A stretch of 59,161 nucleotides of DNA from an uncultured Gammaproteobacteria bacterium (GCA_964627055.1 CAZVGV010000005.1:1-59161); one strand, 5' to 3'; shown: positions 1 to 59,161, counted from the stretch's first letter. Numbers and translations: made by a program. Notes: generated by a model from the sequence alone, not told the origin.

Positions 1-325
<325 letters not shown>

Positions 326-403
326 CTACTAAAGCATTCAGTGTACTTCGCGTTGTTTATACGACGCGTGCGTATCATCTCTTCAATCATAAAGCATCCA
401 CTT

Positions 404-513
404 TCTAGGTGCCTGTTGCGGGAAGGTAATACCTGTTCCCATTCCGAACACAGCAGTCAAGCTTCTCAGCCCCGATGGTAGCGCTTTTGCGCAAGAGTAG
501 GACGGCGCCTGGA
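404..513 (+). rRNA. rrf: 5S rRNA
   Basis: Conserved CCCATTCCGAAC loop C, CCGATGGTAG and GAGTAGG motifs; terminal helix TCTAGGTGCC/GGCGCCTGGA; about 80 nt after the 23S. Confidence 0.93.
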
Positions 514-544
514 CAGTGGATGTTTTTTGTTTCAAAGCTTTTAC

Positions 545-574
545 AAAAGCCGCTAATTTTAGCGGCTTTTGTGT
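545..574 (+). terminator. Intrinsic terminator of rRNA operon
   Basis: AAAAGCCGCTA-ATTT-TAGCGGCTTTT hairpin followed by T-rich run. Confidence 0.8.
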
Positions 575-576
575 TC

Positions 577-605
577 TTGACAGAAGTATGATAGTATCAT
601 ACCAT
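577..605 (+). promoter_or_regulatory. Sigma70-type promoter of RHH-NTase gene
   Basis: TTGACA (577-582), 17-nt spacer, TACCAT (600-605). Confidence 0.75.
586..602. promoter_or_regulatory. Perfect 17-bp palindromic operator overlapping spacer and -10
   Basis: GTATGATA-G-TATCATAC; extra half-site ATCATACCA repeated at 612-620. Confidence 0.7.
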
Positions 606-623
606 CTATTCATCATACCAAGT

Positions 624-1475
624 ATGAAAACGGAGAAAGAGAATAAGGATCGTTTGACTATTACGCTTTCGCCTTCGATTCTCAAGAAGGTTGATTCCCT
701 AATTGATGGGAAGGCGGTGCGCAATCGATCTCATGCGATTGAAACCATTCTCAGTCAGCATATTCTCTCCCGTGTGACCAAGGTCATTATTCTTGCAGGT
801 GGCAAGGGTGCCAATATGCGCCCGCTCACATACGAGATTCCGAAGGCTATGCTTCCGGTACATGACCGTCCGCTCGTTGAACATTCCATTACTTCTCTTG
901 TGGCTGCAGGATTGCGCGATATCACGATTGTGGTCGGGCATTTGGGCAACAAGGTAGAGCAGGCGTTTGGTGACGGCTCACGATTTGGCGCACGTATTAC
1001 GTATGTGCGGGACCTCGAGGAGTCTGGTACGGCGCAAGCTCTCTCTGCTGCGCGCAAGGTTGTAGGGGACAATCCATTCCTATTGCTTTATGGAGATGTG
1101 CTTGCATCGATCGACTGGTTGTCGCTTATCGACTTCCATGATCAGCAGGAATCACTGCTTACTATGGCAGTGACAACTGTAACAGACACGACGCCATGGG
1201 GAGTCGTTACAATGCAGGGTGCACATATCACCGGACTTGAGCAGCGACATGACGCTCCAGCTGGGAATAGTCATCTCATCAATTCCGGAGTGTATGTGGT
1301 TGATCCAAGTGTACTCACACGCATCACACCAAGCATGAAGAGCTTTGAAGATGAAGTGGTTGCGCCAATGACTGCACGTCATGAGGTTGCTGGGTATCAC
1401 TTCTCTGGTCAATGGTTCGATGTAGGTTCTTCTGCAGAATACGCTCGCGCGCTCAAGGAATGGTCTCCGAGCTGA
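624..1475 (+). CDS. Ribbon-helix-helix (CopG/NikR-like) domain fused to sugar-phosphate nucleotidyltransferase (NTP_transferase) domain
   Basis: N-term RLTITLSPSILKKVDSLIDGKAVRNRSHAIETIL (beta-alpha-alpha RHH); then ILAGGKGANMRPLT..PK, LYGD, WFDVG; ATG 624 chosen because the ORF-track extension overlaps terminator and promoter. Confidence 0.85.
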   Translation: MKTEKENKDRLTITLSPSILKKVDSLIDGKAVRNRSHAIETILSQHILSRVTKVIILAGGKGANMRPLTYEIPKAMLPVHDRPLVEHSITSLVAAGLRDITIVVGHLGNKVEQAFGDGSRFGARITYVRDLEESGTAQALSAARKVVGDNPFLLLYGDVLASIDWLSLIDFHDQQESLLTMAVTTVTDTTPWGVVTMQGAHITGLEQRHDAPAGNSHLINSGVYVVDPSVLTRITPSMKSFEDEVVAPMTARHEVAGYHFSGQWFDVGSSAEYARALKEWSPS

Positions 1476-1565
1476 GACTCTTCTCCCAACCTTCAACCAG
1501 ATATCTGTGCTTGTTCTGGTCGTAGATTGGGGGAAGGGCCTTAGCCCAACTGGTGGTGCTGTAAC

Positions 1566-2576
1566 GTGATGTGTGCACCGCATCTCACGTTGCCGCTTCA
1601 CCCGAAGTGGCCGAACATCGACAACCAAGGTAGGAGAGAACTCGTGCAATCGACTCATGGGGCGCGGTTCAAACCACGCCGAGCAGTGATTACCGACCTC
1701 GATGATTCACTGATCACGAGCCACGCGAGTGGTCGGGATCGGTTTGGGTGGGAGCCCATCGTTGAGGCGTTCGCCGCGTTTGCGGCGAACAACATCAAGC
1801 TCCACATCGTCACGCTCAACGGAGCGCCGTTTGTGGCTGGCATCTGCAATGGCATCAGCCACAAGGCTGCCGAGCACATGCTTGGTGATGTGCACGTCGG
1901 TGAAGGGAACGTGTCGCTCGTCGTGCGGGACAATGGTTCCTGTCGTGAGTGGTGCGAGGTTCCAATTCTGGACCCGCCCCCCATCGAGTGCGAGCTGGAT
2001 CGGGTGCGCGTGCGTCACATCGTGGCGCGAGTTGCACCAGATCTGCGTGTCCGCAGCGTCGGCATGTCGCTGATGGTTTCCTATTCGGTCGAACCGCACC
2101 AGCGGAGTGGCTGGATCGAGGAAATCCAAGAGGCAATCGACGGGGCATCAGAGCTGCAAACGCAGTGGGTGGTGGGTAACGGTGGCCACCCGCACATCAT
2201 CGACATCGTTCCAGCTCATGCTGCGGACAAGGGCAAAGGAATTGTTGCACTTCTCGCGCACGCTGAACGTGTCGGTCAGCCGATCGATCTGTCGGGGAGC
2301 GCATGGTTCGGCGATTCCGATGCAGATATCAAGGCGCTCGAGGAGCTCACGTCTGTGCGACGTCGCTCCGAAGGGAAGGCCATCGGCTTTGTCGCAACGC
2401 ACTCCGGTGCGTCCGCGGCATACATCGCAGCAGTTAGGGCAGCACCCTGCCCCTCCTTCGTCTCCAGTGAGATGCTGGCGGAGCGGGCTGTGCCGCAGAT
2501 GCTTGCTGAGTACGATCGGGTGATCGGGCTCGGCGTCAACAACAATCGCAACGGAAGCTGCTTCAACGTGACGTGA
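1566..2576 (+). CDS. HAD-superfamily hydrolase, subfamily IIB (Cof/sucrose-phosphatase-like); start uncertain
   Basis: Motif I DLDDSL, motif II IVT, motif III DKGKG, motif IV FGDSDAD. Confidence 0.75.
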   Translation: MMCAPHLTLPLHPKWPNIDNQGRRELVQSTHGARFKPRRAVITDLDDSLITSHASGRDRFGWEPIVEAFAAFAANNIKLHIVTLNGAPFVAGICNGISHKAAEHMLGDVHVGEGNVSLVVRDNGSCREWCEVPILDPPPIECELDRVRVRHIVARVAPDLRVRSVGMSLMVSYSVEPHQRSGWIEEIQEAIDGASELQTQWVVGNGGHPHIIDIVPAHAADKGKGIVALLAHAERVGQPIDLSGSAWFGDSDADIKALEELTSVRRRSEGKAIGFVATHSGASAAYIAAVRAAPCPSFVSSEMLAERAVPQMLAEYDRVIGLGVNNNRNGSCFNVT

Positions 2577-2586
2577 TTGGAGGGGA

Positions 2587-2850
2587 GTGATGCAGACGGT
2601 TACCTACGATGATGTGCAGATGGAGCAACTCATGCAGCGAGTGCTCGGGAGGTACTCGGTGTTCAATCGTGCGTTCATCTGCGAGCGTGTCGCCAGCTAC
2701 GATGACGTGCGTGCGAAGCGGCTCTTCCTCGAAGAACTCGCGACGATCGAGGCCAAGGACTGTCCTGCGGACGCGCCGAAGCGCCTCAGCAATCTGATGG
2801 TCTACTACGACCCGAACGATTTCGTCTACTGCGTACAGGAGACGCAGTAG
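2587..2850 (+). CDS. Small hypothetical protein (87 aa)
   Basis: SD-like GGAGGGG just upstream; follows the HAD gene; ends before a terminator. Confidence 0.6.
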   Translation: MMQTVTYDDVQMEQLMQRVLGRYSVFNRAFICERVASYDDVRAKRLFLEELATIEAKDCPADAPKRLSNLMVYYDPNDFVYCVQETQ

Positions 2851-2875
2851 CGGCGAAAACCGCGCCAACTGAAGC

Positions 2876-2930
2876 GCCGGAGAAGCCCCAAGGAAACATT
2901 CTTGGGAACACTTCTCCGGCGTTTTCTTTT
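2876..2930 (+). terminator. Long intrinsic terminator hairpin
   Basis: GCCGGAGAAG...CTTCTCCGGC with inner CCCAAG/CTTGGG, followed by GTTTTCTTTTT. Confidence 0.7.
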
Positions 2931-2955
2931 TACAAAATTCCTAGGATTTTGGTCC

Positions 2956-2983
2956 TTGCCAAGCATAGTATGTATGCTACACT
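2956..2983 (+). promoter_or_regulatory. Promoter of ROK-TrmB-HAD-NTase operon with palindromic spacer
   Basis: TTGCCA-N16-TACACT with extended TG; spacer AGCATA-GTATG-TATGCT is an inverted repeat. Confidence 0.55.
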
Positions 2984-2993
2984 GAGCACACCT

Positions 2994-3899
2994 ATGCGTA
3001 CTGCAATCGCCATTGATTTTGGAGGAACGTTTCTCAAGGGTGCCATTGTTCGCGAAGATGGCACGATTCTCGAGCGCGAACAACGACCGACAGGAAGTGC
3101 GGATGGCGCTGATGCAGTATTATCGAATCTCGTACAATTGATTAGTGATTTGCGCATGAGGGCGCCTGAATCGATAGGCGTTGGTCTTGGCGTTCCTGCG
3201 CCGATTAACCATCGTGATGGCGTTGCAGCAACGTTTCCAAATGTTTCGCTGCCAGACAATTTTCCTATTCGTGAATATATTTCGCAGCGCTGCGAGTTAC
3301 CTGTTGTCGTGCATAATGACGCAAACGCTGCAGTACTTGGCGAGGCGTGGATTGGTGCAGCGCATGGTGTCACTGATGTGCTCATGCTCACACTTGGGAC
3401 AGGTATCGGTGGTGGTGTGATCAGTAATTCGGTCCTGATTCAGGGGGCTGATGGACTTGGCGCAGAGCTTGGTCACATGCGATTGCGCATGGATGGTCCG
3501 GCGTGTGGAGCAGGTGTTGCAGGTTGTCTTGAAGCCCTTGCATCTGCACCTGCTGTGGTACGTATGGCGGTTGAGCGACTCGATGCAACGATCAAGGATT
3601 CACGCGAAGTGTATGATCGTGCAAAGAAGGGTGATGCTACTGCTGTAGCAATTTGGAGTGAAATTGGAGCGCTCTTGGGTGTGGCGGTTGGTAACTACAT
3701 CAATATTTTTAACCCCCGAATTGTGCTTTTGGGCGGTAACATGAGTAACGCCTTGGAGTTTATTTTGCCATCGTTGCATGAGGCAGCGCAGGCAACGTGT
3801 TACCCAGCACTTTATAAAGCCTGCACTATCACCCAGGCGAAGTTGGGTAATGATGCAGGAATGCTTGGTGCAGCACATAGTGTATTCATGGGTGTATGA
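2994..3899 (+). CDS. ROK-family sugar kinase (glucokinase/N-acetylhexosamine kinase-like)
   Basis: IDFGGT, NDANAA..GE, GTGIGGG, ELGH, C..G..GCLE motifs; no HTH domain. Confidence 0.92.
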   Translation: MRTAIAIDFGGTFLKGAIVREDGTILEREQRPTGSADGADAVLSNLVQLISDLRMRAPESIGVGLGVPAPINHRDGVAATFPNVSLPDNFPIREYISQRCELPVVVHNDANAAVLGEAWIGAAHGVTDVLMLTLGTGIGGGVISNSVLIQGADGLGAELGHMRLRMDGPACGAGVAGCLEALASAPAVVRMAVERLDATIKDSREVYDRAKKGDATAVAIWSEIGALLGVAVGNYINIFNPRIVLLGGNMSNALEFILPSLHEAAQATCYPALYKACTITQAKLGNDAGMLGAAHSVFMGV

Positions 3900-4642
3900 T
3901 CGAGCAAACACTTTCGCATCTCGGGTGGTCAGACAAGCAGGTACATGTGTATCTCGCGCTTCTACGCCTTGGGCCTTCTCCGGTGCGTAAGCTGGCACTT
4001 GCAGCAGGGACAAATCGTGGTACGACATATGATATTTTGAAATCGCTTCGTGAACTCGGAGTGGTCGGCATGTACAACAAGACAGCAAAGCAGTACTTTG
4101 TTGCCGAAGACCCGGAGACCTTGCTTCGTGCACATGCAGCACGCATGGACGAGCTGGCTCAGGCAAAAGGTGAGTTGCAAGATGCGTTGCCACAGCTTCG
4201 TTCGTTGCATGCGCATGGCGGTGCGAAGCCGGTTGCATTGTTGTTCGAGGGTAAGGAAGCGGTTGGGACTATACTTCGAGATGTACTCGAGCGAGCAGCA
4301 CAAACCGCAGATCGAACGTATTATGCCTATTCTGCTCCGGATGTGCGGTCACAGATGTATGCAGCGATGCCCAAGTTCAATGAAGCGCGAGTGCGTGCAG
4401 ATGTGCGTGTTCGTGTGATTGGGTTGGACGGCTCGACAGGACTGCATGGACTTGATGAGCGTCGTGTATTGAAGGGTAATGATAAAGCATTTGATACGTA
4501 TACCTTCTTGTACGCTGGTCGCGTTGCGTACTTGACGCACGATGCCGCAGGCGAAATCGCCGGGATGATTATTGACAACGCTGGCATGTATCAAACACAA
4601 CGATTTATTTTTGAGTCACTTTGGGATCGATTAACACCGTAA
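3896..4642 (+). CDS. TrmB-family transcriptional regulator
   Basis: N-terminal wHTH (VYLALLRLG..LA..AGTNRGTTYDILKSL), helical linker, FEGKE start of effector domain; ATGA overlap with the ROK gene. Confidence 0.88.
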   Translation: MIEQTLSHLGWSDKQVHVYLALLRLGPSPVRKLALAAGTNRGTTYDILKSLRELGVVGMYNKTAKQYFVAEDPETLLRAHAARMDELAQAKGELQDALPQLRSLHAHGGAKPVALLFEGKEAVGTILRDVLERAAQTADRTYYAYSAPDVRSQMYAAMPKFNEARVRADVRVRVIGLDGSTGLHGLDERRVLKGNDKAFDTYTFLYAGRVAYLTHDAAGEIAGMIIDNAGMYQTQRFIFESLWDRLTP

Positions 4643-4646
4643 CGGT

Positions 4647-5309
4647 ATGTTCACCAACCCCACATTGATTGTTGATTTTGACGGTACACTTTGGGACAGC
4701 GAAGGGTTTTTGCGTGAGCTGTACGCCGTCGCGGAACGGTACGGTATTACTCCCAAAGCAATGTTGAATACTTGGGAAGACTCCTGGTCGCACCCCGCAC
4801 GACGCGAAGGCTACTCTGCTCGACGACATGCAGGGAAGTTAGCAGATATCACCCCACGGTATAGTGAGGAAGAGCTGCATACGTGGTTGGAGGACCATCA
4901 TGCACGGATGGGTGATTTTGTGTATCCTGACGCGCATCTGTTTTTGCATGAAATGCGTACTGCAGGTTATTCGCTCATACTGTTGAGTAATGGCGATCCT
5001 GTGTGGCAACGACGGAAGTTGGCAGCAACAGGTCTTGAGGATCATTTTGATTCCGTGCAGGTGAGCCGTCACCCAAAGGAGGATGTGTTGCGTGGGATGA
5101 TTGGTTCAATGGAGCTTCCACATATGCTTTTCATCAATGATAACCCTGAGGAAAATTGGGCAGTAGCGCATTCGTTGCCGAGATTGGCACAAGCGATGCG
5201 TGTGAATAGGGATCGTTGGCCAGAAGAGCACTATGTGCGTGTAGGGCATCCGTATTTTTCTACTCTTGATGATGTGAGGCAGTATGCACACGAATTTTTC
5301 CGCGGATAA
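4647..5309 (+). CDS. HAD-superfamily hydrolase (subfamily IA-like phosphatase)
   Basis: VDFDGTL, LSNG, K, FINDN motifs. Confidence 0.85.
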   Translation: MFTNPTLIVDFDGTLWDSEGFLRELYAVAERYGITPKAMLNTWEDSWSHPARREGYSARRHAGKLADITPRYSEEELHTWLEDHHARMGDFVYPDAHLFLHEMRTAGYSLILLSNGDPVWQRRKLAATGLEDHFDSVQVSRHPKEDVLRGMIGSMELPHMLFINDNPEENWAVAHSLPRLAQAMRVNRDRWPEEHYVRVGHPYFSTLDDVRQYAHEFFRG

Positions 5310-6075
5310 GGTAGCGATTGTTATTCTTGCAGCAGGTAAGGGAACTCGAATCAATAAGGAGAATGGGGGATTGCCGAAGGTGCTCACACCATTGTATGGT
5401 CAGCCACTCATCTCACATCTTCTTCACAGCATTGAAGACAGCGCGGTTAAGAGGCCTCCCGTTATTGTCGTGGGATATAAAGGTGATCTCGTTCGCGAAA
5501 CTCTAGGACCCTACTATACATATGTAGAGCAAACCGAGCAGCTCGGCACTGGTCACGCAGTGCGCTGTGCTCGTGAAGCCCTTGAGGGTCAGGTAGAAAA
5601 TGTTGTCGTGTTGTACGGAGATCAACCGCATCTTCCTCACGACGTGGTTGATAGATTAATCACGCAGCACGTGGAGTCTGGCAATACGTTGACCATGACC
5701 ACGACTACCGTCGATGATTTCGACGGGTGGCGCGAGCGGCTTCGGTATTACGGTCATATCGTTCGAAATAGCGCTGGAGAGATACAGCAGGTGGTTGAAT
5801 TCAAGGAGGCCACGGAAGAACAGCGCGAAAGCAAAGAGGTAAACCCTGGACACTATTGCTTCAAGGCGTCCTGGCTTTGGTCGCATTTGGATCATTTGTC
5901 GAACACGGGCAACAGTGCGGGGGAGTATTATTTGACTGACCTTATTGGTGTTGCGATTGGTGAGCACGAGCGTATCGGTACTATTGCTATCGATCCACTG
6001 CATTCGCTTGCGGTAAATACACTGGACGAACTCCATGTTCTTGAGGGTGTTTTGAAAAATGTCGGTGATAAGTAA
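5284..6075 (+). CDS. GlmU N-terminal-like sugar-1-phosphate uridylyltransferase, no acetyltransferase domain
   Basis: LAAGKGTR, PKVL, EQLGTGHA, YGDQP, YG.IVR, EVNPG, EYYLTD, AVN; protein ends where the left-handed beta-helix would begin. Confidence 0.88.
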   Translation: MHTNFSADKVAIVILAAGKGTRINKENGGLPKVLTPLYGQPLISHLLHSIEDSAVKRPPVIVVGYKGDLVRETLGPYYTYVEQTEQLGTGHAVRCAREALEGQVENVVVLYGDQPHLPHDVVDRLITQHVESGNTLTMTTTTVDDFDGWRERLRYYGHIVRNSAGEIQQVVEFKEATEEQRESKEVNPGHYCFKASWLWSHLDHLSNTGNSAGEYYLTDLIGVAIGEHERIGTIAIDPLHSLAVNTLDELHVLEGVLKNVGDK

Positions 6076-6083
6076 ACATGTAA

Positions 6084-6122
6084 ATATCCACAAAACATCA
6101 GTAAAATAGCTGTTGTGGATAA
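6084..6122. promoter_or_regulatory. Inverted pair of DnaA-box-like sequences
   Basis: ATATCCACA (6084-6092, 8/9 match) and TGTGGATAA (6114-6122, reverse complement TTATCCACA, perfect). Confidence 0.5.
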
Positions 6123-6137
6123 TTTGTAGAAAAAAAA

Positions 6138-6166
6138 TTGACAAAGAAGTAGGCACTTGCTACTCT
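6138..6166 (+). promoter_or_regulatory. Sigma70-type promoter
   Basis: TTGACA-N17-TACTCT; SD AAGGAGGTG at 6182-6190. Confidence 0.75.
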
Positions 6167-6194
6167 CAGATATGTGACACCAAGGAGGTGCATC

Positions 6195-7085
6195 GTGCGT
6201 ACAGGAATCGTGATTGTCGCAGCAGGGCATGGTGTCCTGCGTCCGGAGGTTTCGAAGCTCGTTGAGTATCTGGATTCGAATCGCCGTGTGACGATCATCG
6301 GGTCGGTTGCGCGGAGCATCTCGAGTATCCATCAAGCCGTGCAAGTGTTCGTACTCAATCGGCGGTTTTCGGAGCAAGTGCGCCAGGCAATTCCGCCTGC
6401 TGCATACGACTCGCTCCGATACTACGTTGAGCAGCCACGTCGCAACGGCGCTGCGGATGCTGTCCGACATGCGTTGCCATTGCTCCTCGAAAAGCAATGC
6501 ACGGAGGTCGTGGTGGTATTCGGAGATATGCCGCTCTGGCGAGCGGCGACAGTGACTCGTCTGCTGCACATGCATCGGCGTACGAACGCCGTCATCACCA
6601 TGACGACTGTGACGCTCCCGGAGCAACATGCTGTTACCATCGATGTACTCGAACGGTATGGGCGTGTGCTATTCGACGCGTCAGGCAACATCGTGCAGGT
6701 CATCGAGCCTGGTGAAGCAAATGAATTGCATTGTCAGGTGGTGCGTCACGTGAATCCGTCGCTGTACGTATTCAATCTCCAGTGGCTTGTGGAAAATATC
6801 GATTCCATAGAGCCACAGTATCGCCAGGATGGCTACGGGGAGGAATATCATCTGCCGCGATTGATTCCAATAGCCGCACAACAAGGTGTGTCCATTGTGA
6901 ACATGTCATTGCGAGATCCTGAAGAGGCGCTTGGCGTGAACACACTGGAAGATCTGAGTCGAGTGCAGGAAGTATGGCAGCGACGCACACGACGTAACAC
7001 AAAGAAAAACACAAAAAGCACAACCACCCCTCGAGGGGGTGGCTGGAAAAGGAAACGTAGGAGTCGCCTTTCAGCAACAGTGTAG
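6195..7085 (+). CDS. Divergent GlmU-N-like nucleotidyltransferase with basic C-terminal tail
   Basis: GTG start after strong SD; VAAGHG, FGDMP, YGRV, VNPSLY, EEYHLP, GVNT; tail rich in R/K. Confidence 0.8.
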   Translation: MRTGIVIVAAGHGVLRPEVSKLVEYLDSNRRVTIIGSVARSISSIHQAVQVFVLNRRFSEQVRQAIPPAAYDSLRYYVEQPRRNGAADAVRHALPLLLEKQCTEVVVVFGDMPLWRAATVTRLLHMHRRTNAVITMTTVTLPEQHAVTIDVLERYGRVLFDASGNIVQVIEPGEANELHCQVVRHVNPSLYVFNLQWLVENIDSIEPQYRQDGYGEEYHLPRLIPIAAQQGVSIVNMSLRDPEEALGVNTLEDLSRVQEVWQRRTRRNTKKNTKSTTTPRGGGWKRKRRSRLSATV

Positions 7086-7132
7086 GTCATTGTGTCACAA
7101 CGGTCAAGGTACGCCTTGCAGCAGGAGTAAGC

Positions 7133-7621
7133 ATGGAAAAAGTACTCGTCGTCCTGGGTTCGGCCCAGGAGAATGAGCGCCTGAGCCGTGCTGCATTCGC
7201 TGCACGGTATCTCGTCGCCAATCCAGGCATCAACCGTGTCGTGTTCTGCGGGTACAACGGAGAAGCTGTCGCGATGGAAGTGTGCGCACGTGCGCATGGA
7301 ATGCCTGCACGCGTGCAGGTACTTCTTGAGCGAGCTTCGAAGCATACGCGTGAGAACGCGCTGTATTCGAAGAACATACTCGAGGTTAATGGCCTTGGGG
7401 GTGCCACAGTTGTCATCGTTACGTGCCGGTATCACATGCCGCGTGCTTGGATGACATTCCGATCGATCTTCGATCGCGTTGAATGCACGGTCGATGGATT
7501 GCCGGACATGAAGGACGTGCGTCAGTTCGTGCGGCTTGAACTGCCGAAGATCCGACGATACGCACTTCAAGGGCATCTCTATCCGTTCAGTCTCTGTGCA
7601 GCGAATGTATCAGACGCGTAA
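7133..7621 (+). CDS. YdcF/DUF218-family protein
   Basis: VVLG, R..A, FCG, EA..M, E..S..T.ENA, VIVT..YHMPRA; SD AGGAG. Confidence 0.85.
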   Translation: MEKVLVVLGSAQENERLSRAAFAARYLVANPGINRVVFCGYNGEAVAMEVCARAHGMPARVQVLLERASKHTRENALYSKNILEVNGLGGATVVIVTCRYHMPRAWMTFRSIFDRVECTVDGLPDMKDVRQFVRLELPKIRRYALQGHLYPFSLCAANVSDA

Positions 7622-7652
7622 CGCGTTATCGTTCGCTACTGAGGCTTTCAAC

Positions 7653-7701
7653 TAACGACGGCTGTGGTACTCTACGAGTATCCAGCCGTTGTTATTTTTT
7701 T
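7653..7701 (+). terminator. Intrinsic terminator
   Basis: TAACGACGGCTG/CAGCCGTTGTTA stem followed by T7. Confidence 0.75.
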
Positions 7702-8235
7702 ATGATTACCATTACACATCATTGGGACGGGACGACACTCCCCGTAGCTGAACAGCCAACATTCACGATCGAAGTTCAGGGGGAACAGGTACACGTACAG
7801 GTACACGCAACACTTCCATGGGGTGTACATGCTCCGGATGCGCCCGTTGGATTTACAGATGGACTTTGGGAGTACGATGTTGTTGAGATATTTGCTGTCG
7901 CACCAGACGGGACGTACATGGAAATTGAACTTGGACCGAAGGGGCATTGGCTTGCATACTGGTTTTCGAAATATCGGGAACGTGCGGTGCGAACAGTCGA
8001 TCGGGCAGCGCTCATATATACCACGCAGGAGACAGCAGACGGATGGATTGGTGCTTGCACCTTCCCGGTGAGTTGGCTTCCGGCATCCTGGCGTGAATGT
8101 CGGTGGAATTGGTATCAAATTCGCCGACGTGGGGACGCCGGCGAATTTGAGTATCTTGCTTGGAAAGGGGATGCTACGATTGCACCAGACTTTCATCAGA
8201 CAGCACTGTTTGCATCTCTGCCAAATGTGCAATAG
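7702..8235 (+). CDS. CBM9/DOMON-like beta-sandwich protein (resembles UPF0462/C4orf33-like family)
   Basis: GLWEYDVVEIF...YMEIELGP.GHWL and DFH pattern; Trp-rich; family recognised from memory only. Confidence 0.6.
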   Translation: MITITHHWDGTTLPVAEQPTFTIEVQGEQVHVQVHATLPWGVHAPDAPVGFTDGLWEYDVVEIFAVAPDGTYMEIELGPKGHWLAYWFSKYRERAVRTVDRAALIYTTQETADGWIGACTFPVSWLPASWRECRWNWYQIRRRGDAGEFEYLAWKGDATIAPDFHQTALFASLPNVQ

Positions 8236-9232
8236 TGTCGTGAGCGTACGCAATAAGTGTTTCGACTCGAACGCGATTATGCTCTCTGCGTGAAGCGAAC
8301 TTTGTAGAGTCCCAACCGAAGTACGAGTCATCGACAATGTCATTTGCAAATCGTGCTGCGAGTTCGAGTGTGATCATGATACCGCTGCGCGTAATCGCCG
8401 GGTATAACGAAGCTGGAAGTGGGCGTTGTGCCAGGTACCCTTGCATGGCTTCACGGAATGCGTCGATAGAAAAGTATCCCTGGGTATTGTCTTCTTCAGA
8501 TAGTCGGCACCATGAACGAAGTGCATCGCCGATATCAACGAGCGAGCTGTGACGCATGCATGTGTCCAAGTCGATCATGCAGACACCCTTGCCGTCCTTG
8601 AACATGATATTGGAGATCTTTGGATCGCCGTGTACTACGGTAACATCGAGGGTTGGATCGATGGTGTATTCCTCGAGAAGTGGTGCAATAGATTCGAATC
8701 GCTGGCGTTCTTCGTCGCTTGTAGCGTGCGTAAGTATTTCCGGAAGTCGTTGACGCAGTGCAGCCAAAATCTGTGGTGTCTGATGAAGTCGTAATGGACT
8801 ATGCAATCCTGATGGATCGAAATCCTTCATTGCTTGATGAAACGTAGCAAGAATTCTTCCGGCTTCACGAGCATACGAAATATCAGGCATAACATCGAAT
8901 GTCTCTCCATCGACAGCTGTCATAACACGCCACACACGACCTTCTTCGTCGACAGTATAAGGCTCGCCATTCGCGGTAGTTCGGTACACAGGCGTTGGTA
9001 GGTTTTGTGCAGCGAGGTGTTGTGCGACATGCATGCTGTCGAGCGCAGTGCCAGCGGTAAAGATCGCACCAAGACGTTGCAAGATGTACTGTCCATCTTC
9101 AGTCAGCACGCGGTAGGTGTTATTGATAATACCAGAGGCAATTGGCTCGATTTTATGGATAGATCCAATAGCAAAATGTTCCAGGATTGATGTCAATTTT
9201 TGTTCTGCAATCATATGGAATAACTCTACCAT
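8174..9232 (-). CDS. Aminoglycoside-phosphotransferase-fold kinase, N-acetylhexosamine 1-kinase (NahK)-like; start 9232 or 9214
   Basis: G.INNTY, ILQRL, HGDPKISNIMF, MIDLDT, DIGDALRS motifs. Confidence 0.8.
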   Translation of the reverse strand: MVELFHMIAEQKLTSILEHFAIGSIHKIEPIASGIINNTYRVLTEDGQYILQRLGAIFTAGTALDSMHVAQHLAAQNLPTPVYRTTANGEPYTVDEEGRVWRVMTAVDGETFDVMPDISYAREAGRILATFHQAMKDFDPSGLHSPLRLHQTPQILAALRQRLPEILTHATSDEERQRFESIAPLLEEYTIDPTLDVTVVHGDPKISNIMFKDGKGVCMIDLDTCMRHSSLVDIGDALRSWCRLSEEDNTQGYFSIDAFREAMQGYLAQRPLPASLYPAITRSGIMITLELAARFANDIVDDSYFGWDSTKFASRREHNRVRVETLIAYAHDTIAHLAEMQTVLSDESLVQS

Positions 9233-9282
9233 AGAACCAGGTGTTGGCAAGGTCGGTGGAACCCGTGGTAGCCTACTGGCAT

Positions 9283-10542
9283 ATGGAGACCATTCTCGAT
9301 TTACATATTCACTCGAAGTACTCACGTGCGTGTAGCAAGAATCTGACACTACCTGTTATTGTTGAAGCGTGCGACGTGCGTGGTATCGATGTTGTCGCAA
9401 CGGGAGACTTCACGCATCCACAGTGGGTTCGCTCTCTCGATGAAGAACTGGTTGAGGTTGCATCTGGAATATTTGCCGTGAAGGGGAGTACAGCTCGAGC
9501 TCGGTTTATTCTTGGGACAGAAATTTCATGTATTTATTCTCATGCAGGAAAAGTACGACGTGTGCATGTGCTCGTCTTCGCGCCGTCACTAGCGGCGGTG
9601 CACGGAATCATCGCAGCACTTGAACGTCATGGGTGTAATCTACGAGCTGATGGGAGACCTATCATAGGACTATCGGCCAAGCAATTACTCACACTGATAC
9701 TGGAGGTAGATTCACGATGTGTACTGATACCGGCACACGCATGGACACCATGGTTTGCTGTCTTTGGATCAAAGTCTGGGTATGATGCGCTCTCCGAGTG
9801 CTTTGAGGATTTGACGTCGCACATTTTTGCTATCGAAACCGGACTCTCAAGTGATCCCACAATGAACGCGAGGCTTTCGGCGCTTGATTCCATTGCACTC
9901 ATTTCATGTTCCGATGCGCATTCTCCTGACAAACTCGGACGAGAAGCAACGGTGCTCGATTTTGCATCACGCGAAGCTGTGACGTACGACGCCATCATGG
10001 CAACGCTTCGGGCTAACACCCCAGAGACTTTGAAGTACACCATTGAATTTTTTCCCGAAGAGGGGAAGTATCATATGGATGGTCACGCACCCTGTGCTGT
10101 ACGTTGCACTCCTGCAGAAACAAAAAAATGGAATGGTGCGTGTCCGAAGTGTGGGCGTGCTATAACTGTGGGTGTACTCAATAGAATTGACGCACTTGCA
10201 GATCGAGCAGAGGAACTACACACGCACCGTCACATTCCGCATCGCAGCATTGTTCCGTTGCGTGAGATTGTTGCAAATGTGCTTGGTGTTGGTGTGGGCA
10301 GCAAGCGAGTGGCAGCAATGTATAACAAAATAATTGCAGAGGTAGGGAATGAGTTCTTTGTATTGCTGCAAGCGCCAATTGAGAAGATCGCAATGCATGC
10401 ATCGCCAGAAATTGCACTAGGTGTTGAGCGGATGCGTGCGGGGAATGTATATATATCACCCGGGTACGATGGAGTTTTTGGTACCATCTCTGTATTTCAG
10501 GATGCAGAGCGTCGCCAGAAGAATCAAACAACGCTGCTTTGA
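9283..10542 (+). CDS. PHP-domain endonuclease Q-family protein (TIGR00375-like)
   Basis: DLHIHSKYSRA, GDFTHP, PAHAWTPWF, ETGLSSD, SDAHS, EEGKYH, C..C zinc finger, PGYDG.FG. Confidence 0.9.
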   Translation: METILDLHIHSKYSRACSKNLTLPVIVEACDVRGIDVVATGDFTHPQWVRSLDEELVEVASGIFAVKGSTARARFILGTEISCIYSHAGKVRRVHVLVFAPSLAAVHGIIAALERHGCNLRADGRPIIGLSAKQLLTLILEVDSRCVLIPAHAWTPWFAVFGSKSGYDALSECFEDLTSHIFAIETGLSSDPTMNARLSALDSIALISCSDAHSPDKLGREATVLDFASREAVTYDAIMATLRANTPETLKYTIEFFPEEGKYHMDGHAPCAVRCTPAETKKWNGACPKCGRAITVGVLNRIDALADRAEELHTHRHIPHRSIVPLREIVANVLGVGVGSKRVAAMYNKIIAEVGNEFFVLLQAPIEKIAMHASPEIALGVERMRAGNVYISPGYDGVFGTISVFQDAERRQKNQTTLL

Positions 10543-10543
10543 A

Positions 10544-10587
10544 CAAAAGAAAACAACCCTGGAAAATCCCGGGGTTGTTTTCTTTTG
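10544..10587. terminator. Bidirectional intrinsic terminator
   Basis: CAAAAGAAAACAACC...GGTTGTTTTCTTTTG between convergent genes. Confidence 0.8.
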
Positions 10588-10610
10588 AAAGAACGAAGCA
10601 AGTTCGAAAA

Positions 10611-10739
10611 CTATTTCTTACGAGTAGCTTTACGCTTTGCTGGCTTCTTAGCAGCCTTCTTCTTAGGAGCTGCCTTTTTCTTAGCAGGCTTCTTAGCAGC
10701 TGGCTTGCGCTTTGGTGCTGCCTTTTTCTTTGCTGGCAT
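10611..10739 (-). CDS. 42-aa Lys/Ala/Pro-rich histone-H1-like basic protein
   Basis: MPAKKKAAPKRKPAAKKPAKKKAAPKKKAAKKPAKRKATRKK; SD AAGGAGGTGA upstream; terminator downstream. Confidence 0.8.
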   Translation of the reverse strand: MPAKKKAAPKRKPAAKKPAKKKAAPKKKAAKKPAKRKATRKK

Positions 10740-10901
10740 AGGTGTCACCTCCTTATCGTTGTGTGATTGAAAGATCAATCGCAAAGTTTTTAGAAATGTG
10801 AGAAAAATTTTTTCCAAGCATGGATGAAAATTTTTTCTCCTTCGGTCGACCTGCGTGTAGTATACAGAAAAAAATTTTGCATGGGAAGAAAAAAAGAAAA
10901 A

Positions 10902-10910
10902 GTTATACAC
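10902..10910 (+). promoter_or_regulatory. DnaA-box consensus in AT-rich region
   Basis: TTATACACA matches TTATNCACA. Confidence 0.35.
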
Positions 10911-11043
10911 AGTTGTGATGCAAATTTTTTTTGATTGAATTTTTTTTCGTCACGAAATTTTTTTTATAATCATTTTTTGCGATTGATTTTTTTGAAATGA
11001 AAAAAGCAGCGCAACATGTGCACTGCTTTTTTCGTTCTCGATG

Positions 11044-11117
11044 TGGACGGTACAAGAGTCGAACTTGTGACCTCCACAATGTCAATGTGGCGCTCTAACC
11101 AACTGAGCTAACCGTCC
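11044..11117 (-). tRNA. tRNA-Val(GAC)
   Basis: Cloverleaf GGACGGT/ACCGTCC, anticodon loop TTGACAT, T-loop GTTCGAC; CCA not encoded. Confidence 0.95.
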
Positions 11118-11148
11118 GTCGGAGATCTGTGTTGTGATCGTACTTGGG

Positions 11149-11221
11149 TGGGCGCACTGGGACTTGAACCCAGGACCGTTTGCTTAAGAGGCAACTGCTC
11201 TACCGGCTGAGCTATGCGCCC
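11149..11221 (-). tRNA. tRNA-Lys(CTT)
   Basis: GGGCGCA/TGCGCCC acceptor, loop CTCTTAA, GTTCAAG; CCA not encoded. Confidence 0.95.
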
Positions 11222-11243
11222 GCGTGTAGTGTAGTAGAGGTCC

Positions 11244-11288
11244 AAAAAAAATGCAAGAGGCTGGGGTGGTTGTCCCGCAGCCTCTTTG
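11244..11288 (-). terminator. Intrinsic terminator downstream of orphan gene
   Basis: AAGAGGCTG/CAGCCTCTT stem with T-run on the minus strand. Confidence 0.65.
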
Positions 11289-11300
11289 AAACCCTTGAAT

Positions 11301-11852
11301 TCAGCCCTTGAGTAGGGTGGCGATGTCGTAGGGTTCATTCTTTTTGCGTTGGAGAAACTTCTCGACCGTGAAGGGGGCGAAGATGACCGCCCTCCCATCG
11401 TGGATGGCTGATGGCAGGAATGACGATGAGTACTTTGGATCATTGCACAGCATCGACCCGAGCACGTCTACGTGACGAGTCGCATCTTCCATCAGAGCGA
11501 CAATCATGTGGTTGCGTGCGCTCATATTGGAGACTACTGCACTCCAGTATTGCTTCCAGCCTCCGTTATCCTTGTTTCTCTTGTGGAGGAGTAGTGCGTG
11601 TCCGTGTACTACGGGTTCCCCTGCTGCGTGAAGTGCATCGTAGATTGTTCTTGCCTGCGCTGCTGCCTGCTCAACTTGGTACGAGAGGACTCGGTTGTTT
11701 GCAGCGGGTACGTACTCGATCTTCCACGGTGCATGTCGCAGTGCGTAATATCGAATCAAATCCTGCAGTGTATTGTCGTCGACAACTGTGGTTGAATCAA
11801 CAGAAGCCGTGGGGACAGACTGAACGATTACAATCACACCAGTGTTCGGCAT
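11301..11852 (-). CDS. Hypothetical protein (183 aa)
   Basis: Fills the interval between terminator and a TTGACA-containing upstream region; no recognised motif. Confidence 0.65.
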   Translation of the reverse strand: MPNTGVIVIVQSVPTASVDSTTVVDDNTLQDLIRYYALRHAPWKIEYVPAANNRVLSYQVEQAAAQARTIYDALHAAGEPVVHGHALLLHKRNKDNGGWKQYWSAVVSNMSARNHMIVALMEDATRHVDVLGSMLCNDPKYSSSFLPSAIHDGRAVIFAPFTVEKFLQRKKNEPYDIATLLKG

Positions 11853-11938
11853 GTTGACCCCCGCGTGAATGGTGATGATACTTTTACACTGTAGTCACCT
11901 TGTGTCAAGAGTAGGGTGTGCGGTAGTGTAGTGTACGT

Positions 11939-12376
11939 ATGCGAATTATTTTTGGTTCTGATGCAAATGGTGCTCTTCAAGAATCTGCACTGATTGAGGA
12001 ACTACACAAGCTAGGGGATTGTAGCGCAATCGCCGATCTCGTCACGCCACTTGATGATTATATTCAAGTGACTGCTGCATTGTGTAAGGAAGTGTTGCGA
12101 TCGAAGTGTTCTGGAATTTTGTTGTGTGGTACAGGTGCTGGTACAGCAATCTGTGCGAATAAGCATAAAGGGGTGTATGCGGTTACGTGTTTTGATCCCG
12201 AGCATGCGCGTAATGCTCGACGTATCAACAATGCTAATGTGATTTGTATCGCTGTATCTACTCCGCTAGAAGTTAATCTTGAAATCATTCGTGTGTTCCT
12301 CACGACGCGATATCGTGGTCGCAAGCCGCAACGCATCAAAGCAGTGCGAGCATTAGAACGAAAGCAGTTCAAATAA
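11939..12376 (+). CDS. RpiB/LacA/LacB-family sugar-phosphate isomerase, divergent
   Basis: IFGSD..G, LLCGTGAG..I.ANK.KG, NNANVIC. Confidence 0.85.
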   Translation: MRIIFGSDANGALQESALIEELHKLGDCSAIADLVTPLDDYIQVTAALCKEVLRSKCSGILLCGTGAGTAICANKHKGVYAVTCFDPEHARNARRINNANVICIAVSTPLEVNLEIIRVFLTTRYRGRKPQRIKAVRALERKQFK

Positions 12377-12420
12377 AAAACAATCACCAGACGCCTCCCG
12401 GGTCTGGTGATGTGTTTTGT
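12377..12420. terminator. Bidirectional terminator
   Basis: ATCACCAGAC/GTCTGGTGAT stem flanked by A-run and T-run. Confidence 0.7.
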
Positions 12421-12434
12421 GTTCTCTGTGATGA

Positions 12435-12902
12435 TCACAGAGTGGGCGACCATCTGCTCACGCGGAGGTATCCGCCGGTCCTTGCTGCGTTGGCGGCGTT
12501 GGGGCTACCTGAGGCGAAGCCGTAGGTCAATGGCGTGTTGACTTCCCAGAAGCCCAGCGCCTGGCCAAGTGCAAGGAGACCGAACGCGTGGTGCTTGTCG
12601 AGTACGTGGGTCATGTCCACGTAGGTGGGGAGTCCGGACAGCGGCGTGATCTTGTGTCCGTCAGCGGTGCTCGGCCACTCCTGGAGGATCGAGACGACCT
12701 CATCCCGGTGTGCCCTCGACAAGGCAACATCGACGGCCAGCTTGTGGAGGTAGCAGTCGACCCACAGAATTGAATCCAGTGGTGGCTGGCCGCTGGTTGT
12801 CGTTCGAAGCCATTGGAATTGGGCGATGGCCACCGCATCGTTGATGACAGGGCATGCCTTCGTGGTCAGATCGATGATCTCGTTGAGACGTGTGGTGTTC
12901 AT
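12435..12902 (-). CDS. Hypothetical protein (155 aa)
   Basis: ATG 12902 preceded by GAGGA; GC-richer coding; ends at the shared terminator. Confidence 0.65.
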   Translation of the reverse strand: MNTTRLNEIIDLTTKACPVINDAVAIAQFQWLRTTTSGQPPLDSILWVDCYLHKLAVDVALSRAHRDEVVSILQEWPSTADGHKITPLSGLPTYVDMTHVLDKHHAFGLLALGQALGFWEVNTPLTYGFASGSPNAANAARTGGYLRVSRWSPTL

Positions 12903-13125
12903 TATTCCTCGTCGAGGTGGTCCATGCACAGCACACCACATCGCACTGTTTTTGTAAAGATATGCAGACTGCGTATCTTGTGTTTTTTTAGATGTCGCCA
13001 GAGGCCGACCAGCCAACGGTGCGTGTCGTGAGATACAAAAATACCACCTGGTTGGCCGAGGTAGAGATGCAATTATGTGGGTAGCGGAATCGACGTTGTA
13101 CCCTGAAAATACAGAAGAGATGCTG

Positions 13126-13197
13126 TGCCCGCGGAGGGAATCGAACCCCCATTCTTAGTTCCGAAGACTAATGTCCTATCCGTTGAACGACGCGGGC
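13126..13197 (-). tRNA. tRNA-Arg(TCG)
   Basis: GCCCGCG/CGCGGGC acceptor, stem TTAGT-CTTCGGA-ACTAA, GTTCGAT. Confidence 0.93.
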
Positions 13198-13208
13198 GAC
13201 GTGCAGCG

Positions 13209-13967
13209 CTAGTTGGCTGCGTCGAAGAGAACTGAAGGATCGCGACGAATGATTTTTACACGACCGCCTTTCCAGCCTTTTACCTTGAGTGCGTGTTCTG
13301 CAGCGTCGGTCTGCGCCTCTTGCTTGCTTGTGCCTTCCCCACTTGCGACAAGCTCTCGGTCGAGGAATACACCAACCTTGAAATGCTTGTCATGGTCTGG
13401 GCCATCTTCTTCGAGCACGCGGTAGCTTGGAGTAATACCAACCATTTCTTGTGCTGACTCCTGGAATCGAGACTTGGCGTCGATGAAGAGGCCGTTTTCG
13501 ATGATGGTATCCAGATGCGAAACAATGTACTTCAAAACAAAGGTCTTTGCAACATCGTATCCCTGGTCGAGGTAGATGGCTCCAATAACAGACTCCATTG
13601 CATTTGCGAGAATGTAATCGCGTGCCTTGGTGCCAGCATCCTTCGATTCACCGTGGGAGAGTAGGAGGTACGGTTCGATGTTGATGCTCTTGGCGATTTC
13701 GGAGAGCTTCTTTGCGTTCACAAGTGCTGCGCGCCAGTTCGTGAGCTCGCCCTCAGGGTTACCGAAGTGCGTGAATAGATATTGGGTAACAATCAATTCG
13801 AGTACTGCGTCACCAAGAAACTCGAGTCGTTCGTTGTGCTCGAGGGGGAAGTCTTTGTGTTCGTTGAGGTAAGATCGGTGGACAAATGCCTGCTGCAAGA
13901 TCGTGTAATCCTTGAATGTTACGCCAATCCCTTGTGCAAACTCCTGTACATTGCTGGCAAATTCCAT
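13209..13967 (-). CDS. rnc: Ribonuclease III
   Basis: HNERLEFLGDAVLEL signature; C-terminal dsRBD. Confidence 0.97.
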   Translation of the reverse strand: MEFASNVQEFAQGIGVTFKDYTILQQAFVHRSYLNEHKDFPLEHNERLEFLGDAVLELIVTQYLFTHFGNPEGELTNWRAALVNAKKLSEIAKSINIEPYLLLSHGESKDAGTKARDYILANAMESVIGAIYLDQGYDVAKTFVLKYIVSHLDTIIENGLFIDAKSRFQESAQEMVGITPSYRVLEEDGPDHDKHFKVGVFLDRELVASGEGTSKQEAQTDAAEHALKVKGWKGGRVKIIRRDPSVLFDAAN

Positions 13968-13978
13968 AGCGGGCGAAA

Positions 13979-14446
13979 TTACGATGCTGATTCAGTTGGC
14001 GCTGCTTCCTTTGTCTTCGGAGCATCTGGTTCTTGTGGCATATCCTTGTACATTGCCCCAAGAACACCGTTGACGAAACGACCAGAGGATGGGCCTCCGT
14101 ACGTCTTTGCGATCTCAATCGCTTCGTTGATGGCAACCTTTGCAGGAATGGCAGTATCAAACTTGAGTTCGTAGACTCCAATACGCAAAATAGCGCGGTC
14201 AACAGCCATGATCTGATCGATCGGCCACTGCGGCGCGTATTTCGTGATGAGTGCGTCGATCTCTGTGATGTGATCGAGTGTGCCTTGCACTGTCTTTAAC
14301 GAAAACCCGTCATTCTCGGCTGTGCCAGCAAACTCTTGCCATGTCTTGTCGACGATAGCAGGGACGATGGCAGTAGGCTTGCCATTGAAATCCCATTGAT
14401 AGAGGCTTTGCATTGCAACTGCGCGACCGAGATGACGGGAGGCCAT
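13979..14446 (-). CDS. nusB: Transcription antitermination factor NusB
   Basis: [36 protein letters not shown]. Confidence 0.96.
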
Positions 14447-14488
14447 ACAAAATGAGCGGGAAACTCGCCACGTGGCGAGTGGATCGTA

Positions 14489-14677
14489 TTAGTTCGAGCG
14501 CTTTGCTGCTGCTTTCATCTGACGGCCCTTGTAGGTGCCGCAGAACGCGCAGATCTGGTGAGGCATCACCGGTTTCTTGCACTGACTGCACGCGATCATC
14601 GACTTCTTATCCAAGTGCTGATGCGCATTGGCGCGTCCGATACGAGCATGATTGTGTCGCTGTGTAGGCGTAGGCAT
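14489..14677 (-). CDS. rpmF: 50S ribosomal protein L32
   Basis: MPTP, CxxC...PHxxCxxCGTYKG. Confidence 0.95.
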   Translation of the reverse strand: MPTPTQRHNHARIGRANAHQHLDKKSMIACSQCKKPVMPHQICAFCGTYKGRQMKAAAKRSN

Positions 14678-14852
14678 AACAAAAATTCATTTCGAATAGG
14701 CTAAGTATAGCAGAAAACGCTTTATTTAGCAAGTATGCATATTCTCTGTATTTTAGGCAAAAAGTCTAGTCACCAAAATTGAAGGGCCAGCCCGAGGAAG
14801 GGCTGGCCGCTTCGTACCCCGACGCAATCCGGGGAGCACTCTTTGGTGTGGA

Positions 14853-17360
14853 CTACACAATGGTCACGCTTGCCACCACATCCTTATCTTCCTTGAATCG
14901 CATGAGGCGAACGCCTTGTGTTGCGCGGCCAAGGACTGAGACTGTGGAGAGGGAGACACGAATGACCTGGCCCTTTTCAGAGATAAGGATCACATCCTTG
15001 GTTGCGGTGGAACGGACAACACGTGCGCTGACGATCGCGCCGGTCTTGTCCTTCACATTCGCCGTCTTGGTGCCCGAGCCGCCACGGGATTGTAATCGGT
15101 ATTCAGTGATGTCGGTGCGCTTGCCGTATCCGTTCTCGGTGACTACGAAGAGTTGGTATTCACCTTCCTTGAGTTTGCCTGGGGTGACATCCATACCAAC
15201 GATGTAGTCATTCTCATGAAGTCGCATGCCGCGCACACCGGCTGCGGTGCGTCCCATTGCGCGGATACCCTTTTCTTCGAAGCGAATCGACATGCCTTGT
15301 GCAGTGACGATCGTCACCTCGTCAGTGCCTGTGGTAGCACGCACCCAGCTGAGTTCGTCATCTTCGTGTAGGGTAATTGCAATAATTCCGGAGCGTCGAA
15401 CGTTCGCGAATGCTTCGATGCCTACCTTCTTCATGGTGCCCTTCTTGGTGACCATGATGAGGTATTTCTTATCAGCACCGACGACCACATCTTCATCTTT
15501 ATTCTCTTCTTCGGATACCCCAGCGTTCAGTGCGAGTACTGCCGAAACCTTCTCATTTGGCGCCAGCTGCAAGAAATTCACCAGTGCCTGACCACGAGCA
15601 GTACGTGAGGATTCTGGAATATCGTACGCCTTGGTTTGGAATACACGACCTCGTGATGTGAAGAAGAGGAGGTCAGCGTGCGTGGTGGTAGTCACCATGC
15701 TCTCCACCGTGTCTTCTTCCTTTGTAGTTACACCAATGACGCCCTTACCACCTCGGTGCTGGAGCTTGAAGGTGTCTGGTGCGATACGCTTGATGTAGTT
15801 GTCCTGGGTGATCATGAGGATCGCAGGAGCGTTCGGGATAAGATCCTCAGTCGAGAACTCCTTGATGCCGTGCTTGATAATTTGTGTGCGGCGTGCATCG
15901 CCAAACTGCTCGCGCATGGAAACAACTTCATCCTTGATAATGCCACGCATGCGCTTGACCGACGAGAGAATTGCTTCGCATTCCTTGATGAACTTTTGCT
16001 TTTCGCTGAGTTCGTTCTCGATCTTGAGACGCTCGAGGTTCGCGAGGTTCTGAAGACGCATGTCGAGGATGGCGTTGGCCTGAATCTCGGACAATTTGAA
16101 CTTTGCAATAAGGTTGGATCGTGCATCTTCGCGGTCTTTGGATGCCTTGATGACCTTGATGACCGCATCAATATTCGAGAGCGCAATCATGAGACCCTCG
16201 AGGATGTGTGCACGCTCACGAGCGCGATCGAGATCGTACTGGGTGCGGCGACGAACAACGTCCTCACGATGCTTCACATACTCTTCGAGCACCATCTTGA
16301 GATTGAGTACGCGTGGTTGGAGACCATCAACAAGTGCAAGCAAGTTCACGTGGAATGCGGTCTGCATCTGGGTGAGCTTGTAGAGCTGGTTGAGTACCTT
16401 CTTCGGATACGCGTCTTTCTTGAGATCGATTACGACACGAACACCATCCTTGTTCGACTCGTCGCGCAAGTCCTTGATGCCTTCGATGATCTTTTCCTTC
16501 ACAAGGTCCGCGATCTTTTCGATCATGGTGGCCTTGTTCACAAGGTATGGAATTTCTGTAACGATAATCGAGAAGTTGCCCTTGCTGTCTTCGACAATTT
16601 CGGCCTTTGCTCGTACGACGATACCACCACGTCCCGTGGAGTATGCAGCCTCGATATCTTTTACATTGTAAATAATACCACCGGTAGGGAAGTCAGGTCC
16701 CTTGATGAACTCCATGAGATCCGGAACGGTCGCGCTTGGGTTGTCTAGGAGATGCTCAATGGCGTGACATACCTCTGTAAGGTTGTGCGGAGGAATGTTG
16801 GTCGCCATACCAACAGCGATACCAACCGATCCGTTGATGAGCAGGTTGGGAAGACGAGCAGGGAGTACACGTGGTTCTTTGTGCGAACCGTCATAGTTAG
16901 GTGTGAACTCAACCGTATCCTTCTCAAGATCAAGGAGGAGTTCCTCTGAAATATGCGTGAGCTTGGCCTCGGTGTAACGCATTGCCGCAGCCGAGTCGCC
17001 GTCCATGGAACCGAAGTTACCTTGTCCAAGTACGAGCGGGTTGCGCATGGAGAAGTCCTGTGCGAGACGAACAAGCGAGTCATATACTGCCAAATCGCCG
17101 TGTGGGTGGTATTTACCAAGCACTTCACCGACTACGGTAGCAGACTTACGGAACTTCGCGCTTGGGCGCAATCCGATCTGCCACATCGCATAGAGAATGC
17201 GGCGGTGCACAGGTTTGAGTCCGTCACGTACATCAGGAAGAGCGCGAGATACGATAACGCTCATCGCGTAATCGAGGTAGGACTGCTCGACTTCGGTAAC
17301 AATGGAGCGTGCGTTGACTGTACCGATGAGATCTTGTCTTGGTTCTGGTGTTCCGGCCAT
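14853..17360 (-). CDS. gyrA: DNA gyrase subunit A
   Basis: [29 protein letters not shown], GyrA-box QHRGGKG, C-terminal pinwheel. Confidence 0.98.
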
Positions 17361-17361
17361 A

Positions 17362-17601
17362 TTAGCGAGTGGTTGATGTAGTCGACGTTGGTGTCATCGT
17401 GCTTGGGATGGACGTCGATGGTACTGGTGTTGATGTTGGGGTGATCAAGAGTGCTTCTAGTGGTGCGAGATCTGCTTGATCTAATGGACGAGCTCGTTCG
17501 TGTGTCTTGAGACCAACCATGGCGTAGGTGGCGATAGCAACGACTACCAGCGCACCCAGGAGGAGATAGAGCATCAGTTGGCGGTCACTCGAATGTGCCA
17601 T
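17362..17601 (-). CDS. Small membrane-anchored hypothetical protein
   Basis: One hydrophobic N-terminal helix, Thr/Pro/Ser-rich tail; tightly packed in the operon. Confidence 0.6.
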
Positions 17602-17604
17602 AGA

Positions 17605-18198
17605 TTAGGAGCGCGTAAGGATGATGGTTGTCATTGTTGCCTCAGGGAGATCTTTCTTGCGCAGCTTCGCTCGTTCTTCTCTTTGAGGGTCTGTGACACC
17701 GATCTGCTTGAGGAATGCTGCGGAATCGTCGTGACAGATTGGAATAAGTACACGAGGTTCAATTTGGGTTACAAGCTCAGCTGCCTTGTCTGCAGCAAGC
17801 GAGCCGTTGCCACCCACGGGTACGAAGAGTACGTCGACGCCATCAAGTTCTGCAGCGGTCGCCTCGTCGAGTTTTTGGTCAATTGCTCCGAGATGCGCGC
17901 AGGTGAGGTCTTCAACGGAGAAACGGTAGATGACGGGCGCAGACGTGCTTTGGGTTGCAAAACCAACTACAGCAACATCGTGCGTCTCGTATTCACCAGG
18001 GTGTTCAATAGTGTATGGATCCTTCGCACCATTGACGATTGCTTCGGAGCCGCGGGTGAGTAATACCACCTCAGCATTGTGTGCGCGAGAAATCGCAATT
18101 TCCTTGGATTGGTAGGGGTCGATGAGGACGGTTGCGTTTTCCTCGCCTCGCTTATATTCAATTTTAATCGTGGACGCGCCGAGCCAGCTGACAAACAT
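17605..18198 (-). CDS. Metallo-beta-lactamase-fold protein with degenerate metal motif
   Basis: WLG.S.IKI, LIDPY, PGEYE, HLG, DVLFVPVGG, IEPRV.IP. Confidence 0.8.
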   Translation of the reverse strand: MFVSWLGASTIKIEYKRGEENATVLIDPYQSKEIAISRAHNAEVVLLTRGSEAIVNGAKDPYTIEHPGEYETHDVAVVGFATQSTSAPVIYRFSVEDLTCAHLGAIDQKLDEATAAELDGVDVLFVPVGGNGSLAADKAAELVTQIEPRVLIPICHDDSAAFLKQIGVTDPQREERAKLRKKDLPEATMTTIILTRS

Positions 18199-18290
18199 AG
18201 TTGGATTGATACGCGTGTAGTGTACCTAAAGGGGGGTTGCATTGACAATAGACGAGCCTGTGGCCCTTGGACCAGTAGAACCAAGAGAAG

Positions 18291-18319
18291 TTGACAGGTT
18301 ACCCCAAATCACCTATGCT
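18291..18319 (+). promoter_or_regulatory. rpsA promoter
   Basis: TTGACA-N17-TATGCT. Confidence 0.7.
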
Positions 18320-18384
18320 GTGTGTACTCATTATTCAAGGCGCAGGCGCGCCACTCGGAGTCCTCCGGGCTAACATTTTGTGCT

Positions 18385-19512
18385 ATGTCTACAGCAAAAT
18401 GGGAAGAGAAAAAGGACAGCGAATTTGGAAAGTTACTTGAGAACTATTTTAGCGCGTTGCCATCAGTTGGCGACACGGTTACGGGTACCGTACTCTCGGT
18501 GAGCAAGGGCGAGGTTCGCCTCGACATCAATGGTCTTGTGACAGGTGTGATTCGTGGAGCAGAAATGTTCAACGAAGCAACGGAGTACGCAGGCCTCAAG
18601 ATCGGCGACTCGATCGAAGCAACAGTACTTGAAGCAGAAAATGAAAACGGCGAAATGGAACTCTCGTTCCGCGTCGCAGGACACCGCAAGGCATGGGATT
18701 CCATGCTTGGACTCTCGAAGTCTGGCGAAATTGTGGATGTAAAGATCTACGATGCGAACAAGGGTGGTCTTATGGCACAGCTTGGTGCACTGCGCGGGTT
18801 TATCCCAGTGTCCCAGCTTTCGCCTGAGCACTATCCACGTGTTCCAGGTGGCGACAAGCAGAAGATTTTTGATCGCCTTAAGGAATATGTAGGAAGCACA
18901 TTCCGCACGAAGGTGCTCGACGTGAATGAGAAGGAAAGCAAGATTATCTTCTCGGAGAAAGCGGTTTGGGAAGACGAGCAGAAGAGCATCATTGATTCCT
19001 ATAAGGTAGGTGATATTGTAGAAGGTGAAGTATCGGCACTTACGAGCTTTGGTGCATTTGTGCGCTTTGGTGAGCTCGAAGGCCTTGTACACATCAGCGA
19101 ACTTGCATGGCAGCGCATCGACCACCCACGTGATGTGGTGAAGGTTGGTGACAAGGTCAGCGCAAAGGTGATTCAGATCGACGGCAGCAAGATTTTCCTC
19201 TCGATGAAGCAGTTGATGGAAGATCCATGGGCAAGCGTTGCATCGAAGTACACGGTTGGCACGCTCGTAAAGGGTAAGGTACTCAAGGTAAATCCATTCG
19301 GCCTCTTCGTAGAGCTCGACAAGGATATCCACGGCCTTGCACACGTGAGCGAATTGTCTGACAGCCCAATTGATATCAATACATTTGCGAAGCCAGGTGA
19401 TGTCCTCGAGTTCGAGATCGTTACCATCGAACCGAAGGAGCATCGTTTGGGTCTGCGCATCCCAGGTGTGAAGGGGAACACGCCTGTTGCAGACGAGAAG
19501 AAAGACGCGTAA
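18385..19512 (+). CDS. rpsA: 30S ribosomal protein S1 (four S1 domains)
   Basis: Repeated S1 motifs (G.V.G.V, FGAFV, EGLVHISEL). Confidence 0.95.
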   Translation: MSTAKWEEKKDSEFGKLLENYFSALPSVGDTVTGTVLSVSKGEVRLDINGLVTGVIRGAEMFNEATEYAGLKIGDSIEATVLEAENENGEMELSFRVAGHRKAWDSMLGLSKSGEIVDVKIYDANKGGLMAQLGALRGFIPVSQLSPEHYPRVPGGDKQKIFDRLKEYVGSTFRTKVLDVNEKESKIIFSEKAVWEDEQKSIIDSYKVGDIVEGEVSALTSFGAFVRFGELEGLVHISELAWQRIDHPRDVVKVGDKVSAKVIQIDGSKIFLSMKQLMEDPWASVASKYTVGTLVKGKVLKVNPFGLFVELDKDIHGLAHVSELSDSPIDINTFAKPGDVLEFEIVTIEPKEHRLGLRIPGVKGNTPVADEKKDA

Positions 19513-19522
19513 ATCATTCACG

Positions 19523-19555
19523 CTACGCCCCGGCATCAGTCGGGGCGTAGTCGTT
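19523..19555 (+). terminator. Hairpin/terminator after rpsA
   Basis: CTACGCCCCG/CGGGGCGTAG stem, weak T-run. Confidence 0.55.
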
Positions 19556-19567
19556 TAGTCGTATCGT

Positions 19568-21412
19568 ATGTCCACGCTTGTCAAAAATATCACCCTTACG
19601 ATAGGTGCGCTCCTGTTGCTTGCAGGAGTATTTCAATTTTTGCCCTTTGGCAAAGTTGAGCCTGAGAACATTACCATCGAAACACTCGTAGGGGAGATTA
19701 AGAAAAACGAAGTTGAGAAGGTGCTTGTTGAGGGCGGCATGATTACGGTGACCCGTCGTGACAGCACACCTGATGACAATCAGACACCAGCGCCACAGGT
19801 GCTGCACAAGGAGCCAGGCGAGAAGTTGTCTGATTTGTTGACCAATTACGGTGTGAAGCCTGAAGAGCTTGCACAGTTCAAGACTGAGGTGAAGACAGAG
19901 TCCGGCTTTCGGTATTGGGCGGGTTCGGTGTTGCCATTTGCATTACCAATATTGCTGTTCGTAGTACTCATGTACTTCATGGCGCGACAGGTATCAGGCG
20001 CGAATTCGCGCGCAATGATGTTCGGTCAGTCTCCAGCTCGAGAACAAGAAGAAGATGAGAAGAGCAAGGTGACGTTCGGGGACGTAGCGGGCATGAAGGA
20101 AGCGAAGAATGAGCTTGAAGAAGTAGTTGATTTTTTGAAGAATCCTGCACGATTTAGTGAGATGGGAGCAAAGATCCCGAAGGGTGTGCTCCTGATGGGT
20201 TCGCCTGGTACTGGTAAGACATTGCTTGCAAAGGCAGTAGCAGGTGAGGCTGGTGTGCCATTCTTGCACATGTCAGGGTCTGAATTCGTAGAAATGTTCG
20301 TGGGTGTTGGTGCATCACGCGTGCGTGATCTCTTCCGCCGTGCGCTTAAGGTTGCACCAGCCATCATCTTCATTGATGAAATCGACGCGGTTGGACGTCG
20401 TCGTGGTGCAGGACTTGGTGGTTCGCACGATGAGCGAGAGCAGACACTCAACCAAATTCTTGTAGAGATGGATGGGTTTGCACCAAATGCAGGTGTCATC
20501 GTTATTGCAGCTACCAACCGTGCTGATGTCCTGGATCCAGCATTGCTTCGTCCAGGTCGATTTGATCGTCGTGTAACCGTTACACCTCCGGACATTAATG
20601 ATCGCGAGGCAATTCTCAAGATTCATGCAGCTAATAAACCGCTTGCTGAGGAAGTAGATCTCCGTCAGATTGCGCAGCGAACTCCTGGGTTTACCGGTGC
20701 TGATTTGGCGAATTTGCTGAACGAAGCTGCAATTGTGACGGTTCGTCGCGGAGAGAAGCGCATCACGAGTCGCTCAATTCTTGAGAGTATCGAAAAGGTA
20801 TTGCTCGGGCCGGAGCGCAAGAGTCGTGTTATGTCAGAGAAGGATCGCAAGATGACTGCGTACCACGAGGCAGGTCACGCTGTCGTAGGCTTCTTCAGTG
20901 AACATGCAGATCCGGTGCGCAAGATATCGATTATTTCGCGTGGTCATGCAGGCGGGTACACGCTCAAGATGCCTAGCGAGGACAAGAATTACCATACGAA
21001 GGCTGAGTTTCTTGCTGATATTGCGGTTGCACTGGGTGGGTATGTCGCTGAGAAGATGATTTACGGCGAGGATAATGTATCGACAGGACCAAGCAGCGAT
21101 TTGCGTACCGCAACGCAATTGGCGCGGTCATTGGTCATGGACTATGGTATGAGTGATGCGCTTGGGCAGCGCACGTACGGTGCTCGTGAGGACCTTATCT
21201 TCTTGGGACGTGAGATCCATGAGCAGCGTGATTACTCAGAAAAAGTCGCAGAACAGATTGATGCTGAAGTACAACGTGTCATTGCCGAGGCACGCAAGCG
21301 CGCAGAGGATATTCTCACGAAGCATCGTTCGAAGGTGGATGCTTTGGTGACAGAGTTATTGAAGAATGAGAGTGTCGAACAAGGTGAGTTCGAAGCAATC
21401 ATGAAGGCGTAA
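19568..21412 (+). CDS. ftsH: ATP-dependent zinc metalloprotease FtsH
   Basis: Two TM helices, [27 protein letters not shown]. Confidence 0.98.
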
Positions 21413-21486
21413 GACAAGAAAAGAATAGAGCGAGAGAAAAAAGTGTGGTATACTTGTACCACACTTTTTTCCTCATCAATCGAGGT

Positions 21487-22485
21487 ATGCCCATTTCCAA
21501 GACCACGAAGGCCAAGCCTTTGTACGCTGTAGTGCTCCGTGACGCATGGCGGTTCACATGGCACCATCCCATGTTGTGGCTTTTGGGGTTCTTTGCGCTT
21601 TTTATCGGACACACGGGTGTTTTTGAAATTATTGGGTTCGTAACAAACGAACTCAATGGACAGGCTGTATCTACATTTAGCTCTGGTCCTGTTGGTTCTG
21701 TCATTATCCCAACAATTTTTGGTTCACAGTTGCTTGGTCTTGGTGGAGTGGGGATGTTGTTGGTGATTCGTATCCTTATTGCCATCATGATTGTTGTTGC
21801 TGCGGTTGCAAGTTCAGCGGCGCTCATTCACGCAGCACGCAAATATCACGAGGATGAACTCGAGACATTGCAGGAGTCTTGGCATCATGGAGTGCGACAT
21901 TTCTGGCCGGTATTGTTTTTGAATATTTTTAAGAAAGCTTGGATCTTTGGTACGGTCTGGTTGCTACGTATCCCACTTGGGCATCTCCTGCGAGAGGATG
22001 CAGCAGGTTGGTACACTGCACTTTTTGTGACGGAATTTGTAGTGGCGATTTTGCTTGCGTTGCTGGTTTCCTTTGTGGTCAACTATGCATCGATGTACAT
22101 CATCCTCGAGGAGGAGCATCTTGGGCGCGCAGTTGCAGATGGGTGGGCAACACTGCGTAAGCATTGGTTGATTTCGTTTGAAATGGGCGTACTCCTTCTC
22201 GTATTTCAAGCGTTGGTTGGTATTCTTACCGTGTACTCATTCTACTTCGTGTTTGGTTCGTTTGCTGGACTTACAATGGTAGCGAGCATGTTGAATGCTC
22301 CGGGGTTGGTTGCAACAGGATTCCTTGTGCATGTCTTCATGTGGTTCCTGTTCGTGAGCTGGGTAGGTGCGGTGTTTACAACGTTTGCGGTTAGCTCGTG
22401 GACGATTTTGTATACGCATTTCAAGAACAATAAGTCGGCGATTGGTTTCTTGCGCCGTGTGTTCCACCTTGCATTCCATGCCTGA
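21487..22485 (+). CDS. Polytopic membrane protein of unknown function
   Basis: About 6-7 hydrophobic helices; coupled to the ATPase gene. Confidence 0.75.
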   Translation: MPISKTTKAKPLYAVVLRDAWRFTWHHPMLWLLGFFALFIGHTGVFEIIGFVTNELNGQAVSTFSSGPVGSVIIPTIFGSQLLGLGGVGMLLVIRILIAIMIVVAAVASSAALIHAARKYHEDELETLQESWHHGVRHFWPVLFLNIFKKAWIFGTVWLLRIPLGHLLREDAAGWYTALFVTEFVVAILLALLVSFVVNYASMYIILEEEHLGRAVADGWATLRKHWLISFEMGVLLLVFQALVGILTVYSFYFVFGSFAGLTMVASMLNAPGLVATGFLVHVFMWFLFVSWVGAVFTTFAVSSWTILYTHFKNNKSAIGFLRRVFHLAFHA

Positions 22486-24163
22486 TACCTCGCATCCCAT
22501 TCTTCATATTCAAGAGGCTGGTGCGGCTGACAAGTTTGCGAAGAAGATGCAGCAGCTTCAACATGATAACTCTGAGGTTCTTGCCGCAAATGTCGCAGCA
22601 ACTTCGGGGGTGTCTTATATTGATTTGCGCCGATTTCCGATTGTCCCAGAGGCGCTTGGGATGATTCCAGAAGAGCAGGCTCGTGAATTGCAGGTCGTGG
22701 CGTTCTATCGTGATACAGACTCATTTCGGTTGGCTGCAATCAATCCTACCGATACGCGTGTAACTGACCTGCAAATGGCACTGGAACAACAGTTCCATGT
22801 GAAGGGCGGTATGTACGCGCTTTCGACGACTTCGTTAGAGAAAGCGCTCGCACTCTATAAGGCGATTCCAAAGATCAAGGAAGTCTCACGTGATGTAAGT
22901 ATTGATGAGGCAACACTGCAGAAGTTTCGTGCTGAAGTACAGTCCTTCGACGCACTACGCGCGAAGGTGGGAACCGTAAATACAACAGATGTCGTTGCGT
23001 TGGTTCTGGCAAGCGCAGTGAATAATCGCGCATCGGATGTACACGTGGAAGCAGAAAAAGAGGGGATCGCGGTACGATTGCGCCTGGATGGTGTGCTCCA
23101 AGATGTGGCGACGGTAGATCCGTCCCGGTGGAAGCAGATTATTTCGCGTATTAAATTGATTTCTGGGCTCAAGATCAATAGCACAGATCGTCCACAAGAC
23201 GGCCGTTTTACGATTAAGATTGATGGTGTGGAAGTGGATGTGCGTGTTTCGACCATCCCCACGGTGTTTGGTGAGTCTGTAGTAATGCGTCTTTTGCGTC
23301 CGATGACGGATAAGATCACCGTTGAGGGGATGGGGCTTGCGGGTAAGGCGCTTGCAGATGTGACCGCTGCGATGGCCAAGCCAAACGGCATGATAATCAC
23401 CACAGGTCCTACAGGTTCTGGTAAGACAACCACGTTGTACACGATGTTGCGACAGCTCAACACTGCCGATGTGAAGATCATCACCCTCGAAGATCCTGTA
23501 GAATACAAACTTGAGGGTATTGCACAGAGTCAGATCGATGCATCACATGATTACACGTTTGCCAAGGGGTTGCGCTCGATCCTTCGTCAGGATCCAGATA
23601 TCGTGATGGTAGGTGAAATCCGTGATCTGGAAACTGCAGAGGTTGCAATTCAGGCGGCTCTCACTGGCCACTTGATGCTCTCGACCATTCATACCAACTC
23701 GGCACCAGGCGCAATTCCACGTTTCCTCTCTATGGGAGTGAAGCCATTTTTGCTCGCACCTGCGCTGTCGGTTGTACTGGGGCAGAGACTGGTGCGTAAG
23801 CTTTGTGATGCTTGTAAGCAACCTGCGGTTCCAGACGCAGCACAGCTTGCGCAAGCACAGCAGCTTGTTGCGGCAATTTCTCCCAAGAGTGGTATCACGG
23901 TGGATCTCGCGAAGGCAACATGGTTCGGTCCGAAAGGGTGCGAAGCCTGTGGCAACTTGGGATTCAAGGGGAGACTTGGTATATTTGAGGTACTGGTGAT
24001 GAGTGATGCAATCAAGGACATTATGGGTACGGCCGATGTACCCGAGCACCATGTGTCACGCGTTGCAGTCGAAGAAGGAATGGTCCCGATGATCACTGAC
24101 GGAATTATTAAGGCAAGTCAGGGGATTACGACCATTGACGAAGTGCTGCGCGTAGCTGCGTAG
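22478..24163 (+). CDS. GspE/PilB-family type IV pilus/secretion ATPase
   Basis: ASDVHVE, PQDGRF, GPTGSGKTT, EDPVEY, LRQDPD, GEIRD, CxxC/CxxC zinc motif. Confidence 0.95.
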   Translation: MPDTSHPILHIQEAGAADKFAKKMQQLQHDNSEVLAANVAATSGVSYIDLRRFPIVPEALGMIPEEQARELQVVAFYRDTDSFRLAAINPTDTRVTDLQMALEQQFHVKGGMYALSTTSLEKALALYKAIPKIKEVSRDVSIDEATLQKFRAEVQSFDALRAKVGTVNTTDVVALVLASAVNNRASDVHVEAEKEGIAVRLRLDGVLQDVATVDPSRWKQIISRIKLISGLKINSTDRPQDGRFTIKIDGVEVDVRVSTIPTVFGESVVMRLLRPMTDKITVEGMGLAGKALADVTAAMAKPNGMIITTGPTGSGKTTTLYTMLRQLNTADVKIITLEDPVEYKLEGIAQSQIDASHDYTFAKGLRSILRQDPDIVMVGEIRDLETAEVAIQAALTGHLMLSTIHTNSAPGAIPRFLSMGVKPFLLAPALSVVLGQRLVRKLCDACKQPAVPDAAQLAQAQQLVAAISPKSGITVDLAKATWFGPKGCEACGNLGFKGRLGIFEVLVMSDAIKDIMGTADVPEHHVSRVAVEEGMVPMITDGIIKASQGITTIDEVLRVAA

Positions 24164-24202
24164 CTCTCATGATTTTTCAAACTTTTTTGGAGGGACATTT
24201 GT

Positions 24203-25543
24203 ATGGCACCACGCAAAAAAATGGATGAGGTCGAAGATATCTTTGCCCCAAGTAGCGCCAAGCGGGTCAAGATACCAAAACGAACTACACCACCACGTGG
24301 TGTAGAGTCGCCACGACATGAGCGGCATACCATTGTATTACAAAGCATGACAGAGGAACGCGCACGACGTGAGGAGCGCACGATGCGGCCTATGCAAAAT
24401 CATATTGCGTTATATCGTAATATTGCACTCGGTTTCTTTGTCGTAACGCTGTTGTTATTAGGTGGTATTTTTTTCACTTCTGTGCGCAAGGCGACGGTAG
24501 ATATTACGTATACACCGGCAAAAATTTCGTTTACTGATGTGGTGCAGTTGGGGAAGAACCGTGGACAAGACGGTAGGACTATCGCGGGGAGCGTCGAAGT
24601 GAAGCCTGTCACACTCACCAAAACATACACACCGAATGGGAGTGAGAAAATAGAGATACCGATTACTGGTGTGGTTCGGATTAAAAACGAAACAGCACGC
24701 AGTCAACCTCTAGTGAAGACTACACGACTGCTCACGGCAGATGGTAAGCTCTATCGACTTACCAACAGTGTCGTGATTCCAGCCAATGGTGAACTCAAGG
24801 ATGTGGCCGTGTATGCTGATGTTGTAGGACCGGGGCAGAGTGTTGCCGCAAACACATCATTCACTATTCCAGGGTTGTGGGAGCCGGTACAGAAGAAGAT
24901 CTATGCCGTCGCAGATGGTGAGCTCAAAGGCGGTATTGATGAACGTGGTGTTGTTACGCAGTCTGATGTACAGAAGGCGGAAGCAGACATCCGAACAGCA
25001 CTCGTGTTGCAGGCACAGGGAGATGTCCAGAATACAGATACAAACGCAGCATTTACAGTGTCGAGTGTTACATTAGATGGTCTCCAGCTCGAGCGAAAGG
25101 CTGAACCTGGGAAAACGGTTGGGCCATTTACTGTGACTGCACGTGCTAAAGCAGTAGTGGTGCGATACAACGGGTCACAGCTTGCGGATATGGTGCGCAC
25201 ACGCATTGCGACTCAGCCAGTAGAACCTCACGCTCGTGTTGACTTTGATGCAGCACAAATGACGGTGCGTGTGGAGTCGTACGATACTATTCGTGGTGAA
25301 GCGCAACTGTCGTTACTTGTGCCACTGGTAAAAGTACTTCGTCAGGACGCAGACGCGCTTGCCCCTGAGCAGTTTGCAGGCAAATCTCGTGAGGACATCG
25401 ACGCACTTGTGAAGGAATTGCAGGGCGTCGAGAATGTACGCACTGATGTGACGTTCTTCCCGTACTGGATTACTAAGGTTCCCTCTGTTGGCGGCACGGT
25501 TGAGGTGCAGTTACACATGGTGCCTGATACGGACAAGAAGTAG
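24203..25543 (+). CDS. Membrane-anchored beta-rich protein (possibly baseplate-J-like domain)
   Basis: Basic disordered N-term, single TM, G.V.I.N...Q.LV.TTRL pattern; domain call from memory. Confidence 0.65.
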   Translation: MAPRKKMDEVEDIFAPSSAKRVKIPKRTTPPRGVESPRHERHTIVLQSMTEERARREERTMRPMQNHIALYRNIALGFFVVTLLLLGGIFFTSVRKATVDITYTPAKISFTDVVQLGKNRGQDGRTIAGSVEVKPVTLTKTYTPNGSEKIEIPITGVVRIKNETARSQPLVKTTRLLTADGKLYRLTNSVVIPANGELKDVAVYADVVGPGQSVAANTSFTIPGLWEPVQKKIYAVADGELKGGIDERGVVTQSDVQKAEADIRTALVLQAQGDVQNTDTNAAFTVSSVTLDGLQLERKAEPGKTVGPFTVTARAKAVVVRYNGSQLADMVRTRIATQPVEPHARVDFDAAQMTVRVESYDTIRGEAQLSLLVPLVKVLRQDADALAPEQFAGKSREDIDALVKELQGVENVRTDVTFFPYWITKVPSVGGTVEVQLHMVPDTDKK

Positions 25544-25551
25544 TGCGGGAT

Positions 25552-25770
25552 TTATTCTTTGATTGTCGCGGTATAGCCCAGTGTTGCGATTTTTGCGACA
25601 ATCTCTTCAGATGAAATGTGAACGGGGTCGTACGTAATGGTCGCCTCGCTCTTTGCGTAATTGGTCGACGCAGATTCAACCGCTCCTGTATCTTCGAGTT
25701 CGCCATCGATGTTCATGGCACAGCTGACGCAGTGCATGCCGGTAATAGAAAGAGTGATCGTTTTTGACAT
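25552..25770 (-). CDS. copZ: Copper chaperone CopZ (HMA domain)
   Basis: GMHCVSC motif, 72 aa. Confidence 0.9.
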   Translation of the reverse strand: MSKTITLSITGMHCVSCAMNIDGELEDTGAVESASTNYAKSEATITYDPVHISSEEIVAKIATLGYTATIKE

Positions 25771-25774
25771 ACGT

Positions 25775-26767
25775 TTAGATTACAGTAATGACTCCTGTGT
25801 ACATTCCCATGCTGCAAGAGAAGGTGAGCTTGCCTGGAGTCGCAGGTGCTACAAAGGTAACGACCGCTGATTGCCCTGGGGCAACCGTGCGCTGGATCCC
25901 TAATTTGGGAATGGTGAACGCTTGAGCACAGGTATATGCATCGGCATTTGTGAGACGAAGAGTGACCAGAGATCCAGCTTTTACTGTGAGGTTCCTTGGG
26001 GTGTATCCAGAGGGCTGGATGGTGATCGTCAGTGCAGATTGTGGCAGACTGTTCGTAGAATCTTGTGATGAAGAGGTGGAAGAGATATCAACGCCACTGA
26101 GCACTAATACTCCTCTGAGGTTGTAGAGTGCAAGTAATAATATGAATACGCCAGCAACTTTGAAGAAGCGACGTTGGTACGCATCTCCCAATTGGGTAGC
26201 GAAATATCCGAGGATGAAGAAGAGTGGGGCAGTGCCGAGCACGAATGAGAAAAGAATTGCGGCGCCGTACCATGGACTACCAGAGGCAATCGCGAGCGCC
26301 ATCATCGCCTGGGTTGTACCGCAGGGGATGAATACCGTGAATGCTCCAAGGAGCGCAGGTGCGAATACATCTTTACTTTTTGTTTGATTACGTACAAGGC
26401 GCGTGAGAAATTTGGGCGGCTGAAGTGCAAAGTGTCGGAAGAATGGGTGTACATTCAGGAGATTCAATCCGGTACCAATCATGAACAGCGCCACAAGACC
26501 AAGCATGATTGCCTGCGCTCGTACGGAGAGCGTGAAGACGGAGCCAAACCAACCAAGGAGGAATCCGAGGAAAGTGTACGCGACTAGTTTTGCAAGGATG
26601 AAGGCAAGAATTGGCTTTGCATTTCCGTGCTTCACGCCTTCCTGGAGGCGTTCTTGTTCTCGTTGTGAGATCGTGCTCGCAAGTAGTCCGCCTTGTACCG
26701 CAAGACACGTAAGGCCGCCCGTTACAAGTCCAGTAAGAAAAATAACAAAGAGATTGGAGTTTTCCAT
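25775..26767 (-). CDS. TauE/SafE (DsbD_2)-type membrane protein with C-terminal cupredoxin domain
   Basis: TCLAVQGG, IPCG, multiple TMs; C-term FSCSMGMY. Confidence 0.85.
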   Translation of the reverse strand: MENSNLFVIFLTGLVTGGLTCLAVQGGLLASTISQREQERLQEGVKHGNAKPILAFILAKLVAYTFLGFLLGWFGSVFTLSVRAQAIMLGLVALFMIGTGLNLLNVHPFFRHFALQPPKFLTRLVRNQTKSKDVFAPALLGAFTVFIPCGTTQAMMALAIASGSPWYGAAILFSFVLGTAPLFFILGYFATQLGDAYQRRFFKVAGVFILLLALYNLRGVLVLSGVDISSTSSSQDSTNSLPQSALTITIQPSGYTPRNLTVKAGSLVTLRLTNADAYTCAQAFTIPKLGIQRTVAPGQSAVVTFVAPATPGKLTFSCSMGMYTGVITVI

Positions 26768-26769
26768 AC

Positions 26770-29043
26770 TTAGAGCCGGGTTCCTTTGAGGCGTAATGAG
26801 TTAAGAATAACAGAGACAGAGCTGAATGCCATCGCAGCGCCAGCAAAGACGGGACTGAGTAACCAACCGAAGAAGGGGAAGAAGATTCCGCTTGCGAGAG
26901 GGATTCCAATGACATTATAAACGAATGCCCAGAAAAGGTTTTGTTTGATGCCACGCATGGTAAGGCGTGAGAGACGAATCGCCTTGTTAATTTTGGAGAT
27001 ATCGCCGTGCAGAAGAGCAATGCCAGCAGATTCCAGTGCCACATCGGTTCCTGTTGCCATTGCGATTCCTACGTCAGCTTGGGCCAGCGCTGGAGCATCA
27101 TTAATTCCATCACCTGCCATGGCAACAATTTCTCCTGCGTCCTGGAGCTCTTTGACCTTGTCGAGTTTCATTCCGGGGAGAACTCCTGAGACAATGTCAG
27201 TGATACCCACTTGCGCACCGACAAATCGTGCAGTGTTCTCCGTATCACCGGTGAGCATCACGACGTTTACGCCAGAGGAGCGTAGTGCGGAGATGGCATC
27301 CTTTGCCTCAGGCTTGATAGCATCAGCAACAAAGACTACACCAAGGAGTGCGTTCTTTCGAGCGAGAAGAACTGGCGTCTTGCCTTCACGGGTTGCAATA
27401 TCGATCGCGCGATCGTCGAAGGAGATTGCAAGGTCGTGCATGAGGGTACTGTTGCCGGCCCAGTAGGTCTCGCCGTTGATAACTCCTGTCACGCCTTTAC
27501 CTTTGATGGCTTCAAATTTTGTTACGGGATGTATGCCAACAGTGTGATGTTGCGCGTATGAAGTGATCGCATGTGCGATCGGATGCTCAGATGTTCCTTC
27601 AAGCGAAGCAAGGAGTGAGATGAGCTCGCCTTCTGAGGTGCCTGGCGCTGCTTGAATGGATGTAAGCTCTGGCTTGCCCTTTGTGAGTGTACCGGTTTTG
27701 TCTACGACGACTGTTGTTACACTGTGCAGCTTCTGGAGTGAGGCTGCGTCCTTGATCAAGATCCCTTCTGCGGCACCTTTGCCAACACCTACAATCACCG
27801 CAGTTGGTGTTGCAAGACCAAGGGCGCAGGGACAAGCGATGACAAGGATACCTACGAATGAGACCAATCCACCAGAGAGTGCCTGAGAAAAGCCGAGGTA
27901 TGGTGTTCCGACGCCGATCCATGCGAGGAATGTGACAAAGGCGATGCCAATGACTACTGGAACAAATACGGCAGAGATTTTGTCTGCGAGTGCTTGAATG
28001 GGTGCCTTACTTCCTTGGGCATTTTGCACCATCGTGATGATCGACGCGAGCATGGTTTCTGCACCGATTTTTGTGGCGCGGAAGGTGAATGTCCCTGTGG
28101 TGTTCACTGTGCCTGCTACGACAGTATCACCTGGATTCTTTTCTTCGGGCATTGGCTCACCAGTGACCATAGATTCGTCAACAAACGAACTGCCATCAAG
28201 TACGACACCATCCACAGGGATTTTGGTGCCAGGTTTGATGATAATGGTATCTCCACGCAGCACTGATTCAACAGGTACGGATTCCTCTTTGCCGTCACGG
28301 AGGACACGTGCTGTTTTTGCTTGGAGTGTGAGAAGTTTTTCGATAGCGTCACCGGTACGGAGCTTGGCGCGTGCTTCTAGGAATTTACCAAGGGTGATGA
28401 AGGTGATAACTACGATGGTAACATCATAGTATCCGTATTCAACAGAAAGATATGGTCGCAGCACTTCTTCAAAAGCACTCACAACAAAGCTATAGATGAA
28501 CGCTGCAAGCGTGCCGATGCCGATGAGTGTGTCCATGTTTGCCTTGCCGTAGCGGAAGAATCGGTAAACACCGGCGAGGTAGGGGGTTCCTACAGCGAAC
28601 AATGTGTAGGTGGCAAACAGCGGCATGAGATGGTGGAAAAATTCCTTCCAAACGATCGGCATTTCAGGGAGCGATCCGATTTGAATGAGAAACTCCCAGA
28701 TCATGAGTAGTACACTAAAGATTGCCAAAGGAATGACAGAAAGAACCTGGTGCTTGAATGAGCGGATTGCTCGTTCCTTTTCTTGGCGCGATTGCTGCGC
28801 ACTGGTGTGTTGCGTATGGTCCTCAGCTTGTTGATCGATGAGTGAGTATCCTAGTGATTCAATAGCCTTGGAAAGTTGTGTGGGATTGGTATGTGCGGTG
28901 TCGAAGACTACGCGTGCGGTCTCAGTGCCATAGTTCACATCTACTGACGTAACACCTGCCTGCTTCTTGAGGGTGCGGGTAATGATATTGGCACAGGAAG
29001 CGCAGTGCATTCCTTTGACAGGGAAATTCCGGTTTGACTCCAT
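26770..29043 (-). CDS. copA: Cu(I)-translocating P1B-type ATPase
   Basis: CASC metal-binding domain, [32 protein letters not shown]. Confidence 0.96.
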
Positions 29044-29044
29044 A

Positions 29045-29311
29045 TCAGGCTTTTTTAATGATACCCATTATTTCTTCGATGGCTTTTTTCTCTCGACCTT
29101 CTCGGATTGCCTTTGCTGCACAGGTGGTGAGGTGGTTCTCGAGAATGATCTGATCGGTATCGCGTAGTGCTTTTTGCACGGCCTTGGATTGGTGGATGAT
29201 ATCAATGCAATAGGATCCTGACTCCATCATCTCGATAACTTTTTTGAGATGACCGAGCGAAATTTTGTAGCGATGCAGGATTCGTTCTTTTTCAGATTTG
29301 GGTTTGTACAT
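29045..29311 (-). CDS. csoR: Metal-sensitive repressor CsoR
   Basis: GHL, YC.DI..Q..AV, NHL..C. Confidence 0.92.
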
Positions 29312-29326
29312 GTGTGCGATGTTAAG

Positions 29327-29341
29327 TCCCCCTCTGGGGGA
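29327..29341. promoter_or_regulatory. Putative CsoR operator
   Basis: TCCCCC-TCT-GGGGGA inverted repeat immediately downstream of the minus-strand -10 (TACCAT 29343-29348; -35 TTGACG 29367-29372). Confidence 0.7.
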
Positions 29342-29398
29342 TATGGTACGCCAGGTATTTGAGTGGCGTCAAATCAAGACAAGAAACCCATGTTTTTA

Positions 29399-29428
29399 TT
29401 GACAGTGCGAGAAACCGAATGGTACCGT
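29399..29428 (+). promoter_or_regulatory. thrS promoter
   Basis: TTGACA-N18-TACCGT with extended TG. Confidence 0.6.
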
Positions 29429-29465
29429 ATGGAGTACGGGATCTCCCGTTTTTCTTAGATTTGTT

Positions 29466-31211
29466 ATGCAAGACGAACAGGTTAGCCATTTGCGACACTC
29501 ACTCGCGCATCTTCTGGCAGCGGCAGTATTGGAGTTGTATCCTGATACGAAGCGGGCGATTGGTCCTGCAATCGAGGATGGATTCTATTATGATTTTGAA
29601 TTTTCTGCTCCGCTTCCAGAGTCTGCGTTGCCAGCAATCGAGCAGAAGATGCGAGAAATTCTGAAGACGTGGAGCACGTTCGAGCGTCGTGAGGTAACCG
29701 CAGATGAGGCGCGAGCGTTGTTCGCGGGGAATCCGTACAAGCTTGAATTGATCGAAGAATTTTCTAAGGGTGGACAGATGCTCACTACATATACCTCAGG
29801 GTCGTATGTAGATTTGTGTCGTGGAGGTCACACAGAGAGCGCAAAGGAAATTGATCCGAAGTGTTTTTCTCTGGATCGTGTCGCTGGTGCGTATTGGCGT
29901 GGAGACGAGCACAACACTATGTTGACGCGTGTGTATGGTCTGTCCTTTGCAACAAAGGACGAGCTCGTTGCACACAAAGCAATGCTTGCAGAAGCAGCAA
30001 AACGGGATCATCGGAAGCTTGGTCAAGAATTAGATCTCTTTGCGTTCAGCCCGTTGGTGGGTCCTGGGTTACCATTGTTCACCCCACGTGGAACTGTGAT
30101 GCGCAAATTGCTTGAGGAGTTTGTGTGGGAGCTCATGCGCCCGTATGGGTATGATCGTGTAACAATCCCACACATGGCGAAGGTGGATCTCTACAAGACC
30201 AGTGGTCACTGGGATAAGTTCCAGGATGATATCTTCCATGTTTCTAGTAAGAAGACAGATGATCTGTTCATCATGAAGCCGATGAACTGCCCGCATCACA
30301 CGCAAATCTATGCGTCGCGTCCGCGCTCGTATCGTGACTTGCCGCTGCGCTATTCCGAAGTGACTACTGTGTATCGTGACGAAAACACAGGACAGCTTGC
30401 AGGGCTTTCACGTGTGCGTTCTATTACTCAAGACGATGCGCACATCTTCTGTCGCATGGATCAAATCCAGCAAGAAGTTGAGGGTGTATACCAGATTGTC
30501 ACCAAGTTTTACGAAACCTTTGGTATGGCGTTGCGTATCCGTCTTTCGTTACACGACACAGCAAAGCCAGAGAAGTATCTCGGATCTCCAGAAATGTGGG
30601 AGCAGTCCGTAGGTATGTTGCGTGGTGTGCTTGAAGCCAAGGGTAAGGAGTATGAGGTAGGTGTAGGTGAGGCAGCATTCTACGGTCCAAAGATTGACTT
30701 CATGGCGAAGGATGCGATCGGGCGTGAGTGGCAGCTTGCTACGGTGCAGTTGGATTTTAACCAGCCAGAACGGTTTGGCTTGGAGTATGCGGCTGCTGAT
30801 GGCACGAAGCAGCGACCAGTGATGGTGCACCGCGCAATCTCTGGTTCGCTCGAGCGATTTATGGCCGTTATTATCGAACACTATGCTGGAGCATTTCCTG
30901 TGTGGCTTGCACCGGTGCAGGTGCTTCTCTTGCCAGTAGGAGAGGGACATCGCGATGCGGCACGAGACATTGCAGCGCAGATGAACACCATTGGTATTCG
31001 TGCAGAGGTAGATCTCTCTGATGAGACCGTGGGTAAGAAGATCCGCGCAGCGGAGAAGAGCAAGGTTCCTTATATGGTAGTTATTGGTGAGAAGGAGATT
31101 GCTGGTGAGCCGTGGCAGATTCGCCGGCATGGTGTTGCGGATCAGTTCGCACTCACCCGTGAGGCATTCATGGAGCGTGTGCTTCAAGAGACGAAAGAAC
31201 GTAGCGCGTAA
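29466..31211 (+). CDS. thrS: Threonine--tRNA ligase (lacks N-terminal TGS domain)
   Basis: RHSLAH, DLCRG.H, RDHRKLG, KPMNCP, FYGPKID, H.AI.GS.ERF. Confidence 0.98.
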   Translation: MQDEQVSHLRHSLAHLLAAAVLELYPDTKRAIGPAIEDGFYYDFEFSAPLPESALPAIEQKMREILKTWSTFERREVTADEARALFAGNPYKLELIEEFSKGGQMLTTYTSGSYVDLCRGGHTESAKEIDPKCFSLDRVAGAYWRGDEHNTMLTRVYGLSFATKDELVAHKAMLAEAAKRDHRKLGQELDLFAFSPLVGPGLPLFTPRGTVMRKLLEEFVWELMRPYGYDRVTIPHMAKVDLYKTSGHWDKFQDDIFHVSSKKTDDLFIMKPMNCPHHTQIYASRPRSYRDLPLRYSEVTTVYRDENTGQLAGLSRVRSITQDDAHIFCRMDQIQQEVEGVYQIVTKFYETFGMALRIRLSLHDTAKPEKYLGSPEMWEQSVGMLRGVLEAKGKEYEVGVGEAAFYGPKIDFMAKDAIGREWQLATVQLDFNQPERFGLEYAAADGTKQRPVMVHRAISGSLERFMAVIIEHYAGAFPVWLAPVQVLLLPVGEGHRDAARDIAAQMNTIGIRAEVDLSDETVGKKIRAAEKSKVPYMVVIGEKEIAGEPWQIRRHGVADQFALTREAFMERVLQETKERSA

Positions 31212-31234
31212 AGTTCCTAGTTTACAGAAAAATA

Positions 31235-31268
31235 CAAAAGGGGTACGGTGAATTCCGTACCCCTTTTG
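31235..31268. terminator. Perfect 14-bp bidirectional terminator hairpin
   Basis: CAAAAGGGGTACGG-TGAATT-CCGTACCCCTTTTG. Confidence 0.8.
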
Positions 31269-31270
31269 GT

Positions 31271-32200
31271 ATGGAATCTCTTGTACTCCCCAAACTCATC
31301 GCCATTGTTGGACCGACTGCCTCAGGTAAGACTGATCTTTCTCTTGCGGTAGCAAAGGCAGTGGGTGGAGAGATCATTAATGCTGATTCTCGTCAGCTGT
31401 ATCGTGGAATGGATATTGGAACAGCTAAGGAGCCTAATGATGGTTCTGTTGCTGGTGCGTATGCGGTTCAGGGAGTTGTCCATCACCTTATTGACATTGC
31501 AGATCCTGATCAGGAGATTACACTTGCACATTACCAGGCACTTACGTTTCGTGCGATTGCAGATATTACTGCACGCGGGAAGGTGCCGATGTTGGTTGGT
31601 GGAACTGGGTTATATGTGCAGGCAGTTATTGATAACCTCGATATTCCTCGAGTACCACCTAATGCTGCGCTGCGTCATGAGCTCGAAGCACAATCAACAG
31701 AAGAACTCATGCGCATTCTCACTGCAGAAGATCCAGAGGCAGCAGAGACGATGGATCCATTTAATCGTCGGTACATCATTCGTGCTATCGAAATTGTTCG
31801 TACAACAGGCAAGAGCAATGCGTCACAAAAGCAGTGTGGTGAGCCCCGTTGCAATGCGCTTCTCCTGGGAGTACAGCGTAATCGTGAGGAATTGGTGGAG
31901 CGCATTCACCTTCGTATTCAGCAAATGCTTGATGCTGGACTTATCGACGAGACCAAGCGGTTGATTGCAAAGTATGGTTTGCACCTCTCTGCAATGAGTT
32001 CTATTGGTTACAGCGAGATGGAATCGTACATTCGAGGAGAGCTTTCGCTAGAAGCGGCGATTGAGCGCATGGAGTCGCGCACTCGCCAGTTCGCACGAAG
32101 GCAGGTCACATGGTGGCGACGTCCTGGAACGCGAGATGTGACTTGGGTAGAGTCTATCGATCAAGCGGTTGCACTTGCTCGTGAATTTCTTCGGGTATAG
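31271..32200 (+). CDS. miaA: tRNA dimethylallyltransferase
   Basis: GPTASGKT, INADSRQ.Y.GMDIGTAK, HHL, GGTGLY, RQ.TW. Confidence 0.97.
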   Translation: MESLVLPKLIAIVGPTASGKTDLSLAVAKAVGGEIINADSRQLYRGMDIGTAKEPNDGSVAGAYAVQGVVHHLIDIADPDQEITLAHYQALTFRAIADITARGKVPMLVGGTGLYVQAVIDNLDIPRVPPNAALRHELEAQSTEELMRILTAEDPEAAETMDPFNRRYIIRAIEIVRTTGKSNASQKQCGEPRCNALLLGVQRNREELVERIHLRIQQMLDAGLIDETKRLIAKYGLHLSAMSSIGYSEMESYIRGELSLEAAIERMESRTRQFARRQVTWWRRPGTRDVTWVESIDQAVALAREFLRV

Positions 32201-32225
32201 GTGAGCTGTGCTATACTGGAAACCT

Positions 32226-32693
32226 ATGGGAAGACCACTACCATCACGTCCAGATCCGTCAGCGTTGCGTAATCAAATTCGATTCGGTAGCTCGATTTCG
32301 GATATGGCGGCAAATCGAGTGCTTAAGAATACGAATCTCCCGACAGATCGCCCCATGACACTGCATGAACAGGCAGAGTTGCGACGCAAGGCCGCACGCA
32401 TGCAGCGTAATATCAGCTATGATCGTCGCAAGGAGAATTACGAAGCATATCAGGCAGAGATTGCTGCAGAGAAGTCTGGACAAGCTCCACAACAAAAAAC
32501 ACCGGGAGGTCCTGTGCGTCAGGTTGCTCACGGTGTTGCGGCACAAGCGGATGCGTCACTCAAGAGTCATGGGGTAAGTGCAAAGGGAACGGGCACCACG
32601 GGGCTTGCAAGTGCTCCTGGATCAACAACGAAGCCTTCAGGACCGGTTCAGCCGAGTACACCTCCACCAATGCTCAAAGACATCATGTTTTGA
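32226..32693 (+). CDS. Hypothetical low-complexity protein
   Basis: Preceded by extended -10 TGCTATACT; coiled segment then G/S/T/P-rich tail. Confidence 0.6.
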   Translation: MGRPLPSRPDPSALRNQIRFGSSISDMAANRVLKNTNLPTDRPMTLHEQAELRRKAARMQRNISYDRRKENYEAYQAEIAAEKSGQAPQQKTPGGPVRQVAHGVAAQADASLKSHGVSAKGTGTTGLASAPGSTTKPSGPVQPSTPPPMLKDIMF

Positions 32694-33337
32694 TTGAGAC
32701 GGTCAATCGTTGCTGCAGGGTCAGGTGATGCAAATATTTCGCTTGCCATGACGAGATCTTCGAAGCCGAGTGCTACCAAGTGCTCGGCGTTATTTTCGTG
32801 TACACCGCCATCTACGATGAATCGTTGTGAATCGGGGAATGTAGTGCGAACACGCGTCATAAGTGCAGCAAGCTCGGGTAGTGCCATGCGCTGTCCTGAG
32901 AATCCGATATTCTCAATACCCATAAGAAGATGCCCATACGGATCCATGGGTGTAATGGTTGGTGCAAACGGTGCGGGATTGGTGAGCAGTCGCCACCCAA
33001 TGTACAACGATGCGTTGAGGCGCTTTGCTGCAGCAACAATACGGTCAGCGTCAAAGGCAGCTGCCTCAGCATGTACGATCACGCGCGCAACGTTGTGCGC
33101 TGAAGTCCAAGACTCAAGCACTAAGTCAGGCTTGTCTACCATGAGGTGCAATTCAAGTCGTGGGTGTGGTTGGTCCCAGGTCGCAAGGATTGCGGGGTCT
33201 GCCCAAGAGGTTCGTGGCACGAATGATCCGTCGCAAATATCAATATGCACTGCATCTGTATGTCCGGTGCAAAGGGTAAGTCTTTCGTGAAAAACTGCGG
33301 GGCTGTCAACGAGAATGGAGGGGATGACCCGCGGCAT
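32648..33337 (-). CDS. rpe: Ribulose-phosphate 3-epimerase
   Basis: PSIL, HIDICDG.FV, ELHLMV, MG...GFSGQ, VDGG. Confidence 0.9.
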   Translation of the reverse strand: MPRVIPSILVDSPAVFHERLTLCTGHTDAVHIDICDGSFVPRTSWADPAILATWDQPHPRLELHLMVDKPDLVLESWTSAHNVARVIVHAEAAAFDADRIVAAAKRLNASLYIGWRLLTNPAPFAPTITPMDPYGHLLMGIENIGFSGQRMALPELAALMTRVRTTFPDSQRFIVDGGVHENNAEHLVALGFEDLVMASEIFASPDPAATIDRLNQNMMSLSIGGGVLG

Positions 33338-33360
33338 AGCGCGTCAGAATACGTCCGACG

Positions 33361-33831
33361 TTATTCGCCGGATGCTTCGATAGCTTCGATTTTTGCGAGG
33401 CGACGCTTGAATCGTCCTTCTTCTGAAAATGGTGTTTCGAGCCAGATACGTGTGATGGCGCGTGCGTATTCGTGGGAAAGCACCTTGCCTGCGAGACAGA
33501 GGATATTGGTGTTGTCGTCTGAACGCATGGTTCGTGCAGCGAGTGTGTTGTATCCGATGCCTGCACGAATACCCTTGAACTTATTGGCTGCGATACAAAC
33601 GCCAACGCCATTGGCACAGATAAGTACACCGAGATTGTTCTTGCCTCGGCGGACTTTCTTTACTACTTTCTCTGCGATATCAGGGAAGTCGTCATCTGCA
33701 ACCAGGGTTGCAGGGCCAACATCTTCGATCTCAAATTGCGGCACGCCGTTGACGAGCTGCTCGGAGAGATGCTTGATGAGATCATTTTTGAGATCGAATC
33801 CCGCGTGATCCGCGCCGATGTAGATCTTCAT
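33361..33831 (-). CDS. rpiB: Ribose-5-phosphate isomerase B
   Basis: IGADHAGF.LK, DDFPD, C..G.G..IAANK.KGIRA, NILCL, RRL.KI. Confidence 0.9.
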   Translation of the reverse strand: MKIYIGADHAGFDLKNDLIKHLSEQLVNGVPQFEIEDVGPATLVADDDFPDIAEKVVKKVRRGKNNLGVLICANGVGVCIAANKFKGIRAGIGYNTLAARTMRSDDNTNILCLAGKVLSHEYARAITRIWLETPFSEEGRFKRRLAKIEAIEASGE

Positions 33832-33879
33832 AGTAGGTGTGGACAAGATGAAATTAGTATAGCACAGGTTGGGGTGAGC

Positions 33880-33908
33880 TTGACATTTTTTGCAAAATAT
33901 GATATAAA
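33880..33908 (+). promoter_or_regulatory. Sigma70-type promoter of orphan gene
   Basis: TTGACA-N17-TATAAA with extended TG. Confidence 0.7.
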
Positions 33909-33983
33909 TTCCGGTCATTTGCCGAATGTTCGGCGAGTGAAACAATGCTAATTACAGCGCAATTCGCGCAAGGAGGCTCGATC

Positions 33984-34685
33984 ATGAGCAAGGTACTGGC
34001 TTCGATGTTCACGGTTCGTGATGGTGAGGTTCTCGAGGGTGTGCAGGTGCGGCGTTGGTGTGTTCGCACCGGCGCAGTGACCGATGCCCGGCAGGGCATG
34101 GACATCGACGCGCACTACGGTGTGCGTCATCGATGGACCGAATTCAAGGTGAGCAAGGACGCGCCTCCGCAGGTCACGGTTGAGGAGTTGGGAACCAGCC
34201 GTGAGCGGGGTATGCTCTACCAGGTCGGATTGCAGGAGGGCATGTTGTTCTCACGCGCCGGTGTGCCTGACTACACCGAGTCCGATGGGTACACGTCGAT
34301 CGTGCTGCTCGACACCTGGGCGTATCCGGTTTCTGCAGATGCCGGTGAGCCCAACCCGGTGCAGCACGGAGAGTTCAACCTGGAGGTCGAGGGTGCGCTG
34401 CTCACACAGCGCATCGGAGGGATCGGGTGTGGGCTCCACTTGGGCAAGGCGCAGTACAAGTACCAGGTGGTGCCGCTGTTGATGCGGCCGGGGTCGAAGC
34501 TGCGGATTCGGTTCGCGGGGATCGCCGGAGAGTACATCCTCTTCAACGACCCGGCGGGCAAGACGCCGCAGGAGGCGATGCGGTTCGACTCCGTAACGCG
34601 AGTGACACGTCCGTCCGTTACCCCGGAGCGACTTCGGGCCATCGCTGGTCGAATTGCGGCTCGGTACTCGCAGCCGGCTGCGTAG
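33984..34685 (+). CDS. Hypothetical protein, GC-rich orphan
   Basis: SD AAGGAGG 7 nt before ATG; own promoter and terminator. Confidence 0.7.
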   Translation: MSKVLASMFTVRDGEVLEGVQVRRWCVRTGAVTDARQGMDIDAHYGVRHRWTEFKVSKDAPPQVTVEELGTSRERGMLYQVGLQEGMLFSRAGVPDYTESDGYTSIVLLDTWAYPVSADAGEPNPVQHGEFNLEVEGALLTQRIGGIGCGLHLGKAQYKYQVVPLLMRPGSKLRIRFAGIAGEYILFNDPAGKTPQEAMRFDSVTRVTRPSVTPERLRAIAGRIAARYSQPAA

Positions 34686-34721
34686 ACGAACGACACGTGG
34701 CTGGGAGGCGCCACGACAACC

Positions 34722-34760
34722 AAACCGCGATACTTCACGTATCGCGGTTTGTGTTTTGTT
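34722..34760 (+). terminator. Intrinsic terminator
   Basis: AAACCGCGATAC-TTCAC-GTATCGCGGTTT then T-rich. Confidence 0.8.
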
Positions 34761-34820
34761 GACTATTGACATTTATTGCTGAATTGGTTTACTAGAGTGA
34801 CCGACTGCGTGGAGGTAATC

Positions 34821-35639
34821 GTGAAGGAAAAAGTGGTTCATCTGCTCACGGCGATTTGGTGGATCGCCGTGGTCTATTTCGTCATTGGTGGAACGAGGAC
34901 GGTGTCCACGCTCACCAGCACGCTGAGTGAGCCTGAGCCCGTCACCAAGACTCCAGTTGTGCAAGCGGCTGTCACGGCTCAATCTCCTGAACCTATGCAG
35001 GAAGTGGAGAGCATGCTGTGTCTATGGCCTGTGCCCGACCGAGTGGAACCGATCACCCTGTGTCTGCACCACGATGGCCAAGACCCGCCGATGTGTGACG
35101 TGAAGCTGTATCAGGAGGAAGGGAATGCCAGGATGTTTTGTTCGGAACCACGTGATACCACGAATGACTGGGGAGAAGATGATTCGATGATTCGCATCAG
35201 CATTGACCCGCAGGATGCGGCGTCAGTGGTCGGGCCACCCGAGCTCGTACTCTTTAACAGGCAGGTGGGTATGGATAAGTGGTATGCGACCATGCGTCTT
35301 GGGCCTCCCAATCTTCTGGATGAGAGTTGGGTTGCGCTCGTAGGCAGGTTGTATGGAACGACACTCACCATGTACCTCCCAGACAAGATTACTGAGTCTG
35401 CGGAAGTCTGTCGTGGGTATGAATCCGAAATACAAGCTGCATCGCGAGGTCCGGACATGTCTGGTCCTGCGGTAGCAGCCGCGCCTGTGCGGCATCGTCG
35501 CGGTCAGCCCCACACGAAGACTGAGCAGGTGGCGAAGGCCCAGCAGCCTGTGAGGCGTCTGCTGGGCCTGGGAATGCTGGAAGGGGGCACGAGTATTCCC
35601 ATGTCGAGGGATGTGGTGTTCGAGCACCAGACGAAGTAA
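34821..35639 (+). CDS. Membrane-anchored/exported hypothetical protein
   Basis: GGAGGT SD before GTG; N-terminal hydrophobic helix; several Cys. Confidence 0.65.
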   Translation: MKEKVVHLLTAIWWIAVVYFVIGGTRTVSTLTSTLSEPEPVTKTPVVQAAVTAQSPEPMQEVESMLCLWPVPDRVEPITLCLHHDGQDPPMCDVKLYQEEGNARMFCSEPRDTTNDWGEDDSMIRISIDPQDAASVVGPPELVLFNRQVGMDKWYATMRLGPPNLLDESWVALVGRLYGTTLTMYLPDKITESAEVCRGYESEIQAASRGPDMSGPAVAAAPVRHRRGQPHTKTEQVAKAQQPVRRLLGLGMLEGGTSIPMSRDVVFEHQTK

Positions 35640-35682
35640 CATGACTACGAGGGCCTTGCCCCCTGGTCGTGCACCAAACCAG

Positions 35683-35721
35683 ACTCCGGTTACCAACAAG
35701 GTGACCGGAGTACTGTTTTTT
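35683..35721 (+). terminator. Intrinsic terminator
   Basis: ACTCCGGTTACC/GGTGACCGGAGT then TGTTTTTT. Confidence 0.75.
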
Positions 35722-35772
35722 CTGGACAAATACAACAAATTCGCGGTAAGGTACCCTATATTTGTACTGACT

Positions 35773-38691
35773 ATGCCTACCGCGCCGTTTGCACAATGGG
35801 AGCACGAAATTGCCCAGTATTGGGATGACACTGACGCGTTCAAGAAGTCGCTCGAACTTCGACGTGGTGGAAAGCCATATGTGTTCTACGATGGTCCGCC
35901 ATTTGCGACGGGGTTGCCACACTATGGTCACTTGCTCGCGTCAACAATCAAGGATATTTTTCCGCGGTTTGAGACGATGCGTGGACGATATGTTGAACGT
36001 GTATGGGGGTGGGATTGTCACGGATTGCCAATCGAGAACATCGTAGAGAAGGAGCAGAATCTCACGAGCAAGAAAGATATCGAGAAGTTTGGGGTTGCGG
36101 CATTTAACGATGCATGCTGTAATACCGTGCTTATGTATGCGGGTGAATGGAAAAAAACCGTTCGCCGTCTTGGTCGTTGGGTCGACATGGACCGCGCGTA
36201 CAAAACCATGGACAAGTCGTACATGGAATCAGTGTGGTGGGTTTTTGCCGAGCTTTGGAAGAAGGGGCTCATCTACGAGGGACATAAGGCAATGCATATT
36301 TGCCCTCGTTGCGTGACGCCATTATCGAATTTCGAAGTGGCGCAAGGATACAAGGATGTGAAGGACTTGAGCGTGACTGCGAAATTCCGTGTGAAGAACG
36401 CACAGGAGAAGCTTGGTATTGCAGGGGATGTGCGTGTCATTGCCTGGACAACAACTCCTTGGACACTACCAGGTAATGTATTGCTCGCGGTTGGTGCAGA
36501 GATAGCGTATGCGCTGGTGAAGATTGAAGGAGATGAGACCTTGTGTGTGGTTGCCAAGGAGCGCATCAATGAACTCATCGACAATAAGAAATATGAAGTC
36601 GTGAAGGAGGTTGCAGGCTCGGCATTGGTTGGCCTGACATACGAGCCACTCTTCCCGTACTATGCATCGACACCCAATGCGTTCCGTGTTGTTGCGGCTG
36701 ATTTTGTGACAACAGAAAACGGTACAGGTGTGGTGCATATCGCTCCGGCATTTGGTGAAGATGACTACAATGTGGGCAAGCGCGAAGAAGTGCCGATGGT
36801 GCAGCATGTGGGCATGGATGGTGTGTTTCGTCCTGAGGTTACGGATTTTGCTGGTAAGGAAGTGAAACCTAAGGATGATACCACTGCAACAGACGTAGAG
36901 ATCATCAAGTGGCTTGCACATAATGATGCGCTTTTCTCCAAGGCGAAGTACGAGCATAGCTATCCACATTGCTGGCGCTGTGACACGCCGCTACTCAATT
37001 ACGCAACGAGCAGCTGGTTCGTGAAGGTGACGCATCTTACTGGCGATTTGCTTGCAACCAATGCAAAGACACATTGGATGCCAGAGCACATTAAGGATGG
37101 GCGATTCGGGAAGTGGCTTGAAGGTGCGCGCGACTGGGCAATCTCACGCAATCGATTCTGGGGAGCACCTTTGCCGGTTTGGAAATCTGAAGATGGCGAT
37201 GTGTTGTGCTTTGGTTCGGTTGCAGAGCTTGAGGCAGCCTGTGGAAAGCCTGTGGATGATTTGCACAAGCAACATGTAGATGCCATTGAGATCCAGAAAG
37301 ATGGCAGAACCTACCGTCGCATACCAGAAGTACTCGACTGTTGGTTTGAGTCTGGTTCCATGCCATACGGCCAGATGCACTATCCATTTGAGAATAAGGC
37401 GGAGTTTGAGGCTGGGTTCCCAGCAGAGTTCATTGGTGAAGGTCAGGATCAGACGCGAGGTTGGTTCTATACACTTCACGTGCTCGCAACGGCACTTACG
37501 CGTGGCGAAAATCCATCGATTCGTGTTGAAGGAGGAATGGTTCCTGCATTTCGTAATGTCATTGTGAATGGCATTATCCTTGCGGAAGACGGCAAGAAAA
37601 TGTCCAAGCGTCTCAAGAATTATCCGGACCCAGTAGAAATCGTGGAGAAGTATTCGTCTGATGCACTACGCTGGTATCTCGCGTCGTCACCTGTGGTGCG
37701 TGCAGAGGAGTTGCGATTCTCGGAGCGTGAAGTAGATGAGGTGTACAAAAAGACGATGCTCATCTTCTGGAACGTGGTGGAATTTTTGCAGCTCTACACG
37801 AAGGATGGAGGTCTTGCAGGTGGCACTGTGGTTGGTACAGGTAACGTACTTGATCGCTGGATCATGGCGCGCTTGCATGGCCTTACCGATACGGTAACGC
37901 GCTCGCTTGAGGCATATGATCTCGTGACAGCAACGCATTCGATTGCAGACTTCATCACGGAGTTGTCGCAGTGGTATGTGCGTCGTTCGCGTGATCGATT
38001 CAAGGAGCCAACAGATGATGCGCGTGCAGCGGCAGCAACACTACGCGAAGTAGTGATGACAGTTGCGAAGTTGATGGCACCGTTTGCACCGTTCATCAGT
38101 GAGAAGGCGTATATGACGCTCGGTGGGGAGAAGGCATCGGTACATCATGAAGATTGGCCGGTTGCAGGTGAGAAGGACTCGGCGATCACTGAACAAATGG
38201 AGACTGCTCGCAAGATTGTAGAAATGGGTCTTGCGGCGCGTGCAGAAGCCAAGCTCAAGATTCGTCAGCCGCTTGCAGCACTGCATGTGACAGGGGTGAC
38301 GGTCGATGCGGCACTCGCGGAAATTATTGCCGACGAGTTGAATGTCAAAGTTGTAGATGGCACGACAGATGATGCTGGAATTACGAAGGAGGCGTCGGGA
38401 ATTCGTATTGTACTCGACGTTGCTATCACGGATAGCTTGCGTCAAGAAGGAGTGGCTCGTGAACTCGTTCGTGCAATCAATGAGCAGCGCAAGAAGCTCG
38501 GGTTCACGATTGCTGATCATGCAGTAGTGACGATCACAGGTGAATCACAGTGGTTGCGAGATGCAATCGCTACGCATATGAACACGATTGGTAGTCAGGC
38601 GCGTGCGACCATTGTAGTCGAGGCAGCTCCGGCGAGCGAACAGACACTCGCGTTCGATGAAGGCGCTCTTCACATCACCGTAACAAAATAA
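35773..38691 (+). CDS. ileS: Isoleucine--tRNA ligase, type 2
   Basis: DGPPFATGLPHYGH, WTTTPWTLP, GTGVVH, DWAISRNR, KMSKR. Confidence 0.97.
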   Translation: MPTAPFAQWEHEIAQYWDDTDAFKKSLELRRGGKPYVFYDGPPFATGLPHYGHLLASTIKDIFPRFETMRGRYVERVWGWDCHGLPIENIVEKEQNLTSKKDIEKFGVAAFNDACCNTVLMYAGEWKKTVRRLGRWVDMDRAYKTMDKSYMESVWWVFAELWKKGLIYEGHKAMHICPRCVTPLSNFEVAQGYKDVKDLSVTAKFRVKNAQEKLGIAGDVRVIAWTTTPWTLPGNVLLAVGAEIAYALVKIEGDETLCVVAKERINELIDNKKYEVVKEVAGSALVGLTYEPLFPYYASTPNAFRVVAADFVTTENGTGVVHIAPAFGEDDYNVGKREEVPMVQHVGMDGVFRPEVTDFAGKEVKPKDDTTATDVEIIKWLAHNDALFSKAKYEHSYPHCWRCDTPLLNYATSSWFVKVTHLTGDLLATNAKTHWMPEHIKDGRFGKWLEGARDWAISRNRFWGAPLPVWKSEDGDVLCFGSVAELEAACGKPVDDLHKQHVDAIEIQKDGRTYRRIPEVLDCWFESGSMPYGQMHYPFENKAEFEAGFPAEFIGEGQDQTRGWFYTLHVLATALTRGENPSIRVEGGMVPAFRNVIVNGIILAEDGKKMSKRLKNYPDPVEIVEKYSSDALRWYLASSPVVRAEELRFSEREVDEVYKKTMLIFWNVVEFLQLYTKDGGLAGGTVVGTGNVLDRWIMARLHGLTDTVTRSLEAYDLVTATHSIADFITELSQWYVRRSRDRFKEPTDDARAAAATLREVVMTVAKLMAPFAPFISEKAYMTLGGEKASVHHEDWPVAGEKDSAITEQMETARKIVEMGLAARAEAKLKIRQPLAALHVTGVTVDAALAEIIADELNVKVVDGTTDDAGITKEASGIRIVLDVAITDSLRQEGVARELVRAINEQRKKLGFTIADHAVVTITGESQWLRDAIATHMNTIGSQARATIVVEAAPASEQTLAFDEGALHITVTK

Positions 38692-38696
38692 CCACT

Positions 38697-40157
38697 ATGC
38701 AGTGGACCATTCGAACAACACCACAGGAATCTGAAGTGCTGCCATTATTGGTTGTGCCTGTGTTTACAGGGGACAAAGCAATGAAGGAGTATCCAGTGGT
38801 GAGCGAAGATTTTGATGCGAAATTTGGCAAAACGCAGTTACTGTACACTGACCCAAGCAACGGCGCGGCGCGCGTCTTGCTGGTTGGACTCGGTGAGCGT
38901 AAGCAGTTTTCGCTTGTTCGGTTACAGCGGGCATTTGGTATTGCAACCATTGCAGCACAGAGTAAGAAGATCTCGACATTCGGTGTCATCATGCACGAAG
39001 CATTCTTCAAGAAGTGCAAGCCAATGGTGTTAGGTGAGCATGTAGCCCGCGCTGTATTGAGCGCGAGTTATAGTTTCGATGAGTACAAGAGTGGGGAGGA
39101 GCGACATGTCGCTCCTGTAGCAGCAGTGACGCTGTTGCAAGTTCCAGCGATTCGCCGTGCAGCGCTCGAAAAAGGTCTGGTGAGCGGTACGGCAATTGCT
39201 AAGGCAATTACACTTGTGCGGACGCTTGGTAATACGCCACCGATGACCATGACACCAACGAAGATGGCGGAGGCGGCAATGGATGTTGCGGCAGAGTATC
39301 CCAAGACCATGACGTGCGAAGTGTTCGAGCGTTCCCATATGGCCGAAATGGGTATGGGTGGGTTGCTGGGTGTTGCACAGGGATCTGCGGAGCCTCCGAA
39401 GTTTATTGTCCTTGAATACAATAATGCACCGAAGAGTGCAGCGCCGATCGTGTTGGTGGGCAAAGGGATCACCTTCGATTCGGGTGGAATTTCGATCAAG
39501 CCAGCAGATAAAATGGATGAGATGAAATTCGACATGCTTGGTGGTGCGACTGTCATTGGCACACTCGCTGCAGTAGCGGCATTGCAGTTGCGTGTGCGTG
39601 TTATAGGACTGGTGCCAGCGACTGAGAACTTGCCTGGTGGTACAGCGTATCGTCCAGGAGATATTCTGCGAACGATGAGTGGCAAGACGATTGAGGTATT
39701 GAATACGGATGCAGAAGGTCGCATTATTCTTGCTGATGCGCTTTCGTACGCAACGAAATTCAAGCCTCGTATGTGTGTGGATCTCGCAACGCTTACAGGC
39801 GCATGTGTGGTAGCGTTGGGAACAGAACGCGCAGGGCTCTTCAGCCCAGACACAAAGGTAGCAAATGCATTGCTCTCAGCAGCTGAGCACACAGGTGATC
39901 AGATTTGGCGAATGCCATTGGGTGAAGAGTTCAGTGAGGCGATTGTGAGTGAGATTGCTGACGTGAAGAATATTGGAGGCGGACGAGATGGTGGTGCAAG
40001 CACTGCGGCAGCGTTCCTCGCGGAATTTGTTTCGTATCCTTGGGCGCATCTTGATATTGCAGGTACTGCATGGAATATGAAACCCAAACCATGGTTGCGC
40101 GCAGGTGCAACAGGACATGGGGTACATTTGCTCATTGAGTTCTTGCGCAACGTATGA
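38697..40157 (+). CDS. pepA: Leucyl aminopeptidase (M17)
   Basis: VGKGITFDSGG, MKFDM.G, NTDAEGR, ATLTGA, HLDIAG. Confidence 0.96.
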   Translation: MQWTIRTTPQESEVLPLLVVPVFTGDKAMKEYPVVSEDFDAKFGKTQLLYTDPSNGAARVLLVGLGERKQFSLVRLQRAFGIATIAAQSKKISTFGVIMHEAFFKKCKPMVLGEHVARAVLSASYSFDEYKSGEERHVAPVAAVTLLQVPAIRRAALEKGLVSGTAIAKAITLVRTLGNTPPMTMTPTKMAEAAMDVAAEYPKTMTCEVFERSHMAEMGMGGLLGVAQGSAEPPKFIVLEYNNAPKSAAPIVLVGKGITFDSGGISIKPADKMDEMKFDMLGGATVIGTLAAVAALQLRVRVIGLVPATENLPGGTAYRPGDILRTMSGKTIEVLNTDAEGRIILADALSYATKFKPRMCVDLATLTGACVVALGTERAGLFSPDTKVANALLSAAEHTGDQIWRMPLGEEFSEAIVSEIADVKNIGGGRDGGASTAAAFLAEFVSYPWAHLDIAGTAWNMKPKPWLRAGATGHGVHLLIEFLRNV

Positions 40158-40744
40158 TCGTACGAATCACCGGCGAAGTTGTAGAAAAAAATGAGTCCGC
40201 CTTGGTCATCATGTGCGGTGGAATTGGGTATGAGGTGCTTGTGAATCCGTCGGTGAACGAAGTTGCGCGTGTGGGTGAGACGATCACACTTTCAACGTAT
40301 TTTTCTATTCGTGAGAATTCGCAAGAACTCTTCGGGTTCTTGTCGCGCGACGCGTTGGGGTTGTTCAAGCAGTTATTGACGATTAGTGGTGTGGGCCCCA
40401 AGACAGCACTGCATATTCTTTCTCTTGGATCTGTTGAGGAACTTACGGGTGCGATTGCGCGTGGAGATCTCGCATATCTCACGAAGGTCGCAGGAGTGGG
40501 CAAAAAGACAGCAGAACGTATTGTGGTAGAGCTCAAGGGCAAGGTGGCGGCGGTTGCGTCCGCGTCATCGGTGGGCGGCGCGGCAGCAGGAGACGGTGCT
40601 GCAGAACTTGTTGAGCTCCTTGCACAAATGGGGTATTCGCCAGAGGAGGCGCGCGAGGCAGCGCGTCATGCGATGGTGTTGTTGCCTGAGGCGACACTTG
40701 AGGTTCGGTTGCGTGCGGCATTGCAATCGCTGGCACGTTCATAA
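40154..40744 (+). CDS. ruvA: Holliday junction branch migration protein RuvA
   Basis: GGIGYEV, LFGF, ISGVGPKTAL, GVGKKTAERIVVELK. Confidence 0.96.
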   Translation: MIVRITGEVVEKNESALVIMCGGIGYEVLVNPSVNEVARVGETITLSTYFSIRENSQELFGFLSRDALGLFKQLLTISGVGPKTALHILSLGSVEELTGAIARGDLAYLTKVAGVGKKTAERIVVELKGKVAAVASASSVGGAAAGDGAAELVELLAQMGYSPEEAREAARHAMVLLPEATLEVRLRAALQSLARS

Positions 40745-40746
40745 CT

Positions 40747-41646
40747 ATGGCGCAGTCTTTTTTGCAGTCTCCAGCATGGCTCGCATTCCTCGCATCCGAG
40801 GGGCAGTGCATGCATGGACATGCACCAGAATGGCAGTGGACCGAGCGTAGGATGGGTCACATTGGGTCGTACTGGTATGGCGGATTTGTGCGTGGTGGGC
40901 AGGGGGACGTGAGCGCGATTGTGCGTGAAGCGCAACGCACAGGTGCTGTGTTCTTACGTGTTTCGCCAGTTGATGTAGAGACCGCTGATGTGTTGCGGCA
41001 GACTGCGCCAGATGCGCGTCGTGTGAGTGATGCACAGCCGTCTACGTCACTTGTGTTGGATCTGCGATCAGATGAAGCGTCGTTGCTTCGTGGGTTCAAG
41101 ACAAAAACTCGATACAACATTGGTGTTGCACAGCGGCATGGTGTTCGGGTGGAGATTGTACAGACGCCGCTTCCTGCAGCCACCTTCGAGAAGGTATGGT
41201 CACTGTACGAGGACACGGCACGTCGGCATGGGATTCGCAATCACCCGCGTGCGCATTATGCGAACGCACCGGGAGAGTGGGTGCTTGCGTGGCTGGGTGA
41301 CGAGTTGTTGAATGCGCACTTTTGCGTTGGTTATGATGGTGTGTACACATATCTCTACGGCGCTTCATCTGCTGAGCACAAGGATGCGATGGCGTCCTAT
41401 CTCACTCAGTGGGAGACCATTCGTCATGCGAAGGCTCGTGGGTATGTGTCGTATGACTTTTGGGGGATAGCGCCTGATACTGCGGATATCATGCATCCGT
41501 ATCATGGGATTACACGATTCAAGATGGGGTTTGGTGGCGTGGTTGTATCATATCCCGGCACATTCGAAATTCCCGTTGCGCGTGGTCGGTACTTGGTGTA
41601 TCGTTTTGCAAAATGCATGCGTTCATTGCTGCGCAAGAAGAAATAA
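40747..41646 (+). CDS. FemABX/MurM-family lipid II:amino-acid ligase
   Basis: FLQS..W, K.KTRYNI, YLYGAS, L.QW..I..AK..G...YDFWG, G.TRFK.GFGG. Confidence 0.88.
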   Translation: MAQSFLQSPAWLAFLASEGQCMHGHAPEWQWTERRMGHIGSYWYGGFVRGGQGDVSAIVREAQRTGAVFLRVSPVDVETADVLRQTAPDARRVSDAQPSTSLVLDLRSDEASLLRGFKTKTRYNIGVAQRHGVRVEIVQTPLPAATFEKVWSLYEDTARRHGIRNHPRAHYANAPGEWVLAWLGDELLNAHFCVGYDGVYTYLYGASSAEHKDAMASYLTQWETIRHAKARGYVSYDFWGIAPDTADIMHPYHGITRFKMGFGGVVVSYPGTFEIPVARGRYLVYRFAKCMRSLLRKKK

Positions 41647-41648
41647 AC

Positions 41649-41720
41649 GCCTCCGTCGTTCAATGGATAGGACACAGGTTTCCGGTACCTGTGATAGGGG
41701 TTCGATTCCTCTCGGGGGCA
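41649..41720 (+). tRNA. tRNA-Arg(CCG)
   Basis: GCCTCCG/CGGGGGC acceptor, CAGGT-TTCCGGT-ACCTG, GTTCGAT. Confidence 0.93.
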
Positions 41721-41891
41721 CACTGCTGCTTTTGTTTTTGGAGTACAACCTCAATTTCACTATCCGCGAAATTGGGTTTCTAACTCGGTCGACCGGGTTG
41801 CATCTTTGTGTCTCGCGACAGGAGTAGCTGGCCGGTCGACCTCGCGCTTTTTTATGAGAGTGGTATAGTGATCCAAGTTGCAACCTTTTTT

Positions 41892-42260
41892 ATGCAGATT
41901 ATATTGCCAGACTCACCAGGTGTGCAGCGATATACCGGTCCGGGTGGATATCAGGTAGCACTGACTAAGGTGGGAATCGATCGACAGATAGATGTGTTCG
42001 GATTTCATGATATTGTAATTCCTGCAGGCGAGTTCAGTAAGGAACACTATCACACGAAGTTTATTGAGCTCTTCTATTGCCTCACAGCAATGCGATTGAA
42101 GATCAATGATGTCATGCATGAAGTGCCGGCGTGTACTATGATTGTGCTGCAGCCAGGGGATCGGCATGAGGTGTATGCAGATGCGCAGGATGTGAGATTT
42201 TTTGCGATGAAGTTCCCTCACATTGACGGTGACAAAGTAGTAACACCAGACTCGCAATGA
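41892..42260 (+). CDS. Cupin-domain protein
   Basis: HYH..F.E and GDRH metal motifs. Confidence 0.8.
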   Translation: MQIILPDSPGVQRYTGPGGYQVALTKVGIDRQIDVFGFHDIVIPAGEFSKEHYHTKFIELFYCLTAMRLKINDVMHEVPACTMIVLQPGDRHEVYADAQDVRFFAMKFPHIDGDKVVTPDSQ

Positions 42261-42829
42261 TTATTTTGCTTCCAACTCGACGCTATCGGTTGGTATTGAG
42301 TATTGGCGTGTGGTTGCTATGTGCTGTTTTTGTGTTTTTTGCTGGTGCCATGATTCTTGAAACGCTTACAGTAGTTGCCGTCATCAAGCTTCTGCTACTT
42401 GTTACGGTTCTGACGTGGGTGTATCGACACATTACCCGTATTGGAGAAATTCGACTAACATCAACAGAACTTCACGTGTTGCAGCCTGGATATGTCGTGC
42501 GTATCCCGTTTGCGCACGTTGGGCACGTGCAACAGCGTGCGCAAACTCTCGTGCAGACGTCAGCAGGGTTGCAAACACGTGTGCATCGCGTGATTCTCGA
42601 TGTGACACTAACGAGCGGCAAGGTAAAGCCGGTAGTGATTTCTATACTGTCTCATGAGGATGCTCAATGGATTGAAAAACTTCTTCAGTTAGCTCAAACA
42701 CAGGACCAGAAGGCTGTAGCAGCGTATCTTACAACACGAGCAGATGGACAAGGTTCAAAAGGGTATGTTTGGGTTGGGATTTCTTTCCTTATTGTAGGCT
42801 CGAGTATCGGATTGATGTTTTACTTGTAG
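42257..42829 (+). CDS. Membrane protein with PH-like soluble domain
   Basis: Two N-terminal TMs, beta-rich middle, C-terminal TM; ATGA coupling to the cupin gene. Confidence 0.65.
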   Translation: MIILLPTRRYRLVLSIGVWLLCAVFVFFAGAMILETLTVVAVIKLLLLVTVLTWVYRHITRIGEIRLTSTELHVLQPGYVVRIPFAHVGHVQQRAQTLVQTSAGLQTRVHRVILDVTLTSGKVKPVVISILSHEDAQWIEKLLQLAQTQDQKAVAAYLTTRADGQGSKGYVWVGISFLIVGSSIGLMFYL

Positions 42830-43911
42830 GGCACGTACCGAAGAAGTGGAGCAATTGCTGCCATATTCACGAAAGAGTAGTCGTCGTTGAGTGAAAAATC
42901 TCGATCATCGCGCCACACCAGACGATCAGGGTTGTGGCGGTCTATGAACCCGAGACCTGCAGATTCTTTGAGCCAGTACTGTTCCCAAGTTTTGTTTCCG
43001 AGATATCGCTCGATCGTGGTGCGAAGAAGTACAGTTTGAAGACCGATACCAGAAGGACGGCCAGAACCACGCCAAGAAAGTTTGCCTGCTGGATACCGAT
43101 TGTGTACATACTGGGCCATCCGATGTGCTGTTGTGGTGTAGCTAGTATCGCCCAGCTCTTGCCCGACAAGTGCGAGCATGGTGGCGGCAACAAGGTGGTA
43201 GTGCAGAGAGTATCGTGCGGGCACCCCTTCGCGGTAGATACCCATTGCATCTACCGAACGTAGACCAACGGAAGTTTTTTCTCGAATGAGTTTTATGTAT
43301 CTTTCCGTTTCTTCTTCAGAAAATGAAAGAAGCGGGTCGCGAAGAATAAGAACGCCATATCCCGCGCCAAGGAGAGCTCTATTTTCTGTGTCTGGTGCAC
43401 GTAAGACCCAAGGAAGCATCTCTTGAATATTTGCGAGCGCCTGCGCGCGTTCCTCAGGGGCCAGTATGTCAGGGCGAGATTGAAGAATGCGAAGTGCGAG
43501 GTAGAGGCCAATTGCATCGTGGAAAGATCGTGTAGAAAGAGTTGTACCGTTACGGCGAACCCAATTTGGTTCCTTTGTGCGACGCGTAATAAGGACGTCG
43601 CGCAGTACGGTTTCGACTTTCTTTCTGCTGTCTGCGTCATCTCGATCAGTATAGGCAAAAGCAAAGGTCATCTGCATTCTAAGATTGTGTGTACTGTCCT
43701 TGGTTCCTTCTTTGTACGCTGAGGATGGAACAGATGATTCCCATCCACTTCCGGTCCAAACAGCATCCAAGTATCTGGAATATCGCTCTGGAATACTATG
43801 GAGTTGTAGATCAATACTTGAAGCTGCTGTTGTAGAATACGAAAACGTGATGCTTGCCAGTACAAGTATCACGCCCACACTACTGCGCTGAAGAAGGTTC
43901 AGGCAGCGCAT
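42820..43911 (-). CDS. Exported helical protein, possibly alpha/alpha-toroid polysaccharide-lyase-like
   Basis: Signal-peptide-like N-term; DTENR, G.Y.EG, YSLHYH motifs. Confidence 0.6.
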   Translation of the reverse strand: MRCLNLLQRSSVGVILVLASITFSYSTTAASSIDLQLHSIPERYSRYLDAVWTGSGWESSVPSSAYKEGTKDSTHNLRMQMTFAFAYTDRDDADSRKKVETVLRDVLITRRTKEPNWVRRNGTTLSTRSFHDAIGLYLALRILQSRPDILAPEERAQALANIQEMLPWVLRAPDTENRALLGAGYGVLILRDPLLSFSEEETERYIKLIREKTSVGLRSVDAMGIYREGVPARYSLHYHLVAATMLALVGQELGDTSYTTTAHRMAQYVHNRYPAGKLSWRGSGRPSGIGLQTVLLRTTIERYLGNKTWEQYWLKESAGLGFIDRHNPDRLVWRDDRDFSLNDDYSFVNMAAIAPLLRYVPYK

Positions 43912-43919
43912 ACTGAGGA

Positions 43920-45824
43920 TTAGTCTCCTAATTCGATCGCAGCAGAGCTGCGCTGCAATGAGCGGTTGATAACAGTGTCAGTTGCCTCAAGCGCTGTGGT
44001 GGTCATGAGGAGCTGCTGTCCAGCTGTTTGTGTATTGAGACGGATGACGAAGGATGCGCGTTCGATCTTGTTGCCGCTCGAAATTGATGGGATTGTCCAG
44101 CGCGCAGATTTTGATTTTGCATCAAAGGTGAGAGAACCGTTTTGGAGTTCTTGGCCGAGCCACTCCACTTCACCCACGAGTGATGCCTTCACTACAACAT
44201 CCTTCACTGCATGTGTGTCATTCTTCACAGTCCAGGTGACGCGGTACGTGTTGCTCTTGCTGGTTGGTTCGAGTGTTTCTGGGTTCACAGGTACTGCGTC
44301 TGCATCAATAGCCGTGTCAGAACCAATAGTAATGGTTATGGGCTGGGTCTGTAACGAAACACGTGTGCCATTGTCGTATGAACCTTCAGCAATGGCGGTG
44401 ATTGTGAATTGGGTGAGCTTTGTGTAATCCAGATTTGCTCTGGACAGGAGACTCAAAGAGAAGGGGATGGTGTCTTCTTTTTGTGGTTCGAGGTTGGCGA
44501 GTGCTGCGCGTTCTTTGCTGCTCCAGGAGAGTGTGACGCGGCGCGTGTCTGGGTTTACCTGTTCTCCTGCAATCTTTGGTTCACTCCCGGCGTTGAGTGA
44601 ATTGATGGCGAGAATCGATTTGTTCTGAAAAGATGGAGTATCCATGACCGCACGAATGGTGAGGTTTTTGATGGGTTTGTCGCTGGTATTCTTGGAGAAC
44701 AATGAGAATGTCAGATTACCTTCCGGCGCAATAAGTACGTCAGAGCTGGATCCATTCGCGATGAGGGAAAGGACCAGTGAGCTACGTGCAATAGGGAGCT
44801 CGTGCTCATGAGTGGCAACAACGTACTCCCGGCCGCTGTCCATCAATGAGGCAGTTGTTACTATTTTTTCGGTTTCCAATGCGTCACCGGTGAAAGAGCC
44901 GTTGGCTGTGAGGGTGATGGGTTTTTCCGGCGTCAGTGATGAAAGTAGCCATGTTCGTGCATCGATGCGCTGTACTCCTGCAGGAATGGTTTCTCCTTTT
45001 TTTGGTTCTGAGAAAGTAAAGTGGCTGCCGCCATCAATGACTACTCGCACGGTACCTGTAGTTGCTGTTGAAACGCGCAACGTAACAGGAAGCGCGATTG
45101 CGGATCCAGGCGAAGCGGTCTTGGGGAACTCTGTAACGAGTGTGATTGGTGATTGGTTAATCGTCTGTGTACTCGAGCCGATTGTCTGAAATTCTGAATT
45201 GAAATTACTTGGTCGATATGTGAAAAAAGCTCGCAGTGATTGTTGTGAACCTGTGGATCCAACAAGAACACCAGTAACTTCAAGTTCTACGTTTTTTCCG
45301 CCCTCAATGACACCAAATCTCCATTTACTTTTTTCTGTATCAACGGGGAGAAGCGTGGTGTTGGTGACAGTGAATCCCTCAGGGTATGCTACTGTGAGTT
45401 CTGTTTTTGAGAGCTCGAGACGCTGTCCATTGCGAATACGGATGCGATAGGTGATAGAGTCGCCTGCGGTGATCGTTTGCGGAGCTTGAATATCGATAGC
45501 TACTGATTGTTCTGCAAAGTCGCTCTGTAACGAACTGAAGACAAAGAAGCCACCCCATGCCGCACCACACGCCAAGAGCAAGAAAACGGTAGCACCAGCA
45601 ACAACACGGCGCCAAGTACGCGAAGCACCGTGCGTGAAATGCTTCATGTCTGGCACGTTACCATCTTCGTCTTTATAAATAGACTGTAGTTGCTGCGTAC
45701 GCTCATCTCGAGACTGCGACTGCTGCGTGCGACTGCTGCGCTCAGGAACTTGTTTTTTTTGTGACGAGGACGCCTTGGTCTTGGGAAGAGGCTTCGCAGT
45801 GAATCGGTGATCTTCGGTAGGCAT
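43920..45824 (-). CDS. Large single-pass membrane protein with tandem Ig-like (DUF11-like) domains
   Basis: Basic N-term, one TM, repeated TY.I...N, YP.GF, W motifs. Confidence 0.75.
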   Translation of the reverse strand: MPTEDHRFTAKPLPKTKASSSQKKQVPERSSRTQQSQSRDERTQQLQSIYKDEDGNVPDMKHFTHGASRTWRRVVAGATVFLLLACGAAWGGFFVFSSLQSDFAEQSVAIDIQAPQTITAGDSITYRIRIRNGQRLELSKTELTVAYPEGFTVTNTTLLPVDTEKSKWRFGVIEGGKNVELEVTGVLVGSTGSQQSLRAFFTYRPSNFNSEFQTIGSSTQTINQSPITLVTEFPKTASPGSAIALPVTLRVSTATTGTVRVVIDGGSHFTFSEPKKGETIPAGVQRIDARTWLLSSLTPEKPITLTANGSFTGDALETEKIVTTASLMDSGREYVVATHEHELPIARSSLVLSLIANGSSSDVLIAPEGNLTFSLFSKNTSDKPIKNLTIRAVMDTPSFQNKSILAINSLNAGSEPKIAGEQVNPDTRRVTLSWSSKERAALANLEPQKEDTIPFSLSLLSRANLDYTKLTQFTITAIAEGSYDNGTRVSLQTQPITITIGSDTAIDADAVPVNPETLEPTSKSNTYRVTWTVKNDTHAVKDVVVKASLVGEVEWLGQELQNGSLTFDAKSKSARWTIPSISSGNKIERASFVIRLNTQTAGQQLLMTTTALEATDTVINRSLQRSSAAIELGD

Positions 45825-45834
45825 ATCGTGGAGG

Positions 45835-48270
45835 TTAGCGTTGAACCGCAGTGAGGCCAAAGAAAGTATCCTGGTTAAATGCGGATTCTGTGACAATTCC
45901 GTTATCGATGTGCTTGGTTACGGCAGGATCACCGTTGTTCCAAATAGTGCGCCATGCAGGAGGCACAAGCACATGTGACTGCATGACAAAATTACGTAGT
46001 CCAGGTTGCCGTTCTAAAAGTATGCTGTAGCGAAACGCTGGATCGTAGAGTGTTGCAGCGTGCGCCGCGCGCACAAGAGCATTTTGCGTCTTTTGTACGG
46101 AGAAGACGGAGAAGGGGAGGCGATACGTGATGCGAGCCACGCTTGTCTCGCGGGGTTTGGTCACCACCCAGTTACCAAAAACCGTCTTGCCGAATTCTTC
46201 GGTGATTCGTGTTCCCGATGCCTCGTCAAATGATTGTGCTGTTTCGACATGGGAGAGTAGTTCGTTTTTTGTGGCGTAGGGGAGCGGTGTATGGAACTGA
46301 CTTTCTGCGGGGAATGTAAATCCGGATGCTTCAAGAAGTGTGCTTCCTTTGGGGACGTACATGCGCACGTAACTGATGCTACTTGCTTCGCTGGATACAC
46401 CATCATGGGTGCGAATAAAGTTGACAGTATTGATCACGGAACCGTCTGGTTGTATCCATGCCTGGTGCTCAATACGACCAGTCAAATCCGCATCGGACTT
46501 CTCTCCGCCGATATTACTAATGTTTACATGAAGGTAATCTCCGGATGTTGTGTGAAGTGCGCCATCCCATCCGAAGGAACGAATGCTATCCTGTATCCCA
46601 GGGTCAGTGCTGTAGATCAGGATATCACCGCGTGTGAGGCCAGATCGAATTGCCGAAGCAGCAGCAACGTGACCACTCAGGGGTGCGCGCGCTAAGCGAT
46701 CGATCAAGATTGGACCAAGCTCAGCGACAACAGACTTTGGAGTTTTGCTTCCGGTATTTCGCGCCTGAGCAATGTGTGTTTGGAGAGCATCTCGGAACGA
46801 AGTTGCTGTGATTTGGAGCCCTCCGCTCATGGTTATAGGCCCAGTAGCGGTGAGGAGATCACTGAGAACTTGGTCGTTAATTGCAACAACACCATCCACG
46901 GTTGGACCGCCTGATCGTTCATAGAACCACATGAGATTGCGCGCAGTGGTTGGAAAATCTGGATACCAGTTAGCGTCTTGGAACTCCCAGCGGCTGTTGA
47001 CGAGCGATAGTGGGTGTGGTGGTTCTTGGTGTACAGAAAGTTGACCTTGGAGGTCGTAGGAACCACCTTTAGCAATTTCCATTTTTTTGATTTCACCTTG
47101 ATCAAGATCCACGAGCGCGAATGACCCAATAAATCCTCCAGTGGCGCGCAATTCAGCAGAATTTTGAAGGACAACAAGATAGCGGCGAAGCGAGTTTGCA
47201 CCAAGAGCGTCAAGAATTGTTGGCATGTTCTTCCGTAGCAGTGCAACATCGTTTCGTGTGGCTGTAACTGCTGCTGTGACGGTAGCAACTGTCTCGCGTA
47301 GATGTTCTGGGAGTGCGGTGGGGTCAACGGATGCTAAGGCTTCGTCTGCACGTACAAGACGTGGGTAGATCCGTCCAAGTGCTTCGTCCCAGTAGCGTAG
47401 CCGATCGGTAAGAGTGGTAGACGTGGGTGCTTGATCTTGTGCGTAGAGTAATTGCGATGCAAAGAGCGTGAGGTCTTCGCCAGCTGTGAGAAGCGCTTCG
47501 CCACTTTTTACCTTTGCGCCGACGTGAGGGACAATGCTAAGGAGTGATTTGCTAAGCGTATCTACGGAATCAAGTGATGCCTGAGCTTGCTCGAATGAGG
47601 TAAGCGCATCAACGAGGAATGAACCACCTTGTGCGGTATCTCCTAGTGCAAGAGCCTGCTTCGTTGCTCGCAGTGCGGTTACAGCGTCTTCGCTGCGGGC
47701 GGTGATAGTATCACGAACCGCACTGAGTTCCGGGTAGGTCGTGAGCGCGTAAATTGGCATGGTGAAAAGCAGTGCCAACGTGGTGAATCCAACAGTTAGT
47801 GGTCGGCGTACTCTCCCAAAGTTTTTGATGTCTTGAGTGAAGGATCGATACCACGATTGGGTCGATTCGATTTGCCTTTCCTCTGCAACATAGCCTTGAC
47901 GAGTAAATGTTGAAGCAGGGATCACTCTATCTCTTGTGGGAACGAGTTCAGGCAATGGTTTCTTTGTAATCTGGTATGGAGTGTCAATTGCCTGTTCGGT
48001 TATAGCCTTTGCTCGTTCGCGAAATGCTTGGAGGTTTGGTCGAAACCCTCCGAGTTGGGTTGGTGCAAGAGGGGTGTGGTGTAATGGAACCTCTGAACGT
48101 ACTGGGTCTACATGCTGGAGAACATCTGCAGCACGTGGTTTGAGGTCCACGATATGAGACGATTGCGTTGTGTGCGCATGGTCAACAACGGTAACAGGAA
48201 TCTGGCGTACGCGGAGCGACGCTGATTCGTGCGTTGTTGATTGGGGAGCGACAAGCTTCTCCCGGGCCAT
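45835..48270 (-). CDS. DUF4012-domain membrane protein
   Basis: YLVVLQN.AELRATGGFIGS, DANWYPDFPT.A, DG.VA, N.GG.K.D. Confidence 0.85.
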   Translation of the reverse strand: MAREKLVAPQSTTHESASLRVRQIPVTVVDHAHTTQSSHIVDLKPRAADVLQHVDPVRSEVPLHHTPLAPTQLGGFRPNLQAFRERAKAITEQAIDTPYQITKKPLPELVPTRDRVIPASTFTRQGYVAEERQIESTQSWYRSFTQDIKNFGRVRRPLTVGFTTLALLFTMPIYALTTYPELSAVRDTITARSEDAVTALRATKQALALGDTAQGGSFLVDALTSFEQAQASLDSVDTLSKSLLSIVPHVGAKVKSGEALLTAGEDLTLFASQLLYAQDQAPTSTTLTDRLRYWDEALGRIYPRLVRADEALASVDPTALPEHLRETVATVTAAVTATRNDVALLRKNMPTILDALGANSLRRYLVVLQNSAELRATGGFIGSFALVDLDQGEIKKMEIAKGGSYDLQGQLSVHQEPPHPLSLVNSRWEFQDANWYPDFPTTARNLMWFYERSGGPTVDGVVAINDQVLSDLLTATGPITMSGGLQITATSFRDALQTHIAQARNTGSKTPKSVVAELGPILIDRLARAPLSGHVAAASAIRSGLTRGDILIYSTDPGIQDSIRSFGWDGALHTTSGDYLHVNISNIGGEKSDADLTGRIEHQAWIQPDGSVINTVNFIRTHDGVSSEASSISYVRMYVPKGSTLLEASGFTFPAESQFHTPLPYATKNELLSHVETAQSFDEASGTRITEEFGKTVFGNWVVTKPRETSVARITYRLPFSVFSVQKTQNALVRAAHAATLYDPAFRYSILLERQPGLRNFVMQSHVLVPPAWRTIWNNGDPAVTKHIDNGIVTESAFNQDTFFGLTAVQR

Positions 48271-48285
48271 TTTTGTAAACAATTA

Positions 48286-49413
48286 TCAGGCCCAGTATAC
48301 CATAGTTGCTGTGTCGTATGCCATGCGCTCCCAGGAATATTTTGCGAGTACTGCCGGAGCAGCAGCAATAGTTCGTTCACGTGCCGCAGCATCAAGGAGT
48401 ATTGTCTCAATGCCTGTCGAGATCGCGTCGATTGAAGTTGGGTCTGTGTATATTGCGGAAGGACCAAGGATTTCGGGCAAACAGGAGGTATTGCTTGCCA
48501 GCACAGGGACCCCATGTGCGAGTGCTTCCAGCGGAGGCAGGCCGAATCCCTCTGAGAGAGAAACATAGGCAACGCCACGGGCACCGTGGTAGAGCTGTTG
48601 CAATTCGCGATCCGAAACACCACCACGAAGTTCGATGGTATGCCCCAGTGCTCGTGGAAATTGTGTTGCGATTTTTTCCTCTAGTTGTGTGTAAAAACGC
48701 GTGTGTTGTCCAACAAGTACCAGTCGGGTTTGGTCTGCAGGCCTTCGGTCTTTGTACTGCATGAATGCGCGAACAAGTCGGAGGAGGTTCTTGTGTGGGT
48801 ACGCTACTCCAACATAGAGAAGATATGGCGTTGATGTTTGGGGTGCAATTGGTGTGGGATTGTATGGGGGTGCTCCCTCGTAGATGACCGAAATTGGCGT
48901 CTTTACAGCTGGGTACCAGTAGTGGATTTCGTCGGCAACGTATTGCGATGGAGTGATGATGTGCTTGCTTGCATGGACTGCACGGTGTACCGCGAGGCGG
49001 TAGCCAATTTTTTTGAGACAATAGAGTAAATATCCACGAGTAGAGGTGTCGCGTCCTGGAAATCGACGAAGTGTGAGGTCGTGAATAGTAGTGACAAAAG
49101 GTCCACGGTAGAGCAACGGTATATTCCAATGAGGAAAGTGCATGAGGTCTACACCGGCCTGCTTGATGACTGATGGAAATTCGTACTGTTCTCGAACTGT
49201 ATACCAGGGGATATCAGCCACAACGATCCTGAATGTTTTGGATGGGAGCTTGGCGAAAAGCGCACGATCACTTTCGAGAACAAAAAGAGTATACACTGTA
49301 GGAGGTGTGCCAGAAGGAGGTGTGAGTGCCGCGAGTTGCGTAATGAGGTGCCGTAGATATCGACCGTGTCCACCGTGGATCCCAGCCATGCGAGCATCAA
49401 TGCCGATGTGCAT
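48286..49413 (-). CDS. Glycosyltransferase family 4
   Basis: IGIDAR, TIHDL, S..EGFGLPPLEA. Confidence 0.92.
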   Translation of the reverse strand: MHIGIDARMAGIHGGHGRYLRHLITQLAALTPPSGTPPTVYTLFVLESDRALFAKLPSKTFRIVVADIPWYTVREQYEFPSVIKQAGVDLMHFPHWNIPLLYRGPFVTTIHDLTLRRFPGRDTSTRGYLLYCLKKIGYRLAVHRAVHASKHIITPSQYVADEIHYWYPAVKTPISVIYEGAPPYNPTPIAPQTSTPYLLYVGVAYPHKNLLRLVRAFMQYKDRRPADQTRLVLVGQHTRFYTQLEEKIATQFPRALGHTIELRGGVSDRELQQLYHGARGVAYVSLSEGFGLPPLEALAHGVPVLASNTSCLPEILGPSAIYTDPTSIDAISTGIETILLDAAARERTIAAAPAVLAKYSWERMAYDTATMVYWA

Positions 49414-50551
49414 AGGTGCATACTGTTGTGAGGAGCGTTCGTGCGGAATTCTCCCAGGAGAACGCCTGTACGCGTTGCTTACCTCTTTGTGTGAGTGTCG
49501 CACGCACCTGTTGGTCTGTCAACGCAGTATGCAGAGCGTGCGCTAGCATGTCAGGGCGCCAGGGCACTGTGAATAGTGCAGCGTCTCGAGCAGTTTCAGC
49601 GAGTGCTGAACCATAGCTAGTCACCACTGGGATGCCAGCGGTAAATGCCTCCAGAATAGGTATACCAAATCCTTCGTACCAGGACGGGTATACGCAGACA
49701 GTGGCATGTGCGAGTGCTGCAGCCTTTATTGTGTCATCGACAAAACCAAGAATATGGACACGCTGTGCAACGCTCGTGTGCTTGTTTAGAAATTGCTGTG
49801 CTTCATTCCAACCATAACCTTCGCCTCCAATGAGTATGAGTTCAGCATTGGGAATGGTGTGGAGCACCTCCTTGAATGCAATGAGTGCACCAAGAATATT
49901 TTTTCGTTTTTCTCGTGTTCCAATCATCAGAATCTTTGGGTTGGGCGATAAGAATGGGCACTGTGAACTGCAGACGTGTGTCACAGTAGGAGGGGCTGCA
50001 GGTGTGATGGTGGTACATCGCTCGTGGGGAATGCCGAAATGTTGGTGTACATCTGCGCGCGTACTTTCCGATACTGTGAATACATGTGTTGCGCTGCGAA
50101 CGAGCTGAGAAAGCCGGATTGCTCGGTGCCACAACCGAGCTTTGGGCGAAAAAAGATCGGGTGCAATGGCCATGGAGACATCATGGATGGTTATGAACAA
50201 TGGTACGGATGATGTTACGCGTAAGAAGTGTGGATTGAGTGCAACAACAGCGTCTATCGGGCCAGAACCTGCACGTTGTGCTATCCAGTCAATTGAAGGG
50301 TATCCGGTGGCTACGATGCTTGTATGTAAGAGCTTGTTGGGAATTCGTGTGTGAATTGTACGAACATGAGGAATCTTCCATCGAGGGGCACGGGTGGTCA
50401 TGGCTCCAGATGCGCTGTTGCTGTAGACAACAAACTCATGTTTGCTGGACTCAGGTAATGCAAAAAGTGCATCGAGCAGATGGGATGCGAATCTGGATAC
50501 GCCCGTTGGGTGTGCATCAAGCAGCGGTCGTCCGTCGATGAGAATCCGCAT
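49397..50551 (-). CDS. Glycosyltransferase family 4
   Basis: ILIDGR, TIHD, PSWYEGFGIPILEA. Confidence 0.92.
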   Translation of the reverse strand: MRILIDGRPLLDAHPTGVSRFASHLLDALFALPESSKHEFVVYSNSASGAMTTRAPRWKIPHVRTIHTRIPNKLLHTSIVATGYPSIDWIAQRAGSGPIDAVVALNPHFLRVTSSVPLFITIHDVSMAIAPDLFSPKARLWHRAIRLSQLVRSATHVFTVSESTRADVHQHFGIPHERCTTITPAAPPTVTHVCSSQCPFLSPNPKILMIGTREKRKNILGALIAFKEVLHTIPNAELILIGGEGYGWNEAQQFLNKHTSVAQRVHILGFVDDTIKAAALAHATVCVYPSWYEGFGIPILEAFTAGIPVVTSYGSALAETARDAALFTVPWRPDMLAHALHTALTDQQVRATLTQRGKQRVQAFSWENSARTLLTTVCTYAHRH

Positions 50552-51668
50552 AGGGTGTGGCTTTGTGTGCAGAAACAGCCTGGTTCACGAAGGTGCGGAT
50601 ACGTTCTTTGAATCGTTCTTTAGAGAACGGAGCAGCTGTGCGTGCGATTGCTGCTGGGGATTCGAGCGTCTGTGCGTCAAAGTGTAGGACAGCATCAAGC
50701 AGGCTTTCCCAGGTTTGTTCAGGAAAAAGTACGCCGTTGACACCTTCCTTGACGATCTCGGTCGCGCCATCCTTACGATACGCTATGACAGGACATCCCT
50801 GTGCGAGCGCTTCAGTCATGGTGATCCCGAAGTCTTCTGCTTGAGGATTGATAAACGCACGTGCGTGCGCGTACAGTTGCCATTTGTCTTCTTCGCTAAC
50901 CTGTCCAATAAACTCAATGGATGGTGATGTTGCGAGGCGGCGGAGTTGTTCGAGTTCCCGTCCTGTGCCAAAAATTTTGAGTGGTAGGCCTAGCCGGTTG
51001 AACACTTCGATGACAAGGTCGATGCGCTTGTATCCTACGAGGCGTCCTCCTGCAAGGAAATACGTTCTGTCTGTATGAGCAGCAGGAGTGCGGTTGTTGC
51101 AGTTGTCGATAGGAGGTTCAATCACCGTGCTTGTTCGTCCGTACCATCGACGAATGCGCTGCGCAACGGTCTGTGAATTCGCGATGAAGTAATCAACGCG
51201 ATCACGAGCAGCGCGGAGATCCCATATGCGCTGCCAGGCGATTATTGGAGAAAGGAGCCACTTCACGGGGCGTGGTTGGGGGAGCTCTTTGAGGTAGCTT
51301 GCAGTATCCGACCAGAGATATCGGGTCGGAGTATGACAATAGCAAATGTGAATGGTGTTCGAGCCGACCTTAATGCCTTTCGCATATGCACTTGTTGAGG
51401 AAACTACTACATCGAAATCAGAGAAGTCGTATGACTCAGTTGCCCAAGGCATAAGAGGCATATACCATTGGTATTTTTTACGTGCAAAGGGGAGCGAAGA
51501 GATGTAGCTTTCACGTATTTCTGCTCGAGCAAGATTGTCTTTGAATTTTTCGCGGTCAATAAAAAGCGTATAGATAGGTGCCTCAGGCCACAGTTCGTGT
51601 AGCACACGAAGTACCCGCTCTGCTCCACCGTCTTGTGAGAGATAATCGTGTACGAGTGCGATGCGCAT
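50517..51668 (-). CDS. Glycosyltransferase family 4
   Basis: ALVHDYL..GGAERVL, CHTP.RY, EDFGI...EA. Confidence 0.92.
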   Translation of the reverse strand: MRIALVHDYLSQDGGAERVLRVLHELWPEAPIYTLFIDREKFKDNLARAEIRESYISSLPFARKKYQWYMPLMPWATESYDFSDFDVVVSSTSAYAKGIKVGSNTIHICYCHTPTRYLWSDTASYLKELPQPRPVKWLLSPIIAWQRIWDLRAARDRVDYFIANSQTVAQRIRRWYGRTSTVIEPPIDNCNNRTPAAHTDRTYFLAGGRLVGYKRIDLVIEVFNRLGLPLKIFGTGRELEQLRRLATSPSIEFIGQVSEEDKWQLYAHARAFINPQAEDFGITMTEALAQGCPVIAYRKDGATEIVKEGVNGVLFPEQTWESLLDAVLHFDAQTLESPAAIARTAAPFSKERFKERIRTFVNQAVSAHKATPYADSHRRTTAA

Positions 51669-51669
51669 A

Positions 51670-53094
51670 TCATTCCGCTTTACGTCGACGTAGCACTGCC
51701 CAAGGCGTCTTAATCAGAATGGCAATATCCATGAGAATGGACCAGTTCTCGATATAAAAAGTATCGAGACGGATTTCATCTTCGAACGACAAGTCACTTC
51801 GTCCAGAAATTTGTGCAAGACCGGTGATACCTGGCCGTACGTTGTGTACCTGTCGATGTTCAGGTGCATAGCCAGCCACTTCTCGCATTTGATGTGGGCG
51901 CGGTCCGACGAGGCTCATCGTTCCAAGGAGAACATTGAAGAACTGAGGAAGCTCATCAATGCTCCAGCGTCGGAGAAATTTGCCAACTCGCGTGATGCGT
52001 GGATCGTTGTGAATCTTATAGATTGGTCCGCCATTTTTGGAATTTTTTGTCGCGATAAGTTCTGCCTCGTAGGCGAGTGCCTGCTTTTGATTCTTGAACT
52101 GAGTACCGATCGAATAGTGCTGGTACATCGAGCGGAACTTGAGTGTGGTGAATATGCGGCCGTTCTCTCCAACGCGTTCATTCCGGAAGATGACCGGAAA
52201 TCCAGTTTCGAGGACTGTCGCGATTGCAGCAAGGAGCATGATCGGCGAAGAAAGGATTATCAGTATGATGGATCCAATGATATCTATGAGGCGCTTGAGG
52301 ATACCACCCCATCCTTCGAGGCGTGTGCGCTTGAGTTCAATGATCGGAATGCCTGCAATTGTATCCACTCCCGTTGCTCGCTGGTACATGCCGAATACGT
52401 CGGGGATAAACTTCAAGGTTAGGTGGTGCATCTGGCAGAACTGCAGCACACGTGCAGCATGTGCTTGATCAGATGTGTTGACGAACAGAACTTCTGTGAT
52501 GAGTTGCTTTGCAACTGTGGTTGCCAGGGACGGTGCATTGGAGTTGGTTAGCGTATCAATACGCTTTACCACGGTGTAGCCGTAGCCGGGAGAATCCTTG
52601 AGCGCCTTTGCGATACTATCTGCTGCTTCAGAGGTGCCAATAAGCATGATGCGGCGCGTACCAATACCAGCACTCAGGACAACCGTTCGTATAATACGCA
52701 ACAGAAGGCGTCCTGTGAGTACGAATACGGTTGCAAAGAATGCACCAGCAAGGACGAGAAAACGTGAATCAAAACGTTCGCCGCTGAAGAAGATGATGAG
52801 TGCAAGGACTGCGAGTCCGGCTACACAGGCAGTAATGGTTCGCTTGAGTTCGTCTGAAAACTTCTTGTTGGTCTCGAATGAGTACAATCCATTGAGCGCG
52901 AAGAGAAGAATCCAGAGTCCAGCAGTGGGGATCACAACGTCCATGAACTGGCCGAACGTGAGTGAGAATTGCACAGGCCGAATGCCGCGAATTGATGATG
53001 CAAAACGCACGTACCAAGCACAGACCCCAGCCAAGAGAAGGAGGGAATAGTCAAGTGGAACGCGAAGTGCAATAAGAAGAGTGTCGAGACGCAT
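51670..53094 (-). CDS. Polyprenyl glycosylphosphotransferase (WcaJ/WbaP-like priming transferase)
   Basis: N-terminal TMs, KRLIDI, KFRSM, DPRIT..G.FLR..SIDELPQ, GPRP, PGITG.AQ. Confidence 0.93.
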   Translation of the reverse strand: MRLDTLLIALRVPLDYSLLLLAGVCAWYVRFASSIRGIRPVQFSLTFGQFMDVVIPTAGLWILLFALNGLYSFETNKKFSDELKRTITACVAGLAVLALIIFFSGERFDSRFLVLAGAFFATVFVLTGRLLLRIIRTVVLSAGIGTRRIMLIGTSEAADSIAKALKDSPGYGYTVVKRIDTLTNSNAPSLATTVAKQLITEVLFVNTSDQAHAARVLQFCQMHHLTLKFIPDVFGMYQRATGVDTIAGIPIIELKRTRLEGWGGILKRLIDIIGSIILIILSSPIMLLAAIATVLETGFPVIFRNERVGENGRIFTTLKFRSMYQHYSIGTQFKNQKQALAYEAELIATKNSKNGGPIYKIHNDPRITRVGKFLRRWSIDELPQFFNVLLGTMSLVGPRPHQMREVAGYAPEHRQVHNVRPGITGLAQISGRSDLSFEDEIRLDTFYIENWSILMDIAILIKTPWAVLRRRKAE

Positions 53095-53132
53095 ACGTTA
53101 GCTGCAGTGTACCGCGCACAGGCATCCACGGT

Positions 53133-53168
53133 CAAAAACAAACCGCCCCACCCTTGCGGGGGAGCGGT
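53133..53168 (-). terminator. Terminator of RNase P RNA gene
   Basis: ACCGCTCC...GGGGCGGT hairpin followed by TTGTTTTT on the minus strand. Confidence 0.7.
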
Positions 53169-53172
53169 CATT

Positions 53173-53579
53173 GCCATCATACGCCGAATTCTGTCGCCAC
53201 GCTGTTACCAGCATGGGGGCGATCATATCTCTTGGACTGACATCACTGCCAGACTCTTTGCGAACGAACTTTTCGGAGATCTCAACCTTGCGGTTGGACC
53301 AGCGCTGCTCTTGCACCAGGAAGGGTTTACCACGTTGCGGCATTGCTGCCGAACGAGTCGTATAGCGGCTGAGATTTGGATATCCGGAACCTCAGAACTT
53401 CACGACACTTTTCACCTTTCACGCGCTTGCGCGCGCTAGTATTGTCTCTGTGGCACTGTCCCGTGCGACGCATCGCTGCGTCGCAGGTGGGCGTTACCCA
53501 CTTCCGCGACACCGCCCATAGGCGGAGGGTGTTCGGACGTTCCTCTCCGCACACGAGGTGCAGAGCGATCGCCGATGGC
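53173..53579 (-). ncRNA. rnpB: RNase P RNA (bacterial type A-like)
   Basis: Minus strand: GAGGAACGTCCGAA (CR-I), GGGTAACGCCC, ACAGTGCCACAGA, GGTAAACCC, ACAGAATTCGGCGTA (CR-V); P1 GCCATC/GATGGC; P4 fully pairs. Confidence 0.92.
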
Positions 53580-53619
53580 GCCCCAACACTAGCACAGCGG
53601 GGTGCGTTTGTCAATCTCA

Positions 53620-54843
53620 CTATGCGGCTTTACGAAGCTCAAAAGAAGGTTCTTTGCGTTGCAATGGAACGACGTTATCTGGTGTGTTCTCGGTCTTTGC
53701 GTCACTGTATTTTTCTCGGAGCTTGCTGATTTCAGTCTGCATCATTTCGCGCATGCCTTCGCTGGCGGCCTTGAAGTATTCGTTGTCTTTTAATTTTTGC
53801 TCACCTTCGGGTGTGAGTAATTCGTCAAAATCGGTAATACCGAATTCATCGGGTCCGATTGCGCGACCAAAGGCTTTCTTCACAGCAGTGGAGGAACCAA
53901 GTAAACCAAGTCGTGGCTTGAGAAAAGCCACATCTCGCTTGCGCTTTTCGGCGATGAGTTGCTGTTCGGATTTTTCTAGATCGGCTTTTGCTTCTGCTTG
54001 TGCCTGAGCCTCTTTTGCTTCTGCCGCTATTTCAGCACGACGTTCTCGAGCTTCTGCTGTAACTTTACGAAATTCACCGATGTCTGCGGATCCATTGTCT
54101 TTGCGGGCGTCGAGCGCAGCTTGGTTTGCTTGCGCTTCGAGTGCATCGAGTTGTGCATCGCCTGTGGATTCTTTTGGTTTTTCTGCGCGCGTAGCCGGAG
54201 TTGTGCTTGGTTGTGCTTCAGGAAGTTTACCACCCGCTTTCAGTGTTGCGAGTTCTGCGCGAAGTTGTTCGATGCGCTGCTTGCGTTCAAGTGCTGCAGC
54301 ATCTGGGGCGACTTCAGGTGACGTCTCTTGTGTAGGGCGTTGTTCTGCAGCAAGTTCAGCTTCGCGTGAACGAATCTGTTGCTGCTCTTTGGTGTTGGCA
54401 ACAGCCTCTGACTCTGCCTTCATTGTTGCGATTTCCTGCTCTTTCTCGAAGACATCTTTCGCTGCCTCTTGGTAGCGCGCGTCTTCTTGCTTGCCAATAA
54501 GCTGTGCGCCATCACGAAGAATATCTGCATCAGATTCGACAGGGATGGGTTTTTGCTCGGTGCGAGGCTTGCTCTCGAGGTCGCGAATTTGATCGCGTAG
54601 CGCAGCACGTTCTTTGCTCACCGCAAGAAAGGCAGGCGAGCCGACATCAATTTTTTGGTCTAAGGCCTTGCGCCAGAGCCCGTCGAGTTGCTTCTTGAGC
54701 GCTTTGATCTGATCATCCACGGAGGGTTCTGATTTTTCTATTGCTTCTTGTGCTGCTCGCGTGTCAGCATCGGGTGTCTCGACACCGGCAACTTCTTGCA
54801 TTGCCTGGAGATGTTCTGCTGATTCAAAGGACGGTCGTGCCAT
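53620..54843 (-). CDS. Hypothetical A/E/K/Q-rich coiled-coil protein
   Basis: 407 aa low-complexity helical composition; no TM. Confidence 0.75.
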   Translation of the reverse strand: MARPSFESAEHLQAMQEVAGVETPDADTRAAQEAIEKSEPSVDDQIKALKKQLDGLWRKALDQKIDVGSPAFLAVSKERAALRDQIRDLESKPRTEQKPIPVESDADILRDGAQLIGKQEDARYQEAAKDVFEKEQEIATMKAESEAVANTKEQQQIRSREAELAAEQRPTQETSPEVAPDAAALERKQRIEQLRAELATLKAGGKLPEAQPSTTPATRAEKPKESTGDAQLDALEAQANQAALDARKDNGSADIGEFRKVTAEARERRAEIAAEAKEAQAQAEAKADLEKSEQQLIAEKRKRDVAFLKPRLGLLGSSTAVKKAFGRAIGPDEFGITDFDELLTPEGEQKLKDNEYFKAASEGMREMMQTEISKLREKYSDAKTENTPDNVVPLQRKEPSFELRKAA

Positions 54844-54856
54844 ACGAAAAGGTCAT

Positions 54857-55912
54857 TTAGCGTACACCAATACGTGTACGGAGTTGTTGCATGGTTGCGC
54901 GCGCAGCCTGTTGCGCCCGTGCTGTGGATGGCGCAAGAAGGTCGAGGATTTGATGAGGCTTCTTGAGGAGTGCGGCACGGCGGGTACGGTAGTCTGCGAA
55001 GAATTCGCCGATGTGGTGGGCGAGTGTTTTCTTGAGATCGCCGTAACGAATTGGGCCTTGTGCAAATTGCGTATTCACCTCTGGGGGTGCGAAGTGGTGC
55101 AGCATGGAGAGGAGGTTTTCAACACCACGAACGCCACGCTGTTGTGCCTCATCCATCGTTGCGATTGCTGCCTCATCTGCAATCCATCCTTTCTTTGCTG
55201 TGTATGAAAGTGGAACAATGCCTGTGGTTTCTGTGACGGCTCGCTTGAGCTTGTCGAGGATGACTGAAGGCTCGTCTGTGAGCGCAATGTAGTGCTGCAC
55301 GCCGAGTGATTTGCTCATTTTCTTTGTTGGCTCAGCGAGACTCAAGACCTTGGGGATGTCTGTAAGGAGCGCCTTGGGTTCACGTAGCTTCGTGCCGTAT
55401 CGACGATTGAACCAGTGAACAATGTTGCGGGTAAGTTCGATGTGTTGCACCTGGTCTTGCCCTACAGGCACGAAGGCTGCGTTGTACAGCGCAATATCAG
55501 CTGCCTGTAGTACAGGGTAGTCGAAGAGTCCGACATTAATATTCTGTACTTGGCGAGCTGCCTTGTCCTTGTACTGTGTCATACGCTCCAATTCGCCCAT
55601 CGGTGTCACGCAGTTGAAATACCATGCAAGCTCAGTGTGCTCTGGCACCATGGATTGAATGAAAAGCGTGGACTTCTGTGGGTCGATGCCGAGTGCGAGA
55701 AGTGATGCTATTGCTTCGAGTGTATTTGCAAACTTCTTCTTCGGATCATAATCCTGTGTCAGAGAGTGAAGGTCGGCTACAAAAAAGAAACAGTCGTATT
55801 TGCCAGCATTCTGGATTGCTACGCAGTTCTTGAGCGCTCCCAAATAATTGCCAATATGGATTTCTCCCGAAGGCTGGATACCGGTGATAGCAACTGGTTT
55901 TGCTGTGGGCAT
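54857..55912 (-). CDS. trpS: Tryptophan--tRNA ligase
   Basis: TGIQPSG..HIGNY, ADLHSLT, YPVLQAADI, VPVG.DQ, KMSKS. Confidence 0.97.
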   Translation of the reverse strand: MPTAKPVAITGIQPSGEIHIGNYLGALKNCVAIQNAGKYDCFFFVADLHSLTQDYDPKKKFANTLEAIASLLALGIDPQKSTLFIQSMVPEHTELAWYFNCVTPMGELERMTQYKDKAARQVQNINVGLFDYPVLQAADIALYNAAFVPVGQDQVQHIELTRNIVHWFNRRYGTKLREPKALLTDIPKVLSLAEPTKKMSKSLGVQHYIALTDEPSVILDKLKRAVTETTGIVPLSYTAKKGWIADEAAIATMDEAQQRGVRGVENLLSMLHHFAPPEVNTQFAQGPIRYGDLKKTLAHHIGEFFADYRTRRAALLKKPHQILDLLAPSTARAQQAARATMQQLRTRIGVR

Positions 55913-55940
55913 AGTAAAAAAAGTATACCACTAGATCTTG

Positions 55941-55974
55941 TAAAAACAACACCTCCCTGGGAGGGAGGTGTTGT
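55941..55974 (-). terminator. Terminator after rnj
   Basis: ACAACACCTCCCT/AGGGAGGTGTTGT 13-bp stem with T5. Confidence 0.75.
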
Positions 55975-55985
55975 GGGAGGTAGTG

Positions 55986-59161: not shown

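What the first reader, a model, noticed from the sequence alone, without database searches (positions are those of the whole stretch)
577..1475. RHH-nucleotidyltransferase fusion with a perfect operator in its own promoter: candidate enzyme-derived sugar-nucleotide sensor
Seen: an N-terminal ribbon-helix-helix is fused to a full NTP_transferase domain whose signature GxGTR reads GKGAN, so the conserved Arg is lost while PK, GD and WFD are kept. The gene has a consensus promoter (TTGACA-N17-TACCAT) with a perfect 8-1-8 palindrome GTATGATA-G-TATCATAC covering the spacer and -10, plus a repeated half-site ATCATACCA 16 nt downstream. Established: RHH dimers bind short inverted repeats and often autorepress; the GxGxR Arg contacts the NTP phosphates in RmlA/GlmU-type enzymes. 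Inference: a one-component regulator that senses a sugar-1-phosphate or NDP-sugar through a weakened or dead enzyme domain. I do not know of a characterised regulator with this architecture.
Basis: partly seen in the sequence, partly recalled or inferred. Interest (0 to 1): 0.8.

Follow-up and report, generated by a model that had tools for sequence, protein, structure and literature searches.

The report
NikR-like repressor fused to sugar-nucleotide enzyme
This gene of a tiny-genome (Patescibacteria) bacterium joins a nickel-regulator-type DNA-binding head to a sugar-nucleotide enzyme body that has lost a key catalytic arginine. It most likely shuts off its own promoter through GTATGA boxes, and it belongs to a large family I could not find described in print.

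Summary
The gene at 624-1475 encodes a 283-aa protein: a ribbon-helix-helix (RHH) head (aa 10-47) and a full NTP_transferase domain (aa 53-277). The G-loop reads GKGAN. The promoter TTGACA-N17-TACCAT carries the palindrome GTATGATAGTATCATAC (586-602).

An 8-bp-arm palindrome is not rare by itself (47 in this genome). What is significant is that it is made of GTATGA words:
- Four GTATGA/TCATAC hexamers lie within 42 bp here. This is the only such cluster in the 878-kb genome.
- 33 of 79 orthologue loci carry a perfect GTATGA-N4-GTATGA direct repeat over their own promoter.
- That repeat tracks gene presence: 33 of 44 carrier genomes against 6 of 38 non-carriers.

GTATGA is the E. coli NikR half-site. 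The family's invariant strand R-x-T-x-T and its RNRSHAIE turn align to NikR (profile E = 1.9e-5).

The palindrome is specific to this genus. Same-family relatives keep the direct repeat and a Lys where this protein has Asn64.

The enzyme domain is under strong purifying selection (dN/dS about 0.04). Four canonical pyrophosphorylases in the same genome keep the Arg.

Best reading: an autorepressor that senses a sugar metabolite. DNA binding is well supported by comparison. Ligand identity and catalytic status are inferred only.

The parts
405..513 (+). 5S rRNA gene, the end of the rRNA operon directly upstream. This is context, and the linkage is conserved.
   Evidence: Rfam RF00001, 71 bits. 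A 5S gene lies upstream on the same strand within 3 kb in at least 32 of 82 orthologue loci.
543..572 (+). Hairpin ACAAAAGCCGCTAA-TT-TTAGCGGCTTTTGT with a T-rich tail. Probable terminator of the rRNA operon.
   Evidence: 14-bp-arm inverted repeat, shared with the same-genus locus L002. Function is inferred.
577..605 (+). Sigma-70-type promoter: -35 TTGACA (577-582), 17-nt spacer, -10 TACCAT (600-605).
   Evidence: 10/12 match.
586..602 (.). Perfect 8-1-8 palindrome GTATGATAGTATCATAC. It consists of box 1 (GTATGA 586-591, + strand) and box 2 (TCATAC 597-602, which is GTATGA on the - strand). It covers the spacer and the first half of the -10.
   Evidence: It is unique in the genome.
613..618 (-). 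Box 3 (TCATAC), within the repeated ATCATACCA, near the predicted transcription start.
   Evidence: Conserved in L002.
622..627 (+). Box 4 (GTATGA), which contains the ATG start codon.
   Evidence: Conserved in L002.
624..1475 (+). Coding sequence of the RHH-nucleotidyltransferase protein (283 aa, P0001). The leader is about 12 nt and has no Shine-Dalgarno sequence.
   Evidence: The start is supported by the N-termini of orthologues.
651..764 (+). NikR-type ribbon-helix-helix head (aa 10-47): strand R10-L-T12-I-T14-L, helix 17-26, turn R33-N-R-S36, helix 35-47.
   Evidence: Pfam RHH_1 E = 0.021. The family profile hits E. coli NikR at E = 1.9e-5 and CopG at 3.6e-3. AlphaFold2 topology. It is the only RHH_1-type head detected in this genome.
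780..1454 (+). NDP-sugar-pyrophosphorylase-fold domain (aa 53-277).
   Evidence: PF00483 E = 1.6e-34. Foldseek matches GMPP, RmlA and MurU at E about 1e-20. dN/dS is about 0.04 against L002.
801..824 (+). G-loop G60-K-G-A-N64-M-R66-P67. The codon AAT at 813-815 (Asn64) stands where canonical enzymes have the catalytic Arg.
   Evidence: Alignments to solved enzymes and to the four canonical enzymes of the same genome. Family frequencies.
1242..1250 (+). Q207-R208-H209 in place of the E-K-P sugar-phosphate motif.
   Evidence: Family alignment: E in 114, K in 75 or R in 39, and P in 107 of 121. Own-genome enzymes all read VEKP. L002 has Q-H-H.

Best explanation
P0001 is a transcription repressor made of two parts: a NikR-type ribbon-helix-helix head and a sugar-1-phosphate nucleotidylyltransferase-fold body.

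Dimers of the head read GTATGA boxes. Here four boxes span the spacer, the -10, the transcription start region and the start codon of its own gene. Bound protein would therefore block RNA polymerase. That would repress its own gene and any downstream sugar genes that are co-transcribed with it.

The enzyme-fold body supplies oligomerisation and a nucleotide/sugar-phosphate pocket. Occupancy of that pocket is proposed to change operator affinity, so that expression follows sugar-nucleotide status.

In this genus the ancestral operator, two direct boxes 10 bp apart, was remodelled into inverted boxes by a 10-nt indel. On the same branch the G-loop Lys became Asn.

Shown here: the architecture, conservation of the head, conservation and phyletic co-occurrence of the operator word, uniqueness of the site, and purifying selection on both domains.

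Inferred: DNA binding itself, repression rather than activation, ligand control, and loss of catalysis.
For: (1) Head.
- R10, T12, T14 and R33-N-R-S-H-A-I-E40 are invariant or nearly so across 79-121 homologues, and are more conserved than the enzyme part.
- The profile of the first 50 aa hits E. coli NikR over the whole RHH (E = 1.9e-5), then CopG.
- The AlphaFold2 model (pLDDT 87, pTM 0.82) shows an extended strand at aa 10-15 and helices at 17-26 and 35-47.

(2) Operator word.
- The NikR operator is GTATGA-N16-TCATAC (PMC7055735).
- The same hexamer occurs as a perfect 10-bp direct repeat within 200 nt upstream of 33 of 79 orthologues.
- 48 of 79 score at least 10/12, against 14 of 1580 random windows.
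- At least 11/12 is reached by 35 of 72 own upstream regions against 2 of 467 upstream regions of other ORFs.

(3) Position. The boxes always overlap the core promoter, although their distance to TTGAC varies from 3 to 16 nt.

(4) Phyletic association in an evenly drawn sample.
- 33 of 44 head-carrying genomes have an exact tandem box, against 6 of 38 non-carriers (p = 6e-8).
- The reversed-pattern control gives 12 of 44 and 3 of 38.

(5) This genome.
- It holds four hexamers in 42 bp, the only such cluster.
- No other RHH_1-type head is present.

(6) Enzyme part.
- N64 replaces the G-loop Arg, and QRH replaces EKP.
- RmlA-long, GalU, ManC-like and GlmU-N enzymes of the same genome keep GxGTR, and the first three also keep VEKP; GlmU-N reads VEFKE at that position.
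- dN/dS is about 0.04, so the domain is in use.

(7) Neighbours in orthologue loci are sugar genes: TrmB, PGM/PMM, ROK, PfkB, PFK and GAPDH. Secondary exact sites precede a PfkB kinase, a transketolase and a GDH.
Against: - There is no binding, expression or ligand data of any kind.
- The single-sequence Pfam RHH_1 score is below the curated cut-off.
- Foldseek of the isolated 52-aa head gave only non-significant hits, although they were RHH-type.
- Spacings between hexamer centres in this window are 11, 16 and 9 bp. They do not match the family's 10-bp period, so the binding geometry here is unclear.
- 31 of 79 orthologue loci show no good tandem box within 200 nt.
- K74, D158 and D266 (the catalytic Lys and the Mg ligands) are invariant, and position 208 stays basic in most members. 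This fits an active enzyme as well as a sensor.
- Counts across loci are not phylogenetically independent.
Confidence: 0.7

Rival explanations
1. Trigger enzyme. The protein is still an active NDP-sugar pyrophosphorylase that also represses its own gene, as PutA, BirA and NadR do. DNA binding would be controlled by catalytic turnover rather than by simple ligand occupancy.
For: - K74, D158 and D266 are invariant in 121 homologues. Position 208 is K or R in 114 of 121.
- The fold is complete.
- Purifying selection is strong.
- Most family members have Lys at the Arg position, which might partly substitute for it.
Against: - The canonical G-loop Arg is present in only 1 of 121. The position varies between K, N, H, D and S, which is unlike a catalytic residue.
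- This protein has uncharged Asn there and QRH for EKP.
- The genome already encodes four canonical enzymes with intact motifs.
- The gene has no Shine-Dalgarno sequence and a very short leader. That suits a low-abundance regulator better than a metabolic enzyme.
Confidence: 0.2
2. The RHH-like segment is only an oligomerisation or interaction module of an enzyme. The GTATGA repeats are promoter elements or the site of another factor, for example the neighbouring TrmB.
For: - The boxes overlap -10-like sequence (TATGAT, GATAAT) in many loci.
- TrmB is a frequent neighbour, in 19 loci.
Against: - The box position relative to -35 varies from 3 to 16 nt, so the boxes are not a fixed promoter element.
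- The word equals the half-site of NikR, the closest solved relative of this head.
- The motif tracks presence of the head across genomes.
- TrmB is absent from most loci.
- No other RHH_1 head exists in this genome.
Confidence: 0.05
3. The palindrome and the hexamer cluster are chance features of an AT-rich promoter.
For: 8-bp-arm palindromes are common: 47 8-1-8 palindromes in the genome against about 13 expected.
Against: - About 5e-4 four-hexamer clusters are expected per genome.
- The same word is conserved upstream of orthologues that share only 42-70% protein identity.
Confidence: 0.02

Closest known systems
NikR (nickel-responsive repressor; E. coli 1Q5V/2HZV, P. horikoshii 2BJ1)
   Same: - N-terminal RHH with the same strand pattern (RVTITL in NikR, RLTITL here) and the same NRS-x-AI turn. 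It is the best PDB sequence match of the head.
- The same half-site word GTATGA.
- The same logic: an RHH head plus a C-terminal oligomerising ligand-binding domain.
   Different: - The C-terminal domain is an NTP_transferase fold, not the ACT-like nickel-binding tetramerisation domain.
- The boxes are 10-bp direct repeats in the family, or closely spaced inverted boxes here. They are not GTATGA-N16-TCATAC.
- The likely effector is a sugar or nucleotide metabolite, not a metal.
PutA (proline utilisation A), the classic RHH-enzyme fusion (from my own knowledge, not checked here)
   Same: An N-terminal RHH fused to a metabolic enzyme. It represses its own operon.
   Different: - PutA is a proven active dehydrogenase, and its switch is redox-driven membrane binding.
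- Its enzyme fold and operator word (GTTGCA) are different.
- Catalysis in the present protein is doubtful.
GMPPA and GalF, non-catalytic paralogues of NDP-sugar pyrophosphorylases. The GMPPA/GMPPB complex 7D72 is among the hits, and GalF appears as the NCBIfam entry 'GalU regulator'. Their roles are from my own knowledge.
   Same: The same fold, with an altered catalytic loop, reused as an NDP-sugar-binding regulatory subunit.
   Different: They regulate a partner enzyme through protein-protein contact and have no DNA-binding domain.
BirA and NadR (enzyme-repressors with a helix-turn-helix head; from my own knowledge)
   Same: One polypeptide couples a nucleotidyl-transfer pocket to operator binding.
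   Different: - The head is HTH, not RHH.
- The enzyme folds are different.
- Both are proven enzymes.
CopG / Arc / MetJ / omega (small RHH repressors)
   Same: The RHH fold. The strand KRLTITL is nearly identical in CopG. They bind cooperatively to tandem short boxes that overlap promoters.
   Different: They have no fused effector domain, apart from MetJ's small-molecule site. Their operator words are different.

Membership tests
Ribbon-helix-helix superfamily (Pfam RHH_1, PF01402) | N-terminal beta-strand followed by two helices | tested here: met
   AlphaFold2: aa 10-15 extended, helices 17-26 and 35-47, pLDDT 82-95 in that region.
Ribbon-helix-helix superfamily (Pfam RHH_1, PF01402) | Significant profile match | tested here: met
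   The single sequence is below the cut-off (E = 0.021, 15.2 against 20.5 bits). The family profile hits NikR at 1.9e-5 and CopG at 3.6e-3. Sister proteins with the same head pass the Pfam cut-off at 23-25 bits.
Ribbon-helix-helix superfamily (Pfam RHH_1, PF01402) | Dimerisation through the strand, and sequence-specific DNA binding | not testable with these tools
   Only indirect evidence: a conserved operator word upstream of the gene.
NikR | RHH head with the R-x-T-x-T reading strand and a GTATGA half-site | tested here: met
   R10, T12 and T14 are invariant or nearly so. The half-site is confirmed in PMC7055735. That these three NikR residues contact the bases is from memory; the structure paper was not held.
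NikR | C-terminal ACT-like tetramerisation domain with the high-affinity nickel site | tested here: not met
   The C-terminal 230 aa are an NTP_transferase fold. This protein is not a NikR.
NikR | Operator geometry GTATGA-N16-TCATAC | tested here: not met
   The family uses GTATGA-N4-GTATGA direct repeats. The window has GTATGA-N5-TCATAC-N10-TCATAC-N3-GTATGA.
NDP-sugar pyrophosphorylase (NTP_transferase, PF00483) | Fold and profile match | tested here: met
   E = 1.6e-34. Foldseek to GMPP, RmlA and MurU gives TM 0.7 and E about 1e-20.
NDP-sugar pyrophosphorylase (NTP_transferase, PF00483) | G-x-G-x-R signature with the phosphate-binding Arg | tested here: not met
   Asn64 is at the Arg position. 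The family has R in only 1 of 121.
NDP-sugar pyrophosphorylase (NTP_transferase, PF00483) | Catalytic Lys after the loop and the two Mg-binding Asp | tested here: met
   K74, D158 and D266 are invariant in 121 homologues.
NDP-sugar pyrophosphorylase (NTP_transferase, PF00483) | E-K-P sugar-phosphate motif | tested here: inconclusive
   QRH here and QHH in L002. The basic residue is kept as Arg here. The pairwise alignment to 7WHR places EKP on D210-A211-P212 instead, so the register is ambiguous.
NDP-sugar pyrophosphorylase (NTP_transferase, PF00483) | Pyrophosphorylase activity | not testable with these tools
   Needs an enzyme assay.
Trigger enzymes (PutA-type enzyme-repressors) | One protein with both proven catalysis and operator binding | not testable with these tools
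   The architecture is analogous. Neither activity has been measured.

The most novel reading that the evidence does not exclude
RHH-nucleotidyltransferase proteins may be the main sugar-status transcription factors of Patescibacteria and of some DPANN-type archaea. On this reading they reuse the NikR reading head and its GTATGA word with an enzyme-derived sensor.

This genus would then capture operator turnover in progress, from direct repeat to inverted repeat, on the same branch as the last step of catalytic decay (Lys to Asn).

The deeply conserved position of the gene directly behind the rRNA operon would tie sugar-nucleotide gene control to ribosome synthesis.
Probability: 0.25. Interest if true: 0.8.

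Novelty: new variant of a known kind. Interest (0 to 1): 0.6.

Why it matters
Almost nothing is known about transcription control in candidate-phyla-radiation bacteria, which cannot be grown alone. This finding gives a regulator, its predicted operator word and its target promoter. All three can be tested with purified protein or in E. coli.

It would be a clear case of an enzyme fold recruited as the sensor of a one-component regulator. It would also show one DNA-reading head (NikR type, GTATGA) serving different effector domains.

Practically, these genes are annotated in databases as mannose-1-phosphate guanylyltransferase or sugar phosphate nucleotidyltransferase. That inflates the predicted sugar-nucleotide capacity of these reduced genomes.

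Tried and rejected
- NikR-DNA structure paper (doi 10.1073/pnas.0606247103): not held. The statement that Arg3, Thr5 and Thr7 contact the bases rests on memory. A four-term paper search for it returned only unrelated papers.
- Regulon in this genome: there is no exact tandem GTATGA-N4-GTATGA. One-mismatch hits are at control level, 4 against 2. Five two-hexamer pairs within 30 bp match the chance expectation of about 6. I conclude that only the protein's own promoter is a credible target here.
- Regulon in 16 other genomes: the exact site is usually unique. Second sites precede different genes (GDH, transketolase and genes of unknown function), so no consistent regulon emerged.
- Foldseek of the isolated 52-aa head: the top hits are RHH-type (TCP domain, CdbA, HicB3) but all have E above 1, so the result is inconclusive.
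- Hairpin sequences between operator and start codon in L005, L007, L008, L018 and L020: I considered a conserved leader RNA. There is no Rfam match, and the core TGTCATCCYGA occurs 21 times across the loci. It is more likely a dispersed hairpin repeat.
- The palindrome as an RNA or DNA hairpin: rejected, because it lies upstream of the predicted transcription start.
- The alternative in-frame starts GTG 516 and ATG 588: rejected, because they run through the 5S/terminator region or the operator, and orthologues start 3-10 codons before RLTITL.
- The GC-rich ORFs at 1644-2850: no Pfam family, and only a weak Cof-type HAD-IIB hint.

Full report
**What is in the window**

The window begins with the 3' end of 23S rRNA (1-329) and a 5S rRNA gene (405-513). 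A strong hairpin follows at 543-572. Next comes a near-consensus promoter, TTGACA 577-582 / 17 nt / TACCAT 600-605 (10/12). The ORF starts at ATG 624 and ends at 1475.

The 283-aa product (P0001) matches Pfam NTP_transferase over aa 53-277 (E = 1.6e-34). It matches RHH_1 weakly but over the full length of that profile, at aa 10-47 (E = 0.021, below the cut-off).

The G-loop reads G60-K-G-A-N64. In alignments to solved GDP-mannose and UDP-glucose pyrophosphorylases, N64 stands where GxGTR has its Arg. P73-K74, G157-D158 and W264-F265-D266 are present.

**Is the palindrome more than chance?**

Not on its own. The window holds 13 perfect palindromes with 8-bp arms (gaps 0-3). The genome holds 47 8-1-8 palindromes against about 13 expected.

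The composition of the palindrome is what stands out. It consists of GTATGA and its complement TCATAC. Two more copies follow, TCATAC at 613 and GTATGA at 622, and the last contains the start codon.

GTATGA occurs at exactly chance frequency in the 877,580-bp genome (420 seen, 420 expected). This is the only cluster of three or more copies. About 5e-4 four-copy clusters within 42 bp are expected per genome. The 17-mer is unique even at three mismatches.

**The family**

Homologues with 96-99% query coverage, including the N-terminus, number in the hundreds. More than 550 species-representative genomes encode one, and nearly all are Patescibacteria-type MAGs.

The N-terminal 50 residues are the best-conserved part. 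R10, T12, I13, T14, D24, D28 and R33-N-R-S-H-A-I-E40 are invariant or nearly so.

A profile of this head hits E. coli NikR across the entire RHH (E = 1.9e-5), then CopG (3.6e-3) and P. horikoshii NikR.

AlphaFold2 with 121 sequences gives pLDDT 87 and pTM 0.82. Residues 10-15 are extended, and there are helices at 17-26 and 35-47, which is the RHH topology. The body superposes on GMPP, RmlA and MurU. Foldseek on the isolated head returned only RHH-type folds, but none was significant.

The head profile finds 735 clusters at 50% identity in 1.84 billion representative proteins, 198 of them at E <= 1e-10.

**The operator**

I extracted the upstream DNA of 79 orthologue loci. In 33 of them there is a perfect direct repeat GTATGA-N4-GTATGA (10-bp period, coding strand) within 200 nt of the start codon.
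- 48 of 79 score at least 10/12, against 14 of 1580 random windows of the same loci.
- Using upstream regions of other ORFs in the same loci as control, at least 11/12 is reached by 35 of 72 own regions against 2 of 467.
- The consensus is TTGAC-N(3-16)-GTATGATAtAGTATGATAAT. The boxes always overlap the core promoter, but their distance to the -35 varies. This argues for an operator rather than a fixed promoter element.

The phyletic test used an evenly drawn sample of the phylum. The head occurs in 45 of 301 genomes.
- An exact tandem box is present in 33 of 44 carriers and 6 of 38 non-carriers (Fisher p = 6e-8).
- The reversed-pattern control gives 12 of 44 and 3 of 38.
- These counts are not phylogenetically independent, so the p-values overstate the evidence. 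The direction is still unambiguous.

GTATGA is the half-site of the E. coli NikR operator, GTATGA-N16-TCATAC (PMC7055735). The family strand R-L-T-I-T-L matches NikR's R-V-T-I-T-L. From memory, NikR Arg3, Thr5 and Thr7 are the base-contacting residues; I could not retrieve the structure paper. The same head paired with the same word is the strongest single argument that this protein binds these boxes.

No other RHH_1-type head is detectable in this genome, which is 96% complete.

**What is special in this window**

The palindrome is not the family's operator form.
- Members of the same taxonomic family (L115, L117/L114) and other close relatives (L112, L113, L116, L118, L120) carry the canonical direct repeat. 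They have Lys at position 64 or, in L118 and L120, His.
- Only this genome and the same-genus genome (L002/L119, 91% protein identity) have inverted boxes.
- L002 reads GTATGA-N10-TCATAC-N3-GTATGA. The window has an extra 10 nt (GTATCATACC, a near-copy of the downstream TCATCATACC), and this insertion creates the 8-1-8 palindrome.
- The same branch carries K64N and EK(P) to QR(H) or QH(H).
- Spacings between hexamer centres are 11, 16 and 9 bp, not 10. How many boxes are occupied, and in what geometry, is open. This genome has no canonical tandem site anywhere.

**Enzyme or sensor?**

Among 121 homologues the Arg position is K in 93, N in 15, H in 7, D in 3, S in 2 and R in 1. K74, D158 and D266 are invariant. 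EKP is kept in most (E in 114; K in 75 or R in 39; P in 107).

The same genome encodes four canonical enzymes (RmlA-long, GalU, a ManC-like enzyme and GlmU-N), all with GxGTR; the first three also keep VEKP. The deviation is therefore specific to the fused protein, and the standard NDP-sugars do not depend on it.

Between the window and L002, dN is 0.07 and dS is about 1.7-1.9 (saturated), so dN/dS is about 0.04 over the enzyme domain. The domain is in use. Residue 208 is one of the few positions that differ (R against H).

I read this as a ligand-binding pocket kept under selection with catalysis reduced or lost. The invariant Lys and Asp residues mean an active trigger enzyme cannot be excluded for the family. 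It is less likely for this Asn64 protein.

**Context**

Downstream genes are co-directional: two GC-rich ORFs without family assignment (1644-2850; GC 0.60 against 0.51 for the genome, also present in L002), then ROK kinase, TrmB, a HAD hydrolase and GlmU-N-like genes. No convincing promoter or terminator separates them, with matches at chance level. Co-transcription from the regulated promoter is possible but not shown.

In orthologue loci the recurrent neighbours are TrmB (19 loci), an unknown 353-aa protein at +1 (15), PFK (11), PGM/PMM at +1 (9), ROK (8), PfkB (8) and GAPDH at +1 (5). Extra exact operator sites in other genomes precede a PfkB kinase, a transketolase and a glutamate dehydrogenase. 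All of this points to sugar and central-carbon control.

**Literature and earlier notes**

Four full-text searches that combined ribbon-helix-helix with nucleotidyltransferase, NTP_transferase, Patescibacteria, CPR or nucleotide-sugar terms returned nothing.

Earlier notes of this scan on other genomes describe the same family and the same NikR/GTATGA reading. I reached this reading, before opening those notes. I re-tested the claims here. The notes are not independent evidence.

**Verdict**

- The regulator reading is well supported by comparison.
- The palindrome is a genus-specific rearrangement of a conserved direct-repeat operator.
- Ligand sensing and catalytic death remain inferences.
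- Relative to published knowledge this is a new variant of the RHH-plus-sensor class of one-component regulators.

Noticed in passing
window 405-624; loci L002-L081, L112-L114: A 5S rRNA gene lies upstream on the same strand within 3 kb of the RHH-nucleotidyltransferase gene in at least 32 of 82 loci, and within 1.2 kb in 26 of them. In the window the gap is 111 nt. This is a lower bound from a single-sequence nhmmer query. With about one rRNA operon per 1-Mb genome, this is a deeply conserved linkage whose meaning is unknown. The boxes go with the gene and not with the rRNA.
   Followed up: partly
window 1500-2850: A GC-rich stretch (0.58-0.63 against 0.51 for the genome) holds two ORFs, 1644-2576 and 2587-2850, with no Pfam family. 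The first has DxD and GDSD motifs and a weak Cof-type HAD-IIB hit (E = 0.002). The block is also present in the same-genus locus L002. It looks like an older import inserted between the regulator and the ROK kinase. In a same-family relative (L114) a GH63-like hydrolase and an unknown gene sit there instead.
   Followed up: partly
L002 967-3326, against window 537-543: The same-genus genome has about 2.4 kb of extra DNA between the 5S gene and the terminator hairpin that precedes the regulator gene. In the window the two are adjacent.
   Followed up: no
L005, L007, L008, L018, L020 (leaders of the orthologous genes): Hairpin elements with the core ATGACA...TGTCATCC(C/T)GA lie between the operator and the start codon. 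The core occurs 21 times across the fetched loci and has no Rfam match. It is probably a dispersed hairpin repeat (MITE-like) rather than a leader RNA.
   Followed up: partly
proteins P0188, P0194, P0198, P0208, P0214, P0176: A second architecture carries the same NikR-like head (RHH_1 at 20-25 bits, three of the six above the 20.5-bit cut-off). These proteins are about 205-223 aa, and the C-terminal domain of about 165 aa has no Pfam match. Frames of this size also appear in several Patescibacteria genomes.
   Followed up: partly
L113 256-711: A LAGLIDADG homing-endonuclease ORF lies upstream of the 5S gene in a close relative, presumably inside a 23S rRNA intron.
   Followed up: no
genomes G000, G317-G340: The distribution is patchy. 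The head is present in 4 of 6 genomes of the window's family but in only 3 of 25 other genomes of its order, and in 45 of 301 genomes across the phylum. The gene is often lost, so it is not essential.
   Followed up: partly
database names: Source annotations call members of this family 'mannose-1-phosphate guanyltransferase', 'sugar phosphate nucleotidyltransferase' or 'NDP-sugar pyrophosphorylase'. The precomputed Pfam record for only one listed member, P0101, includes RHH_1.
   Followed up: no
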